From an uncultured Gammaproteobacteria bacterium (GTDB lineage: Bacteria; Patescibacteriota; Patescibacteriia; CAZBFB01), in the NCBI GenBank assembly GCA_964491085.1, contig CAZBFB010000046.1:1-63086 (forward strand): a DNA stretch of 63,086 nucleotides, written 5' to 3'. Both the position numbers and the translations under genes were made by a program. Under the pieces are notes generated by a model. The model searched no databases. It was not told where the DNA came from and saw nothing but the letters and a program-made list of their open reading frames with translations. Positions within the stretch are counted from its first letter, which is position 1, and each line of letters starts with the position of its first letter. Positions 1-63,086 of the stretch are shown here, piece by piece.

Positions 1-1
1 A

Positions 2-148
2 AGCGCTGTCAACCGTTTGCGTTTGTCCGCCCGCGGCATTCACCGCGTGCTCAAAGTGGCGCGCACGATCGCCGACCTGGCCGCCAGCGAACTGGTGCAG
101 GGTGAACACGTCGCCGAAGCGTTGCAATACCGGAGGATTGAGAACTAG
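2..148 (+). CDS. 3' end of a ComM/YifB-type Mg-chelatase-like AAA+ protein (5' end outside the window)
   Basis: Frame 2 reads ...[41 protein letters not shown]. This is the conserved C-terminal tail of the ComM/YifB family. Confidence 0.7.
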
Positions 149-161
149 ATAAAGCAACCTT

Positions 162-267
162 TTGTCATTGCGAGCCCGACTTCGCCATCTGTGTTAATTT
201 AGCTCGATGGATTCGACCAGCTCACCACAGGGATTGCCACGTCGCTAGACGCTCCTCGCAATGACAA
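162..267. repeat. MITE-like element with terminal inverted repeats ttgtcattgcgag / ctcgcaatgacaa
   Basis: 13-bp perfect inverted termini at 162-174 and 255-267. They are related to the tgtcattcc...ggaatgaca family seen at 46.1, 48.2, 49.5 and 55.2 kb. Confidence 0.6.
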
Positions 268-283
268 GAGATAATTTGTACAC

Positions 284-312
284 TTGTCCGCAGATTTTTC
301 CTTTGCTAATCT
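284..312 (+). promoter_or_regulatory. Putative sigma70-type promoter: TTGTCC, 17-nt spacer, TGc-TAATCT
   Basis: The -35 and extended -10 hexamers have a 17-nt spacer. The -10 ends 9 nt before the ATG at 322 and no SD is visible. Confidence 0.4.
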
Positions 313-321
313 GATTTCATT

Positions 322-1230
322 ATGTCCAAACTATATTTAGTCACCGGCGGAGCCGGGTTTATCGGGTCGCATATCGTTGCGGCGTTGCTTCAGCGCGGCG
401 ACAAGGTGCGCGTGCTGGATAATATTTCAACCGGCAATGAGCAAAATATTCCGGCTGGCGCGGAATTGGTGCGCGCGGATATTCGTGATTTCGCGGCGAT
501 CAAAACGGCGTGCAGTGGGGTGGACGGTATTTTTCATACCGCCGCTTTGCCGCGGGTGCAACTTTCCATTGAACAACCGCTCGAAACCAATGAAATAAAT
601 ATTACCGGCACCTTGAACGTTTGCGTGGCGGCGCGTGACGCGGGTGTTAAGCGGATTATTTACTCGGCATCTTCATCGGCGTATGGTGATCCGGTTAAAT
701 TACCGTTGCGCGAAGACATGAAGCCAAATCCGAAGAGTCCATATGCGTTGCAAAAATATGTTGGTGAGGAATATTTGAAATTAGCAACGTTGTTGTGGCA
801 TGTGGAAACGGTGGCGTTACGTTATTTTAATGTCTATGGTCCGGGTTTGCCTTTGACTGGCGCGTATAAATTGGTCATGGCGGTATTTCTTGAACAGAAA
901 AAATTAGGCCAACCATTAACGATCACCGGCGATGGTACGCAGACGCGCGATTTTACTTTTGTTGATGATGTGGTGCGCGCGAATTTATTAGCCATGGATT
1001 CTCCGCGTGTCGGCCAAGGCGAAGTGATCAATATCGGCAACGGCGATAATCACAGCGTAAATGAAGTGGCAAAAATAATTGGCGGGCCGACTGTCAACAT
1101 TCCGCCGCGCGTTGAGCCGCACGATACTCTAGCGGATAGAACACGCGCCAAAGAATTGCTCGGCTGGGAACCGGAAATTACGTTTGAGAAAGGTATGCAG
1201 AAGACGATTGAATGGTTCGACAAACAGTAA
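322..1230 (+). CDS. NAD-dependent nucleotide-sugar epimerase/dehydratase (extended SDR)
   Basis: N-terminal TGGAGFIGSH Rossmann motif and an SPYALQK (YxxxK) catalytic motif; 302 aa. Confidence 0.85.
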   Translation: MSKLYLVTGGAGFIGSHIVAALLQRGDKVRVLDNISTGNEQNIPAGAELVRADIRDFAAIKTACSGVDGIFHTAALPRVQLSIEQPLETNEINITGTLNVCVAARDAGVKRIIYSASSSAYGDPVKLPLREDMKPNPKSPYALQKYVGEEYLKLATLLWHVETVALRYFNVYGPGLPLTGAYKLVMAVFLEQKKLGQPLTITGDGTQTRDFTFVDDVVRANLLAMDSPRVGQGEVINIGNGDNHSVNEVAKIIGGPTVNIPPRVEPHDTLADRTRAKELLGWEPEITFEKGMQKTIEWFDKQ

Positions 1231-1237
1231 AGTAAGA

Positions 1238-1327
1238 ACTAAGTAAAGTAAGTAAATTAAGCCAAGGGGTGCAAAGATGTATTTAGCTTACTCGCTTAAT
1301 TTACTTAGTCCTTAATTTACTTTTTTT
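1238..1327 (+). terminator. AT-rich inverted repeat followed by T7; possible terminator
   Basis: Perfect 12-bp stem agtaaattaagc (1251-1262) / gcttaatttact (1294-1305), then ttaatttac-ttttttt. The loop is long (31 nt), so this is uncertain. Confidence 0.3.
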
Positions 1328-2347
1328 ATGATTCTTGTTTCCGGATCTTTGGCGTATGATTTGATCATGGATTTCCCGGGGAAGTTTTCGGATCATATTA
1401 TGCCGGATAAAATTCACGCGTTGAACGTGAGTTTTTTTTTGGGCAGTCGTAGCCAAGAATTTGGCGGTACTGCTGGGAATATCGCGTATAATTTGGCGCT
1501 TTTAGGACTACAGCCGACAATTCTGGCATCGGTCGGAAATGATTTTGCCAAATACCGCGCGTGGCTGGAACAACACAACCTAGATTTGTCCCAGATAAAA
1601 ATAGTTGCCGAAGAACCCACCGCCGTAGCGCACATCATGACCGATCAGGCGGACAATCAAATCACCGGCTTTTATCCGGGCGCGATGTTGCAATCAGCCG
1701 CAACAAAACTCATCCCCCACCTTAATCCTCCCCCTTCTGCTGAAGAGGGAGGAAACAGAATTAATTTTCCTCCCTCTTGTACTCAAGGGGGAGGCCAGGT
1801 GGGGGATTTTGCTATCGTCTCTCCCGGTAACTTGGACGACATGCGGGCGTTGCCGAAATGGTATGCTGAAAAAAACATCCCCTATATTTACGATCCGGGG
1901 CAAGCAATTACCGGCTTGTCAGGGGAGGATTTGCAAGCGGGAATCAACGGCGCGAAATTTCTAATTTGCAATGATTACGAAGCCAGTTTGATTACCCACA
2001 AGACCGGATTGAAGCTTGAACATATCTTTGCTAAACTGTCTGCGATTATTATTACTCTAGGCGCTCTAGGTTCACGCTTGATTACCGTCTCGGGTGAAAT
2101 TTTAATCGCCCCGGCAAAGCCGAGTCAACTCGTTGATCCCACCGGCGCGGGTGATGCGTTCCGTGCGGGATTCATCCACGGTGTTTTACAAGGATGGTCA
2201 CTAAGTGATGCCTGTCGGTTAGGCGCAACCGTGGCGGTGTACACGGTAGAAAAACATGGCACACAAACGCACACTTTTACGCTTTCAGAATTACAAACAC
2301 GATATGAATTGAACTACGGTGTGAGAGTGGTGTCGGTGTTACTTTAA
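1328..2347 (+). CDS. PfkB-family carbohydrate/nucleoside kinase (adenosine-kinase-like) carrying an in-frame repeat insertion
   Basis: DPTGAGDAFRAGF signature near the C-terminus and an N-terminal GG motif region. Residues IPHLNPPPSAEEGGNRINFPPSCTQGGGQVGD are encoded by a repeat. Confidence 0.8.
   Translation: MILVSGSLAYDLIMDFPGKFSDHIMPDKIHALNVSFFLGSRSQEFGGTAGNIAYNLALLGLQPTILASVGNDFAKYRAWLEQHNLDLSQIKIVAEEPTAVAHIMTDQADNQITGFYPGAMLQSAATKLIPHLNPPPSAEEGGNRINFPPSCTQGGGQVGDFAIVSPGNLDDMRALPKWYAEKNIPYIYDPGQAITGLSGEDLQAGINGAKFLICNDYEASLITHKTGLKLEHIFAKLSAIIITLGALGSRLITVSGEILIAPAKPSQLVDPTGAGDAFRAGFIHGVLQGWSLSDACRLGATVAVYTVEKHGTQTHTFTLSELQTRYELNYGVRVVSVLL
1712..1807. repeat. Family-B palindromic repeat, head-to-head dimer (96 bp), inside the kinase CDS
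   Basis: atcccccacct..cctccccctt..aagagggaggaaa / spacer / ttttcctccctctt..aagggggagg..aggtgggggat. The length is 32 codons with no stop in the gene frame. Confidence 0.9.
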
Positions 2348-2453
2348 TGGTTCGATGTTTCCAGGAGAATCTTAGTATAATCAAGCTCGTCTGGTTTGCC
2401 GGTTTGTCTGTCGTTTTAATTTTGTTAATGTTGAAGTAACGTAAATAGAAGGC

Positions 2454-3689
2454 ATGACATCTGATGTTGTTATTATCGGCGCCGGCATTTTGGGAACGAG
2501 CGTGGCGGACAGGTTGGCGGCGGCTCGCCCGCATCTCAAGATTGTTGTGATCGAGCAGGCTGGTGCGCCGGCCTTTCATACTTCGGGTCGGAACACGGGC
2601 GTGATTCATCGGCCGTTTTATCTTGATCCGAAAACAAAACAAACCTTGGCGCGTTGTGCCCAAGAGTCATATTTTTTTTGGCAAGATTATGCGGCCAAAA
2701 AAGGATTACCCTGGCAAAAACTGGGCACGATTGAAGTGGCGCTCGCTGATCGACAGCTCGAGCGGTTGCATTGGTATAAGCGCTGGTCGTTGCAGAACGG
2801 GATGGCGGAAGACGAGATTCAAATTCTGTCGGCTGATGAGGTGCGGGAGCTTGAGCCGCAGATACGCTGTCGTGGCGCGCTTTTATGCACTACCGATACA
2901 GCCGTTGATTTTGCCGGTTTTACGCGCGCGCTTAAGGATGACGCTGCAGGCAAAGGAGTTGAATTTATTTTTGATACCATAGTGCGGAACATACGGCAAT
3001 GTACTGACGGCATTGAGATCGTAAGTAGTGATGAGCGAGTGTGGCAAACAAAATTTTTAATCAATTGCGCGGGTGGCAATGCTTTGTCGATCGCTCACCT
3101 GATGGGCGTGGCGCGTGAATATGCGGATATGAATTTTCGGGGCGAGTATTGGCTGGTGACGGGAGACAGCGCACATTTGGCGACGCACAATATTTATTCG
3201 GTGCCGCGGCACAGCGCGTTTCCATTTCTTGATCCGCATTATATTATTCGTAATGACGGTCGTGTGGAAATCGGGCCGAGCGCGGTGCCGGTGTTTAGTC
3301 CGTATAGTTATCGCGGTATCGGTCCCATTATGTCAAAAATAATGACGCGGCCGATGGGGAATAAATTGCGGCTGTTAACTAATCCGGAATTTATCACGCT
3401 ATGCGCGCAGGAATGGAAAAGTTCTTTGTTTAAATCAGTCATGGTGGAACGGGTGCAGGAATTCTTGCCGACCTTTCGTTTAGAGGATTGCACGCAACGG
3501 GGTAATGCCGGCGTACGCGCCGCGCTGATTGATCGCGCCGGTCGGTTTGTGCCGGAAGTGGTGGAAGCGTCTGATCAGCGTTCGTTTCATATTCTCAATT
3601 ATAATTCTCCCGGCGCCACCGGCGCACCGGCCTATGCCCGGCAGGTAGTGCAAAAATTATTGCGCGAAACAACGCTGGCGGTGGTCTGA
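2454..3689 (+). CDS. FAD-dependent oxidoreductase, L-2-hydroxyglutarate oxidase (LhgO)-like
   Basis: DVVIIGAGILGTS dinucleotide-binding motif, HTSGRNTGVIH, and C-terminal NYNSPGATGAP. Confidence 0.65.
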   Translation: MTSDVVIIGAGILGTSVADRLAAARPHLKIVVIEQAGAPAFHTSGRNTGVIHRPFYLDPKTKQTLARCAQESYFFWQDYAAKKGLPWQKLGTIEVALADRQLERLHWYKRWSLQNGMAEDEIQILSADEVRELEPQIRCRGALLCTTDTAVDFAGFTRALKDDAAGKGVEFIFDTIVRNIRQCTDGIEIVSSDERVWQTKFLINCAGGNALSIAHLMGVAREYADMNFRGEYWLVTGDSAHLATHNIYSVPRHSAFPFLDPHYIIRNDGRVEIGPSAVPVFSPYSYRGIGPIMSKIMTRPMGNKLRLLTNPEFITLCAQEWKSSLFKSVMVERVQEFLPTFRLEDCTQRGNAGVRAALIDRAGRFVPEVVEASDQRSFHILNYNSPGATGAPAYARQVVQKLLRETTLAVV

Positions 3690-3764
3690 TTTTATTAGAT
3701 TAAACCCGCAGTGTTTCTTGGTGATTTCTTGGTGATGATGAATGTCTGTGTGGGTATCTTATGA

Positions 3765-3793
3765 TTGACCGTCAGGGTCTGCTTTGCTAAGAT
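3765..3793 (+). promoter_or_regulatory. Putative promoter: TTGACC, 17-nt spacer, TGc-TAAGAT
   Basis: Consensus-like hexamers with an extended -10. It lies inside the long ORF 3765..5153, which argues for the internal ATG at 3825 as the ahcY start. Confidence 0.5.
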
Positions 3794-3824
3794 CGCTGTC
3801 ATTACTAGGTTATTTTTGAATAGT

Positions 3825-5153
3825 ATGAGCAAGGTAAAAGATTCATCGTTGGCTGAACAGGGGAAATTACTGATCGAATTGGCGGAAGGGCGGATGGGAG
3901 CTTTGCTTGAAGTGCAAAAACAATTTGTAGCGGAGAAACCGTTTGCCGGTTTGACGATCGGTTTGGCTTTGCATGTGACCAAAGAGACGGCGGTGTTAGT
4001 GAAAACATTAGTGGCCGGCGGTGCTGAAGTCGCCATTGCCGGGTGCAATCCGTTATCAACCCAAGATGCGGTCGCGGCGGCTTTGGCTGTGGAATCGGGT
4101 GTCGAAGTATTCGCCTGGAAACACCAAACAAACCAAGAATACTATGATAATTTAAAATCAGTGATTTCGGTTTTACAGGCAAACCTAAAACCTACTGCAC
4201 CTACTGCACCTACTGCACCTAAAACCCTAATCACTATTGATGACGGTTGTGATTTGGTGAGTTTGATTCACAAAGAATATCCGGCATTGATCCCGCACAT
4301 CATCGGCGGGTGCGAAGAGACCACGACCGGTATAGTGCGTTTGCAAGCGATGGTGCGTGCTGTGGCGCTTAAATATCCGGTGGTGGCGGTTAATGACAAC
4401 AAAACAAAACACTTGATGGATAATTATTACGGCACCGGGCAGTCAACGCTCGATGGTATTATTCGCGCGACGAATATTTTGTTGGCTGGAAAAATTTTAG
4501 TGGTTGTTGGTTATGGTAGTTGCGGCAAAGGTGTGAGCAAGCGAGCGCAGGGGATGGGATCAAACGTGATCGTAGTGGAGACCGACGCGTTTCGCGCTCT
4601 GCAAGCGGTCATGGACGGCTATCGCGTTATGCCCCTGCTCGAAGCGGCCGTCGTGGGTGATATTTTTGTCACCGTTACCGGCAACAAACATGTTATCCGA
4701 CCCGAGCATATGGCGCGCATGAAATCCGGCGCAATTTTGGCAAACTCCGGACATTTTGATTTGGAAATTGATTTGGTCGGTTTGAAAAAGATGAGCAGTG
4801 GCCAGCGCACCATGCGTCCATTTTTGGATGAGTACATATTGGAAAACAAAAAATTAATATTTGTAGTTGGTGAAGGTCGGTTGGTGAATTTGGCCGCGGC
4901 GGAGGGACACCCGTCGGAAGTGATGTCATTGTCGTTTTGCGGTCAGGCATTAGCGTGTTATTGGTTGGTGAATCAGTTGAATGGTCTTCGACAAGCTCAG
5001 GCAATAACAGGATTGGAAGCAAAACTCTATACGCTGCCGCCGGAGATTGATGACCGAATTTCGCAGTTGCAGTTGATGGCGATGGGTGTTACCAAAGATA
5101 CCATCACCCACGAACAACAAAAGTATTTAACCAGTTGGGAAGAAGGAACATGA
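3825..5153 (+). CDS. ahcY: Adenosylhomocysteinase (S-adenosyl-L-homocysteine hydrolase)
   Basis: LHVTKETAVL, GCNPLSTQD, CEETTTG, NDNKTKHLMDNYYGTGQS and GYGSCGKGV NAD motifs. The start is taken at MSKVKD. Confidence 0.9.
   Translation: MSKVKDSSLAEQGKLLIELAEGRMGALLEVQKQFVAEKPFAGLTIGLALHVTKETAVLVKTLVAGGAEVAIAGCNPLSTQDAVAAALAVESGVEVFAWKHQTNQEYYDNLKSVISVLQANLKPTAPTAPTAPKTLITIDDGCDLVSLIHKEYPALIPHIIGGCEETTTGIVRLQAMVRAVALKYPVVAVNDNKTKHLMDNYYGTGQSTLDGIIRATNILLAGKILVVVGYGSCGKGVSKRAQGMGSNVIVVETDAFRALQAVMDGYRVMPLLEAAVVGDIFVTVTGNKHVIRPEHMARMKSGAILANSGHFDLEIDLVGLKKMSSGQRTMRPFLDEYILENKKLIFVVGEGRLVNLAAAEGHPSEVMSLSFCGQALACYWLVNQLNGLRQAQAITGLEAKLYTLPPEIDDRISQLQLMAMGVTKDTITHEQQKYLTSWEEGT
4191..4220 (+). repeat. 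Tandem 9-bp repeat (cctactgca x3 + cct) encoding PTAPTAPTAP inside ahcY
   Basis: Three perfect 9-bp units, flanked by cctaaaacc on both sides. Confidence 0.9.
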
Positions 5154-5263
5154 AAATCAGTAAATCCGGTAAATTAAGTAAATCCAGTGGCGGAAGGTTT
5201 GAAAAAAAACGATTGAGTATTTTAGAGGCTTGGTGTAAACCCGACTGTCATTTATATTTAATA

Positions 5264-5305
5264 TTTTCCTCCTCTTCAGCAGAAGGGGAGGGTTAGGGAG
5301 GGGAT
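5264..5305 (+). repeat. Family-B palindromic repeat, short form
   Basis: ttttcctcctcttcagcagaaggggagggttagggaggggat. Confidence 0.8.
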
Positions 5306-5318
5306 TGTGTTTGCAAAA

Positions 5319-5446
5319 ATCCCCCACCTAACCGTTCCGGGGCTTCGCGGTCTGCGACATCACCAAGCCCGTCTCGCGGTTCGCAGGCAAAGCAGTTTGC
5401 CTGCTTTCCACCGCTCGACCCCCTTGACTACAAGAGGGAGGAAAAA
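5319..5446 (-). repeat. Family-B repeat, long form, with an 86-nt internal core
   Basis: Its reverse complement matches 62816..62940. The internal core is identical by eye; only the B-type arms differ at a few positions. Confidence 0.9.
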
Positions 5447-5453
5447 TTATAAC
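5424..5453 (+). promoter_or_regulatory. Putative promoter whose -35 (TTGACT) lies in the repeat terminus; -10 TATAAC
   Basis: TTGACT 5424-5429, 18-nt spacer, TATAAC 5448-5453; the ATG at 5471 is downstream. Confidence 0.4.
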
Positions 5454-5470
5454 ACCTTTATTTTTGTGTA

Positions 5471-6757
5471 ATGCCCTCATTTTTTACGCGTCTCTATCAT
5501 TGGTTGCTCGACCGGCCACTGTATAAAAACAGTTTTATTTTTTTTGTCGGAACGATTACGGCAGGACTGGGCGGGTATCTGTATCAGTTGGCCATGAGTC
5601 GAATGTTGTCGTTAGCTGATTTTGGGGCACTGTCGTCACTGGTCAGTGTATTCGGTTTGGTGGGTGTGCCGATTTCGGTAGTAGGAACGTTGACCATTCG
5701 CCAAGTGGCCGCCCTACAAGCGCACGGATCGTTGGGATCGGTTTCTTATTTGGTACGACGATTAACGCAGGCGAGTATCTGGGGAGGCGGCGTATTATTT
5801 TTGTTGTTTTTACTGGCTGGTTCGGCGGTAAAACAATACCTACAACTTGATTCATCGTGGCCGTATTATATTTTAATCGTTGGATTACCCTTATCGTTTA
5901 TCACAGCAATTTGGCAGGGCGTTTTGCCGGGTCTGCAGAGATTTCGGGTTTTTTCAACCAGCCAGATTATTGTGAGCGTGCTCAAATTATTTTTGGCTAT
6001 CGGTTTTGTGTTCCTGTCATGGGGAGTGACGGGGGCGATTGGAGCAACATTGATTGCGTCTGTCGTGGCAACGGTGTTTGTCGGTTGGCATTTGCGTGAT
6101 ATTTTTTCCTTTACTCCCGAACCGGTGACACTAGCACATCTCAAAACGATAGCGGGGGTGATTTTTGTTTGGACGCTGTCTCTGGCGGCGTTACAAAGTT
6201 TAGATGTAATTTTAGTCAAACGTTTTTTTGCACCGGACGAGGCCGGCGTGTATGCCGCATTTTCACTGTTGGGAAAAATAATTTTTTTTGGTGCCACGTC
6301 AGTAGCAGGTGTGCTTCTGCCTATGGCTACGGAATTATATGAGGCAGGTAAGCACGCGGCTCATCGTCGTCTCTTGCGTTTGAGTTTGGGATTGACGGCG
6401 GGTTTGGCGGGATTGGGTGTGACTACCTATTGGTTGGTACCGGCAACGATTATTCGGATTTTTTTAGGAGCGCGGTATCTTCCGTTTGGCGAGTATTTGG
6501 TCTGGTTTGGTTTGCTCGGATTTTGTTTGAGCGTGGTGCAAATTTTAGCGGTGTATTTTCTTTCAATCGGGCGCCGTTGGTTTTTGCTCATGCTGGCGCT
6601 GGCGCCGATTTTGGAAGTTGTGCTAGTGTATACTTTTCATGACTCATTACTCACGGTCTTAAAAATTTTTGTGGCGATTTTAGCGGTGTTGGCCTTGTCT
6701 TTATTCGGTGTTTTCCGGTTTGCCCGATCGGAGCAGACCGTCGGTGCGGATATATAA
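5471..6757 (+). CDS. Polysaccharide/oligosaccharide flippase (Wzx / MOP-superfamily-like), polytopic membrane protein
   Basis: 428 aa, roughly 12-14 hydrophobic segments, and an N-terminal pattern typical of polysaccharide biosynthesis (PST) proteins. It heads the glycan locus. Confidence 0.6.
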   Translation: MPSFFTRLYHWLLDRPLYKNSFIFFVGTITAGLGGYLYQLAMSRMLSLADFGALSSLVSVFGLVGVPISVVGTLTIRQVAALQAHGSLGSVSYLVRRLTQASIWGGGVLFLLFLLAGSAVKQYLQLDSSWPYYILIVGLPLSFITAIWQGVLPGLQRFRVFSTSQIIVSVLKLFLAIGFVFLSWGVTGAIGATLIASVVATVFVGWHLRDIFSFTPEPVTLAHLKTIAGVIFVWTLSLAALQSLDVILVKRFFAPDEAGVYAAFSLLGKIIFFGATSVAGVLLPMATELYEAGKHAAHRRLLRLSLGLTAGLAGLGVTTYWLVPATIIRIFLGARYLPFGEYLVWFGLLGFCLSVVQILAVYFLSIGRRWFLLMLALAPILEVVLVYTFHDSLLTVLKIFVAILAVLALSLFGVFRFARSEQTVGADI

Positions 6758-6772
6758 GTAGTCGTTCGGATT

Positions 6773-7714
6773 ATGAAATCATTGGTATCAATAATTGTTC
6801 CCCTCTATAACGAACAGCGATCGCTCGTTGAGTTGTGTCGTCGGATTGAGGCGGCTATGGCCGGTTTGACGGAGCGCTATGACTACGAATTGATGTTGGT
6901 TGATGACGGCAGTAGTGACGAGAGTGATCGGGCTTTGGCAGAGTTGGCGCAAACGAATAGTCGGGTGAAGCCGATTGTCTTTTCGCGTAACTTTGGCAAA
7001 GAAATGGCCATGTCGGCCGGGTTGATGAACGCTCACGGTCAGGTGGCGATTATCCTGGACGGTGATCTGCAACATCCGCCGGAATTATTACCGGAATTTT
7101 TACAGCGTTGGGAACAAGGCGCGGAGGTAGTGGTCGGGGTGCGTAAAACAAATCAGGGTGAAGGCATGATCAAACGCGTCGGATCGTGGTTGTTTTATCG
7201 CATCATGAAGCACATCGCCGAAATTGATTTGCTGCCGAACGCCACAGATTTTCGGTTGTTGGATCGTGCGGTGATTGACGAGTTTAATCGGTTTACCGAA
7301 CGTAACCGTATGACGCGCGCGTTGATTGATTGGCTCGGATTCAAGCGGGCCCATGTTTATTTTGACGCGCCGCGCCGCGCCGACGGTCAAGCGGGATATT
7401 CAATCAGAAAATTAGTGCGTCTGGCGACGGCGAGCTTTGTTTCCTTGAGTTTGTTTCCGTTGAAATTGGCCGGCTATCTCGGAGTGATCATTATTATCGT
7501 GGCCACCGGTTTCGGCGGATTCATGGTGATTGATAAATATGTTTTGCATGACCCCTGGGGATTTGATTTTTCCGGCACGGGTTTGCTCGCGATCATGATC
7601 CTTTTTTTGGTCGGCGTGGTGTTGGCCTGCCTCGGCTTGATCGCCTTGTACATCGCGCACATCCACAGCGAAGTAATCAATCGGCCGATGTATATTGTGC
7701 GGAAGTCAAAGTGA
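6773..7714 (+). CDS. GT2 polyprenyl-phosphate glycosyltransferase (GtrB/ArnC/DPM1-like)
   Basis: VSIIVPLYNE..., DDGSSD, DGDLQHPP, plus two C-terminal TM helices. This is the classic GtrB/ArnC architecture. Confidence 0.8.
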   Translation: MKSLVSIIVPLYNEQRSLVELCRRIEAAMAGLTERYDYELMLVDDGSSDESDRALAELAQTNSRVKPIVFSRNFGKEMAMSAGLMNAHGQVAIILDGDLQHPPELLPEFLQRWEQGAEVVVGVRKTNQGEGMIKRVGSWLFYRIMKHIAEIDLLPNATDFRLLDRAVIDEFNRFTERNRMTRALIDWLGFKRAHVYFDAPRRADGQAGYSIRKLVRLATASFVSLSLFPLKLAGYLGVIIIIVATGFGGFMVIDKYVLHDPWGFDFSGTGLLAIMILFLVGVVLACLGLIALYIAHIHSEVINRPMYIVRKSK

Positions 7715-8704
7715 TGATTTTTTGCCTTCAGACAAAGATAATCGTGCGATATCCGTTTGTACCATCATTCGTACCAAATCAGGGAAAGCAATCGTGGGAC
7801 TCCAATTGAGTTGGGTACGCGCTTTTGTGGAATCACCGTAATTTGCCCACAGCTCAGCGGGTCTTTTAAATTGACTATCGACACGGACGAACGGTTGCCA
7901 ATTATCTATCCCTACCGATGTAAACGCGATCTCAAGAAAATCTTTTAATGAGTGGGTTTCTCCGGTACATATAATATAATCATCCGGTAGCTTCGCCTGG
8001 AGCATACGCCACATCGCGTCAACATAATCTCCCGCAAATCCCCAGTCCCGTTTTGTGTCGAGATTGCCCAATGTTAGTTCACGGGTCATACCCAGTTTTA
8101 TTTTTGCCACACCGTCTGTAATTTTTCGCGTCACAAATTTTATATTTCTCAACGGACTTTCATGATTAAATGTAATGCCGTTTACGCCGAAGAGTCCATA
8201 ACCTTCTCTGAAATTTTTTACCAACCAATACGCGGCAACTTTTGAAACCGCATAAGGACTCCTTGGGGCAAGGGGTGTTTTTTCCGAGATAGAACCCTCT
8301 TGATTGCCAAACATCTCGCTGCTAGACGCCTGGTAATACTTTGTGTGGGGGGAGAGGTTTTTAATGGCATTTAGCAGGTGAAGGGTTCCCATGGCGTTTA
8401 CTTCCATGGTTAATGCGTTTTGTTCCCACGATGAGGCAACTGAAGACTTAGCTGCCAGATTATAAACTTCAGTGGGCTGTATTTGTGATATGAGTTCGCG
8501 GAGGCCGACACTGTCGGTCATATTGCCAAATACAAATTTGATTCGATCAGTAATGCCGAGGTAATCCGTAGTATAACCGCCATCGGTTTGTTTGCGATGA
8601 GTAAGCCCGTATACGATGTATCCTTTTTCTAAAAGAAATTTTGCCAGGTAAGGGCCATCCTGTCCCTGGATTCCGGTAACGAGCGCAATGTTAGGAGTAG
8701 ACAT
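7706..8704 (-). CDS. gmd: GDP-mannose 4,6-dehydratase (copy 1)
   Basis: ALVTGIQGQDGPYLAKFLLEKGY, YNLAA, SSSEMFG and SPYAVSK. Its 3' end overlaps the convergent GT2 gene by 9 nt. Confidence 0.85.
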   Translation of the reverse strand: MSTPNIALVTGIQGQDGPYLAKFLLEKGYIVYGLTHRKQTDGGYTTDYLGITDRIKFVFGNMTDSVGLRELISQIQPTEVYNLAAKSSVASSWEQNALTMEVNAMGTLHLLNAIKNLSPHTKYYQASSSEMFGNQEGSISEKTPLAPRSPYAVSKVAAYWLVKNFREGYGLFGVNGITFNHESPLRNIKFVTRKITDGVAKIKLGMTRELTLGNLDTKRDWGFAGDYVDAMWRMLQAKLPDDYIICTGETHSLKDFLEIAFTSVGIDNWQPFVRVDSQFKRPAELWANYGDSTKARTQLNWSPTIAFPDLVRMMVQTDIARLSLSEGKKSSL

Positions 8705-8712
8705 AGTAAAAG

Positions 8713-9816
8713 TTAAAAAATAGCCCGCGCTATTGCGGCATATGCCGCTTGGAACGTATACCGGCGGCTATCGTTCCATGCCGCAACACAATAACGCTTG
8801 TATGTTTCATTATCATGGAGAAGCTGAATAACATTGCAAGCAAGTGTTTCCGGATTATTCACTTTGCATACAATACCAGTAACGCCATCTTTGCAAGAAT
8901 CCCGTAAGCCATCAACATTATAGACGATTGCGGGCGTGCCTTGGCTATTAGCTTCGGTTACAATCAGACCCCAACCCTCCTTTACTGAGGTTGCTGCAAT
9001 AATGTGTGCTTTACTCATGAGTTCGAGTTTTTTTGCATGACTTACGCTTCCCCAATACATGATGTCATTTTTGCATGGTAATGATTGCAGTTGATTTAAG
9101 AAGGAATTAGCATATGACCCGCACCCTGATCCTGCAATCCATAACTGTAATTCAGGTATATGTTTTTTTGCAAGTAGGTATGCTTGTAAGACGTGATGGG
9201 GCCTCTTCATTTTTCTCAGTGAGCCAACGTAGAGAAGAACCGGTTTCCCAAATTTTTTTTGCTGGCGCAATGTTTCCACCGAGAGAGGCGGTGTTTCTAG
9301 TCCAATAGGGAATACACAGATATTAGTTGTAACATAGCCGTAGTGTATTAAATCTTGTTTTGTGCTTTCTGATTCAGTAAGCACAAAACGATTTTTGAGG
9401 CTGCGAAGATAGAGAGGTTCAAGGAGATATCCGAGTATATTAAGGGGAAAAGTCATTTGATAAAACCAAATATTATGGCAGAGTTGATAGATAAGCAGGA
9501 TATTTTTTTCTTGCACATACCATTTTAAAAAAAATGGTATAGTATTGACCTCGTCTATCGCTACATCAGCCCAGCCTTGTAAATGCTTTTTGTAGTATTG
9601 GTATGCTCGCAGGTATACGCTCCATTGATTTCCCAGCCGGACGATTTTATATCCATTGACATGCGCCTCGGCTGCTGAGCCGGGAAATCCTGTGACAATA
9701 AAAATTACATTATGACCATGCTGGACCAATTGGCTCGCAATACCCTCATTAACCTTTTCGGCTCCGCCCGCAAGCGGATGTGCGCTGTCTTTCCATGTAA
9801 ACCAGAGAATATTCAT
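8713..9816 (-). CDS. GT4-family (GT-B fold) glycosyltransferase
   Basis: C-terminal SVKEGWGLIVTEANSQGTPAIV (EX7E-type motif); 367 aa. Confidence 0.75.
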   Translation of the reverse strand: MNILWFTWKDSAHPLAGGAEKVNEGIASQLVQHGHNVIFIVTGFPGSAAEAHVNGYKIVRLGNQWSVYLRAYQYYKKHLQGWADVAIDEVNTIPFFLKWYVQEKNILLIYQLCHNIWFYQMTFPLNILGYLLEPLYLRSLKNRFVLTESESTKQDLIHYGYVTTNICVFPIGLETPPLSVETLRQQKKFGKPVLLYVGSLRKMKRPHHVLQAYLLAKKHIPELQLWIAGSGCGSYANSFLNQLQSLPCKNDIMYWGSVSHAKKLELMSKAHIIAATSVKEGWGLIVTEANSQGTPAIVYNVDGLRDSCKDGVTGIVCKVNNPETLACNVIQLLHDNETYKRYCVAAWNDSRRYTFQAAYAAIARAIF

Positions 9817-9891
9817 AGTTTGAAATATATCAAACTATGGCATGCCGATCAAATGGTCAAGGTGTATGCTGTTTTAGGCAACCACAGGTGA

Positions 9892-9920
9892 TTGACAGCT
9901 AAAATGATGTATGCTATAAA
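9892..9920 (+). promoter_or_regulatory. Putative promoter: TTGACA, 17-nt spacer, TGc-TATAAA
   Basis: Consensus -35 with an extended -10, upstream of the GC-rich three-gene island. Confidence 0.5.
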
Positions 9921-9949
9921 GTAACAAAACCAAGTCATAACGATTTGAT

Positions 9950-10540
9950 TTGATAAACCATGGCTCATTGAAAAAAAAGAGGTGCATCTTGGATATTCTA
10001 GCACGCAGTTATACCGAGGACGGCTATCAACCCATTCCGGCGGTACGTCTGTCGGATGACGAATACGGCCAAGGACTCCAGTGTTTCGCGCCGGCGTGTA
10101 GCGATGTGGTGCCGATTGACGTCGAGCGGAAAGTCATTTACCTCGCGCGTCGAGCGGCAAAGCCGATGACGGGGTGGTGGTGGATCGGTGGTCGCATGGC
10201 ACCCGACGATACCAAAGAAGCGGCCGCGGCCAGAAATTTTCAGCGCGAAACGAGATTGGTAATTACTGAAGACCGTCTCAAGTTGGTGGCGGTTTTCGAC
10301 TACCGCTGGAAAGATCGGGCACAGTCGCCGACGGAGATCGGTTGCCACATGGTCGCCTACACTTTCACCGTGGAACTCATGGCGGCAGAGTTGGCGACTC
10401 TTTCCGGCAATCTCGATCAGCAGGAATACGAGGCCGGGACTGGCCTGTCTGCGTTCAATCGCGAGCGACTGGTTGAAGAAAAAGTTTTTCCGGTCATTCT
10501 CGATTTCTACGATCGCGTGTTCCCGGCCGTAGCGGTTTGA
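9950..10540 (+). CDS. Nudix-fold protein, GDP-mannose mannosyl hydrolase (WcaH/NudD)-like, with a degenerate Nudix box
   Basis: KPMTGWWWIGGRMAPDDTKEAAAARNFQRETRL parallels [34 protein letters not shown] of WcaH (recalled from memory). The likelier start is TTG 9989, preceded by AAGAGG at 9977-9982. Confidence 0.45.
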   Translation: MINHGSLKKKRCILDILARSYTEDGYQPIPAVRLSDDEYGQGLQCFAPACSDVVPIDVERKVIYLARRAAKPMTGWWWIGGRMAPDDTKEAAAARNFQRETRLVITEDRLKLVAVFDYRWKDRAQSPTEIGCHMVAYTFTVELMAAELATLSGNLDQQEYEAGTGLSAFNRERLVEEKVFPVILDFYDRVFPAVAV

Positions 10541-10589
10541 TCGGCTAGGTTTTCATCCACCACAACACAAACTGCACAGGAGGAGAGTC

Positions 10590-11240
10590 ATGAAAAGAAT
10601 CGTGGCGTTAGTGGGTGGTCATATCCTCGCGGATACGGCTGGGTTTCGTACCAGCACGTATACTCCGGCCGATCTCGCCAATCCTTACGGGATTTTTGGA
10701 GACAACCTACGGGGAGAAGCTTCGGCAGTGTTGTATCGAGCAGCCCCCGAAAGGACGCAGGTGGTCGTGCTCGGGGGAGTGACACCGCTCCATAAGGAGA
10801 TGCCTGATGCGCCGCATCTTTCGGCCGTTATCAAAGAGGAAATGATCGCGGCGGGAGTGCCGGCATGGGCGATTACCGAAATCGACATGGATCCGGTGTG
10901 CGGGACTTTCAGGCAACTGACGGAGTTGGCCAAGTTTTTGGCACAAACGAGACGTGTTGAAGATGTCCTGATTGTGTCAAACGATTGGCAGCTCCCCCGC
11001 ATAAAGGCCATGATCGTTTTTCGGGATGAGCTCATGCTCTTGAGAAGTCATGAGCCCAGGACGCGGTGTGTGGCGGCGGAAGACGTGCTGGTTGGCACGA
11101 ATCCGGAGCGTTGGTACGACGAAATTTGTGCGGCGTATAACACGCCGGCTGTTCGCGCCACAATTGCCAAGGAACTCAACGGCGCGAAGATGATCGCGGA
11201 CGGGACGTATCAGTTCCCTACGACCCAACCTGCTCGTTAA
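10590..11240 (+). CDS. DUF218 / YdcF-family protein
   Basis: VVVLGG..., AGVPAWAI, and LIVSNDWQLPR (the family's H/Q-x-x-R motif region). A strong AGGAGG lies 6 nt upstream of the ATG. Confidence 0.55.
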   Translation: MKRIVALVGGHILADTAGFRTSTYTPADLANPYGIFGDNLRGEASAVLYRAAPERTQVVVLGGVTPLHKEMPDAPHLSAVIKEEMIAAGVPAWAITEIDMDPVCGTFRQLTELAKFLAQTRRVEDVLIVSNDWQLPRIKAMIVFRDELMLLRSHEPRTRCVAAEDVLVGTNPERWYDEICAAYNTPAVRATIAKELNGAKMIADGTYQFPTTQPAR

Positions 11241-11256
11241 CCAAACGGAGGCGATA

Positions 11257-11745
11257 ATGACCAGAGAAGAATTGGTGGCTTTGCTCCAGGGGATAAATCC
11301 CAGACAGTTCCGGCCGTATGGGACGGTGCTCTTTGAAGCGTTGGCGCGATGGATGCCGCCGGTCGCGTTCGAAATGGTCGCGTTGCGACGCAACGGGGAT
11401 GACGTGGAAGTGTTTATGACCTTGCGCAGACCGGATGAGTCCTATGCCGATCAGTGGCACAGCCCCGGCTCGGTCATGCGCTATGGTGAGCAGGAGGAGG
11501 ATGTGTTCCGGCGATTGGCCGAGAGTGAGTTTGGCACGAATGACTTGGGCCAGCCGGTTCTGGTGGGGGTGTTCAATAACACGACTGAAGAACGCGGACA
11601 CTTCTATTGCCCCGTGTATCTTTGCCAGATCGGCGCCACTTCCATGGGGAGATGGTTCCGAGTGGACGATCTGCCTGCCAACACCGTCAGGCACCATCGC
11701 GAAAAAATTATCCCGATCGCGTTGCGTGCCTTCAACCAGCGCTAG
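11257..11745 (+). CDS. Nudix hydrolase (WcaH-like arrangement)
   Basis: WHSPGSVMRYGEQEEDVFRRLAESEFG approximates the Nudix box GX5EX7REUXEEXGU. GGAGG lies 5 nt upstream of the ATG. Confidence 0.55.
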   Translation: MTREELVALLQGINPRQFRPYGTVLFEALARWMPPVAFEMVALRRNGDDVEVFMTLRRPDESYADQWHSPGSVMRYGEQEEDVFRRLAESEFGTNDLGQPVLVGVFNNTTEERGHFYCPVYLCQIGATSMGRWFRVDDLPANTVRHHREKIIPIALRAFNQR

Positions 11746-11762
11746 TGCTACGCGCTATTTCT

Positions 11763-11800
11763 GAACTCTTTTTTCGCTACGAGCGGAGAAAGAGTTTTTT
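11763..11800. terminator. Rho-independent terminator between convergent genes
   Basis: Stem aactcttt / aaagagtt with an inner cgct/agcg pairing, followed by a T run and attttat. Confidence 0.55.
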
Positions 11801-12380
11801 ATTTTATACCAAAATCATCCGATTCCGGTCGAGTCAGCCAGGCCGCGAGCGATGAGGCGTTGGCGTCTCGGGGAGACAGATTAGGGTTTTCTATCGGCCA
11901 GGTGATGCCGATAGCTGGATCATTCCAGATTATATTTGATTCGCCTAGTGGATTGTAGAGGGCGGTATATTGATACTCAACATCAACCCCGTCGCCTCGA
12001 GTACAAAATCCGCTGGCAAATCCAGGAGGCACAAAAAGCATTTTTTTATTTTTGGAGGAGAGTTCGGTGCTGAACCATTTTTTGCAGGTAGCAGATTTTT
12101 TTCGAATATCAACTGCCACCACAAATGCTTGTCCGGAAATGATTCGGATTAGCTTGCCTAGTGGTTTGTCCCATTGGAAATGTAGTCCTCGTAGTACGCC
12201 CGGTTTAGAAAAGCTGTGATTCGCTTGCACAAAGACGGCATCAATTCCTTGCGCAGCTAGAGCGTCTTGCCGATATATCTCAAGAAAAAATCCGCGCTCA
12301 TCGGCCATGATTTTGGGTTCTATCACGACCAGGCCGTTAAGAGGGGTTGGTGTAATTTGCATCATAGGTAATGAGCGCAA
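11799..12380 (-). CDS. rfbC: dTDP-4-dehydrorhamnose 3,5-epimerase
   Basis: ERGFFLEIYR, GVLRGLHFQ, VAVDIRK and PPGFASGF motifs. The start may instead be the ATG at 12365 or 12362. Confidence 0.85.
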   Translation of the reverse strand: MRSLPMMQITPTPLNGLVVIEPKIMADERGFFLEIYRQDALAAQGIDAVFVQANHSFSKPGVLRGLHFQWDKPLGKLIRIISGQAFVVAVDIRKKSATCKKWFSTELSSKNKKMLFVPPGFASGFCTRGDGVDVEYQYTALYNPLGESNIIWNDPAIGITWPIENPNLSPRDANASSLAAWLTRPESDDFGIK

Positions 12381-12383
12381 GCA

Positions 12384-13457
12384 TTACGAGCTGGGATGCG
12401 CGCGATACCAGTTAATGGTTGCTTCTAGACCTTGAGGCACATCATGCGCCGGCCGCCAGGTAAAATGTGAAAAGGTTTTAGTCATATCTGCTTGCCAAGC
12501 ATCACTATCATAGGCAACCGAATGGAAACTACCCCATTGCATTGGGCTGGTTGATTTTGTTAAATGCAGAGTTGTCTTTACGACTTCCGCCAGCGTTGTT
12601 TTTGTGCCCGTTCCCACCTGGAAAATTTCGCCAGGATAGTGGGCCGCTTTTGTCATTGCTTCCATGTATATATCAACGATATCTTCAACAAAAATAAAAT
12701 CGCGGGCGATGGTTGGTCTGGTTAGTGACACGGCTTCACCCCGGAGCGCATGTACGATCAGTTCATACACCAGCCGTCCGCGTTCCATGGCCGGTCCGTA
12801 GGGACTAAAAATACGGAAAGTAATAATCGGTTTTTTTTCTTGACGCGCCAGCGCTTGTCCATAAAGTGTCGAGGCCAGTTTAGTGATGCTATAGACCTCT
12901 CCCGGCTCACACCGATCCGTTTCTCGAACCGGATGATCTTGTACGCCGTACTCCAGAAAACTACCGGTGTTTATAAAAAATTTATAATCAATTTCCTGTA
13001 GGGCGCGCAACAGATTGGCCGTACCTAAAAAATTTACTCGCATCAGATCATCGTCTGGGGCATTGATCCCGCTTTTGATGTTTGATGCGGCCAAATGAAA
13101 CACGCCGCTAGGTTGTAGATCGCGTACTAATTTTTCAATCCCCAGGATATCAGTGAGGTCGCCATAACAGCACTGCACATGAGGCAGGAGGTCCGTAATC
13201 CGCCATGTATCTGTTGAATGTTTTAACAGGATCGCGACCGGACAGTTAGCACCGACGAGTCGACGGAGTAGAGCCGAGCCCATGAAACCAGCGGCGCCAG
13301 TTATAAAGATAGGTTGTGCGGCTGTAATCACAAAGTATGGCGTAAATGATTTATTATTTATACAGGTAAATATAGGTAGGGTCAAGTTAGGTTGTGCATA
13401 TTTGGTATGTTGCCAATGGTAATAATGGTGTGCTATAGTTTTTTTAATTCTTAACAT
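12384..13457 (-). CDS. NAD-dependent epimerase/dehydratase (extended SDR)
   Basis: FITGAAGFMGSAL and YSITK catalytic motifs. The roughly 45-aa N-terminal extension looks non-native; a GTG at 13331 just before the Rossmann motif is a plausible true start. Confidence 0.75.
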   Translation of the reverse strand: MLRIKKTIAHHYYHWQHTKYAQPNLTLPIFTCINNKSFTPYFVITAAQPIFITGAAGFMGSALLRRLVGANCPVAILLKHSTDTWRITDLLPHVQCCYGDLTDILGIEKLVRDLQPSGVFHLAASNIKSGINAPDDDLMRVNFLGTANLLRALQEIDYKFFINTGSFLEYGVQDHPVRETDRCEPGEVYSITKLASTLYGQALARQEKKPIITFRIFSPYGPAMERGRLVYELIVHALRGEAVSLTRPTIARDFIFVEDIVDIYMEAMTKAAHYPGEIFQVGTGTKTTLAEVVKTTLHLTKSTSPMQWGSFHSVAYDSDAWQADMTKTFSHFTWRPAHDVPQGLEATINWYRAHPSS

Positions 13458-13478
13458 TTAAGTAGAGTTTATAGGGAT

Positions 13479-14531
13479 ATGATTATCAACAGTGATGTAG
13501 AAAAAAAAGAGCAAGAGTATTTTTGGAAGAACAGACGTGTACTTATTACTGGCGCCAATGGTTTTCTGGCTAGTTGGGTGACTAAAGAATTGCTTGGTTA
13601 TGGCGCGCATATTGTTTCTTTGGTATTTGCCAAGAATCCGCTCTCTATTTTTGAGCAGGAACGTTTAGATAAAACCACCGAAACTATTTATGGCGATGTG
13701 CTGGATTTTGCGTTGCTAAAACGTATGATTGAGACCTATAAAATCCAAACCGTGTTTCATCTTGGCGCTCAGCCAATTTGCGCGGCCGCCGAAGCTGATC
13801 CGCTGACAACACTCGATATCAATATTAAAGGGACCTATCATGTACTGGAAGCGGTGCGGCAGGTTTCTCCGACCACGCATGTTTTAGTGGCTTCTTCTGA
13901 TAAGGCCTATGGTATTCACGAACAGTTGCCCTATGAAGAGCACTATCCCTTACACGGAGAGTATCCATATGAAGTGTCAAAAACATGCGCTGATTTAGTC
14001 AGTATGATGTATTGGCATACCTATAAGATTCCGGTTTGTGTAGTGCGTTGCGGTAATTTTTATGGCGGTGGGGATGCGCATTTTTCACGTTTGATACCCA
14101 ACACAATTAAATGTGCCTACTATAATAATCCCCCACTCCTTATTAGAAATGATTTACGGGATTATCTTTATGTTGAAGATGCTGCGCGGGGCTATGTATT
14201 GCTGGCTGAAAAAATGGCACGCGGCGCGGTATTAGGTGAGGCTTTTAATTTTGGCACCGAACAACCGCGCACGGTGGTAGATGTGATGGAAACGATCTTA
14301 CGTTTGATGGGTAAGCCACATTTACGGCCCCAGATTTCAGACAAGCCACGACTGGGAATTCCTAGCCAGTATCTTTCTTATAAGAAAGCCAAGCAGTTTT
14401 TGGGGTGGGAGCCACTAGTTTCATTTGAAGACGGTTTACAAAAAACGATTGCTTGGTATAGCGATTATTTTAATAAAGGAGTGCCAGCATCTTTACCGGT
14501 ATTTAGTATTCATCATCAGGACCTCGTATGA
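13479..14531 (+). CDS. NDP-hexose (CDP-glucose-type) 4,6-dehydratase, module 1
   Basis: FWKNRRVLITGANGF N-terminus typical of RfbG-like enzymes; SSDKAYG, YPYEVSK. It is collinear with the ORF at 17885..18859. Confidence 0.7.
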   Translation: MIINSDVEKKEQEYFWKNRRVLITGANGFLASWVTKELLGYGAHIVSLVFAKNPLSIFEQERLDKTTETIYGDVLDFALLKRMIETYKIQTVFHLGAQPICAAAEADPLTTLDINIKGTYHVLEAVRQVSPTTHVLVASSDKAYGIHEQLPYEEHYPLHGEYPYEVSKTCADLVSMMYWHTYKIPVCVVRCGNFYGGGDAHFSRLIPNTIKCAYYNNPPLLIRNDLRDYLYVEDAARGYVLLAEKMARGAVLGEAFNFGTEQPRTVVDVMETILRLMGKPHLRPQISDKPRLGIPSQYLSYKKAKQFLGWEPLVSFEDGLQKTIAWYSDYFNKGVPASLPVFSIHHQDLV

Positions 14532-15763
14532 AAAATAAAAAAAGCAAAGTCAGTCAGCAAACGATGCGCGTAAGTTATGCTAAGGCGGTGTTTGGTAAAG
14601 AAGAAATTGAGAGTGTAAACAAAGTACTTTCTACGCCGATGATTGTGGCCGGGCCTTATGTGAAAGAGTTTCAACAAAAAGTAGCCGGACTGTTTGCTAA
14701 AAGTTATGGAGTAATGGTGAATTCTGGTTCTTCGGCCAATCTTATTGCCTTCGAATTATTAAGATTACCAGCCGGATCAGAGGTTATTACCCCGGCGCTT
14801 ACCTTTAGCACTACCGTGGCGCCGATTTTACAGAAAGGATTAACTCCGGTACTAGCCGATGTGGACGAAGGTACTTATCAAATAAATATAGATCAGGTCG
14901 AGCAGTTGATTACCAAAAAAACGCGAGCCCTGATGATTCCATCTTTGATTGGAAATATACCAGATTATCCACGGTTGCGCCGAATTGCTAACAAGCATAA
15001 GCTGTATCTCATTGAGGATTCGTGCGATACTTTAGGACCGACCATTGCGGGAAAATCTACCGGGGTATATTCCGATATCTCAACGACCAGTTTTTATGGA
15101 TCGCATATGATTACTGCTGGGGGAAGCGGGGGAGTGATTTCCGTAAATAATAAGGCCTGGTATGAGCGAGCGATGATGTTGGTGGGGTGGGGGCGTTCCT
15201 CGGCAAAAAACGAGACGGAAAATCCGGCCGAGCGTTTCAATGTTTCGCTGTATGGAGTGCCTTACGATCGTAAATTTATTTTTGAAGAGATCGGATATAA
15301 TTTTCAATCAACCGATATTAATGCCGCGTTTGGTCTGGCGCAGTTGAATCGGTTGAAAGAATTTTCCAATCGCCGGAAAAGTAACTTTCGCACCTTGCTG
15401 GCTTTTTTTAAACGTTATGAGCAATTTTTTATTTTACCAAAACAAAATCCTTTGGCCGAAACTCCCTGGTTGGCATTTCCGCTTACTTTAAAAGAGGGAG
15501 CGCCGTTTACGCGCATTGATTTTGTGAAATATCTCGAAGGATGCAACATACAAACCCGGCCAATTTTTACCGGCAATATCCGGCGGCAACCCGCTTATCG
15601 GTCTAGCGCTCTGAAGACCCGGCGGGAAGGTTATCCGGTAGCTGATTATATTATGCGCCATGCTTTGCTGATTGGCTGTCATCAAGGTATGGGTGAACCG
15701 GAAATTAACTATATAAAAGAAGCGTGTCTTAATTTTTTTAAACGACTAAAACGTGCACGATAA
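14528..15763 (+). CDS. DegT/RfbH-family PLP/PMP enzyme with His at the catalytic Lys position (sugar 3-dehydratase-like), module 1
   Basis: SFYGSHMITAGGSGG (His where aminotransferases have Lys). YDRKFIFEEIGYNFQSTDINAAFGLAQLNRL resembles RfbH. There are no Cys residues in the GWGRSSAKNETENPAERF segment. Confidence 0.7.
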   Translation: MKNKKSKVSQQTMRVSYAKAVFGKEEIESVNKVLSTPMIVAGPYVKEFQQKVAGLFAKSYGVMVNSGSSANLIAFELLRLPAGSEVITPALTFSTTVAPILQKGLTPVLADVDEGTYQINIDQVEQLITKKTRALMIPSLIGNIPDYPRLRRIANKHKLYLIEDSCDTLGPTIAGKSTGVYSDISTTSFYGSHMITAGGSGGVISVNNKAWYERAMMLVGWGRSSAKNETENPAERFNVSLYGVPYDRKFIFEEIGYNFQSTDINAAFGLAQLNRLKEFSNRRKSNFRTLLAFFKRYEQFFILPKQNPLAETPWLAFPLTLKEGAPFTRIDFVKYLEGCNIQTRPIFTGNIRRQPAYRSSALKTRREGYPVADYIMRHALLIGCHQGMGEPEINYIKEACLNFFKRLKRAR

Positions 15764-15776
15764 TATCGGGACAGTT

Positions 15777-16342
15777 ATGCGTTCCGTCGACATTTTGATT
15801 ACCGGCATTACCGGGTTTATTGGTCAGCATTTAGCCAATGTTTTGCAGGCCCAAGGCGCCAATGTTACCGGTATTACGAGCCAGTCAGATAAGGCGTCTC
15901 GCGGGGTTGCTTGTATTGATTTACGTGACCATGCCCGTCTTCGTGAACATATTCAAACCATTCGTCCCGCGATTATTTTTCATTTAGGAGCGCATGTGGC
16001 TCTTGATAGGAACTACGAGACCGCGCGTAGTTGTGTGGAAGCCAATATTCAAGGGACGTTTAATTTACTCGATGCCGTTACTTCTTTGTCAGCTACGGTT
16101 AAACGCGTTGTGTTTTTAAGTACGGAAGAAGTGTACGGTAGCAGTCCGATACCGTATCAAGAAGATCAGCCAGTATTTCCGCTATCAAGTATGGTGCGAT
16201 TCCAGAACGGATTGGCGAGGCGGCTGTTTGGCAGTCGGACATTACCAAAGCTAATAAATTATTGCGGTGGACGCCTTTAATCTCTTTGACAGACGGTCTT
16301 ACAAAAACGATTGCCTATTATCGAGAGGCGCTCTTAACATGA
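15777..16342 (+). pseudogene. Decayed SDR epimerase/dehydratase gene with an internal deletion and frameshift
   Basis: The N-terminal roughly 140 aa (ITGITGFIGQHL ... EDQPVFPLS) are in one frame. The C-terminal tail (IPERIGEAAVWQSDITKANKLLRWTPLISLTDGLTKTIAYYREAL*) is in another frame. The roughly 130 aa catalytic middle is missing. Confidence 0.75.
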
Positions 16343-16349
16343 AGATATT

Positions 16350-17162
16350 ATGAGTTTACTGGTGACGGTGGTGGTGCCCACTTGTAATTCAGCCCGATTT
16401 TTGGAACGCTGTCTGGCGAGCATTAAGAATCAGACGTATTCTCATATTGAATTGATTGTGGTTGACGAGTATAGTGTTGATGCTACGCTTGCGATCGCCA
16501 AACGATATGCTAGCGCGATATATTCCGGCGGACCAGAGCGCAGTATTAAAAGAAACATCGGGATTGAACAGGCCAAAGGCGAGCTCGTGTTTATTATTGA
16601 TTCCGACATGGTACTTAGTTCTTTGGCAGTGGCGGAAGGCGTTGCGGCGATGAAGGACGAGTCAGTTGGCGGGGTTGTGATGCCGGAAATTTCTCAAGGC
16701 GAAGGCTTTTGGGCGCGTTGCATTACCCTTGATCGGGCGCTTCGATTTTGTGGTAATACACCTACCATTGGTGAAGCCGCGCGGTGTTTTCGTAAAGCCG
16801 AAGTTAAAAAAATAGGCGGGTATGATCCGGAGATAGTTGGTGCCGAAGATTGGGATTTGCACAACCGCATGGTACGCTTTGGACATTTTGTAAAAATTAA
16901 AGCGCCCATATACCATCAGGAAGGACGGGTATCACTTTACAAACGAATTAAGAAAAAGTATTATTACAGCCGATCGTTTCGTATCTATCTGAAACGATAT
17001 CCTAGGATTGCCGCGCTACAATTTTCTCCATTTAAGTGGGCGTATATTCGCGGCTTCTGTAGGGTTTTTAGACACCCCGCGCTGGGGATTGGCCTGATTA
17101 TTCTTAAGGGTGGAGAAGCGGTTGCTGGATTTGCGGGGTTGGTATTTTATCGTAAAGGATAA
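16350..17162 (+). CDS. GT2-family glycosyltransferase
   Basis: VVVPTCNSARFLERCLASIKNQTY, VVDEYSVD and IIDSDM motifs. Confidence 0.8.
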   Translation: MSLLVTVVVPTCNSARFLERCLASIKNQTYSHIELIVVDEYSVDATLAIAKRYASAIYSGGPERSIKRNIGIEQAKGELVFIIDSDMVLSSLAVAEGVAAMKDESVGGVVMPEISQGEGFWARCITLDRALRFCGNTPTIGEAARCFRKAEVKKIGGYDPEIVGAEDWDLHNRMVRFGHFVKIKAPIYHQEGRVSLYKRIKKKYYYSRSFRIYLKRYPRIAALQFSPFKWAYIRGFCRVFRHPALGIGLIILKGGEAVAGFAGLVFYRKG

Positions 17163-17181
17163 TTGGTATTAACAATTTGGT

Positions 17182-17910
17182 ATGCACGCAGTAATTTTGT
17201 GTGGCGGGAAAGGTACCCGTTTACGGGAATACACGGAAACAATCCCTAAACCACTGGTGGAAATTGGGGGCAAACCAATTATTTGGCATCTCATGAAATA
17301 TTACGCCCATTTTGGTGTGCGTGATTTTATTATTTGTACCGGGTATTTGCCAGACAAGTTTACGGAGTATTTTTCTCAACCCCATGAATTTCATAGTGTT
17401 ACTTGTATCAATACCGGCGTGGATACTTTGAAAAGTCAGCGCATCAAACAAATTCAGCCGCTCATTCCAGCCGGTCAGGATTTTTTTGTGGCCTATGGTG
17501 ATGATCTATCTGATGTGCCACTGCCGGAGTTACTTGATTTTCATAGCCACCATGATACGATAGCAACTTTGGTGGCAGTACAGCCCAAGAGTCAATATGG
17601 TATATTACAATTTTCAGGGCCAAAGGTTGGTAAATTTATAGAAAAACCAGTGCTGGAGCACTGGATGAATGGCGGATTTTTTATATTTAAATACGAAATA
17701 TTTAATCATTTGCACTATGGAGAATTGGAACAGGTAGTTTTGCCGAAATTGGCAGAAACAGGACAGGTGGCGGCTTATCGGCACAGCGGATTTTGGAAAT
17801 CAATGAATACGTTTCAGGACGCTCTTGAATTAAATGAGCTTCATGCTAATAATCAAGCGGCTTGGAAGATATGGGACAATTCCTATGAACATCAATTTTT
17901 GGCAAAATAA
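17182..17910 (+). CDS. rfbF: Glucose-1-phosphate cytidylyltransferase
   Basis: AVILCGGKGTRLREYTETIPKPLVEIGGKPIIWH N-terminus and the GGFFIF motif. Confidence 0.85.
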   Translation: MHAVILCGGKGTRLREYTETIPKPLVEIGGKPIIWHLMKYYAHFGVRDFIICTGYLPDKFTEYFSQPHEFHSVTCINTGVDTLKSQRIKQIQPLIPAGQDFFVAYGDDLSDVPLPELLDFHSHHDTIATLVAVQPKSQYGILQFSGPKVGKFIEKPVLEHWMNGGFFIFKYEIFNHLHYGELEQVVLPKLAETGQVAAYRHSGFWKSMNTFQDALELNELHANNQAAWKIWDNSYEHQFLAK

Positions 17911-18859
17911 AAATGTGCTGGTGACTGGCGGTACCGGATTTGTGGGAGCGGCGGCGGCCGAAGCGCTTGTTAACGCCGGCGCGCACACCGTTATCTTGGA
18001 ACGCGATCAGCCGCAGGCCAATGTGGCTAATGCGCGCGGATTGCGAGAGCGAGCGACATTTGTACGCGGAGATTTGACCGACCCCGGTCTTTTTCCGCGC
18101 ATTATTAATGAGTACTCGATAGATACTGTATTCCATATTGCCGCGCAGGCCATCGTGGGCGTAGCCAATCGTTCACCGCTGGCTACATTCGAATCAAATA
18201 TTCGGGGGACCTGGAACCTGCTTGAAGCGTGTCGTACGTCATCCTCAATAAAAAGAGTGGTAGTGGCTTCCTCTGACAAGGCCTATGGGGAACCAAAGTT
18301 CGTTCCCTATACCGAGGAGCATCCTTTGTTAGGACTGTATCCTTATGATGCTTCTAAGGCGTGTACGGATATTTTGGCTCGTTCCTATGCAACCACCTAC
18401 GGTATGCCGGTGGCTGTGACCCGCTGTTCGAATATTTATGGCGGAGGGGACATGAATTTTAATCGCCTGATTCCGGGTCTTATTTTATCTGTATTAAAAG
18501 GAGAAACGCCGATTATTCGTAGTGATGGTACGCCCCAGCGTGATTATATGTATATTGATGATACGGTCGAGGCCTATCTTATCTTGGCCGAGCAACTAGA
18601 GCGGCCGGAGGTGCGTGGGCAAGCGTTTAATTTTGGGGTCGGGACACCTAAGAGTGTGCTGGAATTGTTTGCAGCCATCATTCGTTTGTGCGGGAAGGAA
18701 GTTCAGCTACATATTTTAAATGAAGCCAAGAATGAAATCCAGGTACAGTATTTGTCTAGTGCTAAGGCAGAACGAGTTTTGGGGTGGAAGCCACGGTATG
18801 AATTGGAGGCAGGACTGCTCAAGACCATTGAGTGGTATAAACAGTATTTGCTTAAGTAA
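17885..18859 (+). CDS. rfbG: CDP-glucose 4,6-dehydratase, module 2
   Basis: MNINFWQNKNVLVTGGTGFVG, SSDKAYG, YPYDASK. The start is taken at ATG 17885, which overlaps the rfbF end by 26 nt. Confidence 0.75.
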   Translation: MNINFWQNKNVLVTGGTGFVGAAAAEALVNAGAHTVILERDQPQANVANARGLRERATFVRGDLTDPGLFPRIINEYSIDTVFHIAAQAIVGVANRSPLATFESNIRGTWNLLEACRTSSSIKRVVVASSDKAYGEPKFVPYTEEHPLLGLYPYDASKACTDILARSYATTYGMPVAVTRCSNIYGGGDMNFNRLIPGLILSVLKGETPIIRSDGTPQRDYMYIDDTVEAYLILAEQLERPEVRGQAFNFGVGTPKSVLELFAAIIRLCGKEVQLHILNEAKNEIQVQYLSSAKAERVLGWKPRYELEAGLLKTIEWYKQYLLK

Positions 18860-18872
18860 TCATTACTACCAT

Positions 18873-20087
18873 ATGCCAACGCGGAAAAAAATTGATCAAC
18901 AAATCGGTGTGGGGTCGGCTCAGATTAGTGATCGCGAAAAACAGTATGTCAATGAAGTATTGAATAGTAATCGTCTTTCGCACGGGAAATTTTTGAGTGC
19001 GTTCGAATCACAATTTAGTGAGCTGCATGGTTGCAAATATGCCATGATGATGAACAGCGGGACCAGCGCGCTGCGTGTGGCCATCGCTTGCTTAAAAGAA
19101 TGCGAAGATTGGCAGGACGGTGATGAGGTGCTGGTTCCGGCTATTACTTTTGTGGCCACTTCTAATGTTGTCATTGACCATGGATTGAGACCGGTTTTTG
19201 TAGACGTTGATTCTCGTACTTATAATATTGACCCGGCAAAAATTGAAGAGAAGATAACGAAGCGTACCCGCGCTATCATGCCGGTGCATCTGTTTGGACA
19301 GCCCTGCGCTATGGATCCGATTATGGAAATTGCCCGTCGCCATAATCTTAAGGTGATTGAGGATTCGTGCGAGACGATGTTTGTTAAGTATAGAGGGAAA
19401 CCGGTTGGCAGTTTTGGCGATATTTCCTGTTTTTCAACTTATGTGGCGCACCTGCTGGTAACTGGTGTTGGTGGACTTGCTCTGACAAACAATGATGAGT
19501 ATGCGGTAGTAATTAAAAGTTTAATGAATCACGGTCGCGATACGATCTATCTGCATATCGATGATGAAAAAAATCTTGATAAACAAGTATTTTTTCAATT
19601 AGTGCAACGGCGTTTCCGCTTTGTGCGTTTGGGGTACAGTTTTCGCGCTACTGAAATGGAAGGCGCCTTGGGTCTGGGACAGCTTGAAATCAAAGATAGC
19701 ATTCTTAAAACTCGGCAAGAAAATGCGCGTTATTTTATTGAGCGACTGAAACCGTATGAACGCTACTTGCAGTTACCTTGGCATCCCGAGGACGTAGAGC
19801 ATGCTTTTATGATGTTTCCGATTGTAGTGCGTGCCGGTGCGCCCTTTACCAAACAAGACCTGATTTTTTTCTTGGAAGAGAACAATATTGAAACTCGAGA
19901 CATGTTGCCACTTTTGAATCAACCCATCTACATCAAACTTTTTGGCGCGCTGGAAGATAAGTATCCGGTTGCCAAATGGATTAATAATAATGGTTTTTAT
20001 ATTGGTTCTCATCAGGGACTGTCTCCAGCAGAGCGTGAGTATATCATCGCCACCTTTATAGAATTTTTACATCATTATGACAGCTAA
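18873..20087 (+). CDS. DegT/DnrJ/EryC1-family enzyme with His at the catalytic Lys position, module 2
   Basis: MMNSGTSAL and EDSCE motifs; [14 protein letters not shown] (His in place of Lys). The start is taken at ATG 18873 (MPTRKK). Confidence 0.7.
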
Positions 20088-21138
20088 CGGAAAAAAAATA
20101 GCGCTCATTACCGGCATCACCGGTCAAGACGGTTCTTATTTGGCTGAATTATTATTGTCGAAAGGTTATCAAGTTAATGGTATTATTAGGCGTTCCAGCT
20201 CATTCAATACGGGTCGGATTGATCATATTTTTCAAGACCCCCACGAACAGGATTATCAATTCCGGCTATGGTATGGAGATTTAGCCGATAGTGGCGCCGT
20301 GATAAAATTATTAGCCAAAACACAACCTGATGAAATTTATAATTTAGCCGCCCAGAGTCATGTGCGGGTTTCGTTTGAAATTCCCGAATATACCGCCAAT
20401 ATTGTGGGACTAGGGACACTTCGTTTACTTGATGCGGTGCATAGTTTGGGTTTGTCAACGAAATTTTACCAAGGATCATCCAGTGAGATGTTTGGCGCAA
20501 CGCCACCCCCGCAAAAAGAGGATTCAATGTTTTTGCCGAGAAGCCCCTACGCGGCGGCGAAGGTGTTTGCTCACCATATGGCTATTAATTATCGTGAAGC
20601 ATACGGCATATTTTCTTGTGCCGGTATTTTATTTAATCACGAAAGTCCGCGGCGAGGTGAAACATTTGTCACAAAAAAAATTACGCGTGCTATTGCGAAA
20701 ATTTTGGCGAAACGGCAGGAGAAACTTTATTTGGGAAATCTTGAGGCGCGCCGTGACTGGGGGTATGCTCCCGAGTATGTGGAAGGAATGTGGCGTATGT
20801 TGCAGCAAGATAAACCAGACGATTATGTGCTTGCAACCGGTGAAGCGCATTCGGTGCAGGAATTTCTGGAGGCGGCCTTTACCGCTGTCGGGCTTGACTG
20901 GAGGATGTATGTAGAAGTTGATCAACGCTATTTCCGTCCGACGGAAGTAGAACATTTAATTGGTAATCCGCGGAAGGCAAAGGAGGTACTCGGGTGGTCG
21001 GCTAAGGTAACATTTAAAGATCTTGTGCAAATCATGTTGATTGATGATCTTAAAAAAGAGGGACTGGATCCCACGATCTACGAACTTCCCGGGCAACACC
21101 CCTTGGCTTCGCGGTTGCACGAGTTAGTGATTTCTTAG
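20077..21138 (+). CDS. gmd: GDP-mannose 4,6-dehydratase (copy 2)
   Basis: [54 protein letters not shown]. Confidence 0.9.
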
Positions 21139-21158
21139 TGCGCGGTTAGTATATAGGT

Positions 21159-22145
21159 ATGTCTACATTTTGGAATAATAAACGAGTATTGGTAACCGGC
21201 GGCGCGGGTTTTATTGGTAGTCATTTAGTGGAACTACTGCTGGCACAGGGTGCACGGGTGCGCGTGCCGGTGCGCACCAGCAATAAGCTCCATTCTTTTC
21301 TTGACGGTGTACATAATCAAGTTGAGTTCATGGCGGCTGATTTGTTGCGGTCTGAAGATTGCGTTCGGGTGTGTCAAGATCAAGACATCGTCATGCAACT
21401 GGCGGCTAAAGTGGGGGGGATAGAATATAATATTGCTCATCCCGGTTCAATTTTTCGAGATAATTTGTTGTTGTATATGAATGTGCTTGAAGCGGCGCGA
21501 GCGGCGGCTGTGGAGCGGTTTCTGGTTGTTAGTTCGGCTTGCGTGTATCCTCGTTTTTGTACGATCCCCACCCCGGAAGAAGAAGGATTTAACGAGCGTC
21601 CGGAACCCACCAACGAAGGATATGGCTGGGCAAAACGCATGGAAGAATTTCTGGCGGAAGCTTATCATCGTGAATATGGAATGAAGCTGGCGATTGCGCG
21701 TCCTTATAATGCCTATGGTCCGCGGGATAATTTTGACCCGGCTTCCTCGCACGTTATTCCAGCGCTTATCCGCCGTATTGTGGCGGGGGAAAATCCACTT
21801 CAGGTGTGGGGTTCAGGCAAGCAAAGCCGTTCGTTTTTATATGTGGAAGATTTTGCGCGCGGTCTTATGGAGATTGCTGAAAAGTATGCCATCGCTGATC
21901 CAATCAATCTCGGCGCCGATGAGGAAATCACCATAGCGGAAACCGTCAAGCTGATTTCCGAGATTTCCGGTATTCGTCCGGCGGTTCATTTTGACACTTC
22001 AAAACCAGAAGGTCAGCCGCGGCGGAAGTGTAACACGAGAAAAGCCAAGGAAAAAATTGGATTTGAAGCCCAGGTATCTTTGCGTGATGGTCTTAAAAAA
22101 ACAATTAATTGGTATATTAATGAACAGCGAATCTCTAAAAGCTAA
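21159..22145 (+). CDS. NAD-dependent epimerase/reductase (extended SDR), possibly a GDP-4-keto-6-deoxyhexose reductase/epimerase
   Basis: VLVTGGAGFIGSHL and YGWAKRMEE (YxxxK). It lies immediately downstream of gmd. Confidence 0.65.
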   Translation: MSTFWNNKRVLVTGGAGFIGSHLVELLLAQGARVRVPVRTSNKLHSFLDGVHNQVEFMAADLLRSEDCVRVCQDQDIVMQLAAKVGGIEYNIAHPGSIFRDNLLLYMNVLEAARAAAVERFLVVSSACVYPRFCTIPTPEEEGFNERPEPTNEGYGWAKRMEEFLAEAYHREYGMKLAIARPYNAYGPRDNFDPASSHVIPALIRRIVAGENPLQVWGSGKQSRSFLYVEDFARGLMEIAEKYAIADPINLGADEEITIAETVKLISEISGIRPAVHFDTSKPEGQPRRKCNTRKAKEKIGFEAQVSLRDGLKKTINWYINEQRISKS

Positions 22146-23280
22146 GCGCATAGTGATAGCCAGTCGCTTTCGTACAACGGTACCAGTGATGAATCTATGT
22201 GATTTTGTTAAAGACAGATCCATCGAGTGTATTCTCATTTTGCACCCTTTTTCATTTAACACTGCAGTAGGATCTCGCTACAAACATTACCGACAAGGAG
22301 TGATGGTTGATAATAAGACGATCATGTACTCACGGCAGAGCCATGAATTGCTGTTGTACCTAAAAACTTTATGGCAAACATGGCAATGGTTATTTAAAAA
22401 GAAAGCAGACATTTTTATTGGTTTGGGAGTGCTTGATGCGTTTAGTGGTATTGTGTTAAAAAAAATAGGACGGGTTGATCAAGTAATTTTTTATTCGCTT
22501 GATTTTTCGCCTCGACGTTTTCGCGGGCGTGGGCTTAATACCATATATAATTGGCTTGAGCGATGGGTTGTTATCCAGACGGATTTTGTCTGGAACCTTT
22601 CTCCGCTAATGGTTTCCGCGCGCGAGCAATTTCGCGGTGTTCCTCCGTCGTATCGCGCGAAGCAAATTATCGTGCCGATTGGCGTTGATACCGGCGCAGT
22701 ACATTATGGCATCGACGGTATTGAACGCTATCAGCTTTGTTATGCTGGGCATTTGCGCGCTGGTCAGGGGGTAGATTTTTTATTGCGTCTACTCCCACGA
22801 ATTATTGAACGGGTTCCAGAGACTACGTTACTTCTTATCGGAGGAGGAGATAAGGAAGAATCACTGCGTACATTTGCACAAGAACTAGGTATCGCCGAGC
22901 AGGTTCGTTTTACTGGATTTATGGAGAATCAAAAAGAAATGGAAGAATGTATTGCCCGGAGTGTCATTGCACTTGCTCCGTATGTCGACGATCCATTAAA
23001 TTTGACACGCTATACCGATCCCGGAAAACCAAAAGCATACTTGGCGGCCGGTGTTCCGGTAATAATGACCGACATAGTCGCCATCGCTGGGATTATTGAA
23101 ACACGACGCTGTGGCTTCTCCGTTCCTTATCAGGAAACTGCCTTTGTGGAGAAGATTGTACAACTGTTGATGGATGAACAATTATTGCGGGAGTATAAGG
23201 ACAATGCCCGTTGTTTGGCAGAAGAATTTGATTGGGAGCGTATATTTAAACAAGGGTTCATGGCGGCCGGTTTTTATTAA
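22120..23280 (+). CDS. GT4-like glycosyltransferase (paralog of 32952..34121)
   Basis: LLLIGGGDKEESLR..., RFTGFM, DPGKPKAYLAAGVPVIMTD. The start is taken at ATG 22120 (MNSESL). Confidence 0.65.
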   Translation: MNSESLKAKRIVIASRFRTTVPVMNLCDFVKDRSIECILILHPFSFNTAVGSRYKHYRQGVMVDNKTIMYSRQSHELLLYLKTLWQTWQWLFKKKADIFIGLGVLDAFSGIVLKKIGRVDQVIFYSLDFSPRRFRGRGLNTIYNWLERWVVIQTDFVWNLSPLMVSAREQFRGVPPSYRAKQIIVPIGVDTGAVHYGIDGIERYQLCYAGHLRAGQGVDFLLRLLPRIIERVPETTLLLIGGGDKEESLRTFAQELGIAEQVRFTGFMENQKEMEECIARSVIALAPYVDDPLNLTRYTDPGKPKAYLAAGVPVIMTDIVAIAGIIETRRCGFSVPYQETAFVEKIVQLLMDEQLLREYKDNARCLAEEFDWERIFKQGFMAAGFY

Positions 23281-23384
23281 ATGACACCAGGCGTCATTGT
23301 TTATATAAAAATATCCTTAGTATATCCACTTGCCAGGTAGGATTACTTGGGATAGGATTTAATTCAACTTAAAGAAAAAATTAT

Positions 23385-24005
23385 ATGAAAAAACTGATTA
23401 TTTCTCCCCATGTAGATGATGAAGTTTTGGCTTGTGGTGGCATTCTTGATAAGGAGTCATTTGTCTATTATTGCAGTATTGATGAAAGTAAGGTGGCACC
23501 TGATCCGGGGCATCGTCTAGCGGTTCCCGATCGAGAGAAAGAGTTGCGGGATTGCGCTAGTTATCTTCAATTTGATGTGGAAATTAACTATGCCAGCAAG
23601 GTTAATTTTTTAGTGGAGCAGGAAGTGTTGACCAATCTTGAGCGATTGATTAATAGCGTTCGTCCGGAGGCAATTTTTATACCGCATCCCGGATACAATC
23701 AGGATCACCGCACGGTATTTAGTGCGGCGCAAATTGCCTTACGGCCGCATGATAAGAATTTTTTTGTAAAAAAAGTACTGATCTATGAGGGCGTGCACGA
23801 TTTTTTTTGGTCGTATGATATATTTCGGCCTAATTATTTTGTACCGATTGATATTGAGCGTAAATTAAAAGCGTACGCACTTCAACCATCACAAGTTCGG
23901 GGGATGCGCAGTCCTGAGATGTTGCGTGATTTGGCGCGTTTACGCGGCGCCATGAGTAATACGGAATACGCGGAAGCTTTTTCAGTTTTACGCTGGGTAG
24001 AATAA
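23385..24005 (+). CDS. PIG-L / LmbE-family N-acetylglucosaminyl deacetylase
   Basis: LIISPHVDDEVLACGG zinc-binding signature and a later HPGYNQDH. Confidence 0.8.
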   Translation: MKKLIISPHVDDEVLACGGILDKESFVYYCSIDESKVAPDPGHRLAVPDREKELRDCASYLQFDVEINYASKVNFLVEQEVLTNLERLINSVRPEAIFIPHPGYNQDHRTVFSAAQIALRPHDKNFFVKKVLIYEGVHDFFWSYDIFRPNYFVPIDIERKLKAYALQPSQVRGMRSPEMLRDLARLRGAMSNTEYAEAFSVLRWVE

Positions 24006-24035
24006 TCTTGAGAAACCATACAGCAAATAAAATAT

Positions 24036-24986
24036 ATGAAACATATCTTAGTGGTGGGCGGAGCGGGGTATTTGGGCGGGGGGGTAACTGATTTATTAAT
24101 GCATCGTCCGGATTGTGATTTCCGGGTGTATGATAATTTGTTGTATGAAGATTCCTATCGCAAGGATGTTCATTTTATTTATGGCGATGTGCGGGATGAG
24201 AATAAATTATTACCGCATCTGCAGTGGGCTGACTGTGTCATTTGGCTCGCGGCGATCGTAGGCGACGGCGCCTGCACACTTGATCCTGACTTAACGGTGC
24301 AGATAAATCAAAATACAGTCAAGTGGCTGACGGAACATTTTGCTGGTCGGATTATTTTTACTTCTACTTGTAGCGTTTATGGCGCGCAAGCGGGCGAGCT
24401 TGAAGAACAGTCAGTGGTAAATCCTCTCTCGCTTTATGCCGGTACCAAACTAAAAGCCGAAGAATATTTGGCAGACAAAAATGCCTTGACCTTTCGGTTG
24501 GGTACGCTGTTTGGTGTGAGCGACCTGTTTTCGCGTATACGCATGGATTTGGTGGTGAATCTTATGACCGTACGGGCGCATAAGCTGGGAAAAATTAGTG
24601 TATTCGGCGGAGAACAATTCCGGCCGGTACTGAATGTTAAAGACGCGGCGCGAGCCATTGTTGATGCAATTGAATCGCCGCACATCGGGGTCTACAACTT
24701 GCTCAAACAGAATATACGGATGATTGATTTGGCGTATCAAATTCGCATGCATTATCCCGATATTGAGATTGAACGAACCGAAACACCGTTTCAAGATACG
24801 CGTAATTATCGTGTATCATGGGAAAAAGCTAAGAATGTGTTGGGGTTTGTACCGAAACATCCCATTGACAGCGGGATTGAGGATTTGAAGAATTTATTGG
24901 ATAATTCACGCGTAAAAAATCTTGACCATTTACGACACTCTAATCATCTTTTTTTAAAGGAATTATTGACAAAAAAGAGCGAATAA
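24036..24986 (+). CDS. NAD-dependent epimerase/dehydratase (extended SDR)
   Basis: ILVVGGAGYLGG, STCSVYG, SLYAGTK. Confidence 0.75.
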   Translation: MKHILVVGGAGYLGGGVTDLLMHRPDCDFRVYDNLLYEDSYRKDVHFIYGDVRDENKLLPHLQWADCVIWLAAIVGDGACTLDPDLTVQINQNTVKWLTEHFAGRIIFTSTCSVYGAQAGELEEQSVVNPLSLYAGTKLKAEEYLADKNALTFRLGTLFGVSDLFSRIRMDLVVNLMTVRAHKLGKISVFGGEQFRPVLNVKDAARAIVDAIESPHIGVYNLLKQNIRMIDLAYQIRMHYPDIEIERTETPFQDTRNYRVSWEKAKNVLGFVPKHPIDSGIEDLKNLLDNSRVKNLDHLRHSNHLFLKELLTKKSE

Positions 24987-24998
24987 ATTAACTGATAA

Positions 24999-25451
24999 AT
25001 GGAATATAAAATGCCGTTCATTATTCAGGGAGCAGTGGCGGTTGACGATCGTGGCACGGTGCGCTTCGTCAATGATTTTGATTTAAGCCAGGTGAAACGT
25101 TGTTATTTGGTTGATAATTTTTCGGTTGATATGATACGCGCTTTTCATGGTCATCAGCGCGAGGCAAAATATGTGTATGTGGTTTCCGGATCGGCAATTG
25201 TGGCGGCCGTTGAGATGGATGATGTGCACACCCCCAGCAAAACGAATACAGTGCAACGCTTTGTTTTATCAGCCCAAAAACCAACCGTACTATGCATACC
25301 ACCCGGCTACGCCAACGGATTTAAGCCCCTGGAGTCAGGCACAAAAATTATGTTTTTTTCTTCGGCCGGACTTAAGGAATCAGAAGGAGATGATTATCGT
25401 TTTCCCGCTGACTATTGGGGAAGCGAGGTGTGGGCAGTTGAAAATCGTTAA
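24999..25451 (+). CDS. RmlC-like cupin (sugar epimerase / ketoisomerase-like)
   Basis: 150 aa. DDRGTVRFVN, RAFHGHQREAKYVYVVSG and PPGYANGF form a cupin pattern. Confidence 0.5.
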   Translation: MEYKMPFIIQGAVAVDDRGTVRFVNDFDLSQVKRCYLVDNFSVDMIRAFHGHQREAKYVYVVSGSAIVAAVEMDDVHTPSKTNTVQRFVLSAQKPTVLCIPPGYANGFKPLESGTKIMFFSSAGLKESEGDDYRFPADYWGSEVWAVENR

Positions 25452-25454
25452 GAT

Positions 25455-26381
25455 ATGAAAAAAGTTCTTGTACTCGGAGCCAGCGGCATGCTTGGATCTA
25501 TGGTAGTTGATTATTGTGTTCACTCTGGCCGTTACGAGCTCGGTGGTACTTTACGCACACCGGAGCCAGCGCTTGCGGCCAAGTACGGTTCGGTGAATTG
25601 GCAAATATTAGATGCAGAACAAACTAGTGTTAATGAGCTTACCGGAATATTGTCGCCATACCGGCCGCATTACATTATCAACTGTATCGGAGTCATTAAG
25701 CCCTATTGTAAGGACAATGATCCGGTTGGTGTAGCCCGAGCAATTGTGGTAAATGCTCATTTTCCACAAGTACTAGCGAATGCCGCACAGGCAATCGGAG
25801 CTCGCGTTATTCAAATTGCTACGGACTGCGTTTACAGTGGTAAAGAAGGAAACTACACAGAAAGTGCTGCGCATGATGCGCTTGATGTGTACGGAAAAAC
25901 GAAAAGTTTGGGAGAGGTGAGAGCCCCGCATGTTTTACATTTACGAACATCCATCATTGGTCCGGAGCGAAAAGGGAAAGTGAGTTTGTTGGAATGGTTC
26001 CTACAGCAAAAAGACGGAGCCGCGCTCCAAGGATTTATGCATCACGAATGGAATGGAATGACCACCTGGCAATTTGCTCAAGTGTGCAATGACATAATCG
26101 ATAAAGGAGATGCGTATTTTGACCAGCTGACGGCGCTCTCATCCGTACATCATGTCATACTGAATACAACCGTTACAAAATATGAATTGCTCGTTGCCAT
26201 GAAAGAGATATTTGGTATTCCAATTACTATTACGCCGGTCGATGCGGTAGGCGCAAAAGTGTTGCGGACACTGGCCAGCGATTATTATGCGATTACTGCT
26301 AGAGATCAAAGATTGCTGTCCTTAACGCAGGCGCTTCATGAATTACGGAACTATATGTCCATGCGAAATTTTTATGAATGA
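25455..26381 (+). CDS. RmlD-like NDP-4-keto-sugar reductase (SDR)
   Basis: VLVLGASGMLGS, IQIATDCVYSG, YGKTKSLGE. Confidence 0.6.
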   Translation: MKKVLVLGASGMLGSMVVDYCVHSGRYELGGTLRTPEPALAAKYGSVNWQILDAEQTSVNELTGILSPYRPHYIINCIGVIKPYCKDNDPVGVARAIVVNAHFPQVLANAAQAIGARVIQIATDCVYSGKEGNYTESAAHDALDVYGKTKSLGEVRAPHVLHLRTSIIGPERKGKVSLLEWFLQQKDGAALQGFMHHEWNGMTTWQFAQVCNDIIDKGDAYFDQLTALSSVHHVILNTTVTKYELLVAMKEIFGIPITITPVDAVGAKVLRTLASDYYAITARDQRLLSLTQALHELRNYMSMRNFYE

Positions 26382-27357
26382 TATGATCTCGGTAATAGTC
26401 GTCAATTATAACGGAAAGCGTTTTTTGGAAAAACTGTTTACTTCTTTGCGCGCGCAAACATACGCAGCCAAAGAAATTATTTGCGTTGACAATGCGTCCA
26501 AAGACGATTCCGTGGATTTTATCAAAACAAGGTTTCCCGAAGTCCGGGTTATACAGGCGGAAAACAAAGGATACGGCACGGCGTGCAACTACGGCGCGCG
26601 CGAGGCGCAAGGGCAGTACGTTGTATTCTTGAACGAGGACATGCATTTTCACCCCGATTTTTTAGCTGATATGGTAACGCGATATCAAGAGATGAAAAAA
26701 AAGGATCCGGCCATAGGGGCGCTTGCGTGTACCGAGTCAAAATATGACACAACTGCTAATTCGGAGGTATTTCCCGGGACGATTGACATGTTCGGGTTTA
26801 TGGCACCCAATCACGGGCACAATATACAAGGCGCTTTTATTCCGGGTTGCCCTTTTTTCATTGCACGCGATCTATTTTTAACAAGCGGTGGATTTTGCGA
26901 GCACATTTTCTTGTATGGCGATGATACTGACCTGTCATGGCGACTCACGATTATGGGAAAGCACAACTATTCTGCGCCGGATATTCATTTATATCATTAC
27001 GAAGGAGGATCAATGGAAGGGTTTCCTCCGCGTAAAATTTTCTACCTTATTTTTGGAACCCTTGTTCCGATATTTAATAACTATTCAACTGCGTTTTTAC
27101 TGTTCTTCCTTCCGCTCAATTTGGTGTTTACGGTAGGCATCATTGCTCCGGCGCTTTTGGTGCTTACCCGGGGGAATATTCGTTATCCGTATGCGGTACT
27201 TAGTGCGGTAGTGGCATTTTTTCGAAAAGTTCCGCGCATGTACTCATTTCGATCTCGCGTGCAGAATCTTAGGAAGATAGGGGACGCGGAATTTTTGCAT
27301 CGCCATTTCTCGTGGATACCGGCGTTAATAGTAAGTAAAGGATATAAACGTTTATGA
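26374..27357 (+). CDS. GT2-family glycosyltransferase with a C-terminal membrane segment
   Basis: ISVIVVNYNGKRFLEKL, VDNASKDDS, FLNEDM, GDDTDLSWR. The start is taken at ATG 26374. Confidence 0.8.
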   Translation: MNDMISVIVVNYNGKRFLEKLFTSLRAQTYAAKEIICVDNASKDDSVDFIKTRFPEVRVIQAENKGYGTACNYGAREAQGQYVVFLNEDMHFHPDFLADMVTRYQEMKKKDPAIGALACTESKYDTTANSEVFPGTIDMFGFMAPNHGHNIQGAFIPGCPFFIARDLFLTSGGFCEHIFLYGDDTDLSWRLTIMGKHNYSAPDIHLYHYEGGSMEGFPPRKIFYLIFGTLVPIFNNYSTAFLLFFLPLNLVFTVGIIAPALLVLTRGNIRYPYAVLSAVVAFFRKVPRMYSFRSRVQNLRKIGDAEFLHRHFSWIPALIVSKGYKRL

Positions 27358-28208
27358 GAATTGGTTATTTTGGCTATCGCGGATGGGCGTTTAAGTTTCT
27401 TGACCGATTGCTCGCGGGAATAGATGTACAAAAAAGCACTATTCCATTGATCGGTACGGTAGAATATCGCGAAGAAAAAATAGAGTACACTCGTTATCCT
27501 CGGTTGCGTTTTTTTGATCCTAAGAAAAAAGCGGAACTTGTCGCGCTCATAGATGAGTACAAAATTGATGTAGCCCTGTTTTACGGCTGGTCGTGGATTG
27601 TTCCGAAAGAATTAACCGAGCGCATGGATTGCTTATGCCTTCACCCTTCGCTTCTTCCAAAGTATCGGGGAGGAACTCCGTTCCAGCATCAGATTTTAAA
27701 TAACGAACAAGAGGGGGGGCTGACAATTTTTCGCATGAACGATATACTTGATGGCGGTGATATTCTCGGCCAAAGGTCATTTCCTCTTACTGGAACGCTG
27801 GAGGATATTTTGGGCCGGGTGGTAGAGCAGGGGGCTTCGGCGACACTCGACATTGTCAGGGCCTACGAGCAGGGTACGGTACGCTATATCGTACAGCAGA
27901 ATTTAGAAGCATTCCCGCCCTATCCCCGAAGGAAGCCGGAACAGAGCGAAGTGAAATTTGAGCAGTTGTCAACCATCACTTGCAACGATTTTTACAATTT
28001 TGTTCGCGCGTTGGATGACCCATTTCCCAATTGTCGTATTACCTTTCACGACAATCGCATTATACTGCTGAAGCAAGTGGAAGCGTGCCTTCCCTCGTCC
28101 GGTGGTATAATATTTGACGGTTCCATTCATTCTTTCGAGGCAGGTAGACCTACCTACATTAAACTACAAGATGGATACATGGAAGTGATCCGTTACGAAA
28201 TTAAGTAA
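27354..28208 (+). CDS. Formyltransferase-family protein (sugar N-formyltransferase-like)
   Basis: CLHPSLLPKYRGGTPFQHQILN and MNDILDGGDIL motifs of the Fmt/PurN/ArnA formyltransferase domain. Confidence 0.75.
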   Translation: MRIGYFGYRGWAFKFLDRLLAGIDVQKSTIPLIGTVEYREEKIEYTRYPRLRFFDPKKKAELVALIDEYKIDVALFYGWSWIVPKELTERMDCLCLHPSLLPKYRGGTPFQHQILNNEQEGGLTIFRMNDILDGGDILGQRSFPLTGTLEDILGRVVEQGASATLDIVRAYEQGTVRYIVQQNLEAFPPYPRRKPEQSEVKFEQLSTITCNDFYNFVRALDDPFPNCRITFHDNRIILLKQVEACLPSSGGIIFDGSIHSFEAGRPTYIKLQDGYMEVIRYEIK

Positions 28209-28215
28209 AACGCAT

Positions 28216-29067
28216 ATGCATACACACGAAAAAGCGTGCCATAATTATTTTCAAGGACTTTTTTCAAAATGCAGGACTATTATTGAGGTAGTGAAACTCA
28301 TGAAAAATTTCCCCCTCTTTTTCTATGATTATGCCTTAACCGGTAGGAGACAGGGCGATACCCATTTTATCTATAGATTACGCGATGGCACCTCGTTTGC
28401 GGTCCGTCCTTTTACCGATGATAAATGGGTGTTGACTGACATTTGGATGAAAAATTATTATTGGCATCCCGATTTTTTACCGTTTCATGCTCATCCTGTT
28501 ATTCTAGATATAGGAGCGCACATAGGCGGATGGGCCATCAATACGATGCGTGCCTATCCCACAGGGACGATCTACGCGTTTGAGCCAGTGTTAGAAACAT
28601 TTAATATTTTAAAAAAGAACATAAAGCTCAATCATTTTGAACGGAATATCATACCCATACATGCCGCCATTGCACCGGAGTCCGGTACTATGGAGCTGTT
28701 TTATGATCCGCAAAAATCCGCGTTTACTTCCCTCAGTCAGCGGAGTACAAACGAAAAAGGCGTAAAACAACAAGTGAAGACCGTTACGTTGCCAGATATT
28801 ATACAAGAGTATGAACTAAATTATATAGATCTTGTGAAGAGTGATATAGAGGGTGGTGAGTTTGAATTTTTACCCAAACTGGATAAGTCGATTACGGACA
28901 TAATCGGAAATTTTTCCGTTGAATACCACTTGTTTGAAAAACACTATCATTTGGAAGATCTCATTGGCTTTTTTAAGGCACGAAATTTTTCATTGCTCGA
29001 GCACGATGCCACATTGCCAGATTCGGGATATATTAAATTGAAAAATAATAGGCCACCTCTTAATTAA
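28216..29067 (+). CDS. FkbM-family SAM-dependent methyltransferase
   Basis: ILDIGAHIGGWA, YAFEPVLETFNILKKN, SDIEGGE. Confidence 0.75.
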   Translation: MHTHEKACHNYFQGLFSKCRTIIEVVKLMKNFPLFFYDYALTGRRQGDTHFIYRLRDGTSFAVRPFTDDKWVLTDIWMKNYYWHPDFLPFHAHPVILDIGAHIGGWAINTMRAYPTGTIYAFEPVLETFNILKKNIKLNHFERNIIPIHAAIAPESGTMELFYDPQKSAFTSLSQRSTNEKGVKQQVKTVTLPDIIQEYELNYIDLVKSDIEGGEFEFLPKLDKSITDIIGNFSVEYHLFEKHYHLEDLIGFFKARNFSLLEHDATLPDSGYIKLKNNRPPLN

Positions 29068-29130
29068 TATGTGGAGAAAACGGCGACCCGCCGAAACGTT
29101 TTTTGGTGGCAGTCTCTGTAGCTACAGCAT

Positions 29131-29961
29131 ATGAAAAAATTACCCATCTCTGTGCTCCTTGTAATACATAATGAGGAACAATATATTGAGCGCTGTGTAA
29201 AATCATTTGCGGATATTGCGGATGAAATTTTAGTCGTGCATGATGGACCTTGTAGTGACCGGTCATTGGAATTATGCGGAAAGTATACGGACAAGATTTT
29301 TGTGAAGGAGCATGTGGGAATTGCCGAACCGCACATTGCCTGGCTCTGCTCATTTGCAAAAAATGATTGGCTTTTGGAAATGTGCCCGGACGAATTTCTC
29401 TCCGACGCCCTGCGCACGCATTTGCCCGAACTTATTACGGGGGATTCTCCTTATCAGGGGTATGATCTTCTTTTTCCTATTCTCTATAAAAGCAAGGAGT
29501 ATCGCGCTTATCATAAGCTGGCATTGGTGAATAAAAAATTCTTTTATTTTGTAGGATGTCCCAGCGAATATTTTCAACCGCTTAACCCCTCCGTGCAAAC
29601 CAAAATGTTAGATTACGGATTGGAGCACCGTCCCACGTATAACAACTTCACGTTGGCGATGTTTCGGAAAAAGTGGATACCGTGGGCAAAGTTAACCGCG
29701 CGATATTATGCAAAACCATTTTCAGATCTTATTACATTCAATTGTTCGCGCAAAGATTGGTATCCGCGTTTGCAGATCCGCATCGAACACCCTTTGGTAT
29801 TAGGCGTATTTGGTTCGGCGGTGTATCATATTGGATCAGGGTTTCGTTATTACATTATAAAACGAAATTTTATTTTTTTTAAGGCCGGAGCATTGATGGC
29901 ACTCTATCATATTTTTACCTTTTTTTATCTATGGAGATTGCAAAAGAAAGGAATGCGCTAA
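29131..29961 (+). CDS. GT2-family glycosyltransferase
   Basis: ISVLLVIHNEEQYIERCV, VVHDGPCSD, and hydrophobic C-terminal segments. Confidence 0.65.
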   Translation: MKKLPISVLLVIHNEEQYIERCVKSFADIADEILVVHDGPCSDRSLELCGKYTDKIFVKEHVGIAEPHIAWLCSFAKNDWLLEMCPDEFLSDALRTHLPELITGDSPYQGYDLLFPILYKSKEYRAYHKLALVNKKFFYFVGCPSEYFQPLNPSVQTKMLDYGLEHRPTYNNFTLAMFRKKWIPWAKLTARYYAKPFSDLITFNCSRKDWYPRLQIRIEHPLVLGVFGSAVYHIGSGFRYYIIKRNFIFFKAGALMALYHIFTFFYLWRLQKKGMR

Positions 29962-29979
29962 CCACTAACCATATCCGCT

Positions 29980-31023
29980 ATGAAAAAAGTTTCCATTATT
30001 ATTGTTACCTATAACGGGCGTAAATGGCTGGAAGGTTGTTTTGGCGCGCTGGCAAACCAAACCTATAAGAATTTCGAAGTTGTTTTTGTTGATAATAATT
30101 CTCGCGATGATAGCGCTGATTTTGTGGAAGCCACTTACCCGGGCACCATTGTTGTGAGGAATAAAGCCAATAGTGGGTTTGCCGGCGGCAATAATGTTGG
30201 TCTCCCCTATGCAACGGGGGAGTATATACTTTTGTTAAGCGATGATACTATTGCCGAGCCGACTTTTTTAGAAAATCTTCTCCGTGCCTTTGATGAAATT
30301 CCGCGTCTGGGGTGTGTGCAATCAAAACTTATTTTCATGTATGATCCCACGAAATTGGATTCCTGCGGGTCATATTTTACTTGGACCGGATTCATGAAAC
30401 ATATCGGTAATCAAAAGAGCGCGGCCGTCGCCGAATATAATAAACCTCGTCCGGTATTTAGTGTGAAGGGCGCCTGCATGATGTTTAAAAAAGAAATCTT
30501 GGAAAAAACCGGCGGGTTGTTTGATAATGATTATTGGTGCTATTTTGAAGAAACCGATTTTTGTATGCGCGTATGGCTGGCGGGGTATGAGTGTTGGTAT
30601 TATCCCGCTGCGGCTATTCAGCACGCGATGGGTGGCACCACGGGACGATTTTTTTCCAATGCTTTTATTCAATATTATTCTTTTAGAAATCGATTGATGA
30701 CATACCTAAAAGTATTGTCCAGCGCGACCCTACTGAGAATGCTTCCCGCGTATCTTTTGATGAACGTGCTTGTCAGTATTGGATTTTTGGCGGTGTTACA
30801 ATTTAAAAATTGTTTCGCGATTTATCGCGCGCTATGGTACAACATTATTAATTTTTCGCGAATCATGCGCCAGCGATCAGTGGTGCAGAAAATGGTGCGC
30901 ATTCGTCCCGACAGTGAGTATTTGCCCGCGCTTACAAAAAAACTTGAGCTTATGAAAGGAATATATGGCTTTGTGGTATATCTTTTCACCTATGAAAAAA
31001 GAGAGCGTAACAGCATACCTTAA
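29980..31023 (+). CDS. GT2-family glycosyltransferase (rhamnosyltransferase-like)
   Basis: VSIIIVTYNGRKWLEGC, VDNNSRDDS, LLSDDT, YFEETDFCMR. Confidence 0.8.
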   Translation: MKKVSIIIVTYNGRKWLEGCFGALANQTYKNFEVVFVDNNSRDDSADFVEATYPGTIVVRNKANSGFAGGNNVGLPYATGEYILLLSDDTIAEPTFLENLLRAFDEIPRLGCVQSKLIFMYDPTKLDSCGSYFTWTGFMKHIGNQKSAAVAEYNKPRPVFSVKGACMMFKKEILEKTGGLFDNDYWCYFEETDFCMRVWLAGYECWYYPAAAIQHAMGGTTGRFFSNAFIQYYSFRNRLMTYLKVLSSATLLRMLPAYLLMNVLVSIGFLAVLQFKNCFAIYRALWYNIINFSRIMRQRSVVQKMVRIRPDSEYLPALTKKLELMKGIYGFVVYLFTYEKRERNSIP

Positions 31024-31062
31024 TGGTAGGGTAGCGCATAATTAAATAGCACATGATTTAGT

Positions 31063-32136
31063 ATGGAGCGTAATTATCCGCTGGTCAATTACATTGTGGT
31101 AACTTACAATGAATACGCCTATACCGAAAAATGTTTGGTATCATTATTAAATGACGGGTATCCTAACAAAAAAATTATTTTTGTAGATAACGCCTCAAAA
31201 CCAGAAGCCAATCGATTTTTTCATGAGCGCCACAAAAATGATCAGGATATCGTATTTGTGGAGTCGAAACAAAATTTGGGATTTGGCGGGGGATGCAATC
31301 TTGGTCTAAAAGCAGTCACCTCCGGATATGTTGCTTTTTTAAATAATGACATTGAATTTGCACATGGGTGGCTTGATCCTATAATTACGTATATGGAGGA
31401 GCATCCGGAGGTGGGAGCCTGTCAGCCGAAGATTAGAAATATGCGGCAACCGGGATATTTTGAATATGCGGGAGCGGCCGGCGGATTTATGGATGTGTAT
31501 GGGTATCCATTTGCGCGGGGACGAATCTTTTATGATTTGGAAAAGGATGATGGGCAATATGATACTATCATAGACTTGGTGTGGTGTTCCGGTACGGCAA
31601 TGATCACAAAAAAGGAAGTGCTTGACAAGGTGGGATTGTTTGATGAGATTTATTTTATGTACGGCGAGGAGGCGGATTTATGTTGGCGAATCAATCATGC
31701 GGGGTATCGCTTGGTAAGCATTCCGGCCGCGGTGGTGTATCATTACGGCGCGGCCACCATGAGCAAAAATTCTTCACACCAGAAGGTTTTTTTACTCCAT
31801 CGCAATGGTCTTATCCTGTTGTTTAAAAATTATACGGTTAGAGAATGGTGGCGTTATGTGTCGATTCGTTTTTTACTCGATGGTGTAACCTTTTTTTATT
31901 ATCTGGTAACACGCTTTCATTCGCTGAACTGGTTTGCGCTACTTCGTGCTTACGCCTCTTTTCTCCGGGTGCTTCCGAAGATTTTGCGGCGGCATGTTCA
32001 AATCAGAAAATTCCGTATTCATTCTTCAGTTGTACCGGCGCCGCTTTACCAGAAGAGTATTGTGTTTGATTATTTTGTTTTAAGAAAAAAGAAATTTTCT
32101 GATTTGCGCGGCAGTAATTTTATCGGGCGGATATGA
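31063..32136 (+). CDS. GT2-family glycosyltransferase
   Basis: VNYIVVTYNEYAYTEKC, VDNASKPE, FLNNDI, YGEEADLCWR. Confidence 0.8.
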   Translation: MERNYPLVNYIVVTYNEYAYTEKCLVSLLNDGYPNKKIIFVDNASKPEANRFFHERHKNDQDIVFVESKQNLGFGGGCNLGLKAVTSGYVAFLNNDIEFAHGWLDPIITYMEEHPEVGACQPKIRNMRQPGYFEYAGAAGGFMDVYGYPFARGRIFYDLEKDDGQYDTIIDLVWCSGTAMITKKEVLDKVGLFDEIYFMYGEEADLCWRINHAGYRLVSIPAAVVYHYGAATMSKNSSHQKVFLLHRNGLILLFKNYTVREWWRYVSIRFLLDGVTFFYYLVTRFHSLNWFALLRAYASFLRVLPKILRRHVQIRKFRIHSSVVPAPLYQKSIVFDYFVLRKKKFSDLRGSNFIGRI

Positions 32137-32924
32137 ATATCATCAATCTAAATAAATTTAACGAGAGGCAAGAAATATTACAAAAAGATTTTTTTGCTGC
32201 CCAACCCTATCGTCATATTATTGTGGATAACTTTTTTTTATCAGAACATGCCACCGCCATGGCCACATCATTTCCTTCTGTTCAAGGCATGGCTATGAGT
32301 AGCGCTTTTAGCGGTATAGCTGAATCAAAACAGCAGTTATCATCTTTGGCATTATTGCCGACCATTTTCAAAAATGCCTTTGCCAGCATGATGGATCCTA
32401 GTTTTTTGACATTGCTCGCCAAGATGACAGGCATTAATCCATTATTACCCGATCCGGATCTGTCGGGCGGAGGACTTCATCAAGGTGGCCACGGCAGTTT
32501 TTTGGATATTCACGCAGATTTTAATAAGCATCCCAAAACTGGACAGTACCGCCGGTTAAATATTTTAGTGTATCTCAATAAAGATTGGCCGGAAGAATAT
32601 GGCGGACATTTAGAAATGTGGAACAGTAACATGACACGGTGTATAAAAAAAGTGGCGCCGATTTTTAATCGTTGTGTTATTTTTGCAACGGATCGAAGGA
32701 GTTTTCATGGATATAGAAAAATGACGCTCCCGGTCGGTGTTACCCGTAAATCTATTGCCGCTTATTATTATCATATGCAGCCGGCGCCGGGCGAGGATAC
32801 TCATTTTCACAATACTCTGTTCCAAGCTCGCCCCGGGGAAGTGCGCAATGCAATTCTTTACCCTTTATTGCGGTTGCCGTTGATTCAAATGTTGGGTAAG
32901 ATACTCGGGAGAATGGTTGGGTAA
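32133..32924 (+). CDS. 2OG-Fe(II) oxygenase-superfamily protein
   Basis: The FLDIHADFN (HxD) ... RRSFHGY pattern and YLNKDWPEEYGGHLEMW are typical of the P4H-like 2OG-FeII_Oxy family. Confidence 0.65.
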   Translation: MNIINLNKFNERQEILQKDFFAAQPYRHIIVDNFFLSEHATAMATSFPSVQGMAMSSAFSGIAESKQQLSSLALLPTIFKNAFASMMDPSFLTLLAKMTGINPLLPDPDLSGGGLHQGGHGSFLDIHADFNKHPKTGQYRRLNILVYLNKDWPEEYGGHLEMWNSNMTRCIKKVAPIFNRCVIFATDRRSFHGYRKMTLPVGVTRKSIAAYYYHMQPAPGEDTHFHNTLFQARPGEVRNAILYPLLRLPLIQMLGKILGRMVG

Positions 32925-32951
32925 GCGGTTTATTTGAAGTGTATTTAAACT

Positions 32952-34121
32952 ATGGAGAGAATATTTCAGAAGGTCGCTATTGTGCATCATAGTTACACGG
33001 TGACTAGTTTAGTCGAGGATGAACTTTTGCAGTATGTAAAGGGCAAGGCAGAAATGATTTTTTATATCACGCATCCTGTAAAAAATGCCCGAGATGGTCT
33101 TCCGCTCAATACGAAGGTTGAGGTGTATGAGCAGGGACAACTTGTCAAGACTATCAAGAGTATAAAAGTCTTTGGTCCAGAGGTGCTCTTTTTTATTAAA
33201 GACCTGCTTTTCACTCTGGGTTATTTTCTTTTACAAAAACAGAGAATCGATGTATTTTTTGGGATCGACAATCTCAACTCATTCGCCGGTATTCTCTTGA
33301 GGAAGTTGGGGAGAGTGCGTAAGGTGGTGTACTATGTGATTGACTATGTGCCAAAAAGGTTTGAGAACAGACTGTTGAATTCTATCTATCATTGGGTTGA
33401 TTTGTATTGTGTAAAAAATGCAGATCAAACATGGAATTTGTCGGATGCCATGGTGACTGCGCGTGAAGAGACGGGATTATCGCGACAGTATAGAACAAAA
33501 CAAATTACCGTTCCGGTGGGATGCCATCCCGTCGACCCCCTTGTTGGCGAAACGGAGACCGGTACCAAGAGAGTTGTGTTTCTTGGGATCCTGAACCATG
33601 AGCAGGGGATTGATACGTTTGTAGAGACACTGCCTTCTCTTATTCGGGTCGTCCCTGAAATGCGACTTGTTATCATCGGTTCCGGACCATTGGATGCGCA
33701 GTTACGACAACGAGTGCAGAAATTAGGACTTGCGTATGCGGTGGATTTTAAAGGATTTGTGAAGGAAAATAAAGATGTCGATGCGATGTTACGCACTTGT
33801 CATGTCGGTATCGCACCATACGAGGTGACGCCAACAAGTTTTAAGCATTTTACGGACCCGGGAAAGATAAAAACCTATCTTGGTGCCGGACTGCCCGTCG
33901 TGATGACAAATATATCGCATGTTGCTGACATGATTGATAAACGCAGAGCGGGGATTATTGTTGCGTCGAATAAAGATATTGCTGGGGCGGTTGTGTCGAT
34001 TTTTTTCGATAAAGATCGTCTTGTGCGGATGCGTCAGAGCGCCACGACTCTGGCACGCGAGTATGATTGGGCGTCTATATTTCAACGCGCATTTACGATG
34101 CTTTTCCAAGAGATAGTATGA
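32952..34121 (+). CDS. GT4-like glycosyltransferase (paralog of 22120..23280)
   Basis: VIIGSGPLDAQLR, DFKGFV, DPGKIKTYLGAGLPVVMTN. The N-terminal half is collinear with the 22120 ORF (WNLS, ...AREE...). Confidence 0.65.
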   Translation: MERIFQKVAIVHHSYTVTSLVEDELLQYVKGKAEMIFYITHPVKNARDGLPLNTKVEVYEQGQLVKTIKSIKVFGPEVLFFIKDLLFTLGYFLLQKQRIDVFFGIDNLNSFAGILLRKLGRVRKVVYYVIDYVPKRFENRLLNSIYHWVDLYCVKNADQTWNLSDAMVTAREETGLSRQYRTKQITVPVGCHPVDPLVGETETGTKRVVFLGILNHEQGIDTFVETLPSLIRVVPEMRLVIIGSGPLDAQLRQRVQKLGLAYAVDFKGFVKENKDVDAMLRTCHVGIAPYEVTPTSFKHFTDPGKIKTYLGAGLPVVMTNISHVADMIDKRRAGIIVASNKDIAGAVVSIFFDKDRLVRMRQSATTLAREYDWASIFQRAFTMLFQEIV

Positions 34122-34906
34122 GAAAATTTCGATCGCCATGGAAAAATGTTGGATATCTGTTCTACCGCTGGTTCGTACCACCCGCCAGCGAGATGCGATA
34201 TATTCCGCAAATTGTAATCCGATATAGTCGGTATGTTATGGATTGGTACCGGTACTCAAGGTTGCCCGGTGCAGAGAGGATGCGTGTAATAGATTCATGT
34301 CCGTGTGTACACGAGCGTGATGCGGCCACTGATGTCGATAGCCACTACTTTTATCAGGATGTATGGGCATTCCGAAAGATAGTGCTGTCTGGTGCGACAG
34401 AGCATGTAGATGTTGGGTCGCTTCTTGATTTCGTTGGCTGCCTCACCGCAGTGTGCTCTGTGGTCTATGTGGATATTCGTGTTCCCCGCGTTAAATTGGA
34501 TAATCTGAAGGTCAGAAAGGGGAGTATTCTCGCACTACCCTATGCCGATGCATCGGTACGTTCTTTATCATCACTGCATGTTGCCGAACATATCGGACTT
34601 GGTCGTTACGGTGATCCATTGGACTCGGCGGGAACACAAAAAGCATGTAGGGAGCTTACGCGCGTTTTGGCGCCAGGTGGAAATCTCTACTTCTCTCTTC
34701 CTGTCGGTAAGTCCCGTCTCTGCTTTAATGCGCATCGTATTCATATTCCACAAACCATTTTGCGGTATTTCGATGAGCTACAATTGGTTGAATTTTCGGG
34801 AGTGGATGATGAGGGACACTTTATGGGTAGTATCGATCCTGACGCACTGGCGCAGTCAGACTATGCATGCGGTATGTTCCATTTTAGGAAGAAAGAAACA
34901 GCATGA
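34118..34906 (+). CDS. Class I SAM-dependent methyltransferase (DUF268-like)
   Basis: LPYADASVRSLSSLHVAEHIGLGRYGDPLD and LAPGGNLYFSLPVG. The ATG overlaps the upstream stop (ATGA). Confidence 0.6.
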   Translation: MRKFRSPWKNVGYLFYRWFVPPASEMRYIPQIVIRYSRYVMDWYRYSRLPGAERMRVIDSCPCVHERDAATDVDSHYFYQDVWAFRKIVLSGATEHVDVGSLLDFVGCLTAVCSVVYVDIRVPRVKLDNLKVRKGSILALPYADASVRSLSSLHVAEHIGLGRYGDPLDSAGTQKACRELTRVLAPGGNLYFSLPVGKSRLCFNAHRIHIPQTILRYFDELQLVEFSGVDDEGHFMGSIDPDALAQSDYACGMFHFRKKETA

Positions 34907-35796
34907 GTATGCTCAATTGCGAGTTCTTATTTACTATTCGCGATCAGTATGGTAAACGTAGGGTTTACCGGATGCAACCGAGCGGGATTCTTAATGTGGA
35001 GTCACCATTTGGGAGTGATACATATAAAGAATCTTACGATCGTTTCGTAGAGGCATTCAAAGAGATGGGGTATTTTCGGAAATGGCTCAATGCCCGTCAA
35101 GGATCTTTGTACGTGTTGCAGAGAAGCTTTCTTCAAAAGATTATCGCTCGCCTCCTTACCCCGGTGCCGAAGATTTTTTCCTATGGAAATTTCCTTGATG
35201 TGGGTTGTAATACAGGAAATTTTCTCCATGCTCTTCCCGACCCATGGAACCGCTATGGTGTTGAGGTGAATCGAGAGGCATGTCAAGTTGTCAAGCGATA
35301 TCCCAATATTCGCGTTTTCAACACCTCCCTAGAGAAGTTCACTACTCCGCTGAGATTTGATTTTGTACGAGCATCTCATGTTATCGAACATGTGGAAGAC
35401 TACGAGAGGTTTCTGGAAAAAATGTATCACCTTATGGCGCCGAAAAGCTATGCACTCCTTTATACTCCTAATACACAGAGTTTTTCGTATGTTCTCTTTA
35501 AACGGTATTGGAGCGGGTTCGACGAGAGGACACATGTCAATCTTTTCAATCTAAAGAATCTTCAGGCGCTTTGTGAACGCTACGGTTTTATCGTAATTGC
35601 GACAGGTACCTATGATATGGGCATGACTGCACATTCTCTCTTGAAGTTGCTGCACATCAATGTCGCAAACACAGTCGGGTATGTCTTTTTTTGGTTTCTT
35701 TTTCTTGCATTGTATCCTTTTTGTTTCATTGCAAATGCATTTAAGCGTGATGGAGCACTGTACATCTATCTCATGAAGGATGAGAAAAAATCCTGA
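34903..35796 (+). CDS. Class I SAM-dependent methyltransferase with a C-terminal hydrophobic tail
   Basis: FLDVGCNTGNFL motif I and VRASHVIEHVED. Confidence 0.7.
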   Translation: MSMLNCEFLFTIRDQYGKRRVYRMQPSGILNVESPFGSDTYKESYDRFVEAFKEMGYFRKWLNARQGSLYVLQRSFLQKIIARLLTPVPKIFSYGNFLDVGCNTGNFLHALPDPWNRYGVEVNREACQVVKRYPNIRVFNTSLEKFTTPLRFDFVRASHVIEHVEDYERFLEKMYHLMAPKSYALLYTPNTQSFSYVLFKRYWSGFDERTHVNLFNLKNLQALCERYGFIVIATGTYDMGMTAHSLLKLLHINVANTVGYVFFWFLFLALYPFCFIANAFKRDGALYIYLMKDEKKS

Positions 35797-35801
35797 AATG
35801 T

Positions 35802-36824
35802 ATGTATCCAAAAATTTCAGTCGTGATTCCCGCCCATAATGAAGAGCAAAATTTTAAACGCTTGCTCCCTTCGCTTGAGAAGCAACAATATCCCAAAGGG
35901 TGTCTCGAATACATTGTAGTGAATGATGATTCCAATGATGGTACCAATGAGCTCGCGGAGACATTTGGGGCGCGAGTGATTTCAGTTAAAACCCATGACA
36001 TCGAGCTCAATAAAGGTATCGGTATGCACGTAGCAAGCGGAGAGTTCGTCTATTGGCTGGATGCTGACATGGAAATCTTTGGCAATAATTTTTTTGAACT
36101 TTTAGTACAACCACTTCAGGATAATCCAGCACTCCTGGGAAGTTTTACTAAGGAATTTGCACTTGATGGTTGTGATGCAAATGTTTTGCCTGCTCTGTTG
36201 CGGTTTATTTCTTATAATCCACTGCAACAAGATCCTCTTTATCAATTTTTTTCTCCATCGATTGATGAAACAATTGTTGAGCAAAAGAGTGACTTTTGTG
36301 TTTGTCGATTTTTTCCAGGGAGAATACCAGCGGTAGGGCGTATTATGTATCGAAGGGCAGAACTTATAAAAACCGCGGTTGGTAACAATAAATCTTTTGT
36401 GGATTTGGAAAGTGTAGAAATAGTCGCCCGCGCGGGGTATGAATTTTTTGCGTATGTGCCACAGGCAAAGATTCGACATTATCATGCCACTACACTGACC
36501 CAGCTTGTGCACAAAAGATTGAGAAATTTAGAGAATGATTATCTTCCCAACGTGGGTAATAAATATTATCTCTGGTTTAACCCTAATGATCCCAAGGATA
36601 TTTTGAAGATTGGAGGGTGGGTTTTGTACGCAAATCTTTTTATCCCGGAGTTTATTCGCGGTCTGGTAAAAGCAATTAAATTTAGAGATTATGCATTTTT
36701 TTGGCAACCCATTGTTTCAATTGCTACGACGGATGCTATTGTGTTTGGTTTTTTAAAAAAGTCCAGCGGAAGAAAATTTATCTTGCAATTACTGAAACAG
36801 TTACTGATGGCACTATTTCGGTAG
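35802..36824 (+). CDS. GT2-family glycosyltransferase
   Basis: ISVVIPAHNEEQNFKRLL, VNDDSNDGT, WLDADM. Confidence 0.8.
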   Translation: MYPKISVVIPAHNEEQNFKRLLPSLEKQQYPKGCLEYIVVNDDSNDGTNELAETFGARVISVKTHDIELNKGIGMHVASGEFVYWLDADMEIFGNNFFELLVQPLQDNPALLGSFTKEFALDGCDANVLPALLRFISYNPLQQDPLYQFFSPSIDETIVEQKSDFCVCRFFPGRIPAVGRIMYRRAELIKTAVGNNKSFVDLESVEIVARAGYEFFAYVPQAKIRHYHATTLTQLVHKRLRNLENDYLPNVGNKYYLWFNPNDPKDILKIGGWVLYANLFIPEFIRGLVKAIKFRDYAFFWQPIVSIATTDAIVFGFLKKSSGRKFILQLLKQLLMALFR

Positions 36825-36896
36825 GCAGCAGATGACTTGCAAATTGTGGCTGAATCCTGTAGTTTAGGTAATTATTGAGTAACTAGATAATGGTGT

Positions 36897-39518
36897 ATGC
36901 GATTTCCCAATAAACTTTTTCGATCAGAATGGATGGTGCTGTGTATAGCGGTGGCGCTATTTGTGGTACCATTTTTTTGGTTCAAGAATGGAGAGGCCGA
37001 TTTCGGCGGGGATGCGAGCCGCTTATATTTTTATGATGCACTAAATTCATTGCGCAATGTTGGCGCGCACACAGTCGCGACCTTTGATGTGCCGAGTATC
37101 CACATGTTACCGTTTTTTGCGCTACTGGCATTATTGCAAGTGGTGTTCAGGAACCCCTCCGTGTTGCTATCTCTCGTGAATGGGTGGCTCTTCTCTTTTT
37201 CTTTTTTATCTGTGTATTTGGTGCTTCGGGTATTACAAGAAGAAGACGATTGTTCAGAAGGTGATGCGGGTTCTATTTTAGGTGGCTTATTTTACGCCTT
37301 ATCAGGAATTTTTGTATATAGCTGGCAACGCTATCTGCAAAGTTTTCATGCGATTGTGGTATATCCTTTTGTCATTTGGCTCTTTCTTTTGTTTTTGAAA
37401 TCGGGCAGGAAACGATATCTGCTTTATGCGATTCTTTTGACGGTTCCTTTTGCGCACCTTTTTTCATGGTCTAACTCTCCCGGATTTTTTTCGTTTTTTC
37501 CACTCGCGAGCATTGTCCTTGTTTGGTACGCGTGGCGTAGAAGTAAAGTAGTATTGTTGCTTAAGGGCATGGCGTTCCTGATGATACTAACATCACTGAT
37601 TCAAGCATTTCATTTGCTGCCGCAGGTCGCGAATATTATGCAACCATCAAGTGGAGTACGACAGCTAATATTTAGTGATGCTGGGAAATTAGAGCGCGGA
37701 TTAAATTATTTTACCGCAAACGCACCCTATGTGCGCCTGGTATACAACTTGCTCGGATTCCCTCAATATTATTTGTATCAAACAATAGGAGCACCTCCTG
37801 CGATTGTGGACGCTATTGAGCATTACAGTATTCGTTACATTGGCTTATTTTTTATGATTCCTTTGACCGTATGCCTGGCCAGTATGGTTGTCTTTATACG
37901 GAGGCGTCAAGGGATCAAGGATAGTCGGCACGCTGTGTTTATAGGTTGGTTATCTATTTTTTTGATAATGACGTTTTTTATGACAGCCAATTTATTTGGC
38001 AGCTGGGGACCATCCTTCTATCGTAGTTTATTCTGGATTCCCGGTTTTTCCATGTTCAGAAGTTTTTATGGCGCGTTTTCTAATGCGTTTATATTTTTTT
38101 ACGCGCTCTTGTTTGGATTTAGCTGTGCTATTGTATTTCGCGAACTACGGAGCCGCGTGATTCTGTACGGATATATCTTACTTTTGGTGGTTCCTTTATT
38201 TTATGGAGCGTTCCCTTTGTTTGCCGGAAAAGTGGCCAATATAGAATTAGACGGGGCAGTGCATATGAAAGCTTCCCTCAAACTTAAGCCGGCGTATGGC
38301 CAAGTATTACAGTGGCTACGCGAGACCCCACTAGATACCACGCTTCTGCTGTTGCCGTTGGTTAATTTTGATTATCAGGTAATTGAAGGAGAACGGGGTG
38401 GAGCGTATGTGGGAGCGCCATCTATTCCGTTTTTAACGGGAAGATCAACCTATGCCGGGCTTGGTACATTTGAATTTAATAAGAGTAAAGTGGCTTCGTA
38501 TAATGCCATTGCGCAGAAAATAGAACAGCGGGACTATCGTTCGTTGCAGAGGTTGTTTTCTTTTCTTCATATCGGGTTTATTTTTCATAATGCCAGTCCG
38601 GAGGTGTATGATAATTTTTTTGGATTTCCTTATTCACCAGTTCTGAAAAAATTGTTTCCCACGGCCGCGGATGTGCAGACCTTTGTGAATGCCCTAGGAT
38701 ATACTAAAGTGTTTTCTGCAGGACCGTATTCAATTTTTTATGATGCAGAATTGTTTGTTCCCCAGTTGTTTATTCCTCGCACTATCATAAAAGTTAGTGC
38801 ACCGGAAGAAATCGCGACGGTCATTAGTTCCCAGGATTCGTATGATCCGGCCACCGCATTTTATCAAACCGGCGGTAGTCCGGCCAAGCAAATTGATGTT
38901 ATACCCGGCGGCGTTTTTAATGGACCAGCGCTTGAGTTCAAGAAAATAACTAGCACAAAATATAGAATTAGGGCACACAAAATGACATCTAGTTTTCCTT
39001 TGGTATTCGGCGATTATTTTAATGATGGCTGGCGGCTTTATCCGCAGACAGTAAAGCGGCCATCATGTCAGCTATTTAATAAAAATGACATTACTTTTTT
39101 TGGCGTCTCCAATGAAGAGGAGAATATCTGGTGTCACGAAGGAATTATCAGTACTAGCGGCCAAGCATTCATTTCACAGCCATACGCTGGCTCGATTCAA
39201 AACCAAAACTTGCCGGCCGGAACGATTTTTGAAACTTGGTTCCAACGTCCGCTGTCCGCTTCAGCACACCTTAAGGTAAATGACTACGCCAACTCTTGGT
39301 GGGTTGATCTGGAACAATTGAGGAGAGATTTTCCTGACCGGGTGTGGCAAAATATCAATGGGAGTTATGAGGTTGAGTTTATTTTAGAATTTATTCCGCA
39401 ACGATATTTTTATATAGGAACCGCTGTTTCCCTGCTGACATTTTTTGGGATTGTCGGATATAGCATTAGTGTGTGGGTGAGAAGGAAACGCTTACCGTAT
39501 GAAACGAATCACAAATAA
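36897..39518 (+). CDS. Large polytopic membrane protein, putative GT-C-fold glycosyltransferase (AftD/DUF3367-like), paralog A
   Basis: 873 aa. A roughly 470-aa multi-TM N-domain carries FFWFKNGEADFGGDASRLYFYD and PGFSMFRSFYG motifs. A roughly 370-aa non-hydrophobic domain and a C-terminal TM anchor follow. The family call is from memory and needs an HMM search. Confidence 0.5.
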   Translation: MRFPNKLFRSEWMVLCIAVALFVVPFFWFKNGEADFGGDASRLYFYDALNSLRNVGAHTVATFDVPSIHMLPFFALLALLQVVFRNPSVLLSLVNGWLFSFSFLSVYLVLRVLQEEDDCSEGDAGSILGGLFYALSGIFVYSWQRYLQSFHAIVVYPFVIWLFLLFLKSGRKRYLLYAILLTVPFAHLFSWSNSPGFFSFFPLASIVLVWYAWRRSKVVLLLKGMAFLMILTSLIQAFHLLPQVANIMQPSSGVRQLIFSDAGKLERGLNYFTANAPYVRLVYNLLGFPQYYLYQTIGAPPAIVDAIEHYSIRYIGLFFMIPLTVCLASMVVFIRRRQGIKDSRHAVFIGWLSIFLIMTFFMTANLFGSWGPSFYRSLFWIPGFSMFRSFYGAFSNAFIFFYALLFGFSCAIVFRELRSRVILYGYILLLVVPLFYGAFPLFAGKVANIELDGAVHMKASLKLKPAYGQVLQWLRETPLDTTLLLLPLVNFDYQVIEGERGGAYVGAPSIPFLTGRSTYAGLGTFEFNKSKVASYNAIAQKIEQRDYRSLQRLFSFLHIGFIFHNASPEVYDNFFGFPYSPVLKKLFPTAADVQTFVNALGYTKVFSAGPYSIFYDAELFVPQLFIPRTIIKVSAPEEIATVISSQDSYDPATAFYQTGGSPAKQIDVIPGGVFNGPALEFKKITSTKYRIRAHKMTSSFPLVFGDYFNDGWRLYPQTVKRPSCQLFNKNDITFFGVSNEEENIWCHEGIISTSGQAFISQPYAGSIQNQNLPAGTIFETWFQRPLSASAHLKVNDYANSWWVDLEQLRRDFPDRVWQNINGSYEVEFILEFIPQRYFYIGTAVSLLTFFGIVGYSISVWVRRKRLPYETNHK

Positions 39519-42447
39519 AATTTTACAGGCAAGCGGAATAATTCGCGTTTTTTTCGCTAATTATATCGGTCGTCTTTTAGTACTCGTGGCAGCCGTACTT
39601 ATTGGTAGGCACATTTTTTTGTTTGACATTTACGAAACGACTCTTTTGTTATTGTTAATGGGGAGTACGTTGGCGATAGTGCATCCTGCCCTGATCGCTT
39701 TTTGCGCAATAGTGATGTTTATCAGCGCGCCATTTTATCATTTGCAAGGAAATATTAATGCGGCCGAGCACGCGGTGGTGTATGGCTATTATTTATTATG
39801 GTTGCTGGTGGCACATCAGGCCGGTTTCTGGCTTTGGGAGCGTAGTATAATGATTCGTCGGATGGGAGCAGTGATGCGCAGTCGCGAGCAATCGATCTAT
39901 TATTTTTTTAGGCGACTCGGTCGGCGGGCTGCGGAAATTACGGTTAAATTTAGCGTCGCCGCGCTACGCCGGGTAGTGCATTTTATATGGCGCAATAAGG
40001 CAGAGCTCGCACTGGCGATTGTATTATTTTTTATTCCGTTTTTTTGGTTTCAAAATGGAGAAGCTGATTTTGGCGGCGACTCGTCGCGGTTATATTTTTA
40101 TGACCCGTTGAATTGGTTGAAATCAATGGGGCTGTATGAAATCAACGCCAGCGGTTTTGACAATCCGAATTTTTTTATTATCCCGTTTCTGCTGTTGTTG
40201 CAAGGCCTGAAGTGGCTTTTTAGGAACAACGCATCAACCATGCTGGCGGTGTTTAATGGCATGTTGTTAAGCGGAGCGTTCTTGTCAGTCTATGGCACCG
40301 TACGGGTGTTTCTTTCCCATCGTGAAGATAAGCGTTATGTTCGCGCGGCCGCGATCATGGGCGCGCTCTTTTTTGTTTTGTCACAGAGCATAATGTATGG
40401 TTGGCAAAAATCTCTTTATACATTCCACCAGATAGCGGTCTATCCCTTGGTGGTGTTGCTGTGGTTAGCGTATATTCGTTCTCGCCGGTTTTTTTATATC
40501 TTAGTATCTCTTTTAGTAACCTTCGTATTTTCGGTTAATTTTAGTCTTTACTCGGCACCTTCTTTTTTTAGTTTTTTTATGTTTGCGTTTCCGTTGGTTT
40601 CTTTGTATGCCGTTTTTGTAAAACGGAAGAAGGTATGGACGCAAGGGTTTGTATTGTTCCTTGTTTTGTTTCTGTTACTGCACGCCTTCCAGCTTTTTCC
40701 TCAACTCGTGTCAATCTCGAATCCCGCAAGTAACATTTACGAAAATTTATTTACCAAACACGGCCAACTTGATCGGGGTTTGAATTATTTTCACGGAGTG
40801 CGCTCCATGGTACGGCTTATTTATAATATAGTTGGGTTTACGCAGTATTATCTGTATACGCAAACCGTATCTTCTCTGCCGTTATTGAAAATGTTGTTTA
40901 CCTTCGGCGTGCAGGTATTATATCTATTTCTTATATTCCCGATCATAATCGTCGGTGGATTTATGATAAGTTTAAAAGAACGCGTCCGGGTAATGCGGCT
41001 CGTTTTACTCACCTTGATGTCCCTCCTTTTGATAAGCCTATTCTTCATGACGGCTAATATATTCGGGATTTGGGGACCAAAAATGTATGCAGCGCTTTTT
41101 TCTGTCCCTGGATTTTCTATGTTTAGGAGTTTTTATGGTGTCTTTGCTATTGTCTCCGTCTATATACTAGCTCTGACTTTTGGTGTGGCCAGTCACTATG
41201 TTTTGGTCTTTTTGCCGCACCGTGTTATGCGCGCCATTTTTATCGGCGGGCTTCTCGTACTGCTTGGTTATAATGGCATTCCTTTTTTTCAGGGAAGTAT
41301 TGTGAATGTTGTTATGTCCGATACCAAAGGAGTGAAACTTTCCAATCATTTTAGGTCATCACTGGATGAGATGCTGATCCATGTCAGAAATGATACGCTT
41401 GATGCTCGAATAGTAACGTTACCCCTAACAAATTTTGGTTATCAGATCATTGATGGTGAATTTGGAGGTGCCTATGTCGGCCCTTCTCCTTTGGGAATGC
41501 TCGCCGGGCGGCAGGTTTTTAGCGGATTGGCCTCATTTGATTATCCGCCAAGCTCTGTATTTTCTCAAGAATTTATTCTAGATCGCCTGCGAGTGAAGGA
41601 TTATCGTACCCTTAATCGTTTGTTTTCGCTCCTCAACGTGGGCTATATATTTTATAATTCAAATCCCGATATATACCTTGATAAATTCATCGGCTGGCCC
41701 TACTCAAAAGCAGTGTGGGATGCCTTTCCTCTGTTTGCTGATTTCGATGGCTTTATAAAGCGTTTGGGCTACACCCCTATTTACAGTGCGGATACCTATA
41801 TATTGTACAATAACCAGGCCTATTTTTTGCCGCATATTTATATTCCTCTCCGCATAAAAAAAGTTGACAACGAAGGTCAAATGAAAGATAACTTGATCAA
41901 TGATTCGGGCTATGAATTACAAACAGTGTTTTATGTAACGGGTACCGCCGCTGACTCATTGATCGCAAAATTTTCCGATGGGCTGGCGCATCCTCCGATA
42001 CTTGAGATAAAAAAAATTAACACCACAAAATATCGTTTACTGATTAGTAATATTACTGCGAATTTTCCGCTCATTTTCAGTGAGCCGTTCCACCCTGGTT
42101 GGCGGCTGGCTTTGGAGTCGGTAGCCGGCGCGTCAGGGACTGATGGTATAACTGCTTCTAGACAAATAGGGCTCCTCGATGAAAAAAATCACACGCGGGC
42201 AAACCAATACGCCAATGGTTGGTGGATTGATCTCAATTATATACGCGATCATTACGGGCAAGCGCTTAAACAAAACGTAGATGGTAGTTATACTATGAAC
42301 GCAACCCTTATTTTTGCTCCCCAAGAAAATTTTTATACCGGAGCCGCGATTTCTTTACTAGCTCTTATTATTATCGTGCTTCTTACTATTGTGCTCGGCG
42401 TCGTGTATGGTATCCAGGCGCGGGGTAGAGTAGCGCAGGGAAAATAA
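39499..42447 (+). CDS. Large polytopic membrane protein, putative GT-C-fold glycosyltransferase, paralog B, with an extra roughly 165-aa N-terminal membrane module
   Basis: 982 aa, collinear with paralog A: FFWFQNGEADFGGDSSRLYFYD, PGFSMFRSFYG, LPLTNFGYQIIDGEFGGAYVG, NQYANGWWIDL. Confidence 0.5.
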   Translation: MKRITNKILQASGIIRVFFANYIGRLLVLVAAVLIGRHIFLFDIYETTLLLLLMGSTLAIVHPALIAFCAIVMFISAPFYHLQGNINAAEHAVVYGYYLLWLLVAHQAGFWLWERSIMIRRMGAVMRSREQSIYYFFRRLGRRAAEITVKFSVAALRRVVHFIWRNKAELALAIVLFFIPFFWFQNGEADFGGDSSRLYFYDPLNWLKSMGLYEINASGFDNPNFFIIPFLLLLQGLKWLFRNNASTMLAVFNGMLLSGAFLSVYGTVRVFLSHREDKRYVRAAAIMGALFFVLSQSIMYGWQKSLYTFHQIAVYPLVVLLWLAYIRSRRFFYILVSLLVTFVFSVNFSLYSAPSFFSFFMFAFPLVSLYAVFVKRKKVWTQGFVLFLVLFLLLHAFQLFPQLVSISNPASNIYENLFTKHGQLDRGLNYFHGVRSMVRLIYNIVGFTQYYLYTQTVSSLPLLKMLFTFGVQVLYLFLIFPIIIVGGFMISLKERVRVMRLVLLTLMSLLLISLFFMTANIFGIWGPKMYAALFSVPGFSMFRSFYGVFAIVSVYILALTFGVASHYVLVFLPHRVMRAIFIGGLLVLLGYNGIPFFQGSIVNVVMSDTKGVKLSNHFRSSLDEMLIHVRNDTLDARIVTLPLTNFGYQIIDGEFGGAYVGPSPLGMLAGRQVFSGLASFDYPPSSVFSQEFILDRLRVKDYRTLNRLFSLLNVGYIFYNSNPDIYLDKFIGWPYSKAVWDAFPLFADFDGFIKRLGYTPIYSADTYILYNNQAYFLPHIYIPLRIKKVDNEGQMKDNLINDSGYELQTVFYVTGTAADSLIAKFSDGLAHPPILEIKKINTTKYRLLISNITANFPLIFSEPFHPGWRLALESVAGASGTDGITASRQIGLLDEKNHTRANQYANGWWIDLNYIRDHYGQALKQNVDGSYTMNATLIFAPQENFYTGAAISLLALIIIVLLTIVLGVVYGIQARGRVAQGK

Positions 42448-42458
42448 CCAATATTTAT

Positions 42459-43409
42459 ATGGGACAAGGGCAAGACAGATTCAATAAAATTTTTTTGATC
42501 GTTATTGCCGTGGGGATTGCCTACACGGTGCTTCACGTTACGATACTTGAAGCATTTTTAATTATTTATATTGCCACAGCAGTACTTTTTGACTGGAATG
42601 GGTCAGTGCCATTATTGGGTGGGATTGTTTTGTACGCCTTTACCAGGATACTAGTCAAGAGCCGTCCCGATTTTAATGCGGGGCAGCTTGAATTGTATAG
42701 CTGGTATCTGATAGGAACAGGACTCCTGCTGATGGTATGGAAACGTGTCTTAAATACTCGAGAGCGTATTTTCTTTTGGTTGAAGTCAGTTGTACCCAAG
42801 TTGAAGTCAGTTGTACAAATACGGCCACAGATTCATATGCCGAGGATAGTGGTACCGATACCTCGTTTGCGCTGGCATGATTTTTTTTCCAGCTTTAGAT
42901 TGGCTCGACTGTGGCTGACTCAATTTGTCGCTTCCACCATGCCGTATCTTCGCAATGTATTTAAGCAGGGCGTGGTTTTTACTGGGCGAGTACTAGTGAT
43001 GGGCAGTCGTTATTGTGTGTTGGAATTTATTAATTTATTTAAGGTGACATGTCAGTATGGCCGGCGAGTGTATCATATCGTTTTTGGTCATTTTTCTCGA
43101 CGAATGAAGGGCAACATAATTAGCATGGTCGCGGCGTTGTTTATATTGTTTTTCTTTACCAAATTTAATGCCGGTAGTGTGTTGCTTTTACTTTTTGCCT
43201 TAGCGATTTTTTTATTCAATCTTGACCGCCGTCTTCCCTTGGCGGCCAGCATCGGATTTTTTTTGGCAACCGCCGGAGCGCTTATTGCTGGCGTTAAAGA
43301 AACTATTATCGAAACATTGGTACTATACGCCTATTACTGTATGCTAATAGGAGTCCTGGGAGCTTTGTATACCGGCAGAAAAAAAATAATCCATGATTCG
43401 GTTTATTAA
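42459..43409 (+). CDS. Hypothetical polytopic membrane protein
   Basis: 316 aa with several hydrophobic helices and no recognisable catalytic motif. The ORF is open and tightly packed between the GT-C-like genes. Confidence 0.55.
   Translation: MGQGQDRFNKIFLIVIAVGIAYTVLHVTILEAFLIIYIATAVLFDWNGSVPLLGGIVLYAFTRILVKSRPDFNAGQLELYSWYLIGTGLLLMVWKRVLNTRERIFFWLKSVVPKLKSVVQIRPQIHMPRIVVPIPRLRWHDFFSSFRLARLWLTQFVASTMPYLRNVFKQGVVFTGRVLVMGSRYCVLEFINLFKVTCQYGRRVYHIVFGHFSRRMKGNIISMVAALFILFFFTKFNAGSVLLLLFALAIFLFNLDRRLPLAASIGFFLATAGALIAGVKETIIETLVLYAYYCMLIGVLGALYTGRKKIIHDSVY
42780..42816 (+). repeat. Tandem duplication, 21-bp period (ttgaagtcagttgtac x2) encoding LKSVVPK-LKSVVQ
   Basis: A 16-nt identical core repeated 21 nt apart inside the 42459 ORF. 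Confidence 0.85.
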
Positions 43410-45189
43410 ACATATTGCGTCAGCTGGTTTACAGCGGATGTCCAAACTATTAGGGAGATGGACAAATCCATTTTTTGTATTTCTGGGACTTACCTTGAGC
43501 GTTGTATTGCCGCTTTTTTTCAAGCCGGGCTTTTTGTTTTTGCTTGATTTTGCACCGGTACCCCAGTCATTGTTTCCCGAGGTGATCACGCGCAGCGATT
43601 TTTTGTTTCGGGCTAGCTGGTGGTTGTTAGATCTGTTTTTGCCGGGTGGTTTTTTGCAGAAACTTTTTTTGGGAGTAACTTTTTTTATGGCCGGGTTTGG
43701 TATGTTTCGTTTTTTGGCCTGGCGCGGAACAGCCGAGAGTAGCTCGTGGGCGCACTATTTTGGAGCATTTCTTTATTTGTTTAATCCCTTTGTATATTCA
43801 CGAATTCTCGTTGGACAATGGATTTTGATTGCCGCCTATGCCTTGTTGCCTTGGTTTGTCCAGGCGTTTATGGAATTTATCGAACGCCCATCATATCGCG
43901 GGGCATGGTTGACTGCTGTGTGGTGGACGGCCATATTTAATATAAATCTTCATTTAGGCGTAATAAGTATTATTTTTCCGATTATTTATGTAATAAGTAT
44001 CTTTTTCAAAATTCCCACAAAATTTTTTACGCTACCGCGCCTTAGATGCTATCTGGTTTTTATTGTTTTAATGGTTATCGGTAATGGCTATTGGATGGGG
44101 CCATTAGTCACCGGCCGTTCCCCAGTTGGTACTTTTGTGTTGACTACCATTAGCGACGTTGATATTTTTTCTTTTTTTACGCGAGCTGATCCAGTCCATG
44201 GCGTCATCTGGAATACAGCTGCCATGTATGGATTTTGGGCTGATGATGATGTGCGTTATTTTTCGCAGAAATTTTTTGCGCCATACTGGTTTTATGTTTT
44301 CTTTGTTATTTTTGGATTGGTACTATGGGGAATAATTAGTAGCCGTTTGCGGCGGGGGCAGGACAAGGTGGCGGCAATCGCTCTTAGTTTTTCTTTATGG
44401 ATTACCTTACTTGGTACAGGTATCCTGGCATTTTATGTAGCCGTGGGGGTGGCGCACCCTTTTTTTAAATCGTCGGTTCTTTGGTTATATAATCACGCTG
44501 TCTTTTTAAAAGGGTTTAGGGAGCCGCATAAATTTATTGCCCTTTTAGTATTTGTATACTGCGTCTTTAGTGCGGCTGGGGTAGCTGATATTCTGGGTCG
44601 TCTCGAGCAGTGGCAGGGACGATCTTGGTGGTGGTTAAAAATGATTACGCCAGGACTGCTTATAGTCATTCCTCTGATGTATTCTCCGGGAATGCTTTGG
44701 GGATTTTATGGCCAACTCCGCCCCGCCGATTATCCTAAGAGCTGGTTTGAGGTTGATCGTTTATTGGTTAATGATCAGGCAGAGTTTAAGGCGTTATTTT
44801 TGCCCTGGCACCAGTATATTTATCTGGCGTTTGCTAAAACAGTAATTGTTAATCCGGCCGATCAGTTTTTTCACAAGCCAATTATAGCCGGTGATAATAT
44901 TGAATTTGGTTCTATTTATACGCAAAGCACCCGATCAGAGTCAAAATATATTGAGGCGGATATTCTTGGTAGTCAAGGGAAGTTTGTTAAAATTAAGGGA
45001 AAGCCGCCCGAGTTGAGTTTAGGAGAAAAACTAAATCATCTCAATATCAAATACATAATTATGGCCAAGGAATCGGATGCGTTTAATTATACGTTTGTCC
45101 AGAATTCTCCCGATATAAAATTGGTGTATGATTCGCCGGAGTTGGCGGTATATCAAAATTTGTTATTCGCGACTGAAACAGTAAATTAG
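43393..45189 (+). CDS. Polytopic membrane protein, putative GT-C-like glycosyltransferase, paralog C (shorter)
   Basis: 598 aa, roughly 440 aa multi-TM plus a soluble C-terminus. FLKGFREPHKF aligns with FSMFRSFYGAF of paralogs A and B. Confidence 0.4.
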   Translation: MIRFIKHIASAGLQRMSKLLGRWTNPFFVFLGLTLSVVLPLFFKPGFLFLLDFAPVPQSLFPEVITRSDFLFRASWWLLDLFLPGGFLQKLFLGVTFFMAGFGMFRFLAWRGTAESSSWAHYFGAFLYLFNPFVYSRILVGQWILIAAYALLPWFVQAFMEFIERPSYRGAWLTAVWWTAIFNINLHLGVISIIFPIIYVISIFFKIPTKFFTLPRLRCYLVFIVLMVIGNGYWMGPLVTGRSPVGTFVLTTISDVDIFSFFTRADPVHGVIWNTAAMYGFWADDDVRYFSQKFFAPYWFYVFFVIFGLVLWGIISSRLRRGQDKVAAIALSFSLWITLLGTGILAFYVAVGVAHPFFKSSVLWLYNHAVFLKGFREPHKFIALLVFVYCVFSAAGVADILGRLEQWQGRSWWWLKMITPGLLIVIPLMYSPGMLWGFYGQLRPADYPKSWFEVDRLLVNDQAEFKALFLPWHQYIYLAFAKTVIVNPADQFFHKPIIAGDNIEFGSIYTQSTRSESKYIEADILGSQGKFVKIKGKPPELSLGEKLNHLNIKYIIMAKESDAFNYTFVQNSPDIKLVYDSPELAVYQNLLFATETVN

Positions 45190-45211
45190 TCAGGTTGATA
45201 ATAGATTACGC

Positions 45212-45964
45212 ATGACATCTTCCTTTCTTACTATTGATAAGCTTGAAGTCGTGGCCGGCGAGCAAGTGATTTTGCGCAATCTTAATTTGGTAATTGCGCC
45301 CGGTGAGATCCATGTTTTAATGGGCCCGAATGGTTCTGGTAAGTCAACGCTGTGTCATGCGCTGCTGGGGCATCCGAGCTATGTGGTGCGTGGGGGCACG
45401 ATTAAGTGGCAAGACCAAGATTTGTTAACCCTCTCAATCGACGCGCGAGCGCGAGCAGGATTGTTTTTGGCCTGGCAACATCCGTATGAAATTCCTGGTG
45501 TGAGTTTACCGCAGTTAGTGCGAGCGGCTCTTAATGCGCGGGCAGATAAAGACAGCCCGTTGACATCACCGGTTGCCTTGGTAAAAACATTAAAAGGATA
45601 TCTCAAGGATCTCGGGTTGTCGGAAGAGTTTTTAGCGCGTTCTCTGCATGAGAACGCTTCGGGCGGAGAAAAAAAGCGACTCGAGCTGGTGCAACTGTTA
45701 ATGCTCAACCCGCGGTTGGCCATGCTTGATGAAATTGATTCCGGCGTGGATATCGATGCCCTGCAGATGATGGCAAAAATAATCATGCAGCAGGCGCAAT
45801 CAGCCAACACGGCGTTTTTGATTATCACGCATTATCCGCGCCTGACAAAGTTTGTCACGCCGCACCAAGTTCATATTTTAAAAGAGGGGGCTATCGTAGC
45901 CAGCGGCGGGCCGGAATTGGCCGAACGAGTGGAACGAGATGGGTATGGAGCGTTTGGTATCTAA
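45212..45964 (+). CDS. sufC: Fe-S cluster assembly ATPase SufC
   Basis: GPNGSGKST Walker A, the SGGEKKR signature, LAMLDEIDSG Walker B, and ITHY. Confidence 0.92.
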   Translation: MTSSFLTIDKLEVVAGEQVILRNLNLVIAPGEIHVLMGPNGSGKSTLCHALLGHPSYVVRGGTIKWQDQDLLTLSIDARARAGLFLAWQHPYEIPGVSLPQLVRAALNARADKDSPLTSPVALVKTLKGYLKDLGLSEEFLARSLHENASGGEKKRLELVQLLMLNPRLAMLDEIDSGVDIDALQMMAKIIMQQAQSANTAFLIITHYPRLTKFVTPHQVHILKEGAIVASGGPELAERVERDGYGAFGI

Positions 45965-45975
45965 AACCAGTAAAA

Positions 45976-46098
45976 ATTCGAAATCCTAAGCCCGAAATCA
46001 GAAACGGGTTATAACCCCACCCCACCTCCCCTTAGATTAAGGGGAGGAGAGGAGGGGTTACGAATTTGTTTCTAGTTTCGGATTTCGTGCTGCGGATT
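45976..46098. repeat. Composite repeat: family-D arms (cgaaatc.../...gatttcg) with a family-B-like palindrome nested at 46014..46059
   Basis: ccgaaatcagaaac / gtttctagtttcgg inverted arms. The centre is aaccccaccccacctccccttagattaaggggaggagaggaggggtt. Confidence 0.7.
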
Positions 46099-46111
46099 TT
46101 TATTTAGAATG

Positions 46112-46142
46112 CTGGATTCCGGATCAAGTCCGGAATGACAAA
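46112..46142 (-). repeat. Family-A hairpin repeat (tgtcattcc-stem-loop-stem-ggaatccag)
   Basis: ctggattccggatcaagtccggaatgacaa, 10 nt before the sufB start. Confidence 0.85.
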
Positions 46143-46151
46143 ATAATCTCT

Positions 46152-47549
46152 ATGAAAATCATGGCGCATCCTCAAGATAACAATGACACTAGTTTTTTCA
46201 TGCCGGAGCAGTTTGTGTTTAAGGCGAAAAAGGGCTTGACTGAAGACACGGTGCGGGAAATTTCCGCGCACAAGCACGAACCGGCCTGGATGTTGGAATT
46301 TCGTCTCCAGGCGTATCAAATATTTTTGCAAAAACCGCTGCCGCTGTGGGGTGGCGATTTGTCAAAAATTAATTTTGACGACATTTATTATTATCTCAAA
46401 CCAACCGATCAATCCGAAAAAAGTTGGGACGATGTGCCGCGAGATATCAAAACCACGTTTGATCGTTTGGGTATTCCCGAGGCGGAGAAAAAATTTCTCG
46501 CTGGTGTCGGCGCGCAATACGATTCGGGCACTATCTATCACAGCTTGCAGGAGCATTTGCAAAAACAGGGCGTGATTTTTTTAGACACGGACGCGGCTCT
46601 GCAACAATATCCGGAATTATTCAAGCAATATTTCGGCACCATCGTCCCCGCGGCGGACAATAAATTCGCCGCGCTCAATTCGGCGGTCTGGTCGGGCGGC
46701 AGTTTTTTGTATGTGCCCGCTGGTGTGCACATTGAGTTGCCGCTGCAAGCATACTTCCGTATCAACGCCGAAAAAATGGGGCAGTTCGAGCGCACGCTGA
46801 TCATCGCCGAAGAGGGTAGTTCGGTGCATTATTCCGAGGGATGCACGGCGCCGAAATATAGTGCCAGTTCACTGCACAGCGCGGTGGTTGAAATTATTGT
46901 CAAACGCGGCGCGCGGGTGCAGTACACTACCATTCAAAATTGGGCGAAGAATGTTTATAATTTAGTAACCAAACGAGCACGCGCGTATCAAGATGCCACT
47001 ATGCTTTGGCTGGACGGAAATTTAGGGAGTTGTGTGACGATGAAATACCCGAGCGTGTATTTAATGGAGCCGGGGGCGCGGGCGGAAATTTTGTCATTGG
47101 CGTTCGCGGGATCTGATCAACATCAAGATGCCGGTGGCAAAGTGATTCATGTGGCGCGCGACACCAGCTCGCGGATTATTTCCAAATCATTGAGCAAAGG
47201 CAACGGCCGCACGAGTTATCGCGGTTTGGTGCAGGTGCATCCGGGTGCGACGGGAGTGAAGTCGCATGTGGTTTGCGATGCTTTGTTGCTTGATGAAACA
47301 TCGCGTTCCGATACCTATCCCACCATGAAAATTTATGAACCGGACACCGCGATCGCACACGAAGCCAATGTGAGTAAGTTGAGCGCGGAGAAATTATTAT
47401 ATCTCAAGAGCCGCGGCTTGTCCGAGGCGGATGCGCGCGGATTACTCATCAATGGTTTTTTTGAACCGATCGTGAAAGAGTTACCCATGGAATACGCCGT
47501 CGAATTGAATCGCTTGATTGATATGGAAATGGAAGGAGCGGTGGGGTAA
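46152..47549 (+). CDS. sufB: Fe-S cluster assembly scaffold SufB
   Basis: [36 protein letters not shown] and the C-terminal EMEGAVG. Confidence 0.92.
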
Positions 47550-47558
47550 GGTAATAAT

Positions 47559-48202
47559 ATGCTCATCTCGGCTCACGAACACAAAATAATTATCCAACCC
47601 CAAGCCCTTGATGGTGAAATTGTGCTTGAAGCGGAGGCGGATCTCATGTATCTTTTTTTATCGGTGAAAATACGCCGGCTGACGCTTCACTGATTTGTCG
47701 GTTGAACGGTCGGGGTGCGCGGGCAAATATTTTTGGATTTGATTTGCGTGCCCAGGGAAGCCATCGTTTGAGTCTGCGCTTAGAGTATGGTGCGGAACAA
47801 ACCTGGGGTCATGTATGGCTCACGTCAGTGTTGAGCGGTTCGGCAAAAAGCAAAGTTGATGCCATGCTTAAGATGGAGCAAACCGCCACCGGCGCGGATG
47901 GTTATTTTGCGCATCATACCTTATTGATTCCGACAAATGAACAAGCTAAACCATCGAGTCATACCCGTCCGGCGTTGGAAATTTTAGCGCACGACATTCG
48001 CGCCGGGCATGCCGCCACTACCAGCTCCCTTGATCCGGCTATGCTACTCTATCTGGGCACGCGCGGCATTGCTTCGGTCAGCGCGCGCCGGTTGTTGGTG
48101 GAAGGATTTGTGGCTCGTGCCATCACCCGTATTCCCGATCCGACCGCCCGCCAAGCGTGTGAAAAAATAGTCGGTGAGACATTAATGTCATTCTGGACTT
48201 GA
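47559..48202 (+). CDS. sufD: SufD-like protein, reading frame interrupted (apparent -1 shift at a T7 run, 47653-47659)
   Basis: The ATG 47559 frame stops at 47691-47693. The frame carrying the SufD C-terminal homology (ALEILAHDIRAGHAATTSSLDPAMLLYLGTRGI) is open from 47630. The two overlap around ttttttt. Confidence 0.65.
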
Positions 48203-48265
48203 TCCAGAATCCAGTAAGTACGTTTAATTTAAAAAATTGGATTCCAGCTTTCGCTGGAATGACAA
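48186..48265. repeat. Pair of inverted family-A hairpin repeats forming an 80-bp MITE-like unit
   Basis: tgtcattctggacttgatccagaatccag ... ttggattccagctttcgctggaatgacaa. The left copy contains the sufD stop codon. Confidence 0.85.
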
Positions 48266-48285
48266 TTAAGTGAGTCGTAGTTATT

Positions 48286-49488
48286 ATGTCTGATTTCAAA
48301 TCCCACTTCCCCATCTTCACGCATCACCCTGATCTCGTGTATCTCGACAGCGCCGCCACCACGCAAAAACCAGCGAGCGTGTTGGCCGCGATGCAGGATT
48401 TTTATGAGCACACGAATGCCAACATTTATCGTGGCCGGTATGATTTAAGTGAGATGGCCACAGCCCAGTATGAGGCCGGGCGCGATCAAGTTAAAAATTT
48501 TATCAACGCGCAGTGGCGTGAAGAAATTATTTTTACTCATGGTACGACCGAGGGGATTAATGCGGTGGCCTACACCTGGGGCGAACAGAATATAAAAACT
48601 GGCGATGAAATCGCGCTGACATACTTGGAGCACCATGCCAACATTGTGCCGTGGCTGGAGCTGGCCCGGCGGAAAGGCGCGGTGGTGAAAGCGATTGACA
48701 TTACGGATGATGGAAATATTGATCTGGTAAGTTTGACGCAGACAATCTCGGCCAAAACCAAACTGGTAGCCGTAACCCATGTGTCTAATGTGCTTGGAAC
48801 CATCGTGCCGTTGGAGCAAGTTATTGCCCAAGCCAAAGCGGTTGGGGCGCGCGTCTTGGTTGATGCGGCGCAGAGTATTGCTCACTTGCCGGTTGATGTG
48901 CAAAACATGGATTGTGACTGGTTGGTTTTTTCCGGACACAAAATGTATGGGCCCACCGGCGTGGGGGTGTTGTATGGTAAGCGTGAGGTGTTGGAGACGA
49001 TGTCGCCATTTTTGTTTGGCGGCGGTATGATTGATGAGGTTGATTTCCAGCGTGCGACCTGGGCGCCCATTCCGGAACGATTTGAGAGCGGCACGCCGCC
49101 GATTGCGGAAGTGATCGGTTTGAGTGCGGCGATTACCTGGCTGCAAACAATCGGCTGGCCGACGATTCAAGCGCATGAGCAAGTACTGTCAACCCGGGCG
49201 CGATCAGCGCTGCGCGCACTAGCGGGTGTAGAAATACAAGGCAACAATGATGCGAACGCCAGCGGAGTAATTTCGTTTATTATGCCGGGGATTCATCCGC
49301 ATGATATTGCCAGTATTGCCAACGAATTCGGGGTGGCCGTGCGGGCTGATCATCATTGTGCTCAACCATTATTGAAACGGCTTGGTGTCTCGGCCATCAC
49401 CCGCGCCAGTATTGGAATCTATAATGAGTCAAATGATATCGATCGGCTCATTGCGGCGCTGGCGCACGCGCGTAAAATTTTTCATTAA
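48286..49488 (+). CDS. sufS: Cysteine desulfurase SufS (class II aminotransferase V)
   Basis: YLDSAATTQKP, FSGHKMYGPTGVG (PLP Lys), RADHHCAQP (active-site Cys). Confidence 0.92.
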   Translation: MSDFKSHFPIFTHHPDLVYLDSAATTQKPASVLAAMQDFYEHTNANIYRGRYDLSEMATAQYEAGRDQVKNFINAQWREEIIFTHGTTEGINAVAYTWGEQNIKTGDEIALTYLEHHANIVPWLELARRKGAVVKAIDITDDGNIDLVSLTQTISAKTKLVAVTHVSNVLGTIVPLEQVIAQAKAVGARVLVDAAQSIAHLPVDVQNMDCDWLVFSGHKMYGPTGVGVLYGKREVLETMSPFLFGGGMIDEVDFQRATWAPIPERFESGTPPIAEVIGLSAAITWLQTIGWPTIQAHEQVLSTRARSALRALAGVEIQGNNDANASGVISFIMPGIHPHDIASIANEFGVAVRADHHCAQPLLKRLGVSAITRASIGIYNESNDIDRLIAALAHARKIFH

Positions 49489-49498
49489 AAACAATTTA

Positions 49499-49715
49499 TG
49501 TCATTCCGGACTCGATCCGGAATCCAGACCCCCCAGCTTAATAATTTCCACTACCCAATTTCCAACAAAATGTCCAATGCTTAATGCCAAATTTCATTTT
49601 GTAATTATCTGCCTGAGGCGGATCCGCCGCGGGCGGAGAAATTTCATTGGAAATTGGATATTGGAAATTAAACCCGTGGATTAATCTGGATCCCAAATCT
49701 AGTTTGGGATGACAA
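49499..49715. repeat. Nested composite: inverted family-A hairpins (49499-49527, 49686-49715) enclosing a family-C element (49543-49669)
   Basis: tgtcattccggactcgatccggaatccag ... [aatttcca...ccaatttcc... gcctgaggcggatccgccgcgggcggag ...ggaaattgg...ggaaatt] ... ctggatcccaaatctagtttgggatgacaa. Confidence 0.8.
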
Positions 49716-49723
49716 CACTATCT

Positions 49724-50080
49724 ATGGACCCCTATCGTGAATTGATTTTGGATCATTATAAGCACCCCCGTAATTTTGGTCGGTTGAAAAATCCGCAGTT
49801 GAGCGTGGATCATCGTAATTTTAGTTGTGGTGATGTTATTCATCTGGAACTAGTTTTGGACCATGATCAGCGGATTACCGCGGTGGCATTTTCCAGCGAT
49901 GGTTGCGCGCTTAGTCGGGCTGGCGCTTCGTTACTAACCGAGCACATTAAAGGTAAACCATTGGCTGAAGCGCAACAGCTTACTGTGCAAGATATTATGG
50001 ATTTTGGTGGCAGCACATTAAATCACAGTCGCTGGCGTTGCGCGGTGCTGGCTCTGGAAGCATTACAAAAAATTTATTAA
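49724..50080 (+). CDS. sufU: SufU/IscU-type Fe-S scaffold / sulfur acceptor
   Basis: ILDHYKHPRNFG, FSCGD, DGCALSRA and RWRCAVLA give three conserved Cys. The ATG at 49709 lies inside the repeat (gggATGACAa), so MDPYREL at 49724 is preferred. Confidence 0.85.
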   Translation: MDPYRELILDHYKHPRNFGRLKNPQLSVDHRNFSCGDVIHLELVLDHDQRITAVAFSSDGCALSRAGASLLTEHIKGKPLAEAQQLTVQDIMDFGGSTLNHSRWRCAVLALEALQKIY

Positions 50081-50084
50081 CAGC

Positions 50085-50387
50085 ATGCTTACGTTAGCGA
50101 GCATCATCAAGGCCTTGCGTCAGGTGTGTGATCCAGAATTGGGGATCAATATTATTGATTTAGGTTTAGTGTATGATGTGGTGATAACAGACAATGGATC
50201 AGTCACGATTCGATTGACGTTAACCAGTATCAACTGTCCACTGGGGTCGCAAATAATAACCGATATCAAGCAGGTGGTTGGCGTGTTACCGGATTCTCCG
50301 GAAATTATCTGCGCGTTGGTATGGGAGCCGGCCTGGAGCAAGTTGATGCTGAGTGAAGTAGCCAAAGCAGAGTTGGGTGTTTATTGA
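50085..50387 (+). CDS. DUF59 / SufT-like Fe-S assembly protein
   Basis: ALRQVCDPELGINIIDLGLVYDV and the LTSINCPLG motif. Confidence 0.85.
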   Translation: MLTLASIIKALRQVCDPELGINIIDLGLVYDVVITDNGSVTIRLTLTSINCPLGSQIITDIKQVVGVLPDSPEIICALVWEPAWSKLMLSEVAKAELGVY

Positions 50388-50389
50388 TA

Positions 50390-50407
50390 TGTGGACAATT
50401 ATCCACA
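50390..50407. promoter_or_regulatory. Two abutting, inverted DnaA-box-like 9-mers (TGTGGACAA | TTATCCACA)
   Basis: The second 9-mer equals the TTATCCACA consensus. The first is the reverse complement with one mismatch. The pair ends 7 nt before a -35 hexamer. Confidence 0.45.
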
Positions 50408-50414
50408 GGGGGCT

Positions 50415-50443
50415 TTGACCATGATTTAATAAATCGTTATAAT
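50415..50443 (+). promoter_or_regulatory. Putative promoter: TTGACC, 17-nt spacer, TATAAT
   Basis: Near-consensus hexamers with a 17-nt spacer, 60 nt upstream of the ATG at 50505. Confidence 0.6.
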
Positions 50444-50504
50444 GGATATATCAACTTGTGTATAAGTCAATTAGTAGAACTTTATTTATTTTAACGAGCC
50501 GTAT

Positions 50505-51608
50505 ATGAGTGAGAAAATAAAACAATATATAAATGGTCAGGTGGATAGTTTGATGGCGAGTGAAGCCAAGAAGCGTCGTTTTCAAGCCATGGTGGGTGTG
50601 GCAGTTATTGTTTTATTTATAGTTAGCTCAATTGTGGTTAACAATGGCGTGCAGGCCTTAAACCAAGCCAATGGTACTTATGGGTATTATGAGAATAACT
50701 TTGGTTATAAAGTTACTAGAACTTCTGATGCCTTGCCACGTGCGGTTACTAACTTTACTTGTACTGCTAATGCTAGCACCAGAGTGGTTTGTTCTTGGAC
50801 GCCACCCAGTCAAACTTTGCAAAGCACCAGTTTTGATAACTTTAGGAAGTATAATATTTACTATTCCACTTCAGACACTACTCCGGATAACGATGATACG
50901 CTTTGGACCTCGACAAATGATTCTACCTTGGCTACATTGGCCACCGGCACAACGAGCATTACCGGTTTGACCGCCAGCACCGCCTATTACTTCGCTTTGT
51001 ACTCAAATGATACTAACTTCAACGATTCAGCTACTTCCAACGTGCAAAGCGCCACCACCCAGGCGACCAGTACTAGCAGTGGTGTAGTTGGCGCTTCGCC
51101 TTCTTCTGGCAGTAGCGGTGGTAGTACTAGCACTCCGACGACTACAACCACAACTACTACTACAACGACCACGACTCCTTCTACCACAACCACAACCACG
51201 ACTCCTTCGAGCACCACCCCCGGCGCCAGTTTGGGAGTTACCACCCAAACTCCGTCCGCGACTGAAGCCCAAGGCGTAGTAGTGCCGACAGAAACATTGC
51301 GCGCCGGTAACTTCGCTTACAATGCCGCTCGGGTTGCCAACTTCCAAGTAGAAGCCAAGAGCGCAGTCGTAGTGAAGAATGGTATTGATACCGCGCTGGG
51401 TGCTAAAGTGTTCAATACCTTGTTCGTCAAGAATATTGCCAAGGGCAAGCAGTGGTGGGCAACCTATGTCAATGCTTATGTATATGGCGGGTATCCTATC
51501 AAAGCCATCAAGCAATCCATCAAGTTTGGCGGCAAGACTGTTCACCCCACACGACCGTGGACTGACTGGAAGAACTCGGCTGACTACAAGGCCTATATCA
51601 ACCGCTAA
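50505..51608 (+). CDS. Membrane-anchored/secreted surface protein with an Fn3-like domain, a Ser/Thr-rich linker and a C-terminal domain of unknown function
   Basis: N-terminal TM (AMVGVAVIVLFIVSSIVV). Fn3-like pattern (VTNFTC..VVCSWTPP..YNIYYS..TGLTASTAYYFALYS). The linker is STPTTTTTTTTTTTTTPSTTTTTTTPSSTTPG. Confidence 0.7.
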   Translation: MSEKIKQYINGQVDSLMASEAKKRRFQAMVGVAVIVLFIVSSIVVNNGVQALNQANGTYGYYENNFGYKVTRTSDALPRAVTNFTCTANASTRVVCSWTPPSQTLQSTSFDNFRKYNIYYSTSDTTPDNDDTLWTSTNDSTLATLATGTTSITGLTASTAYYFALYSNDTNFNDSATSNVQSATTQATSTSSGVVGASPSSGSSGGSTSTPTTTTTTTTTTTTTPSTTTTTTTPSSTTPGASLGVTTQTPSATEAQGVVVPTETLRAGNFAYNAARVANFQVEAKSAVVVKNGIDTALGAKVFNTLFVKNIAKGKQWWATYVNAYVYGGYPIKAIKQSIKFGGKTVHPTRPWTDWKNSADYKAYINR

Positions 51609-51627
51609 GCTCTCTCCTGAAGTAATT

Positions 51628-51658
51628 AAACCGCTCCGACTCACGTCGGAGCGGTTTT
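51628..51658 (+). terminator. Rho-independent terminator
   Basis: 13-bp stem aaaccgctccgac / gtcggagcggttt with loop tcac and a short T tail, 20 nt after the stop. Confidence 0.6.
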
Positions 51659-51673
51659 ACATTATGGTATTCT

Positions 51674-51711
51674 GTCTGCGATCGTCAGCGTCAAGTCCGC
51701 GTTAGTCCGCG
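51674..51711 (+). repeat. Family-E repeat (gtcagcg/gtccgcg units with roughly 11-nt periodicity)
   Basis: tctgcgatcgtcagcgtcaagtccgcgttagtccgcg, related to 53917-54000, 60601-60636 and 62699-62736. Confidence 0.65.
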
Positions 51712-51732
51712 GCGGCGTTCTCGCCGCACGTT

Positions 51733-51761
51733 TTGACCGGCTTCGTTAAACGCGATAGAAT
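51733..51761 (+). promoter_or_regulatory. Putative promoter: TTGACC, 17-nt spacer, TAGAAT, positioned for a leaderless transcript
   Basis: The -10 ends 6 nt before the ATG at 51768 and there is no SD. Confidence 0.5.
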
Positions 51762-51767
51762 GTAATT

Positions 51768-53141
51768 ATGCCGCGCTACCGCGACTGGCGACGGAATGAT
51801 AAAGACAGAACGAGCCGAAGTGAACAGATCGGTATTGCCGTTGCCACTAAACTTGTTCTGGGAATGTTTCAGGCATTGCGTTTTTTTAAGTGGTTCATCG
51901 CCGCTCTTTTTTTGTTGATGCTGTCACTGCTTAAATCGATTGCCCAGTGGACATTTAGTCACTTGTTGTTTCCGCTGTATCGTCAGGCGCGTGCCATGCA
52001 ACATTGGTTCACCAACCATATGGGCGGCCACCATCATTTGATTATTCGGTTGGTATCGCATCGTTGGTTTTTGCGTATCATGGCTGTTACGGCGGTGATT
52101 GCACTAGTAGGTTGGAATCAATTTGATCGCGCCATCCGCGCTGATGCGTATGGGGAGGATATGCCGGTAGATTTGTTGGTCCAAGCCGAGGAGGATGTCT
52201 TGATTGAAGAAATACAAACAGCCACCAGGACTACACTTACTACTGGCACCTTACTTGATGATTCATTGTCAGCCCAGTTCGGTGCGGAAGGGACAGATGA
52301 TTTAGCCCCAGAGCCGAGTACGGCTACCATTACCGCGGATTCAACCGCGCTTTTGAAACCAGAAGTGAGTAACCTGGGCGCACCCGCCACCCGCACCGAA
52401 CCAATTACCTACGTGATTGAAGCTGGTGACACGATCGGTTCCATTGCGGAGAAATATGGTATTTCCGTTAACACCATTATGTGGGCCAATAAGTTGACGG
52501 CACGCAATGTTCTACGGCCCGGCGCCTCACTAAAAATTTTGCCCACATCTGGCATCGGGCACAAAATTGTCCGCGGCGACACCCTGCAATCCGTGGCAAA
52601 AAAATATAATGTCGCCATCAATCAGATCCAAGAATTCAACGGTCTCGCGGCTGGCGCCAAACTCACTTTGGGACAAGAATTGGTTATACCGGGCGCTAGG
52701 CCGTTACCACCGCCGGCGCCGCCACGCCGTCCGATTGAGCCGGGTATTCTTGATCAAGTGATTATTCCTAGTGGCAAAGGCATGATGTGGCCTCTTGCTT
52801 CACGACGCGTAACGCAGTATTATAATTTTCGACATCATGCCATTGATATCGGCGCACCCACCGGCTCACCAGTTTACGCCGCTGATGATGGTATAGTAGA
52901 AATTGCTCGGCCTATCGGTTGGAATGGCGGCTACGGCAAAATGCTGGTCATTAATCATGGCGGCGGGTTGAGCACTCTGTACGCGCACAACTCACAATTA
53001 TTAGTTAAGCTGGGGGAGCGAGTGAGCAAAGGTCAGGCCTTGGCGTTTTCCGGTAATACTGGCCGTTCCACCGGACCGCATCTGCACTTTGAGGTTTGGA
53101 TTAATCGTATTCGTCAGAACCCCTTGTCGTATGTCCGTTAG
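51768..53141 (+). CDS. LysM-domain M23-family peptidoglycan endopeptidase
   Basis: Two LysM repeats (YVIEAGDTIGSIAEKYGISVNTIMWANKL; HKIVRGDTLQSVAKKYNV) and the M23 motifs HHAIDIG ... GNTGRSTGPHLHFEV. Confidence 0.9.
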   Translation: MPRYRDWRRNDKDRTSRSEQIGIAVATKLVLGMFQALRFFKWFIAALFLLMLSLLKSIAQWTFSHLLFPLYRQARAMQHWFTNHMGGHHHLIIRLVSHRWFLRIMAVTAVIALVGWNQFDRAIRADAYGEDMPVDLLVQAEEDVLIEEIQTATRTTLTTGTLLDDSLSAQFGAEGTDDLAPEPSTATITADSTALLKPEVSNLGAPATRTEPITYVIEAGDTIGSIAEKYGISVNTIMWANKLTARNVLRPGASLKILPTSGIGHKIVRGDTLQSVAKKYNVAINQIQEFNGLAAGAKLTLGQELVIPGARPLPPPAPPRRPIEPGILDQVIIPSGKGMMWPLASRRVTQYYNFRHHAIDIGAPTGSPVYAADDGIVEIARPIGWNGGYGKMLVINHGGGLSTLYAHNSQLLVKLGERVSKGQALAFSGNTGRSTGPHLHFEVWINRIRQNPLSYVR

Positions 53142-53151
53142 GTTTATTTAT

Positions 53152-53194
53152 TTTTTCTCCCTCTTGTAATCAAGGGCGAGGTGAGATGGGGGAT
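53152..53194 (+). repeat. Family-B palindromic repeat, short form
   Basis: tttttctccctcttgtaatcaagggcgaggtgagatgggggat, directly upstream of leuS. Confidence 0.8.
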
Positions 53195-53208
53195 AGTTAA
53201 AGTTGAGT

Positions 53209-55644
53209 ATGAAATCATATAACCACAAAACAATCGAACCAAAATGGCAAAAACGCTGGGACGAAGCGCAGATTTTTGCCGCTAAAAATTTTGATTCACG
53301 GCCTAAATTTTATGGCTTGATCGAATTTCCGTATCCGTCCGGCGAAGGACTGCATGTGGGGCATCCGCGTTCCTATACAGCCATGGATATTATCGCACGC
53401 CAGCGCCGTATGGCCGGAAATAATGTTTTATATCCAATCGGTTTTGACTCATTCGGCTTGCCCACCGAAAACTATGCCATAAAAACCGGTCGTCCGCCGG
53501 CCGAGATTACGCGAGAGAATATTGCTAACTTTACGCGCCAGTTGAAAAGTATCGGATTTAGTTTTGATTGGTCGCGGGTAGTAATTACGAGTGAGCCAGA
53601 ATATTACCAGTGGACCCAATGGATTTTTTTGCAGTTGTTCAAGCATGGTTTGGCGTATAAAAAGAAACAACCGATTAACTGGTGCTCGTCTTGTAAGATT
53701 GGCTTGGCGAACGAAGAGGTGGTTGATGGTAAATGCGAGCGTTGCGGTACACCGGTGGAACAACGCAATAAAGAACAATGGATGTTGGCAATTACCAAAT
53801 ATGCTGATAAATTATTGGCTGGTTTGGATACGGTTGATTATATTGAGCGCGCCAAAGTCCAGCAACAGAATTGGATCGGCCGAAGCGAAGGCGCGGAAAT
53901 TGAATTTTTGCTTATCGCTCGCGGACCAACGCGGACTGGTACGCGGACCAACGCAGACCAATTTCTGCGTAAGTCAGCGTCAAGTCAGCGTGAGTCTGCG
54001 ACTTTGACTTCAGTCAAAGTATTCACGACGCGACCGGATACATTGTTTGGCGTGACGTATTTGGTATTGGCGCCGGAACATGAATTGATTGCACAACTAC
54101 AAGCGCAAATTTCAAACTGGCCGGAAGTTCAAAACTATATTGAGCAAGTAACAAAGAAATCCGAGCAAGAACGCATGGCCGAAGATCGGCAAAAAACCGG
54201 TATGGAATTAAAAGGAATTATGGCTATCAATCCGGCCAATAACGAAGAAATTCCGGTGTGGGTCGCTGATTATGTATTGGCCAGTTATGGGACCGGCGCG
54301 ATTATGGCCGTACCGCAACATGATGCCCGCGATCGCGAATTCGCGGAAAAATTTAATTTACCGATTGTTGACCGACCGTTAGTTTCGAGTGATGAGATTA
54401 TTCATAAAGTCGGCGGCACAAAAACCGTTAAGTATAAACTTCGCGACTGGGTTTTTTCGCGCCAGCGCTATTGGGGCGAGCCGATTCCGCTGGTTTTTTG
54501 TGAGAGCTGTAAAGATTGGATTCCTTTGCCGGAGGATCAATTGCCGTTGGTATTGCCGGCGGTGGAAAAATATCAGCCCACGGATACGGGTGAATCACCG
54601 TTGGCGGCTATGACGGATTGGGTGAACACAACCTGTCCTCGTTGTAACGGGCCAGCCCGACGCGAAACCGACACCATGCCTAACTGGGCGGGTTCAAGTT
54701 GGTATTACCTTGCATACACCATGCAAGGAATTTCCAATTTCCCCGCTTCGACTCGTCGAAGGCGAGGCGAGCAATTTCCAATTTCTAACTATAAGGAAAT
54801 ATTTAAGTATTGGCTGCCCGTTGATTGGTACAACGGTGGTATGGAGCACACGACGTTGCATTTACTGTATTCTCGTTTTTGGAATGAGTTTTTGTTTGAC
54901 ATCGGCGTAGTGCCGGTATTCGAGCCGTACGCCAAGCGTACTTCGCACGGTATGATTTTGGCGGAGAATGGTGAAAAAATGTCCAAGTCGCGAGGCAATG
55001 TGGTAAATCCTGACACGGTGGTCAAAGAGTTGGGTGCGGACACTTTGCGCGTCTATGAAATGTTTATGGGTCCGTTTGCCGATGCCGTTCCGTGGAGCAC
55101 CAAAGGCATAATTGGCTTGCGCCGCTTTTTGGAACGCGTCTGGCGATTGGGTGCTGTTGTCATTCCCGCGGAGGCGGGAATCCAGGCGGATGATTTTTTG
55201 TTGCATCAAACCATAAAAAAAGTCAGCGCGGATATCGAGGCCATGAAATTCAACACAGCGATTTCCCAGATGATGATTTTGGTGAATGCCTGGACGAAAG
55301 ACGGCGTGTCGTCACGCCCTGCCTGGCTTGATTTTTTAAAATTATTAGCCCCGTTCGCGCCGCACCTGGCGGAAGAATTATGGGAACAAGCCGGTGAGAC
55401 GGGATTTATTTCGCTGGCCGCATGGCCAAAGTATGATCCGGCCAGAATTATCACGGAAACGGTTACGCTCGTGGTGCAGGTGAACGGTAAAGTCAGAGCC
55501 ACCATCATCGTACCGACCGATGTCCCGGAAACGGAATTGATCGCCCGCGCCCGCGCCGAAAAAAATGTTCAGCAGTGGTTGGCAGAACTTGAGCCAAAGA
55601 AAACCGTCGTGATCAAAGGCCGCCTGATAAATTTTGTCGTTTAA
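53209..55644 (+). CDS. leuS: Leucyl-tRNA synthetase (with three in-frame repeat-derived segments)
   Basis: KWQKRW, PYPSGEGLHVGH (HIGH), VFTTRPDTLFGVTY, and KMSKSRGN (KMSKS). The start is taken at ATG 53209. Confidence 0.95.
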   Translation: MKSYNHKTIEPKWQKRWDEAQIFAAKNFDSRPKFYGLIEFPYPSGEGLHVGHPRSYTAMDIIARQRRMAGNNVLYPIGFDSFGLPTENYAIKTGRPPAEITRENIANFTRQLKSIGFSFDWSRVVITSEPEYYQWTQWIFLQLFKHGLAYKKKQPINWCSSCKIGLANEEVVDGKCERCGTPVEQRNKEQWMLAITKYADKLLAGLDTVDYIERAKVQQQNWIGRSEGAEIEFLLIARGPTRTGTRTNADQFLRKSASSQRESATLTSVKVFTTRPDTLFGVTYLVLAPEHELIAQLQAQISNWPEVQNYIEQVTKKSEQERMAEDRQKTGMELKGIMAINPANNEEIPVWVADYVLASYGTGAIMAVPQHDARDREFAEKFNLPIVDRPLVSSDEIIHKVGGTKTVKYKLRDWVFSRQRYWGEPIPLVFCESCKDWIPLPEDQLPLVLPAVEKYQPTDTGESPLAAMTDWVNTTCPRCNGPARRETDTMPNWAGSSWYYLAYTMQGISNFPASTRRRRGEQFPISNYKEIFKYWLPVDWYNGGMEHTTLHLLYSRFWNEFLFDIGVVPVFEPYAKRTSHGMILAENGEKMSKSRGNVVNPDTVVKELGADTLRVYEMFMGPFADAVPWSTKGIIGLRRFLERVWRLGAVVIPAEAGIQADDFLLHQTIKKVSADIEAMKFNTAISQMMILVNAWTKDGVSSRPAWLDFLKLLAPFAPHLAEELWEQAGETGFISLAAWPKYDPARIITETVTLVVQVNGKVRATIIVPTDVPETELIARARAEKNVQQWLAELEPKKTVVIKGRLINFVV
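53917..54000. repeat. Family-E palindromic dimer (84 bp, 28 codons) inside leuS
   Basis: It encodes ARGPTRTGTRTNADQFLRKSASSQRESA between GAEIEF and VFTTRPDT. The same units occur in intergenic DNA. Confidence 0.75.
54729..54785. repeat. Family-C-related element (57 bp, 19 codons) inside leuS
   Basis: aatttccaatttc direct termini flank the palindrome cgcttcgactcgtcgaaggcg. It shares aatttcca/ccaatttcc with 49543-49669. Confidence 0.65.
55158..55185 (+). repeat. Family-A hairpin repeat inside leuS (encodes VIPAEAGIQ)
   Basis: tgtcattcccgcggaggcgggaatccag. It has the same termini as the intergenic copies at 46.1, 48.2 and 49.5 kb. Confidence 0.85.
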
Positions 55645-55683
55645 GTTTTCCACTCTTAAGGTAAGAGGGGATTAAGGGGAGTT

Positions 55684-56571
55684 ATGAATTTACGAAACGA
55701 TATCCAATCGCGTGCCCGAATTGCCGGCTTGACCCCTAATAAACTAAAAGGTCAGCATTTTTTGGTTGACGAACGAATACGAGACCGGGTATTAGCGGCC
55801 GCCATCCCCCACCTAACCTCCCCCTTGAGTACAAGAGGGAGGAAAGAATTAATTTTTCCTCCCTCTTCTCGAGAAGGGGGAGGCCAGGTGGGGGATGTCC
55901 TCGAAATCGGTCCCGGGCTTGGCGTTTTGACGGATGAATTAGTAAAACACGCTCGGCAGGTTGACGCCGTCGATATTGACGAGCAGGAAGTCATGTTTTT
56001 GCGCAAGCGTTATGTTGATAACAAAAATATCACCATTCATCATCAAGACGCCCTCGACTATGCGCCACTCGCCACCGGCTATTCGCTCATATCCAATTTG
56101 CCATACGAAATCACCACGCCGTTTTTGTGGCGCTATCTTTTGGAACTGCCGCTCAATCAGCGCCCGCAACAATTAGTGCTTCTGATTCAAAAAGAAGTGG
56201 CTGATCGCATACTGCAGAACAAGCCGCCGTTTAATCCGTTGGCGTTATTGGTACAATGGTTCGGCGAGGCCAAGCGCGTAATGAATGTTTCGCGTCACGC
56301 CTTTTGGCCCGAGCCGCGCGTTGAGGGAGCGGTGATAAAAATTACTCGTCAGGCCGATCTGGCGGATCCGGGCAAACTATTTGCATTAATCCGCGCCGGT
56401 TTTTCTCACCCCCGCCGTCAACTGGCAGTCAACCTCCGCGCCGCCGGCTACGCTCCCGCTGATATTACCCCTGCCCTCACCAACATCAACCTTCCCACTC
56501 TCGTCCGCGCCGAAGCGCTCGATCTGCCCGCCTGGCAGGCGTTTTCCCACAGTTTACCCGGACGCTCTTGA
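55684..56571 (+). CDS. rsmA: 16S rRNA (adenine1518/1519-N6)-dimethyltransferase RsmA/KsgA carrying an in-frame repeat insertion
   Basis: KGQHFLVD, VLEIGPGLGVLT (SAM motif I), ISNLPYEITTP. 31 extra residues lie between the first two motifs. Confidence 0.88.
   Translation: MNLRNDIQSRARIAGLTPNKLKGQHFLVDERIRDRVLAAAIPHLTSPLSTRGRKELIFPPSSREGGGQVGDVLEIGPGLGVLTDELVKHARQVDAVDIDEQEVMFLRKRYVDNKNITIHHQDALDYAPLATGYSLISNLPYEITTPFLWRYLLELPLNQRPQQLVLLIQKEVADRILQNKPPFNPLALLVQWFGEAKRVMNVSRHAFWPEPRVEGAVIKITRQADLADPGKLFALIRAGFSHPRRQLAVNLRAAGYAPADITPALTNINLPTLVRAEALDLPAWQAFSHSLPGRS
55804..55896. repeat. Family-B palindromic repeat, head-to-head dimer (93 bp) inside rsmA
   Basis: atcccccacctaacctcccccttgagtacaagagggaggaaa / gaattaa / tttttcctccctcttctcgagaagggggaggccaggtgggggat. 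The length is 31 codons. Confidence 0.9.
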
Positions 56572-56596
56572 TAGTGTGTAAACTCTGTGCTAGAGT
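56568..56596 (+). promoter_or_regulatory. Putative promoter: TTGATA, 17-nt spacer, TGc-TAGAGT, at the rsmA stop codon and positioned for a leaderless uvrA transcript
   Basis: Extended -10 ending 7 nt before the ATG at 56604; no SD. Confidence 0.5.
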
Positions 56597-56603
56597 GGAC
56601 GGC

Positions 56604-59420
56604 ATGACTTTGCGTAAAGAGGCCACCACCCTTTCCGTGCGCGGGGCGCGGGTGCATAATTTAAAAAATATTTCGCTTGACCTGCCTAAGGGCAAGTTAA
56701 TCGTGTTCACCGGTTTGTCCGGTTCGGGAAAATCCAGTTTGGCGTTTGATACGATTTATGCCGAAGGTCAGCGGCGTTATGTTGAATCACTGTCGGCGTA
56801 CGCGCGGCAGTTTTTAGGTTTGGCGGACAAACCCGATGTTGATCAAATTGACGGCCTGTCGCCTACGATTGCCATTAACCAAAAAGCCCTATCCGCCAAT
56901 CCGCGTTCCACCGTCGGCACCATTACGGAAATTTACGATTATTTGCGTTTGCTCTATGCGCGGATTGGCCAACCGCACTGTCCCCAGTGCGGCCAGCCGG
57001 TCGTTAAGCAAACCATTGATCAAATCGTTAAGCGAGTATTCGCTGGCGCGAGCGGTAAAGAAGTAATTATTTTGGCGCCGATGGTCCGTAGTCAAAAAGG
57101 CGAACATAAAAAAGTGCTGGAAGTAACCCAGCGCGTCGGTTATGTGCGGGTGCGCATTGATGGCGACATCATGACGCTGGAAGAAGCGCGCGGCCTAACG
57201 CTTGATAAGCAAAAAAAACATTCCGTTGATATTGTGGTGGATCGATTAGAAGCGAGTGCGGGCGAACGCACGCGCCTCACCGAATCATTGGAAGCGGCGC
57301 TGGATTTGGGTAATGGTTTGGTCATGGTGGCGCGCGCTGGCGCGGATGATATGATTTTTTCTCAACACTTTGCTTGTCCCGAGTGCCAAGTGGATTTACC
57401 AGAGCTGTCACCGCGCAGTTTTTCATTCAACTCACCCTATGGCGCTTGTCCGGTTTGTACTGGCTTGGGCACTAAACTCGAAGTTGATCCGGCGCTGATC
57501 GTGCCCAATCGGCGTTTAACCTTGGCCGAGGGCGCTGTTCGTCCTTGGAGTCGTTCGCTGGCGACCGCTGGTTGGCAAATGGACGCGCTGGAGCGCATGG
57601 CGCGAGCGGAGCACATTCCGCTCGATGTGCCCTGGCAAAAATTAACCAAGGCCCAACAAGACGCCGTCCTGTCGGGCACTGGTATCACGGCGGGTATCGA
57701 GTTTGAAGGCGTGATCCCAAATCTTGCCCGGCGCTGGAAAGAAACTGAATCAGATTACACCCGTTCGGAAATTGAAAAGTACATGCGTATTCAAGAGTGT
57801 CCGAGTTGTCGCGGTAAGCGTTTACAGCCAGTGGTGTTGGGCGTTATGGTGGGCGGAAAAAATATTACCGCGGTAACCGCGCTCACGGTGCGCGACAGTC
57901 GCCAGTTTTTTAATGACTTGGCCAAACCAACCTCCACCCTCACTAAACGCGAGCGGGAAATAGCGCGACAAATTTTAAAAGAAATTTCTGCTCGTTTAAC
58001 ATTTTTAGAAAATGTCGGCTTGGCCTATTTGACCGTTGATCGTTCGGCCGCCACGTTATCCGGCGGCGAAGCGCAACGCATCCGCTTAGCCACGCAGATC
58101 GGCTCGGCCTTGACCGGCGTGTTGTATGTGCTGGACGAACCGACGATTGGCTTGCACCAACGGGATAACGCCAAACTGATTGTTACGCTGAAAGAATTGC
58201 GCGACCTTGGCAATACGGTGATCGTAGTAGAGCACGACGAAGAAATGATCGGGACAGCGGATCATGTAGTAGATATTGGTCCGGGCGCAGGCGAGCACGG
58301 CGGAGCTATTGTGGCACAGGGCACGCCAGCCGAAATCAAGCGCAATCCCAAATCTATTACCGGCCGTTATTTGTCCGGCAAAGATTCTGTGCCCATACCC
58401 GAGAGTCGCCGTTTGGGCAGTGGTAAAAATTTAGTGGTCAAGGGCGCCAGCGAACATAATTTGCGTAATTTGGAGGTCGCCATTCCGCTCGGTACATTTA
58501 CCTGTTTGACCGGTGTGTCCGGGTCTGGCAAATCAACCTTAATGATAGATATTATTGCCAAGGCCTTAACGCATACATTTTATCAATCGCGCGCTTTACC
58601 GGGCAAACATAAATCCATTAATGGTATTGAACACATCAACAAAGTAATTCACATTGATCAATCACCAATCGGTCGTACTCCGCGTTCCAATCCGGCGACG
58701 TATACGGGAATTTTTACCGGTATTCGTGATTTGTTCACGCAAGTGCCCGAAGCAAAAATTCGCGGCTATAAAGCCGGGCGGTTTTCTTTCAATGTTAAAG
58801 GCGGGCGGTGTGAGGCCTGCGCCGGTGATGGTTTGGTGCGCATTGAAATGCAATTTTTGCCAGATGTGTACGTTGAATGTGAAGTGTGCCGGGGTCAACG
58901 TTATAACAAAGAGGCGCTCGAAATTCATTATCGCGGTAAAAATATTGCGGAAGTGTTGAACCTGACCGTGGAAGACGGTTGTGATTTTTTTGCCAAGATT
59001 CCGGCGCTCTACGATAAGCTGGCCGTGTTGGCCGAGGTTGGTTTGGGTTATATGAAACTTGGGCAATCTGCCACTACCTTATCCGGCGGTGAAGCTCAAC
59101 GCATAAAGTTGGCGACGGAATTATCGCGCCGAGCGACTGGTCGGACGATGTATTTGCTTGATGAACCAACCACTGGTTTGCATTTTGCCGATGTGCGGCG
59201 CTTGCTGGGTGTTTTGCAAAAATTAGTGGACAAGGGCAACACGGTGCTCGTGATTGAGCATAATCTGGATGTGATTAAGTGCGCTGATTGGTTGATTGAT
59301 TTGGGTCCAGAGGGAGGAGAGGATGGCGGTCAAATTATGGCCGAAGGCACACCCGAACAAGTGGCGCGCGTTACAAAAAGTTACACCGGGCAGTATCTCA
59401 AAGCGATTCTGAAAAAATAA
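56604..59420 (+). CDS. uvrA: Excinuclease ABC subunit A
   Basis: RGARVHNLKNISLDLPKGKLIVFTGLSGSGKSSLAFDTIYAEGQRRY, zinc-finger Cys pairs, and two ABC signatures (LSGGEAQR x2). Confidence 0.95.
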   Translation: MTLRKEATTLSVRGARVHNLKNISLDLPKGKLIVFTGLSGSGKSSLAFDTIYAEGQRRYVESLSAYARQFLGLADKPDVDQIDGLSPTIAINQKALSANPRSTVGTITEIYDYLRLLYARIGQPHCPQCGQPVVKQTIDQIVKRVFAGASGKEVIILAPMVRSQKGEHKKVLEVTQRVGYVRVRIDGDIMTLEEARGLTLDKQKKHSVDIVVDRLEASAGERTRLTESLEAALDLGNGLVMVARAGADDMIFSQHFACPECQVDLPELSPRSFSFNSPYGACPVCTGLGTKLEVDPALIVPNRRLTLAEGAVRPWSRSLATAGWQMDALERMARAEHIPLDVPWQKLTKAQQDAVLSGTGITAGIEFEGVIPNLARRWKETESDYTRSEIEKYMRIQECPSCRGKRLQPVVLGVMVGGKNITAVTALTVRDSRQFFNDLAKPTSTLTKREREIARQILKEISARLTFLENVGLAYLTVDRSAATLSGGEAQRIRLATQIGSALTGVLYVLDEPTIGLHQRDNAKLIVTLKELRDLGNTVIVVEHDEEMIGTADHVVDIGPGAGEHGGAIVAQGTPAEIKRNPKSITGRYLSGKDSVPIPESRRLGSGKNLVVKGASEHNLRNLEVAIPLGTFTCLTGVSGSGKSTLMIDIIAKALTHTFYQSRALPGKHKSINGIEHINKVIHIDQSPIGRTPRSNPATYTGIFTGIRDLFTQVPEAKIRGYKAGRFSFNVKGGRCEACAGDGLVRIEMQFLPDVYVECEVCRGQRYNKEALEIHYRGKNIAEVLNLTVEDGCDFFAKIPALYDKLAVLAEVGLGYMKLGQSATTLSGGEAQRIKLATELSRRATGRTMYLLDEPTTGLHFADVRRLLGVLQKLVDKGNTVLVIEHNLDVIKCADWLIDLGPEGGEDGGQIMAEGTPEQVARVTKSYTGQYLKAILKK

Positions 59421-59508
59421 GCGGAGCGTTGTATCCAGCTATCTGTCCGCCGGTCGGCTTGGCCGTTTTTTGTTTGGCAGGGGTGTCGGCGCGTGCTATG
59501 CTATAATC

Positions 59509-60465
59509 ATGAAACACCCGGTTGATCAGGCCATAATTCGCACGATTGTGTGGTTTGATTTGTTTGATTTCCCGCTTTTGCCGCTGGAAGTCGGCCGATT
59601 GTTATATGGCGGCCCGGCGCATGTTACCAGCGAACAGGTGTTTACACGGCTGGAGCAGAGTCCCTATCTCCAGCGCCATTTGGAAACGACAGACGGATTT
59701 TATCATCGGCGCGGTCGGGGGAGCATTGTGGCCATCCGTAATCAGCGTTACGCCACCACCAAGCGGCATCGCGAGCAGTGGCGTTTTCGGTTAGCGCTTA
59801 ATCTGTTGCGTTGCGCGCCATTTGTGCGATTTGTGGCTCTAGGTAATTCCGCGGCCTATGGCAACGCGCGCGCTTCGAGCGATCTTGATTTATTTATTGT
59901 TGTGCAAGACGGCTCGCTCTACACCGCGCGTTGGTTTATTACCGCGCTCTTTCAGGCGATCGGTATTCGTCGTCATGATCGGCGAGTGGCTGGTCGCGCG
60001 TGCTTGTCATTTTATGTCACTGAAACCGGTGCGGCTTTGTCGCCGTTATTATTGCCCGGCCAAGATCCATATTTTACCTTTTGGGCTGGTTTGCTGTGGC
60101 CATTATTTGACGCTGGCGGTCAAGCCCAGGTCAAGCGTTTAAACAATTGGCTGGGTGCGATTTTTCCGACCGAGCTGTTTGTGTGGTCATGGTCACCTGA
60201 TTTATTGACGGACTCGCGCGTTTCGCGTTTTATTCGTACTAGTTTGGAATATATTTTATCAGCTCCGCGCGCGCATACCTGGCTCGAGCGAATCAGCGAA
60301 CGCGTTCAGCAGTGGAAAATGAAACGTCATCCGTGCGCGCGGGCGCGCCAGCCGAATGCGTCGGTGGTGATATCATCAACCGTGTTGAAATTTCACGAAG
60401 ACGACCGCCGCCATGAACTCCGCCGTCGTTTTTTCTCCCAACTCCGCCGCTACGGCGCGGTGTGA
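59509..60465 (+). CDS. Hypothetical protein with a nucleotidyltransferase-fold-like motif
   Basis: GNSAAYGNARASSDLDLFIV resembles the G[SG]-x9-13-DxD NTase signature. The start is uncertain: TTG 59470, ATG 59509 or a downstream GTG. A TGcTATAAT extended -10 sits at 59499-59507. Confidence 0.5.
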   Translation: MKHPVDQAIIRTIVWFDLFDFPLLPLEVGRLLYGGPAHVTSEQVFTRLEQSPYLQRHLETTDGFYHRRGRGSIVAIRNQRYATTKRHREQWRFRLALNLLRCAPFVRFVALGNSAAYGNARASSDLDLFIVVQDGSLYTARWFITALFQAIGIRRHDRRVAGRACLSFYVTETGAALSPLLLPGQDPYFTFWAGLLWPLFDAGGQAQVKRLNNWLGAIFPTELFVWSWSPDLLTDSRVSRFIRTSLEYILSAPRAHTWLERISERVQQWKMKRHPCARARQPNASVVISSTVLKFHEDDRRHELRRRFFSQLRRYGAV

Positions 60466-60478
60466 TCAAATAGTAACA

Positions 60479-60533
60479 CGTAATCCGTCCGCCTCGGATC
60501 GACCGAGTCGAGACGGGTAACTCGTAACTGGTA
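60479..60533 (+). repeat. Family-F repeat, copy 1
   Basis: cgtaatccgtccgcctcggatcgaccgagtcgagacgggtaa (42 nt) is the perfect reverse complement of 62964..63005. Confidence 0.9.
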
Positions 60534-60550
60534 CAATAGCAACATTCATT

Positions 60551-60596
60551 TTTTCCTCCCTCTTCACCAGAAGGGGGAGGATTTAAGGTGGGGGAT
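60551..60596 (+). repeat. Family-B palindromic repeat, short form
   Basis: ttttcctccctcttcaccagaagggggaggatttaaggtgggggat. Confidence 0.85.
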
Positions 60597-60600
60597 TTTT

Positions 60601-60636
60601 CTGCGACAGTCGGCGTTAAGTCGGCATCAGTCCGCG
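60601..60636 (+). repeat. Family-E repeat, followed by the small hairpin cccacccca-gt-ggggtggg (60637-60655)
   Basis: ctgcgacagtcggcgttaagtcggcatcagtccgcg. It is roughly 80% similar to the reverse complement of 62699-62736. Confidence 0.6.
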
Positions 60637-60657
60637 CCCACCCCAGTGGGGTGGGAC

Positions 60658-60686
60658 TTGACAGGGAGTTTTTTATCGCTTAAACT
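60658..60686 (+). promoter_or_regulatory. groESL promoter: TTGACA, 17-nt spacer, TAAACT
   Basis: Consensus -35, 17-nt spacer, and the CIRCE operator immediately downstream. Confidence 0.6.
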
Positions 60687-60699
60687 GATTTTGATAGAG

Positions 60700-60726
60700 C
60701 TAGCACTCGACTGTCGCGAGTGCTAA
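60700..60726. promoter_or_regulatory. CIRCE operator (HrcA binding site)
   Basis: CTAGCACTC-gactgtcgc-GAGTGCTAA versus the consensus TTAGCACTC-N9-GAGTGCTAA, upstream of groES. Confidence 0.88.
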
Positions 60727-60765
60727 AAGTGGCTATTTAGTATTAGTTTTAATGTATTTAGGGCT

Positions 60766-62683
<1,918 letters not shown>

Positions 62684-62698
62684 TGCGCGAAGCGCATT

Positions 62699-62736
62699 CG
62701 CTGACTAACGCTGACTTTACGCAGACGGTCGCGGAC
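62699..62736 (-). repeat. Family-E repeat, preceded by the hairpin aatgcgc-gaa-gcgcatt at the groEL stop
   Basis: cgctgactaacgctgactttacgcagacggtcgcggac. Confidence 0.6.
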
Positions 62737-62754
62737 AAATATTCCGAACCAAAC

Positions 62755-62786
62755 AAAAAAAGAGCCCGGGGTCGGGCTCTTTTTTG
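62755..62786. terminator. Rho-independent (bidirectional-type) terminator of groESL
   Basis: aaaaaa-agagcccg-gggt-cgggctct-tttttg. The 8-bp GC-rich stem is flanked by A and T runs. Confidence 0.8.
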
Positions 62787-62815
62787 TTATTCTTCGAGTA
62801 GTGTTGAGAAATTTG

Positions 62816-62940
62816 TTTCCTCCCTCTTGTAATCAGGGGGTCGAGCGGTGGAAAGCAGGCAAACTGCTTTGCCTGCGAACCGCGAGACGGGCTTGGTGAT
62901 GTCGCAGACCGCGAAGCCCCGGGACGGTGAGGTGGGGGAC
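62816..62940 (+). repeat. Family-B repeat, long form, with an 86-nt core (mate of 5319..5446)
   Basis: tttcctccctcttgtaatcaggggg-[core]-gtgaggtgggggac. The core is the reverse complement of 5334-5419. Confidence 0.9.
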
Positions 62941-62943
62941 AAT

Positions 62944-63005
62944 TACGAGTTACCAGTTACAGTTTACCCGTCTCGACTCGGTCGATCCGAGGCGGACGGA
63001 TTACG
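62944..63005 (-). repeat. Family-F repeat, copy 2 (inverted relative to 60479..60533)
   Basis: The last 42 nt (62964-63005) are the perfect reverse complement of 60479-60520. Confidence 0.9.
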
Positions 63006-63018
63006 CCCCAAGCATAGC

Positions 63019-63047
63019 TTGACTTTTCCACACCCGTCTGCTATAGT
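63019..63047 (+). promoter_or_regulatory. Putative promoter: TTGACT, 17-nt spacer, TGc-TATAGT, firing toward the window edge
   Basis: Near-consensus hexamers with an extended -10. The downstream gene lies outside the window. Confidence 0.5.
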
Positions 63048-63086
63048 GTTTTATAAGTTTGTACTTCGAAAACTAACCTACAAAAA

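Follow-up and report, generated by a model that had tools for sequence, protein, structure and literature searches.

What is a 93-bp palindrome doing inside the reading frame of rsmA/ksgA, and what has it made of the gene and its product? The gene lies in a window of 63,086 nucleotides, the whole stretch of DNA analyzed here. An earlier sequence-only reading had taken the palindrome for a head-to-head dimer of a dispersed repeat, carried by an essential gene in an apparently CPR-like genome. The lineage fits, as the best LeuRS matches (55-61% identity) belong to Magasanikbacteria, Uhrbacteria, and Patescibacteria, and the dimer is borne out by its arms, its fold energy, and nhmmer. The word "essential" has to be given up: rsmA/ksgA is conserved but not essential, since E. 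coli knockouts of the gene are viable. It is among the ribosome-biogenesis genes that are only partly kept in CPR, and many CPR dispense with it (PMC12641178). The palindrome is very probably a non-autonomous REP/REPIN- or MITE-like element whose survival requires a tolerant loop and an unbroken reading frame.

The repeat dimer in rsmA and the protein that carries it

The host gene and the parts of the dimer are as follows.

55684..56571, forward strand: rsmA/ksgA, intact ORF of 295 aa hosting the repeat dimer (PF00398 RrnaAD, E = 3.6e-36)
55804..55896, forward strand: head-to-head repeat dimer of 93 bp, codons 41-71 of rsmA (IPHLTSPLSTRGRKELIFPPSSREGGGQVGD)
55803..55845, reverse strand: left arm, a reversed monomer, ATCCCCCACC-TAA-CCTCCCCCTT-GAGTAC-AAGAGGGAGGAAA (nhmmer E = 2.5e-14; inverted-repeat arm)
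55855..55897, forward strand: right arm, a forward monomer with the linker CCAGG (Gln68) (nhmmer E = 7.9e-13; monomer alignment)

The two arms, of 43 nt each, are 84% complementary and are separated by a spacer of 9 nt. Folded as RNA, the dimer reaches -72.1 kcal/mol (z = -9.4; 0/200 shuffles were equally stable), and as DNA -39.6 kcal/mol (z = -8.6); it is also the stablest 100-nt fold of the whole window, at -71.3 kcal/mol (mean -22.8, sd 6.3). Its 31 codons contain no stop in the gene frame and are located between the motifs GQHFLVD and VLEIGPGLG.

The span from G23 to G80 comprises 58 residues in the window RsmA, as against 34 in 108/118 homologues and 33 in 7/118. The insert is absent from all 118 homologues compared and specific to the window RsmA among them, in line with the insertion that had been supposed. 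About 7 native linker residues have given way to the 31-aa element, which makes the net gain 24 aa rather than 31; this gain equals the difference between the linker lengths of 46 and 22 residues given by the sequence-only reading. The insertion event itself is deduced from distant homologues: the closest RsmA homologue is only 41% identical, and no near relative offers an empty site.

The product has the RrnaAD fold and carries both SAM motif I (GxGxG) and NLPY, along with the C-terminal domain that binds rRNA. In the 119-sequence alignment it retains 13/13 invariant columns, including E74, G76, G78, G80, D99, and P140, and Foldseek aligned its model to T. thermophilus KsgA with TM 0.86-0.89 (0.89 to 3fut). 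The AF2 model (mean pLDDT 92.6, and >95 outside the insert) predicts a normal KsgA fold, from which the insert is extruded as a low-confidence loop just before Rossmann strand beta-1, next to which a surface loop had been envisaged; pLDDT is 50-70 over the insert and <50 at residues 59-66. Judging from this model, the dimer most likely adds a floppy 24-residue surface loop to RsmA. Tryptic peptides predicted from the insert include ELIFPPSSR and EGGGQVGDVLEIGPGLGVLTDELVK. The score against the TIGR00755 ksgA profile is 162 bits with a cutoff of 171; because it falls just under this cutoff, and because rsmA is dispensable in many CPR, retained RsmA activity is not guaranteed.

The repeat family in the window and in other genes

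The family unit, about 45 nt long, consists of a T-run, a 10-bp hairpin CCTCCCTCTT/AAGGGGGAGG, a linker of 3-6 nt, and the tail GGTGGGGGAT; a T·G mismatch in the hairpin is conserved and the loop is variable. The dimers (93-96 bp) are two such units placed head-to-head across a common asymmetric spacer, ATTAATTTT. There are 7 elements in the window, made up of 9 monomer units. Five are intergenic (hairpin of 26 nt plus tail), three of them intact and two interrupted; blastn and nhmmer recovered copies at all the places where the sequence-only reading had put them, at 5.3, 53.15, 60.55, and 62.8 kb. The elements outside rsmA, with the gene that hosts the second dimer, are listed below.

1328..2347, forward strand: PfkB-family kinase gene hosting the second dimer, 339 aa (PF00294, E = 6.4e-43)
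1712..1807, forward strand: dimer of 96 bp, codons 129-160 of the PfkB-family gene (IPHLNPPPSAEEGGNRINFPPSCTQGGGQVGD) (blastn, nhmmer)
5263..5306, forward strand: intergenic monomer with one base missing from each stem arm (nhmmer E = 3.9e-9)
5319..5445, reverse strand: intergenic monomer with a nested insert of about 80 nt (96.8% identity over 125 nt to 62816-62939)
53152..53195, forward strand: intergenic monomer 14 nt upstream of the leuS ATG (nhmmer E = 1e-11)
60551..60597, forward strand: intergenic monomer upstream of groES-groEL (nhmmer E = 2.1e-12)
62815..62939, forward strand: intergenic monomer with a nested insert, downstream of the groEL terminator (blastn, nhmmer)

The dimer at 1712-1807 had gone unmentioned in the earlier reading, and the rsmA case is not unique. 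A 38-nt half-element probe found this second copy at 1767-1804, against 0 expected by chance. The PF00294 match of the kinase is split into two stretches, and its residues 125-160 (36 aa) align to 11 aa of PDB 3b1n. As RNA, this dimer folds at -64.2 kcal/mol (z = -8.0). Its terminal codon phase and its right linker CCAGG are identical to those of the rsmA dimer, and the two differ in length by indels of 2 nt and 1 nt, 3 in total.

A full HMMER scan of the dimer peptide against 1.84 billion representatives matched only RsmA and an IleRS-like protein, P0243, and this related IleRS holds two in-frame dimers. Single units are found in frame in other MAGs, in ddl (Ddl), miaB (MiaB-like), comEC, and rluD-type genes. 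The in-frame dimers, 4 in three genes, all have lengths that are multiples of 3 and are stop-free in one phase; the codon phase (A)TC-CCC-CAC-CT is used by all dimers and by 3/4 of the in-frame monomers. The consensus right linker of the family, TTAGG/CTAGG, would yield an in-frame TAG, and the dimers of rsmA and the PfkB-family gene have CCAGG instead. We dropped the rule that every insert takes the place of 7 native residues: rsmA and apparently the PfkB-family gene follow it, but IleRS site 2 gains about 20 residues for a 31-aa insert. A word-indexed protein search, for which the 31-aa peptide is too short, gave 13 word-sharing candidates and none that scored when the peptide was padded to 41-42 aa, an uninformative outcome, and exact-product look-ups for RsmA and P0243 returned no records.

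The monomer does not act as a terminator, as its T-run precedes the hairpin and the A's follow on the other strand, and a role as ribosome-binding site is unconvincing given the 14-nt spacing to the leuS ATG. Neither Rfam, used with gathering thresholds, nor a tRNA scan gave a match in the window, and the repeat corresponds to no known RNA family. A scan of viral contigs for the monomer gave 0 matches, and when metagenome contigs were scanned for the centre of the dimer (AAGAGGGAGGAAA-N5-14-TTTCCTCCCTCTT), the 17 loci returned included no further dimer, all of them being unrelated GC-rich simple hairpins without the family flanks.

Assembly support was obtained for part of the rsmA locus. An independent Logan contig, L034 (run ERR4904393), contains the right arm joined to rsmA at 99.9% identity, and nearly the whole dimer of the PfkB-family gene with its junction is reproduced at 100% in contig L035 (run ERR3478687). 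No independent assembly yielded the left junction of the rsmA dimer; the upstream contig (L036) ends at another palindrome. Logan assemblies break at intergenic monomers, as is expected of true repeats; contig L033 breaks exactly at the monomer at 60551-60597.

Known palindromic elements and competing explanations

The Rickettsia palindromic elements RPE-1 to RPE-10 (Ogata et al. 2000 Science 290:347; reviewed in PMC10969869) were the comparison drawn by the sequence-only reading, and in behavior it stands. Like the RPEs, the element is a dispersed palindromic repeat that occurs in intergenic DNA as well as within the frames of unrelated housekeeping genes; it is always read so as to yield an open peptide of about 30-50 aa at a site that the host fold can accommodate, and its host is a host-dependent bacterium with a small genome. 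In contrast to the RPEs, which measure about 100-150 bp, it measures 93-96 bp, is a head-to-head dimer of a 45-nt hairpin unit, and occurs in the phylum Patescibacteria. The resemblance does not extend to peptide sequence: the element peptides have no NCBIfam match at E <= 1 and no Pfam match at E <= 10, and the CGTC at one end of R. conorii RPE sequences (Di Nocera 2013, PMC3733652) is not present in the element, which ends in a T-run and GGTGGGGGAT.

REP families usually differ between species, whereas the monomer found here is nearly identical in several distant MAGs. The element nevertheless resembles REP/BIME/REPIN sequences (Bertels & Rainey 2011, PMC3116915; Di Nocera et al. 2013, PMC3733652): its monomers are imperfect hairpins of about 20-45 nt that lie mainly between genes or downstream of them, its inverted doublets fold into one long hairpin and behave as a replicating unit, and its copies are clustered and nested. 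The two 43-nt inverted units with a spacer of 9-10 nt make up a REPIN-type arrangement. Intragenic in-frame REP dimers encoding 20-30 aa, to which the dimers described here correspond, are known well beyond Rickettsia (Di Nocera 2013, PMC3733652). Unlike REPs, no aligned copy carries a GTAG or CGTC tag, and the conserved GGTGGGGGAT tail takes its place. No RAYT/TIRYT or other transposase was present among about 28 individually scanned window ORFs, and a batch scan of 87 further window ORFs showed no transposase among the best 25 of 102 families.

With the bacterial MITEs that form in-frame fusions (ERIC/RU, BOX, Anabaena MITEs, QMITE1; PMC10969869, PMC2759123), the element shares its small size, a non-coding and non-autonomous nature, terminal inverted repeats, and an occasional intragenic location with an open frame; it is unlike them in that inverted repeat makes up essentially the whole element, leaving no internal region. 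Its flanks, GCGGCCGCC|...|GTCCTCGAA and CAAAACTC|...|TTTGCTATC, have no common direct repeat that would indicate a target-site duplication, and no related full-length IS that could be the parent was found in the 63-kb window. The terminal AT...AT is ambiguous, being indistinguishable from part of the inverted repeat. In the literature searched, no paper links CPR/Patescibacteria with intragenic repeats of the MITE, REP, or RPE type.

Could the element instead have been exapted, its hairpin or peptide having gained a role? The proposed roles are a translational pause or attenuator, an RNase III target tuning rsmA expression, a new protein interaction loop, and internal Shine-Dalgarno-like GGGGGAGG sites. 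The mRNA stem is indeed very stable (about 40 bp, -72 kcal/mol), two SD-like G-runs are present with an in-frame GTG at codon 69, 4 nt past GGAGG, every dimer uses the same codon phase and peptide, and the monomer sequence is conserved across distant MAGs. However, the host genes (rsmA, pfkB-family, ileS, ddl, miaB, comEC, rluD) are unrelated, which makes a protein function common to them all hard to sustain; the predicted peptide structure is disordered, the phase bias could equally well come from selection against stops, and there is nothing to tie the copies to regulation. We consider exaptation unlikely. It is very unlikely that the insertion has inactivated or crippled rsmA and that the gene is heading for loss, as in many CPR lineages. 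Partial conservation of rsmA in CPR (PMC12641178), the sub-cutoff TIGR00755 score, and the missing 7-residue native linker speak for such decay, but the ORF is complete, its invariant columns and motifs are intact, the AF2 model is confident outside the insert, a specific variant in the insert avoids the stop, and the same element sits in ileS, a gene that cannot be lost.

Two further explanations would keep the 31 residues out of the mature protein or out of the genome. Removal before the protein is made or mature, through RNA-level hairpin excision or an intein-like event, finds some favor in the perfect stem that joins both ends of the insert and in the insertions for which CPR rRNA genes are known. 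With excision, length and stops would be irrelevant, yet the four dimers are stop-free multiples of 3 in one phase and the TAG-avoiding CCAGG is carried by dimers; the linker would also end up 7 residues short, Rfam gives no match, and intein or intron features are lacking. This explanation is highly improbable. Mis-assembly of a repeat into rsmA is scarcely credible: although repeats break k-mer assemblies here and the left rsmA junction lacks independent recovery, the right monomer with rsmA and the dimer of the PfkB-family gene were recovered from other runs, the flanks are the two halves of one rsmA, ordered and in frame, removal of the element does not restore a normal linker, and all four dimers, in three genes, are in frame.

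A probable selfish element tolerated in loops and its meaning for CPR

We regard the REP/REPIN- or MITE-like element as the functional equivalent of the Rickettsia RPEs and of the REP dimers that Di Nocera 2013 describes inside genes. The dimer would spread as one unit, as a REPIN or an all-TIR MITE does, and copies would land genome-wide, where most intragenic insertions would be lethal or purged; the survivors would be those that keep the frame, are stop-free, and lie in a tolerant surface linker. In rsmA, the dimer would have replaced the 7-residue linker between the helix after GQHFL and Rossmann strand beta-1 and would be transcribed and translated along with the gene, giving a probably disordered loop, rich in Gly, Pro, Ser, and Arg, at the N-terminal end of beta-1. 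The enzyme would stay functional because this end lies opposite the SAM-binding and catalytic edge of the sheet. We infer that the segment is translated, that enzyme activity is retained, and that a transposase mobilizes the element in trans, the most plausible candidate being an HUH/IS200-like enzyme that recognizes the hairpin plus tail.

The finding adds CPR, another host-dependent bacterial group with tiny genomes, to Rickettsia and the few other bacteria known to carry selfish DNA within protein-coding genes. It supports the view that purifying selection, being weak in such lineages, allows palindromic repeats to stay in the frames of core genes. Such inserts depress family-model scores, as with the window RsmA just below the ksgA cutoff, break short-read assemblies inside genes, and can be misread in CPR proteins as functional loops specific to a lineage. 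The CCAGG variant, which avoids the stop, and the unchanging codon phase offer a clean handle for measuring selection on the elements.

A wider reading, that in-frame palindromic repeats in core genes are a general and previously undescribed trait of Patescibacteria/CPR and that the 45-nt unit has also spread horizontally, is put forward tentatively, as a possibility with the odds somewhat against it. Repeats may be a recurrent source of loop expansions in CPR translation proteins, and several repeat families may have used the same tolerant loops in different lineages. The 45-nt unit may be spreading horizontally between distant lineages with a dedicated putative mobilizing enzyme, and MAGs labelled Gammaproteobacteria may be among its recipients. 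Should this label hold and these organisms be hosts of CPR cells, the element could mark DNA exchange between host and episymbiont.

The rsmA dimer and its repeat family

The 93-bp segment at 55804-55896 (ATCCCCCACCTAACCTCCCCCTTGAGTACAAGAGGGAGGAAAGAATTAATTTTTCCTCCCTCTTCTCGAGAAGGGGGAGGCCAGGTGGGGGAT) occupies exactly codons 41-71 of rsmA/ksgA, is stop-free and lies between the GQHFLVD and VLEIGPGLG motifs, in agreement with every factual statement of the sequence-only reading (a dimer, 31 codons, no stop, and this position). Its two 43-nt arms (55803-55845 and 55855-55897) are 84% complementary across a 9-nt spacer, and each contains its own 10-13-bp hairpin. The predicted RNA fold reaches -72.1 kcal/mol (z = -9.4; 0 of 200 shuffles as stable) and the DNA fold -39.6 kcal/mol (z = -8.6), while a sliding 100-nt scan ranked the dimer as the most stable structure of the 63 kb (-71.3 versus a mean of -22.8, sd 6.3). 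The dimer also creates an in-frame GTG (codon 69, 55888-55890), 4 nt past AAGGGGGAGG, which is a possible internal start that would give an N-truncated RsmA lacking the GQHFL motif.

The same reading had described the repeat as dispersed, and further copies were indeed found. With 38 nt of the left half as a probe, one more copy was detected at 1767-1804 (2 mismatches; 0 copies expected), and blastn together with an nhmmer profile defined a unit of ~45 nt, composed of a T-run, a stem, a 3-6-nt linker and the tail GGTGGGGGAT. In the stem (CCTCCCTCTT / AAGGGGGAGG) a T·G mismatch is conserved, and the loop varies from 4 to 8 nt. Nine units are present in the window, as two dimers, three intact intergenic monomers and two split monomers.

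Host gene of the rsmA dimer and other family members in the window
55684-56571 (+), rsmA/ksgA ORF, 295 aa; PF00398 at 3.6e-36, best NCBIfam match TIGR00755
1712-1807, second dimer, codons 129-160 of a PfkB-family kinase gene (ORF 1328-2347)
5263-5306, intact intergenic monomer (blastn/nhmmer)
53152-53195, intact intergenic monomer (blastn/nhmmer)
60551-60597, intact intergenic monomer (blastn/nhmmer)
5319-5445 (-), monomer split by a nested ~80-nt insert
62815-62939 (+), monomer split by a nested ~80-nt insert

In both split monomers the nested insert separates the 3' arm of the hairpin from the tail. The two copies share 96.8% identity over 125 nt, so the monomer-plus-insert composite was itself copied. 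Only two of the seven elements are genic, though most of the window is coding DNA, and this scarcity fits the purging of most genic insertions.

In-frame carriage in unrelated genes

The pfkB dimer, which was absent from the sequence-only reading, encodes IPHLNPPPSAEEGGNRINFPPSCTQGGGQVGD. The match to the kinase domain (PF00294, 6.4e-43) is split in two, and 36 residues stand at the insert versus 11 in the closest solved structure, 3b1n. Its terminal codon phase and CCAGG linker are those of the rsmA dimer.

Several features mark selection for an open frame. Four of six frames are open in the rsmA dimer and three of six in the pfkB dimer, so openness is not automatic. The family consensus of the linker is GTTAGG or GCTAGG (nhmmer alignment), which in the right arm and in the phase used would read GGT-TAG, a stop; in both in-frame window dimers the right-arm linker is GCCAGG, whereas the left arms retain TTA or TAA, harmless in that orientation. 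Thus, the main break in palindromy is precisely what an open reading frame requires. The two dimers differ by one 2-nt and one 1-nt indel, which shift the frame of the left hairpin (TSPLSTRGRK versus NPPPSAEEGGN); the frame is regained before FPPS, so the lengths of 93 and 96 nt remain multiples of three.

A profile of the two peptides was run in an index-free HMMER scan against 1.84 billion representative proteins, and only RsmA and P0243 matched at E <= 0.001. P0243 is a 997-aa IleRS-type synthetase encoded on a different NCBI contig (17,056 bp), probably from the same genome or a sister genome. It carries two dimer peptides, PPHLTSPRVQREETLINFPPSSREGGGQVGD near residue 241 in the editing-domain region, and, near residue 697 ahead of the anticodon-binding domain, the PPHLTSPRVQREETLINFPPSSREGGGQVGD peptide in which K replaces T. 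Gln stands at the linker position (GGGQVGD) in all four dimers.

When one genome per GTDB species was scanned with the exact pattern, the monomer turned up at 14 loci, spread over five MAGs (Portnoybacteria, Patescibacteria-group, Saccharibacteria and two labelled Gammaproteobacteria), and at four of these loci it lies in frame within a recognisable gene. The phase (A)TC-CCC-CAC-CT is shared by 4/4 dimers and three of these four monomers.

In-frame monomers in other genomes
Ddl gene, peptide IPHLTSPLEYQEGG
MiaB-like gene (L001 2867-4381, Portnoybacteria contig JACQXN010000005.1), peptide NPPPHPSPFAKEGG
ComEC gene, peptide IPHLTSPLVQEGG
RluD-type pseudouridine synthase gene, peptide IPHLTSPLPGKREE

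The MiaB-like gene contains at least two more repeat-like segments, e.g., SLRGVSRSEDPSLYSGQAPQSRCIQLSSDEIAALPHPATRDSVARNDK and GGLRWGAEKATPPPTPSSTEEGR. Ten of the 14 loci (L002-L004, L006, L007, L009, L010 and L012-L014) belong to the two "uncultured Gammaproteobacteria" MAGs, CAZFZQ01 and CAZHTB01; either this label is wrong, or the element occurs across phylum boundaries. One of their monomer contigs encodes an AcrB-type transporter, and on another a DnaK scores just ~790 bits against E. coli DnaK.

Consequences for RsmA and alternative explanations

The insert is specific to this RsmA, in line with the lineage-specific insertion that the sequence-only reading had anticipated. Linker length is nearly constant elsewhere: the G23-G80 span measures 34 residues in 108 of 118 homologues and 33 in seven (single cases have 21, 35 and 41), versus 58 in the window RsmA. 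The net gain is 24 residues; therefore, the 31-aa element replaces ~7 native linker residues, and the ends of its peptide, IPH and QVGD, fill alignment columns of the native linker. Among 5.8 billion proteins searched, the nearest RsmA shares just 41% identity in a MAFFT alignment (36-39% by the search itself), so no empty-site relative is available. In the AlphaFold2 model (mean pLDDT 92.6; TM 0.86-0.89 on T. thermophilus KsgA), the insert has low confidence (pLDDT 50-70, and <50 at residues 59-66), while the remainder exceeds 93. It exits helix 30-40 and returns at strand 72-75, consistent with the expected loop beside beta-1. In Rossmann folds, the strands bind ligands at their C-terminal ends; the insert lies at the opposite, N-terminal end of beta-1, which would therefore face away from SAM and the catalytic site.

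In the alignment of 119 sequences, the window RsmA keeps every one of the 13 invariant columns, including E74, G76, G78 and G80 of motif I, D99, and P140 of NLPY. We infer that the insert is translated and that RsmA activity is retained, and we give little weight to decay of the gene. Removal of the segment after transcription is also improbable, as it fits poorly with the constraints on frame and stops. That the dimer has been exapted as a regulatory hairpin or a new protein loop is similarly a minor candidate.

An assembly artefact is unlikely too. The Logan assemblies of single public runs are independent of the MAG. Contig L034 (ERR4904393; window 55854-60508, 99.89% identity) begins exactly at the right monomer, with CCAGG present, joined to GTCCTCGAAATCGG, the continuation of rsmA. 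Contig L035 (ERR3478687; 1726-5424, 100%) covers the pfkB dimer from its left hairpin through the spacer and right monomer to the junction, and contig L033 (60552-62864) ends at the monomers flanking groES-groEL. Therefore, the repeats are real, they break k-mer assemblies, and gene-repeat junctions are reproducible. For the rsmA dimer, the right junction was thus reproduced, while the left was not retrieved from these assemblies. A mis-join is unlikely because the flanks together make up one rsmA, its halves being in order and in frame, and because deleting the element would leave an abnormal linker.

Other palindromes, origin and relation to known elements

Further palindromes and repeats in the window
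53919-54001, imperfect 83-nt palindrome in frame in leuS (ORF 53203-55644, residues ~237-270)
60479-60533 and 62951-63005, inverted pair of a third, 55-nt palindromic repeat, 94.5% identity
46012-46060, 46112-46158, 48186-48214 and 49479-49527, palindrome and short repeat family at gene boundaries of the suf (Fe-S assembly) cluster

The leuS palindrome (-47.1 kcal/mol, z = -5.3) is a different one, with no second copy in the window. Its peptide is LIARGPTRTGTRTNADQFLRKSASSQRESATLTS; compared with T. thermophilus LeuRS, the protein gains 27 aa where the chain enters the editing domain. At this loop, LeuRS proteins of other CPR have different inserts, also derived from repeats (type VIASEAKQS...IASS..PRND). 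The LeuRS gene of the Patescibacteria MAG GCA_004321885.1 has two in-frame 78-81-bp palindromes (L032 10700-10780 and 12005-12081, contig SCQK01000007.1; 97% identical, GTCATTGCGA...TCGCAATGAC) encoding VIA[NS]E[VA]KQSQTKKGIATSPSAPRNDS, one of them at the loop of the window leuS insert. These observations suggest that core genes of CPR may often carry palindromes in frame. Partial copies of the GCA_004321885.1 palindrome occur in the adjacent comEC gene. The window leuS also has an extra stretch at 54736-54789 (NFPASTRRRRGEQFPISN), its core STRRRRGEQ being found in at most 3 of 20 CPR LeuRS homologues, and a small hairpin at 55159-55185 (GTCATTCCCGCGGAGGCGGGAATCCAG) that encodes VIPAEAGIQ and presumably resembles a common REP-like hairpin motif.

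Each 55-nt repeat adjoins a monomer, and the pair brackets groES-groEL, around which independent assemblies end at these points. The suf-cluster palindrome (-53 kcal/mol) is the third most stable in the window. A SufD-like ORF (47702-48202, 166 aa), 3' of sufB after a 150-nt gap, may be disrupted or truncated; its match to the SUFBD core is confined to the C-terminal half of the core (profile positions 101-232). Between the epimerase and pfkB genes, at 1222-1325, there is an AT-rich pair of 31-nt inverted repeats; Logan contig L036 ends within this palindrome, ~32 nt beyond the epimerase gene.

The family has the anatomy of REP-type repeats and the inverted doublets that these form (REPINs), or else of a MITE consisting entirely of inverted repeat. 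The monomer combines a hairpin of conserved irregularity with a conserved single-stranded tail, the common asymmetric spacer of the inverted doublets implies a shared dimer ancestor, copies are nested, clustered and mostly intergenic, and no target-site duplication was found at them. The most economical mechanism would have four steps: mobilisation in trans, possibly by a candidate HUH/IS200-like enzyme reading hairpin-plus-tail substrates; unselective landing; purging of genic copies unless in frame, stop-free and within tolerant linkers; and translation of the survivors as flexible Gly/Pro/Ser/Arg-rich loops. No RAYT was seen in the 63 kb searched, among about 28 ORFs scanned one by one and the top 25 of 102 families from a batch scan of 87 more.

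The RPE phenomenon was reportedly described by Ogata in 2000. The likeness to RPEs proposed from the sequence was right in substance; the window element behaves like RPEs (review PMC10969869) and like the phenomenon of Di Nocera et al. 2013 (PMC3733652). By membership it qualifies neither as an RPE nor as a tagged REP: the RPE-like peptide domain was not found in it, and it has neither a GTAG nor a CGTC tag. The best LeuRS matches are all CPR (55-61% identity), so the host genome is Patescibacteria/CPR, and our literature search found no paper tying CPR to such intragenic repeats. E. coli ksgA knockouts are viable. Across CPR, rsmA is only partly retained (PMC12641178), so "essential" was too strong a word for this gene. 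The element constitutes a new repeat family, found in a new phylum, with the behaviour of known intragenic REP/RPE elements. Its significance would grow if a genome-wide survey showed the phenomenon to be pervasive in CPR, or if the near-identical monomer truly moves between distant lineages.
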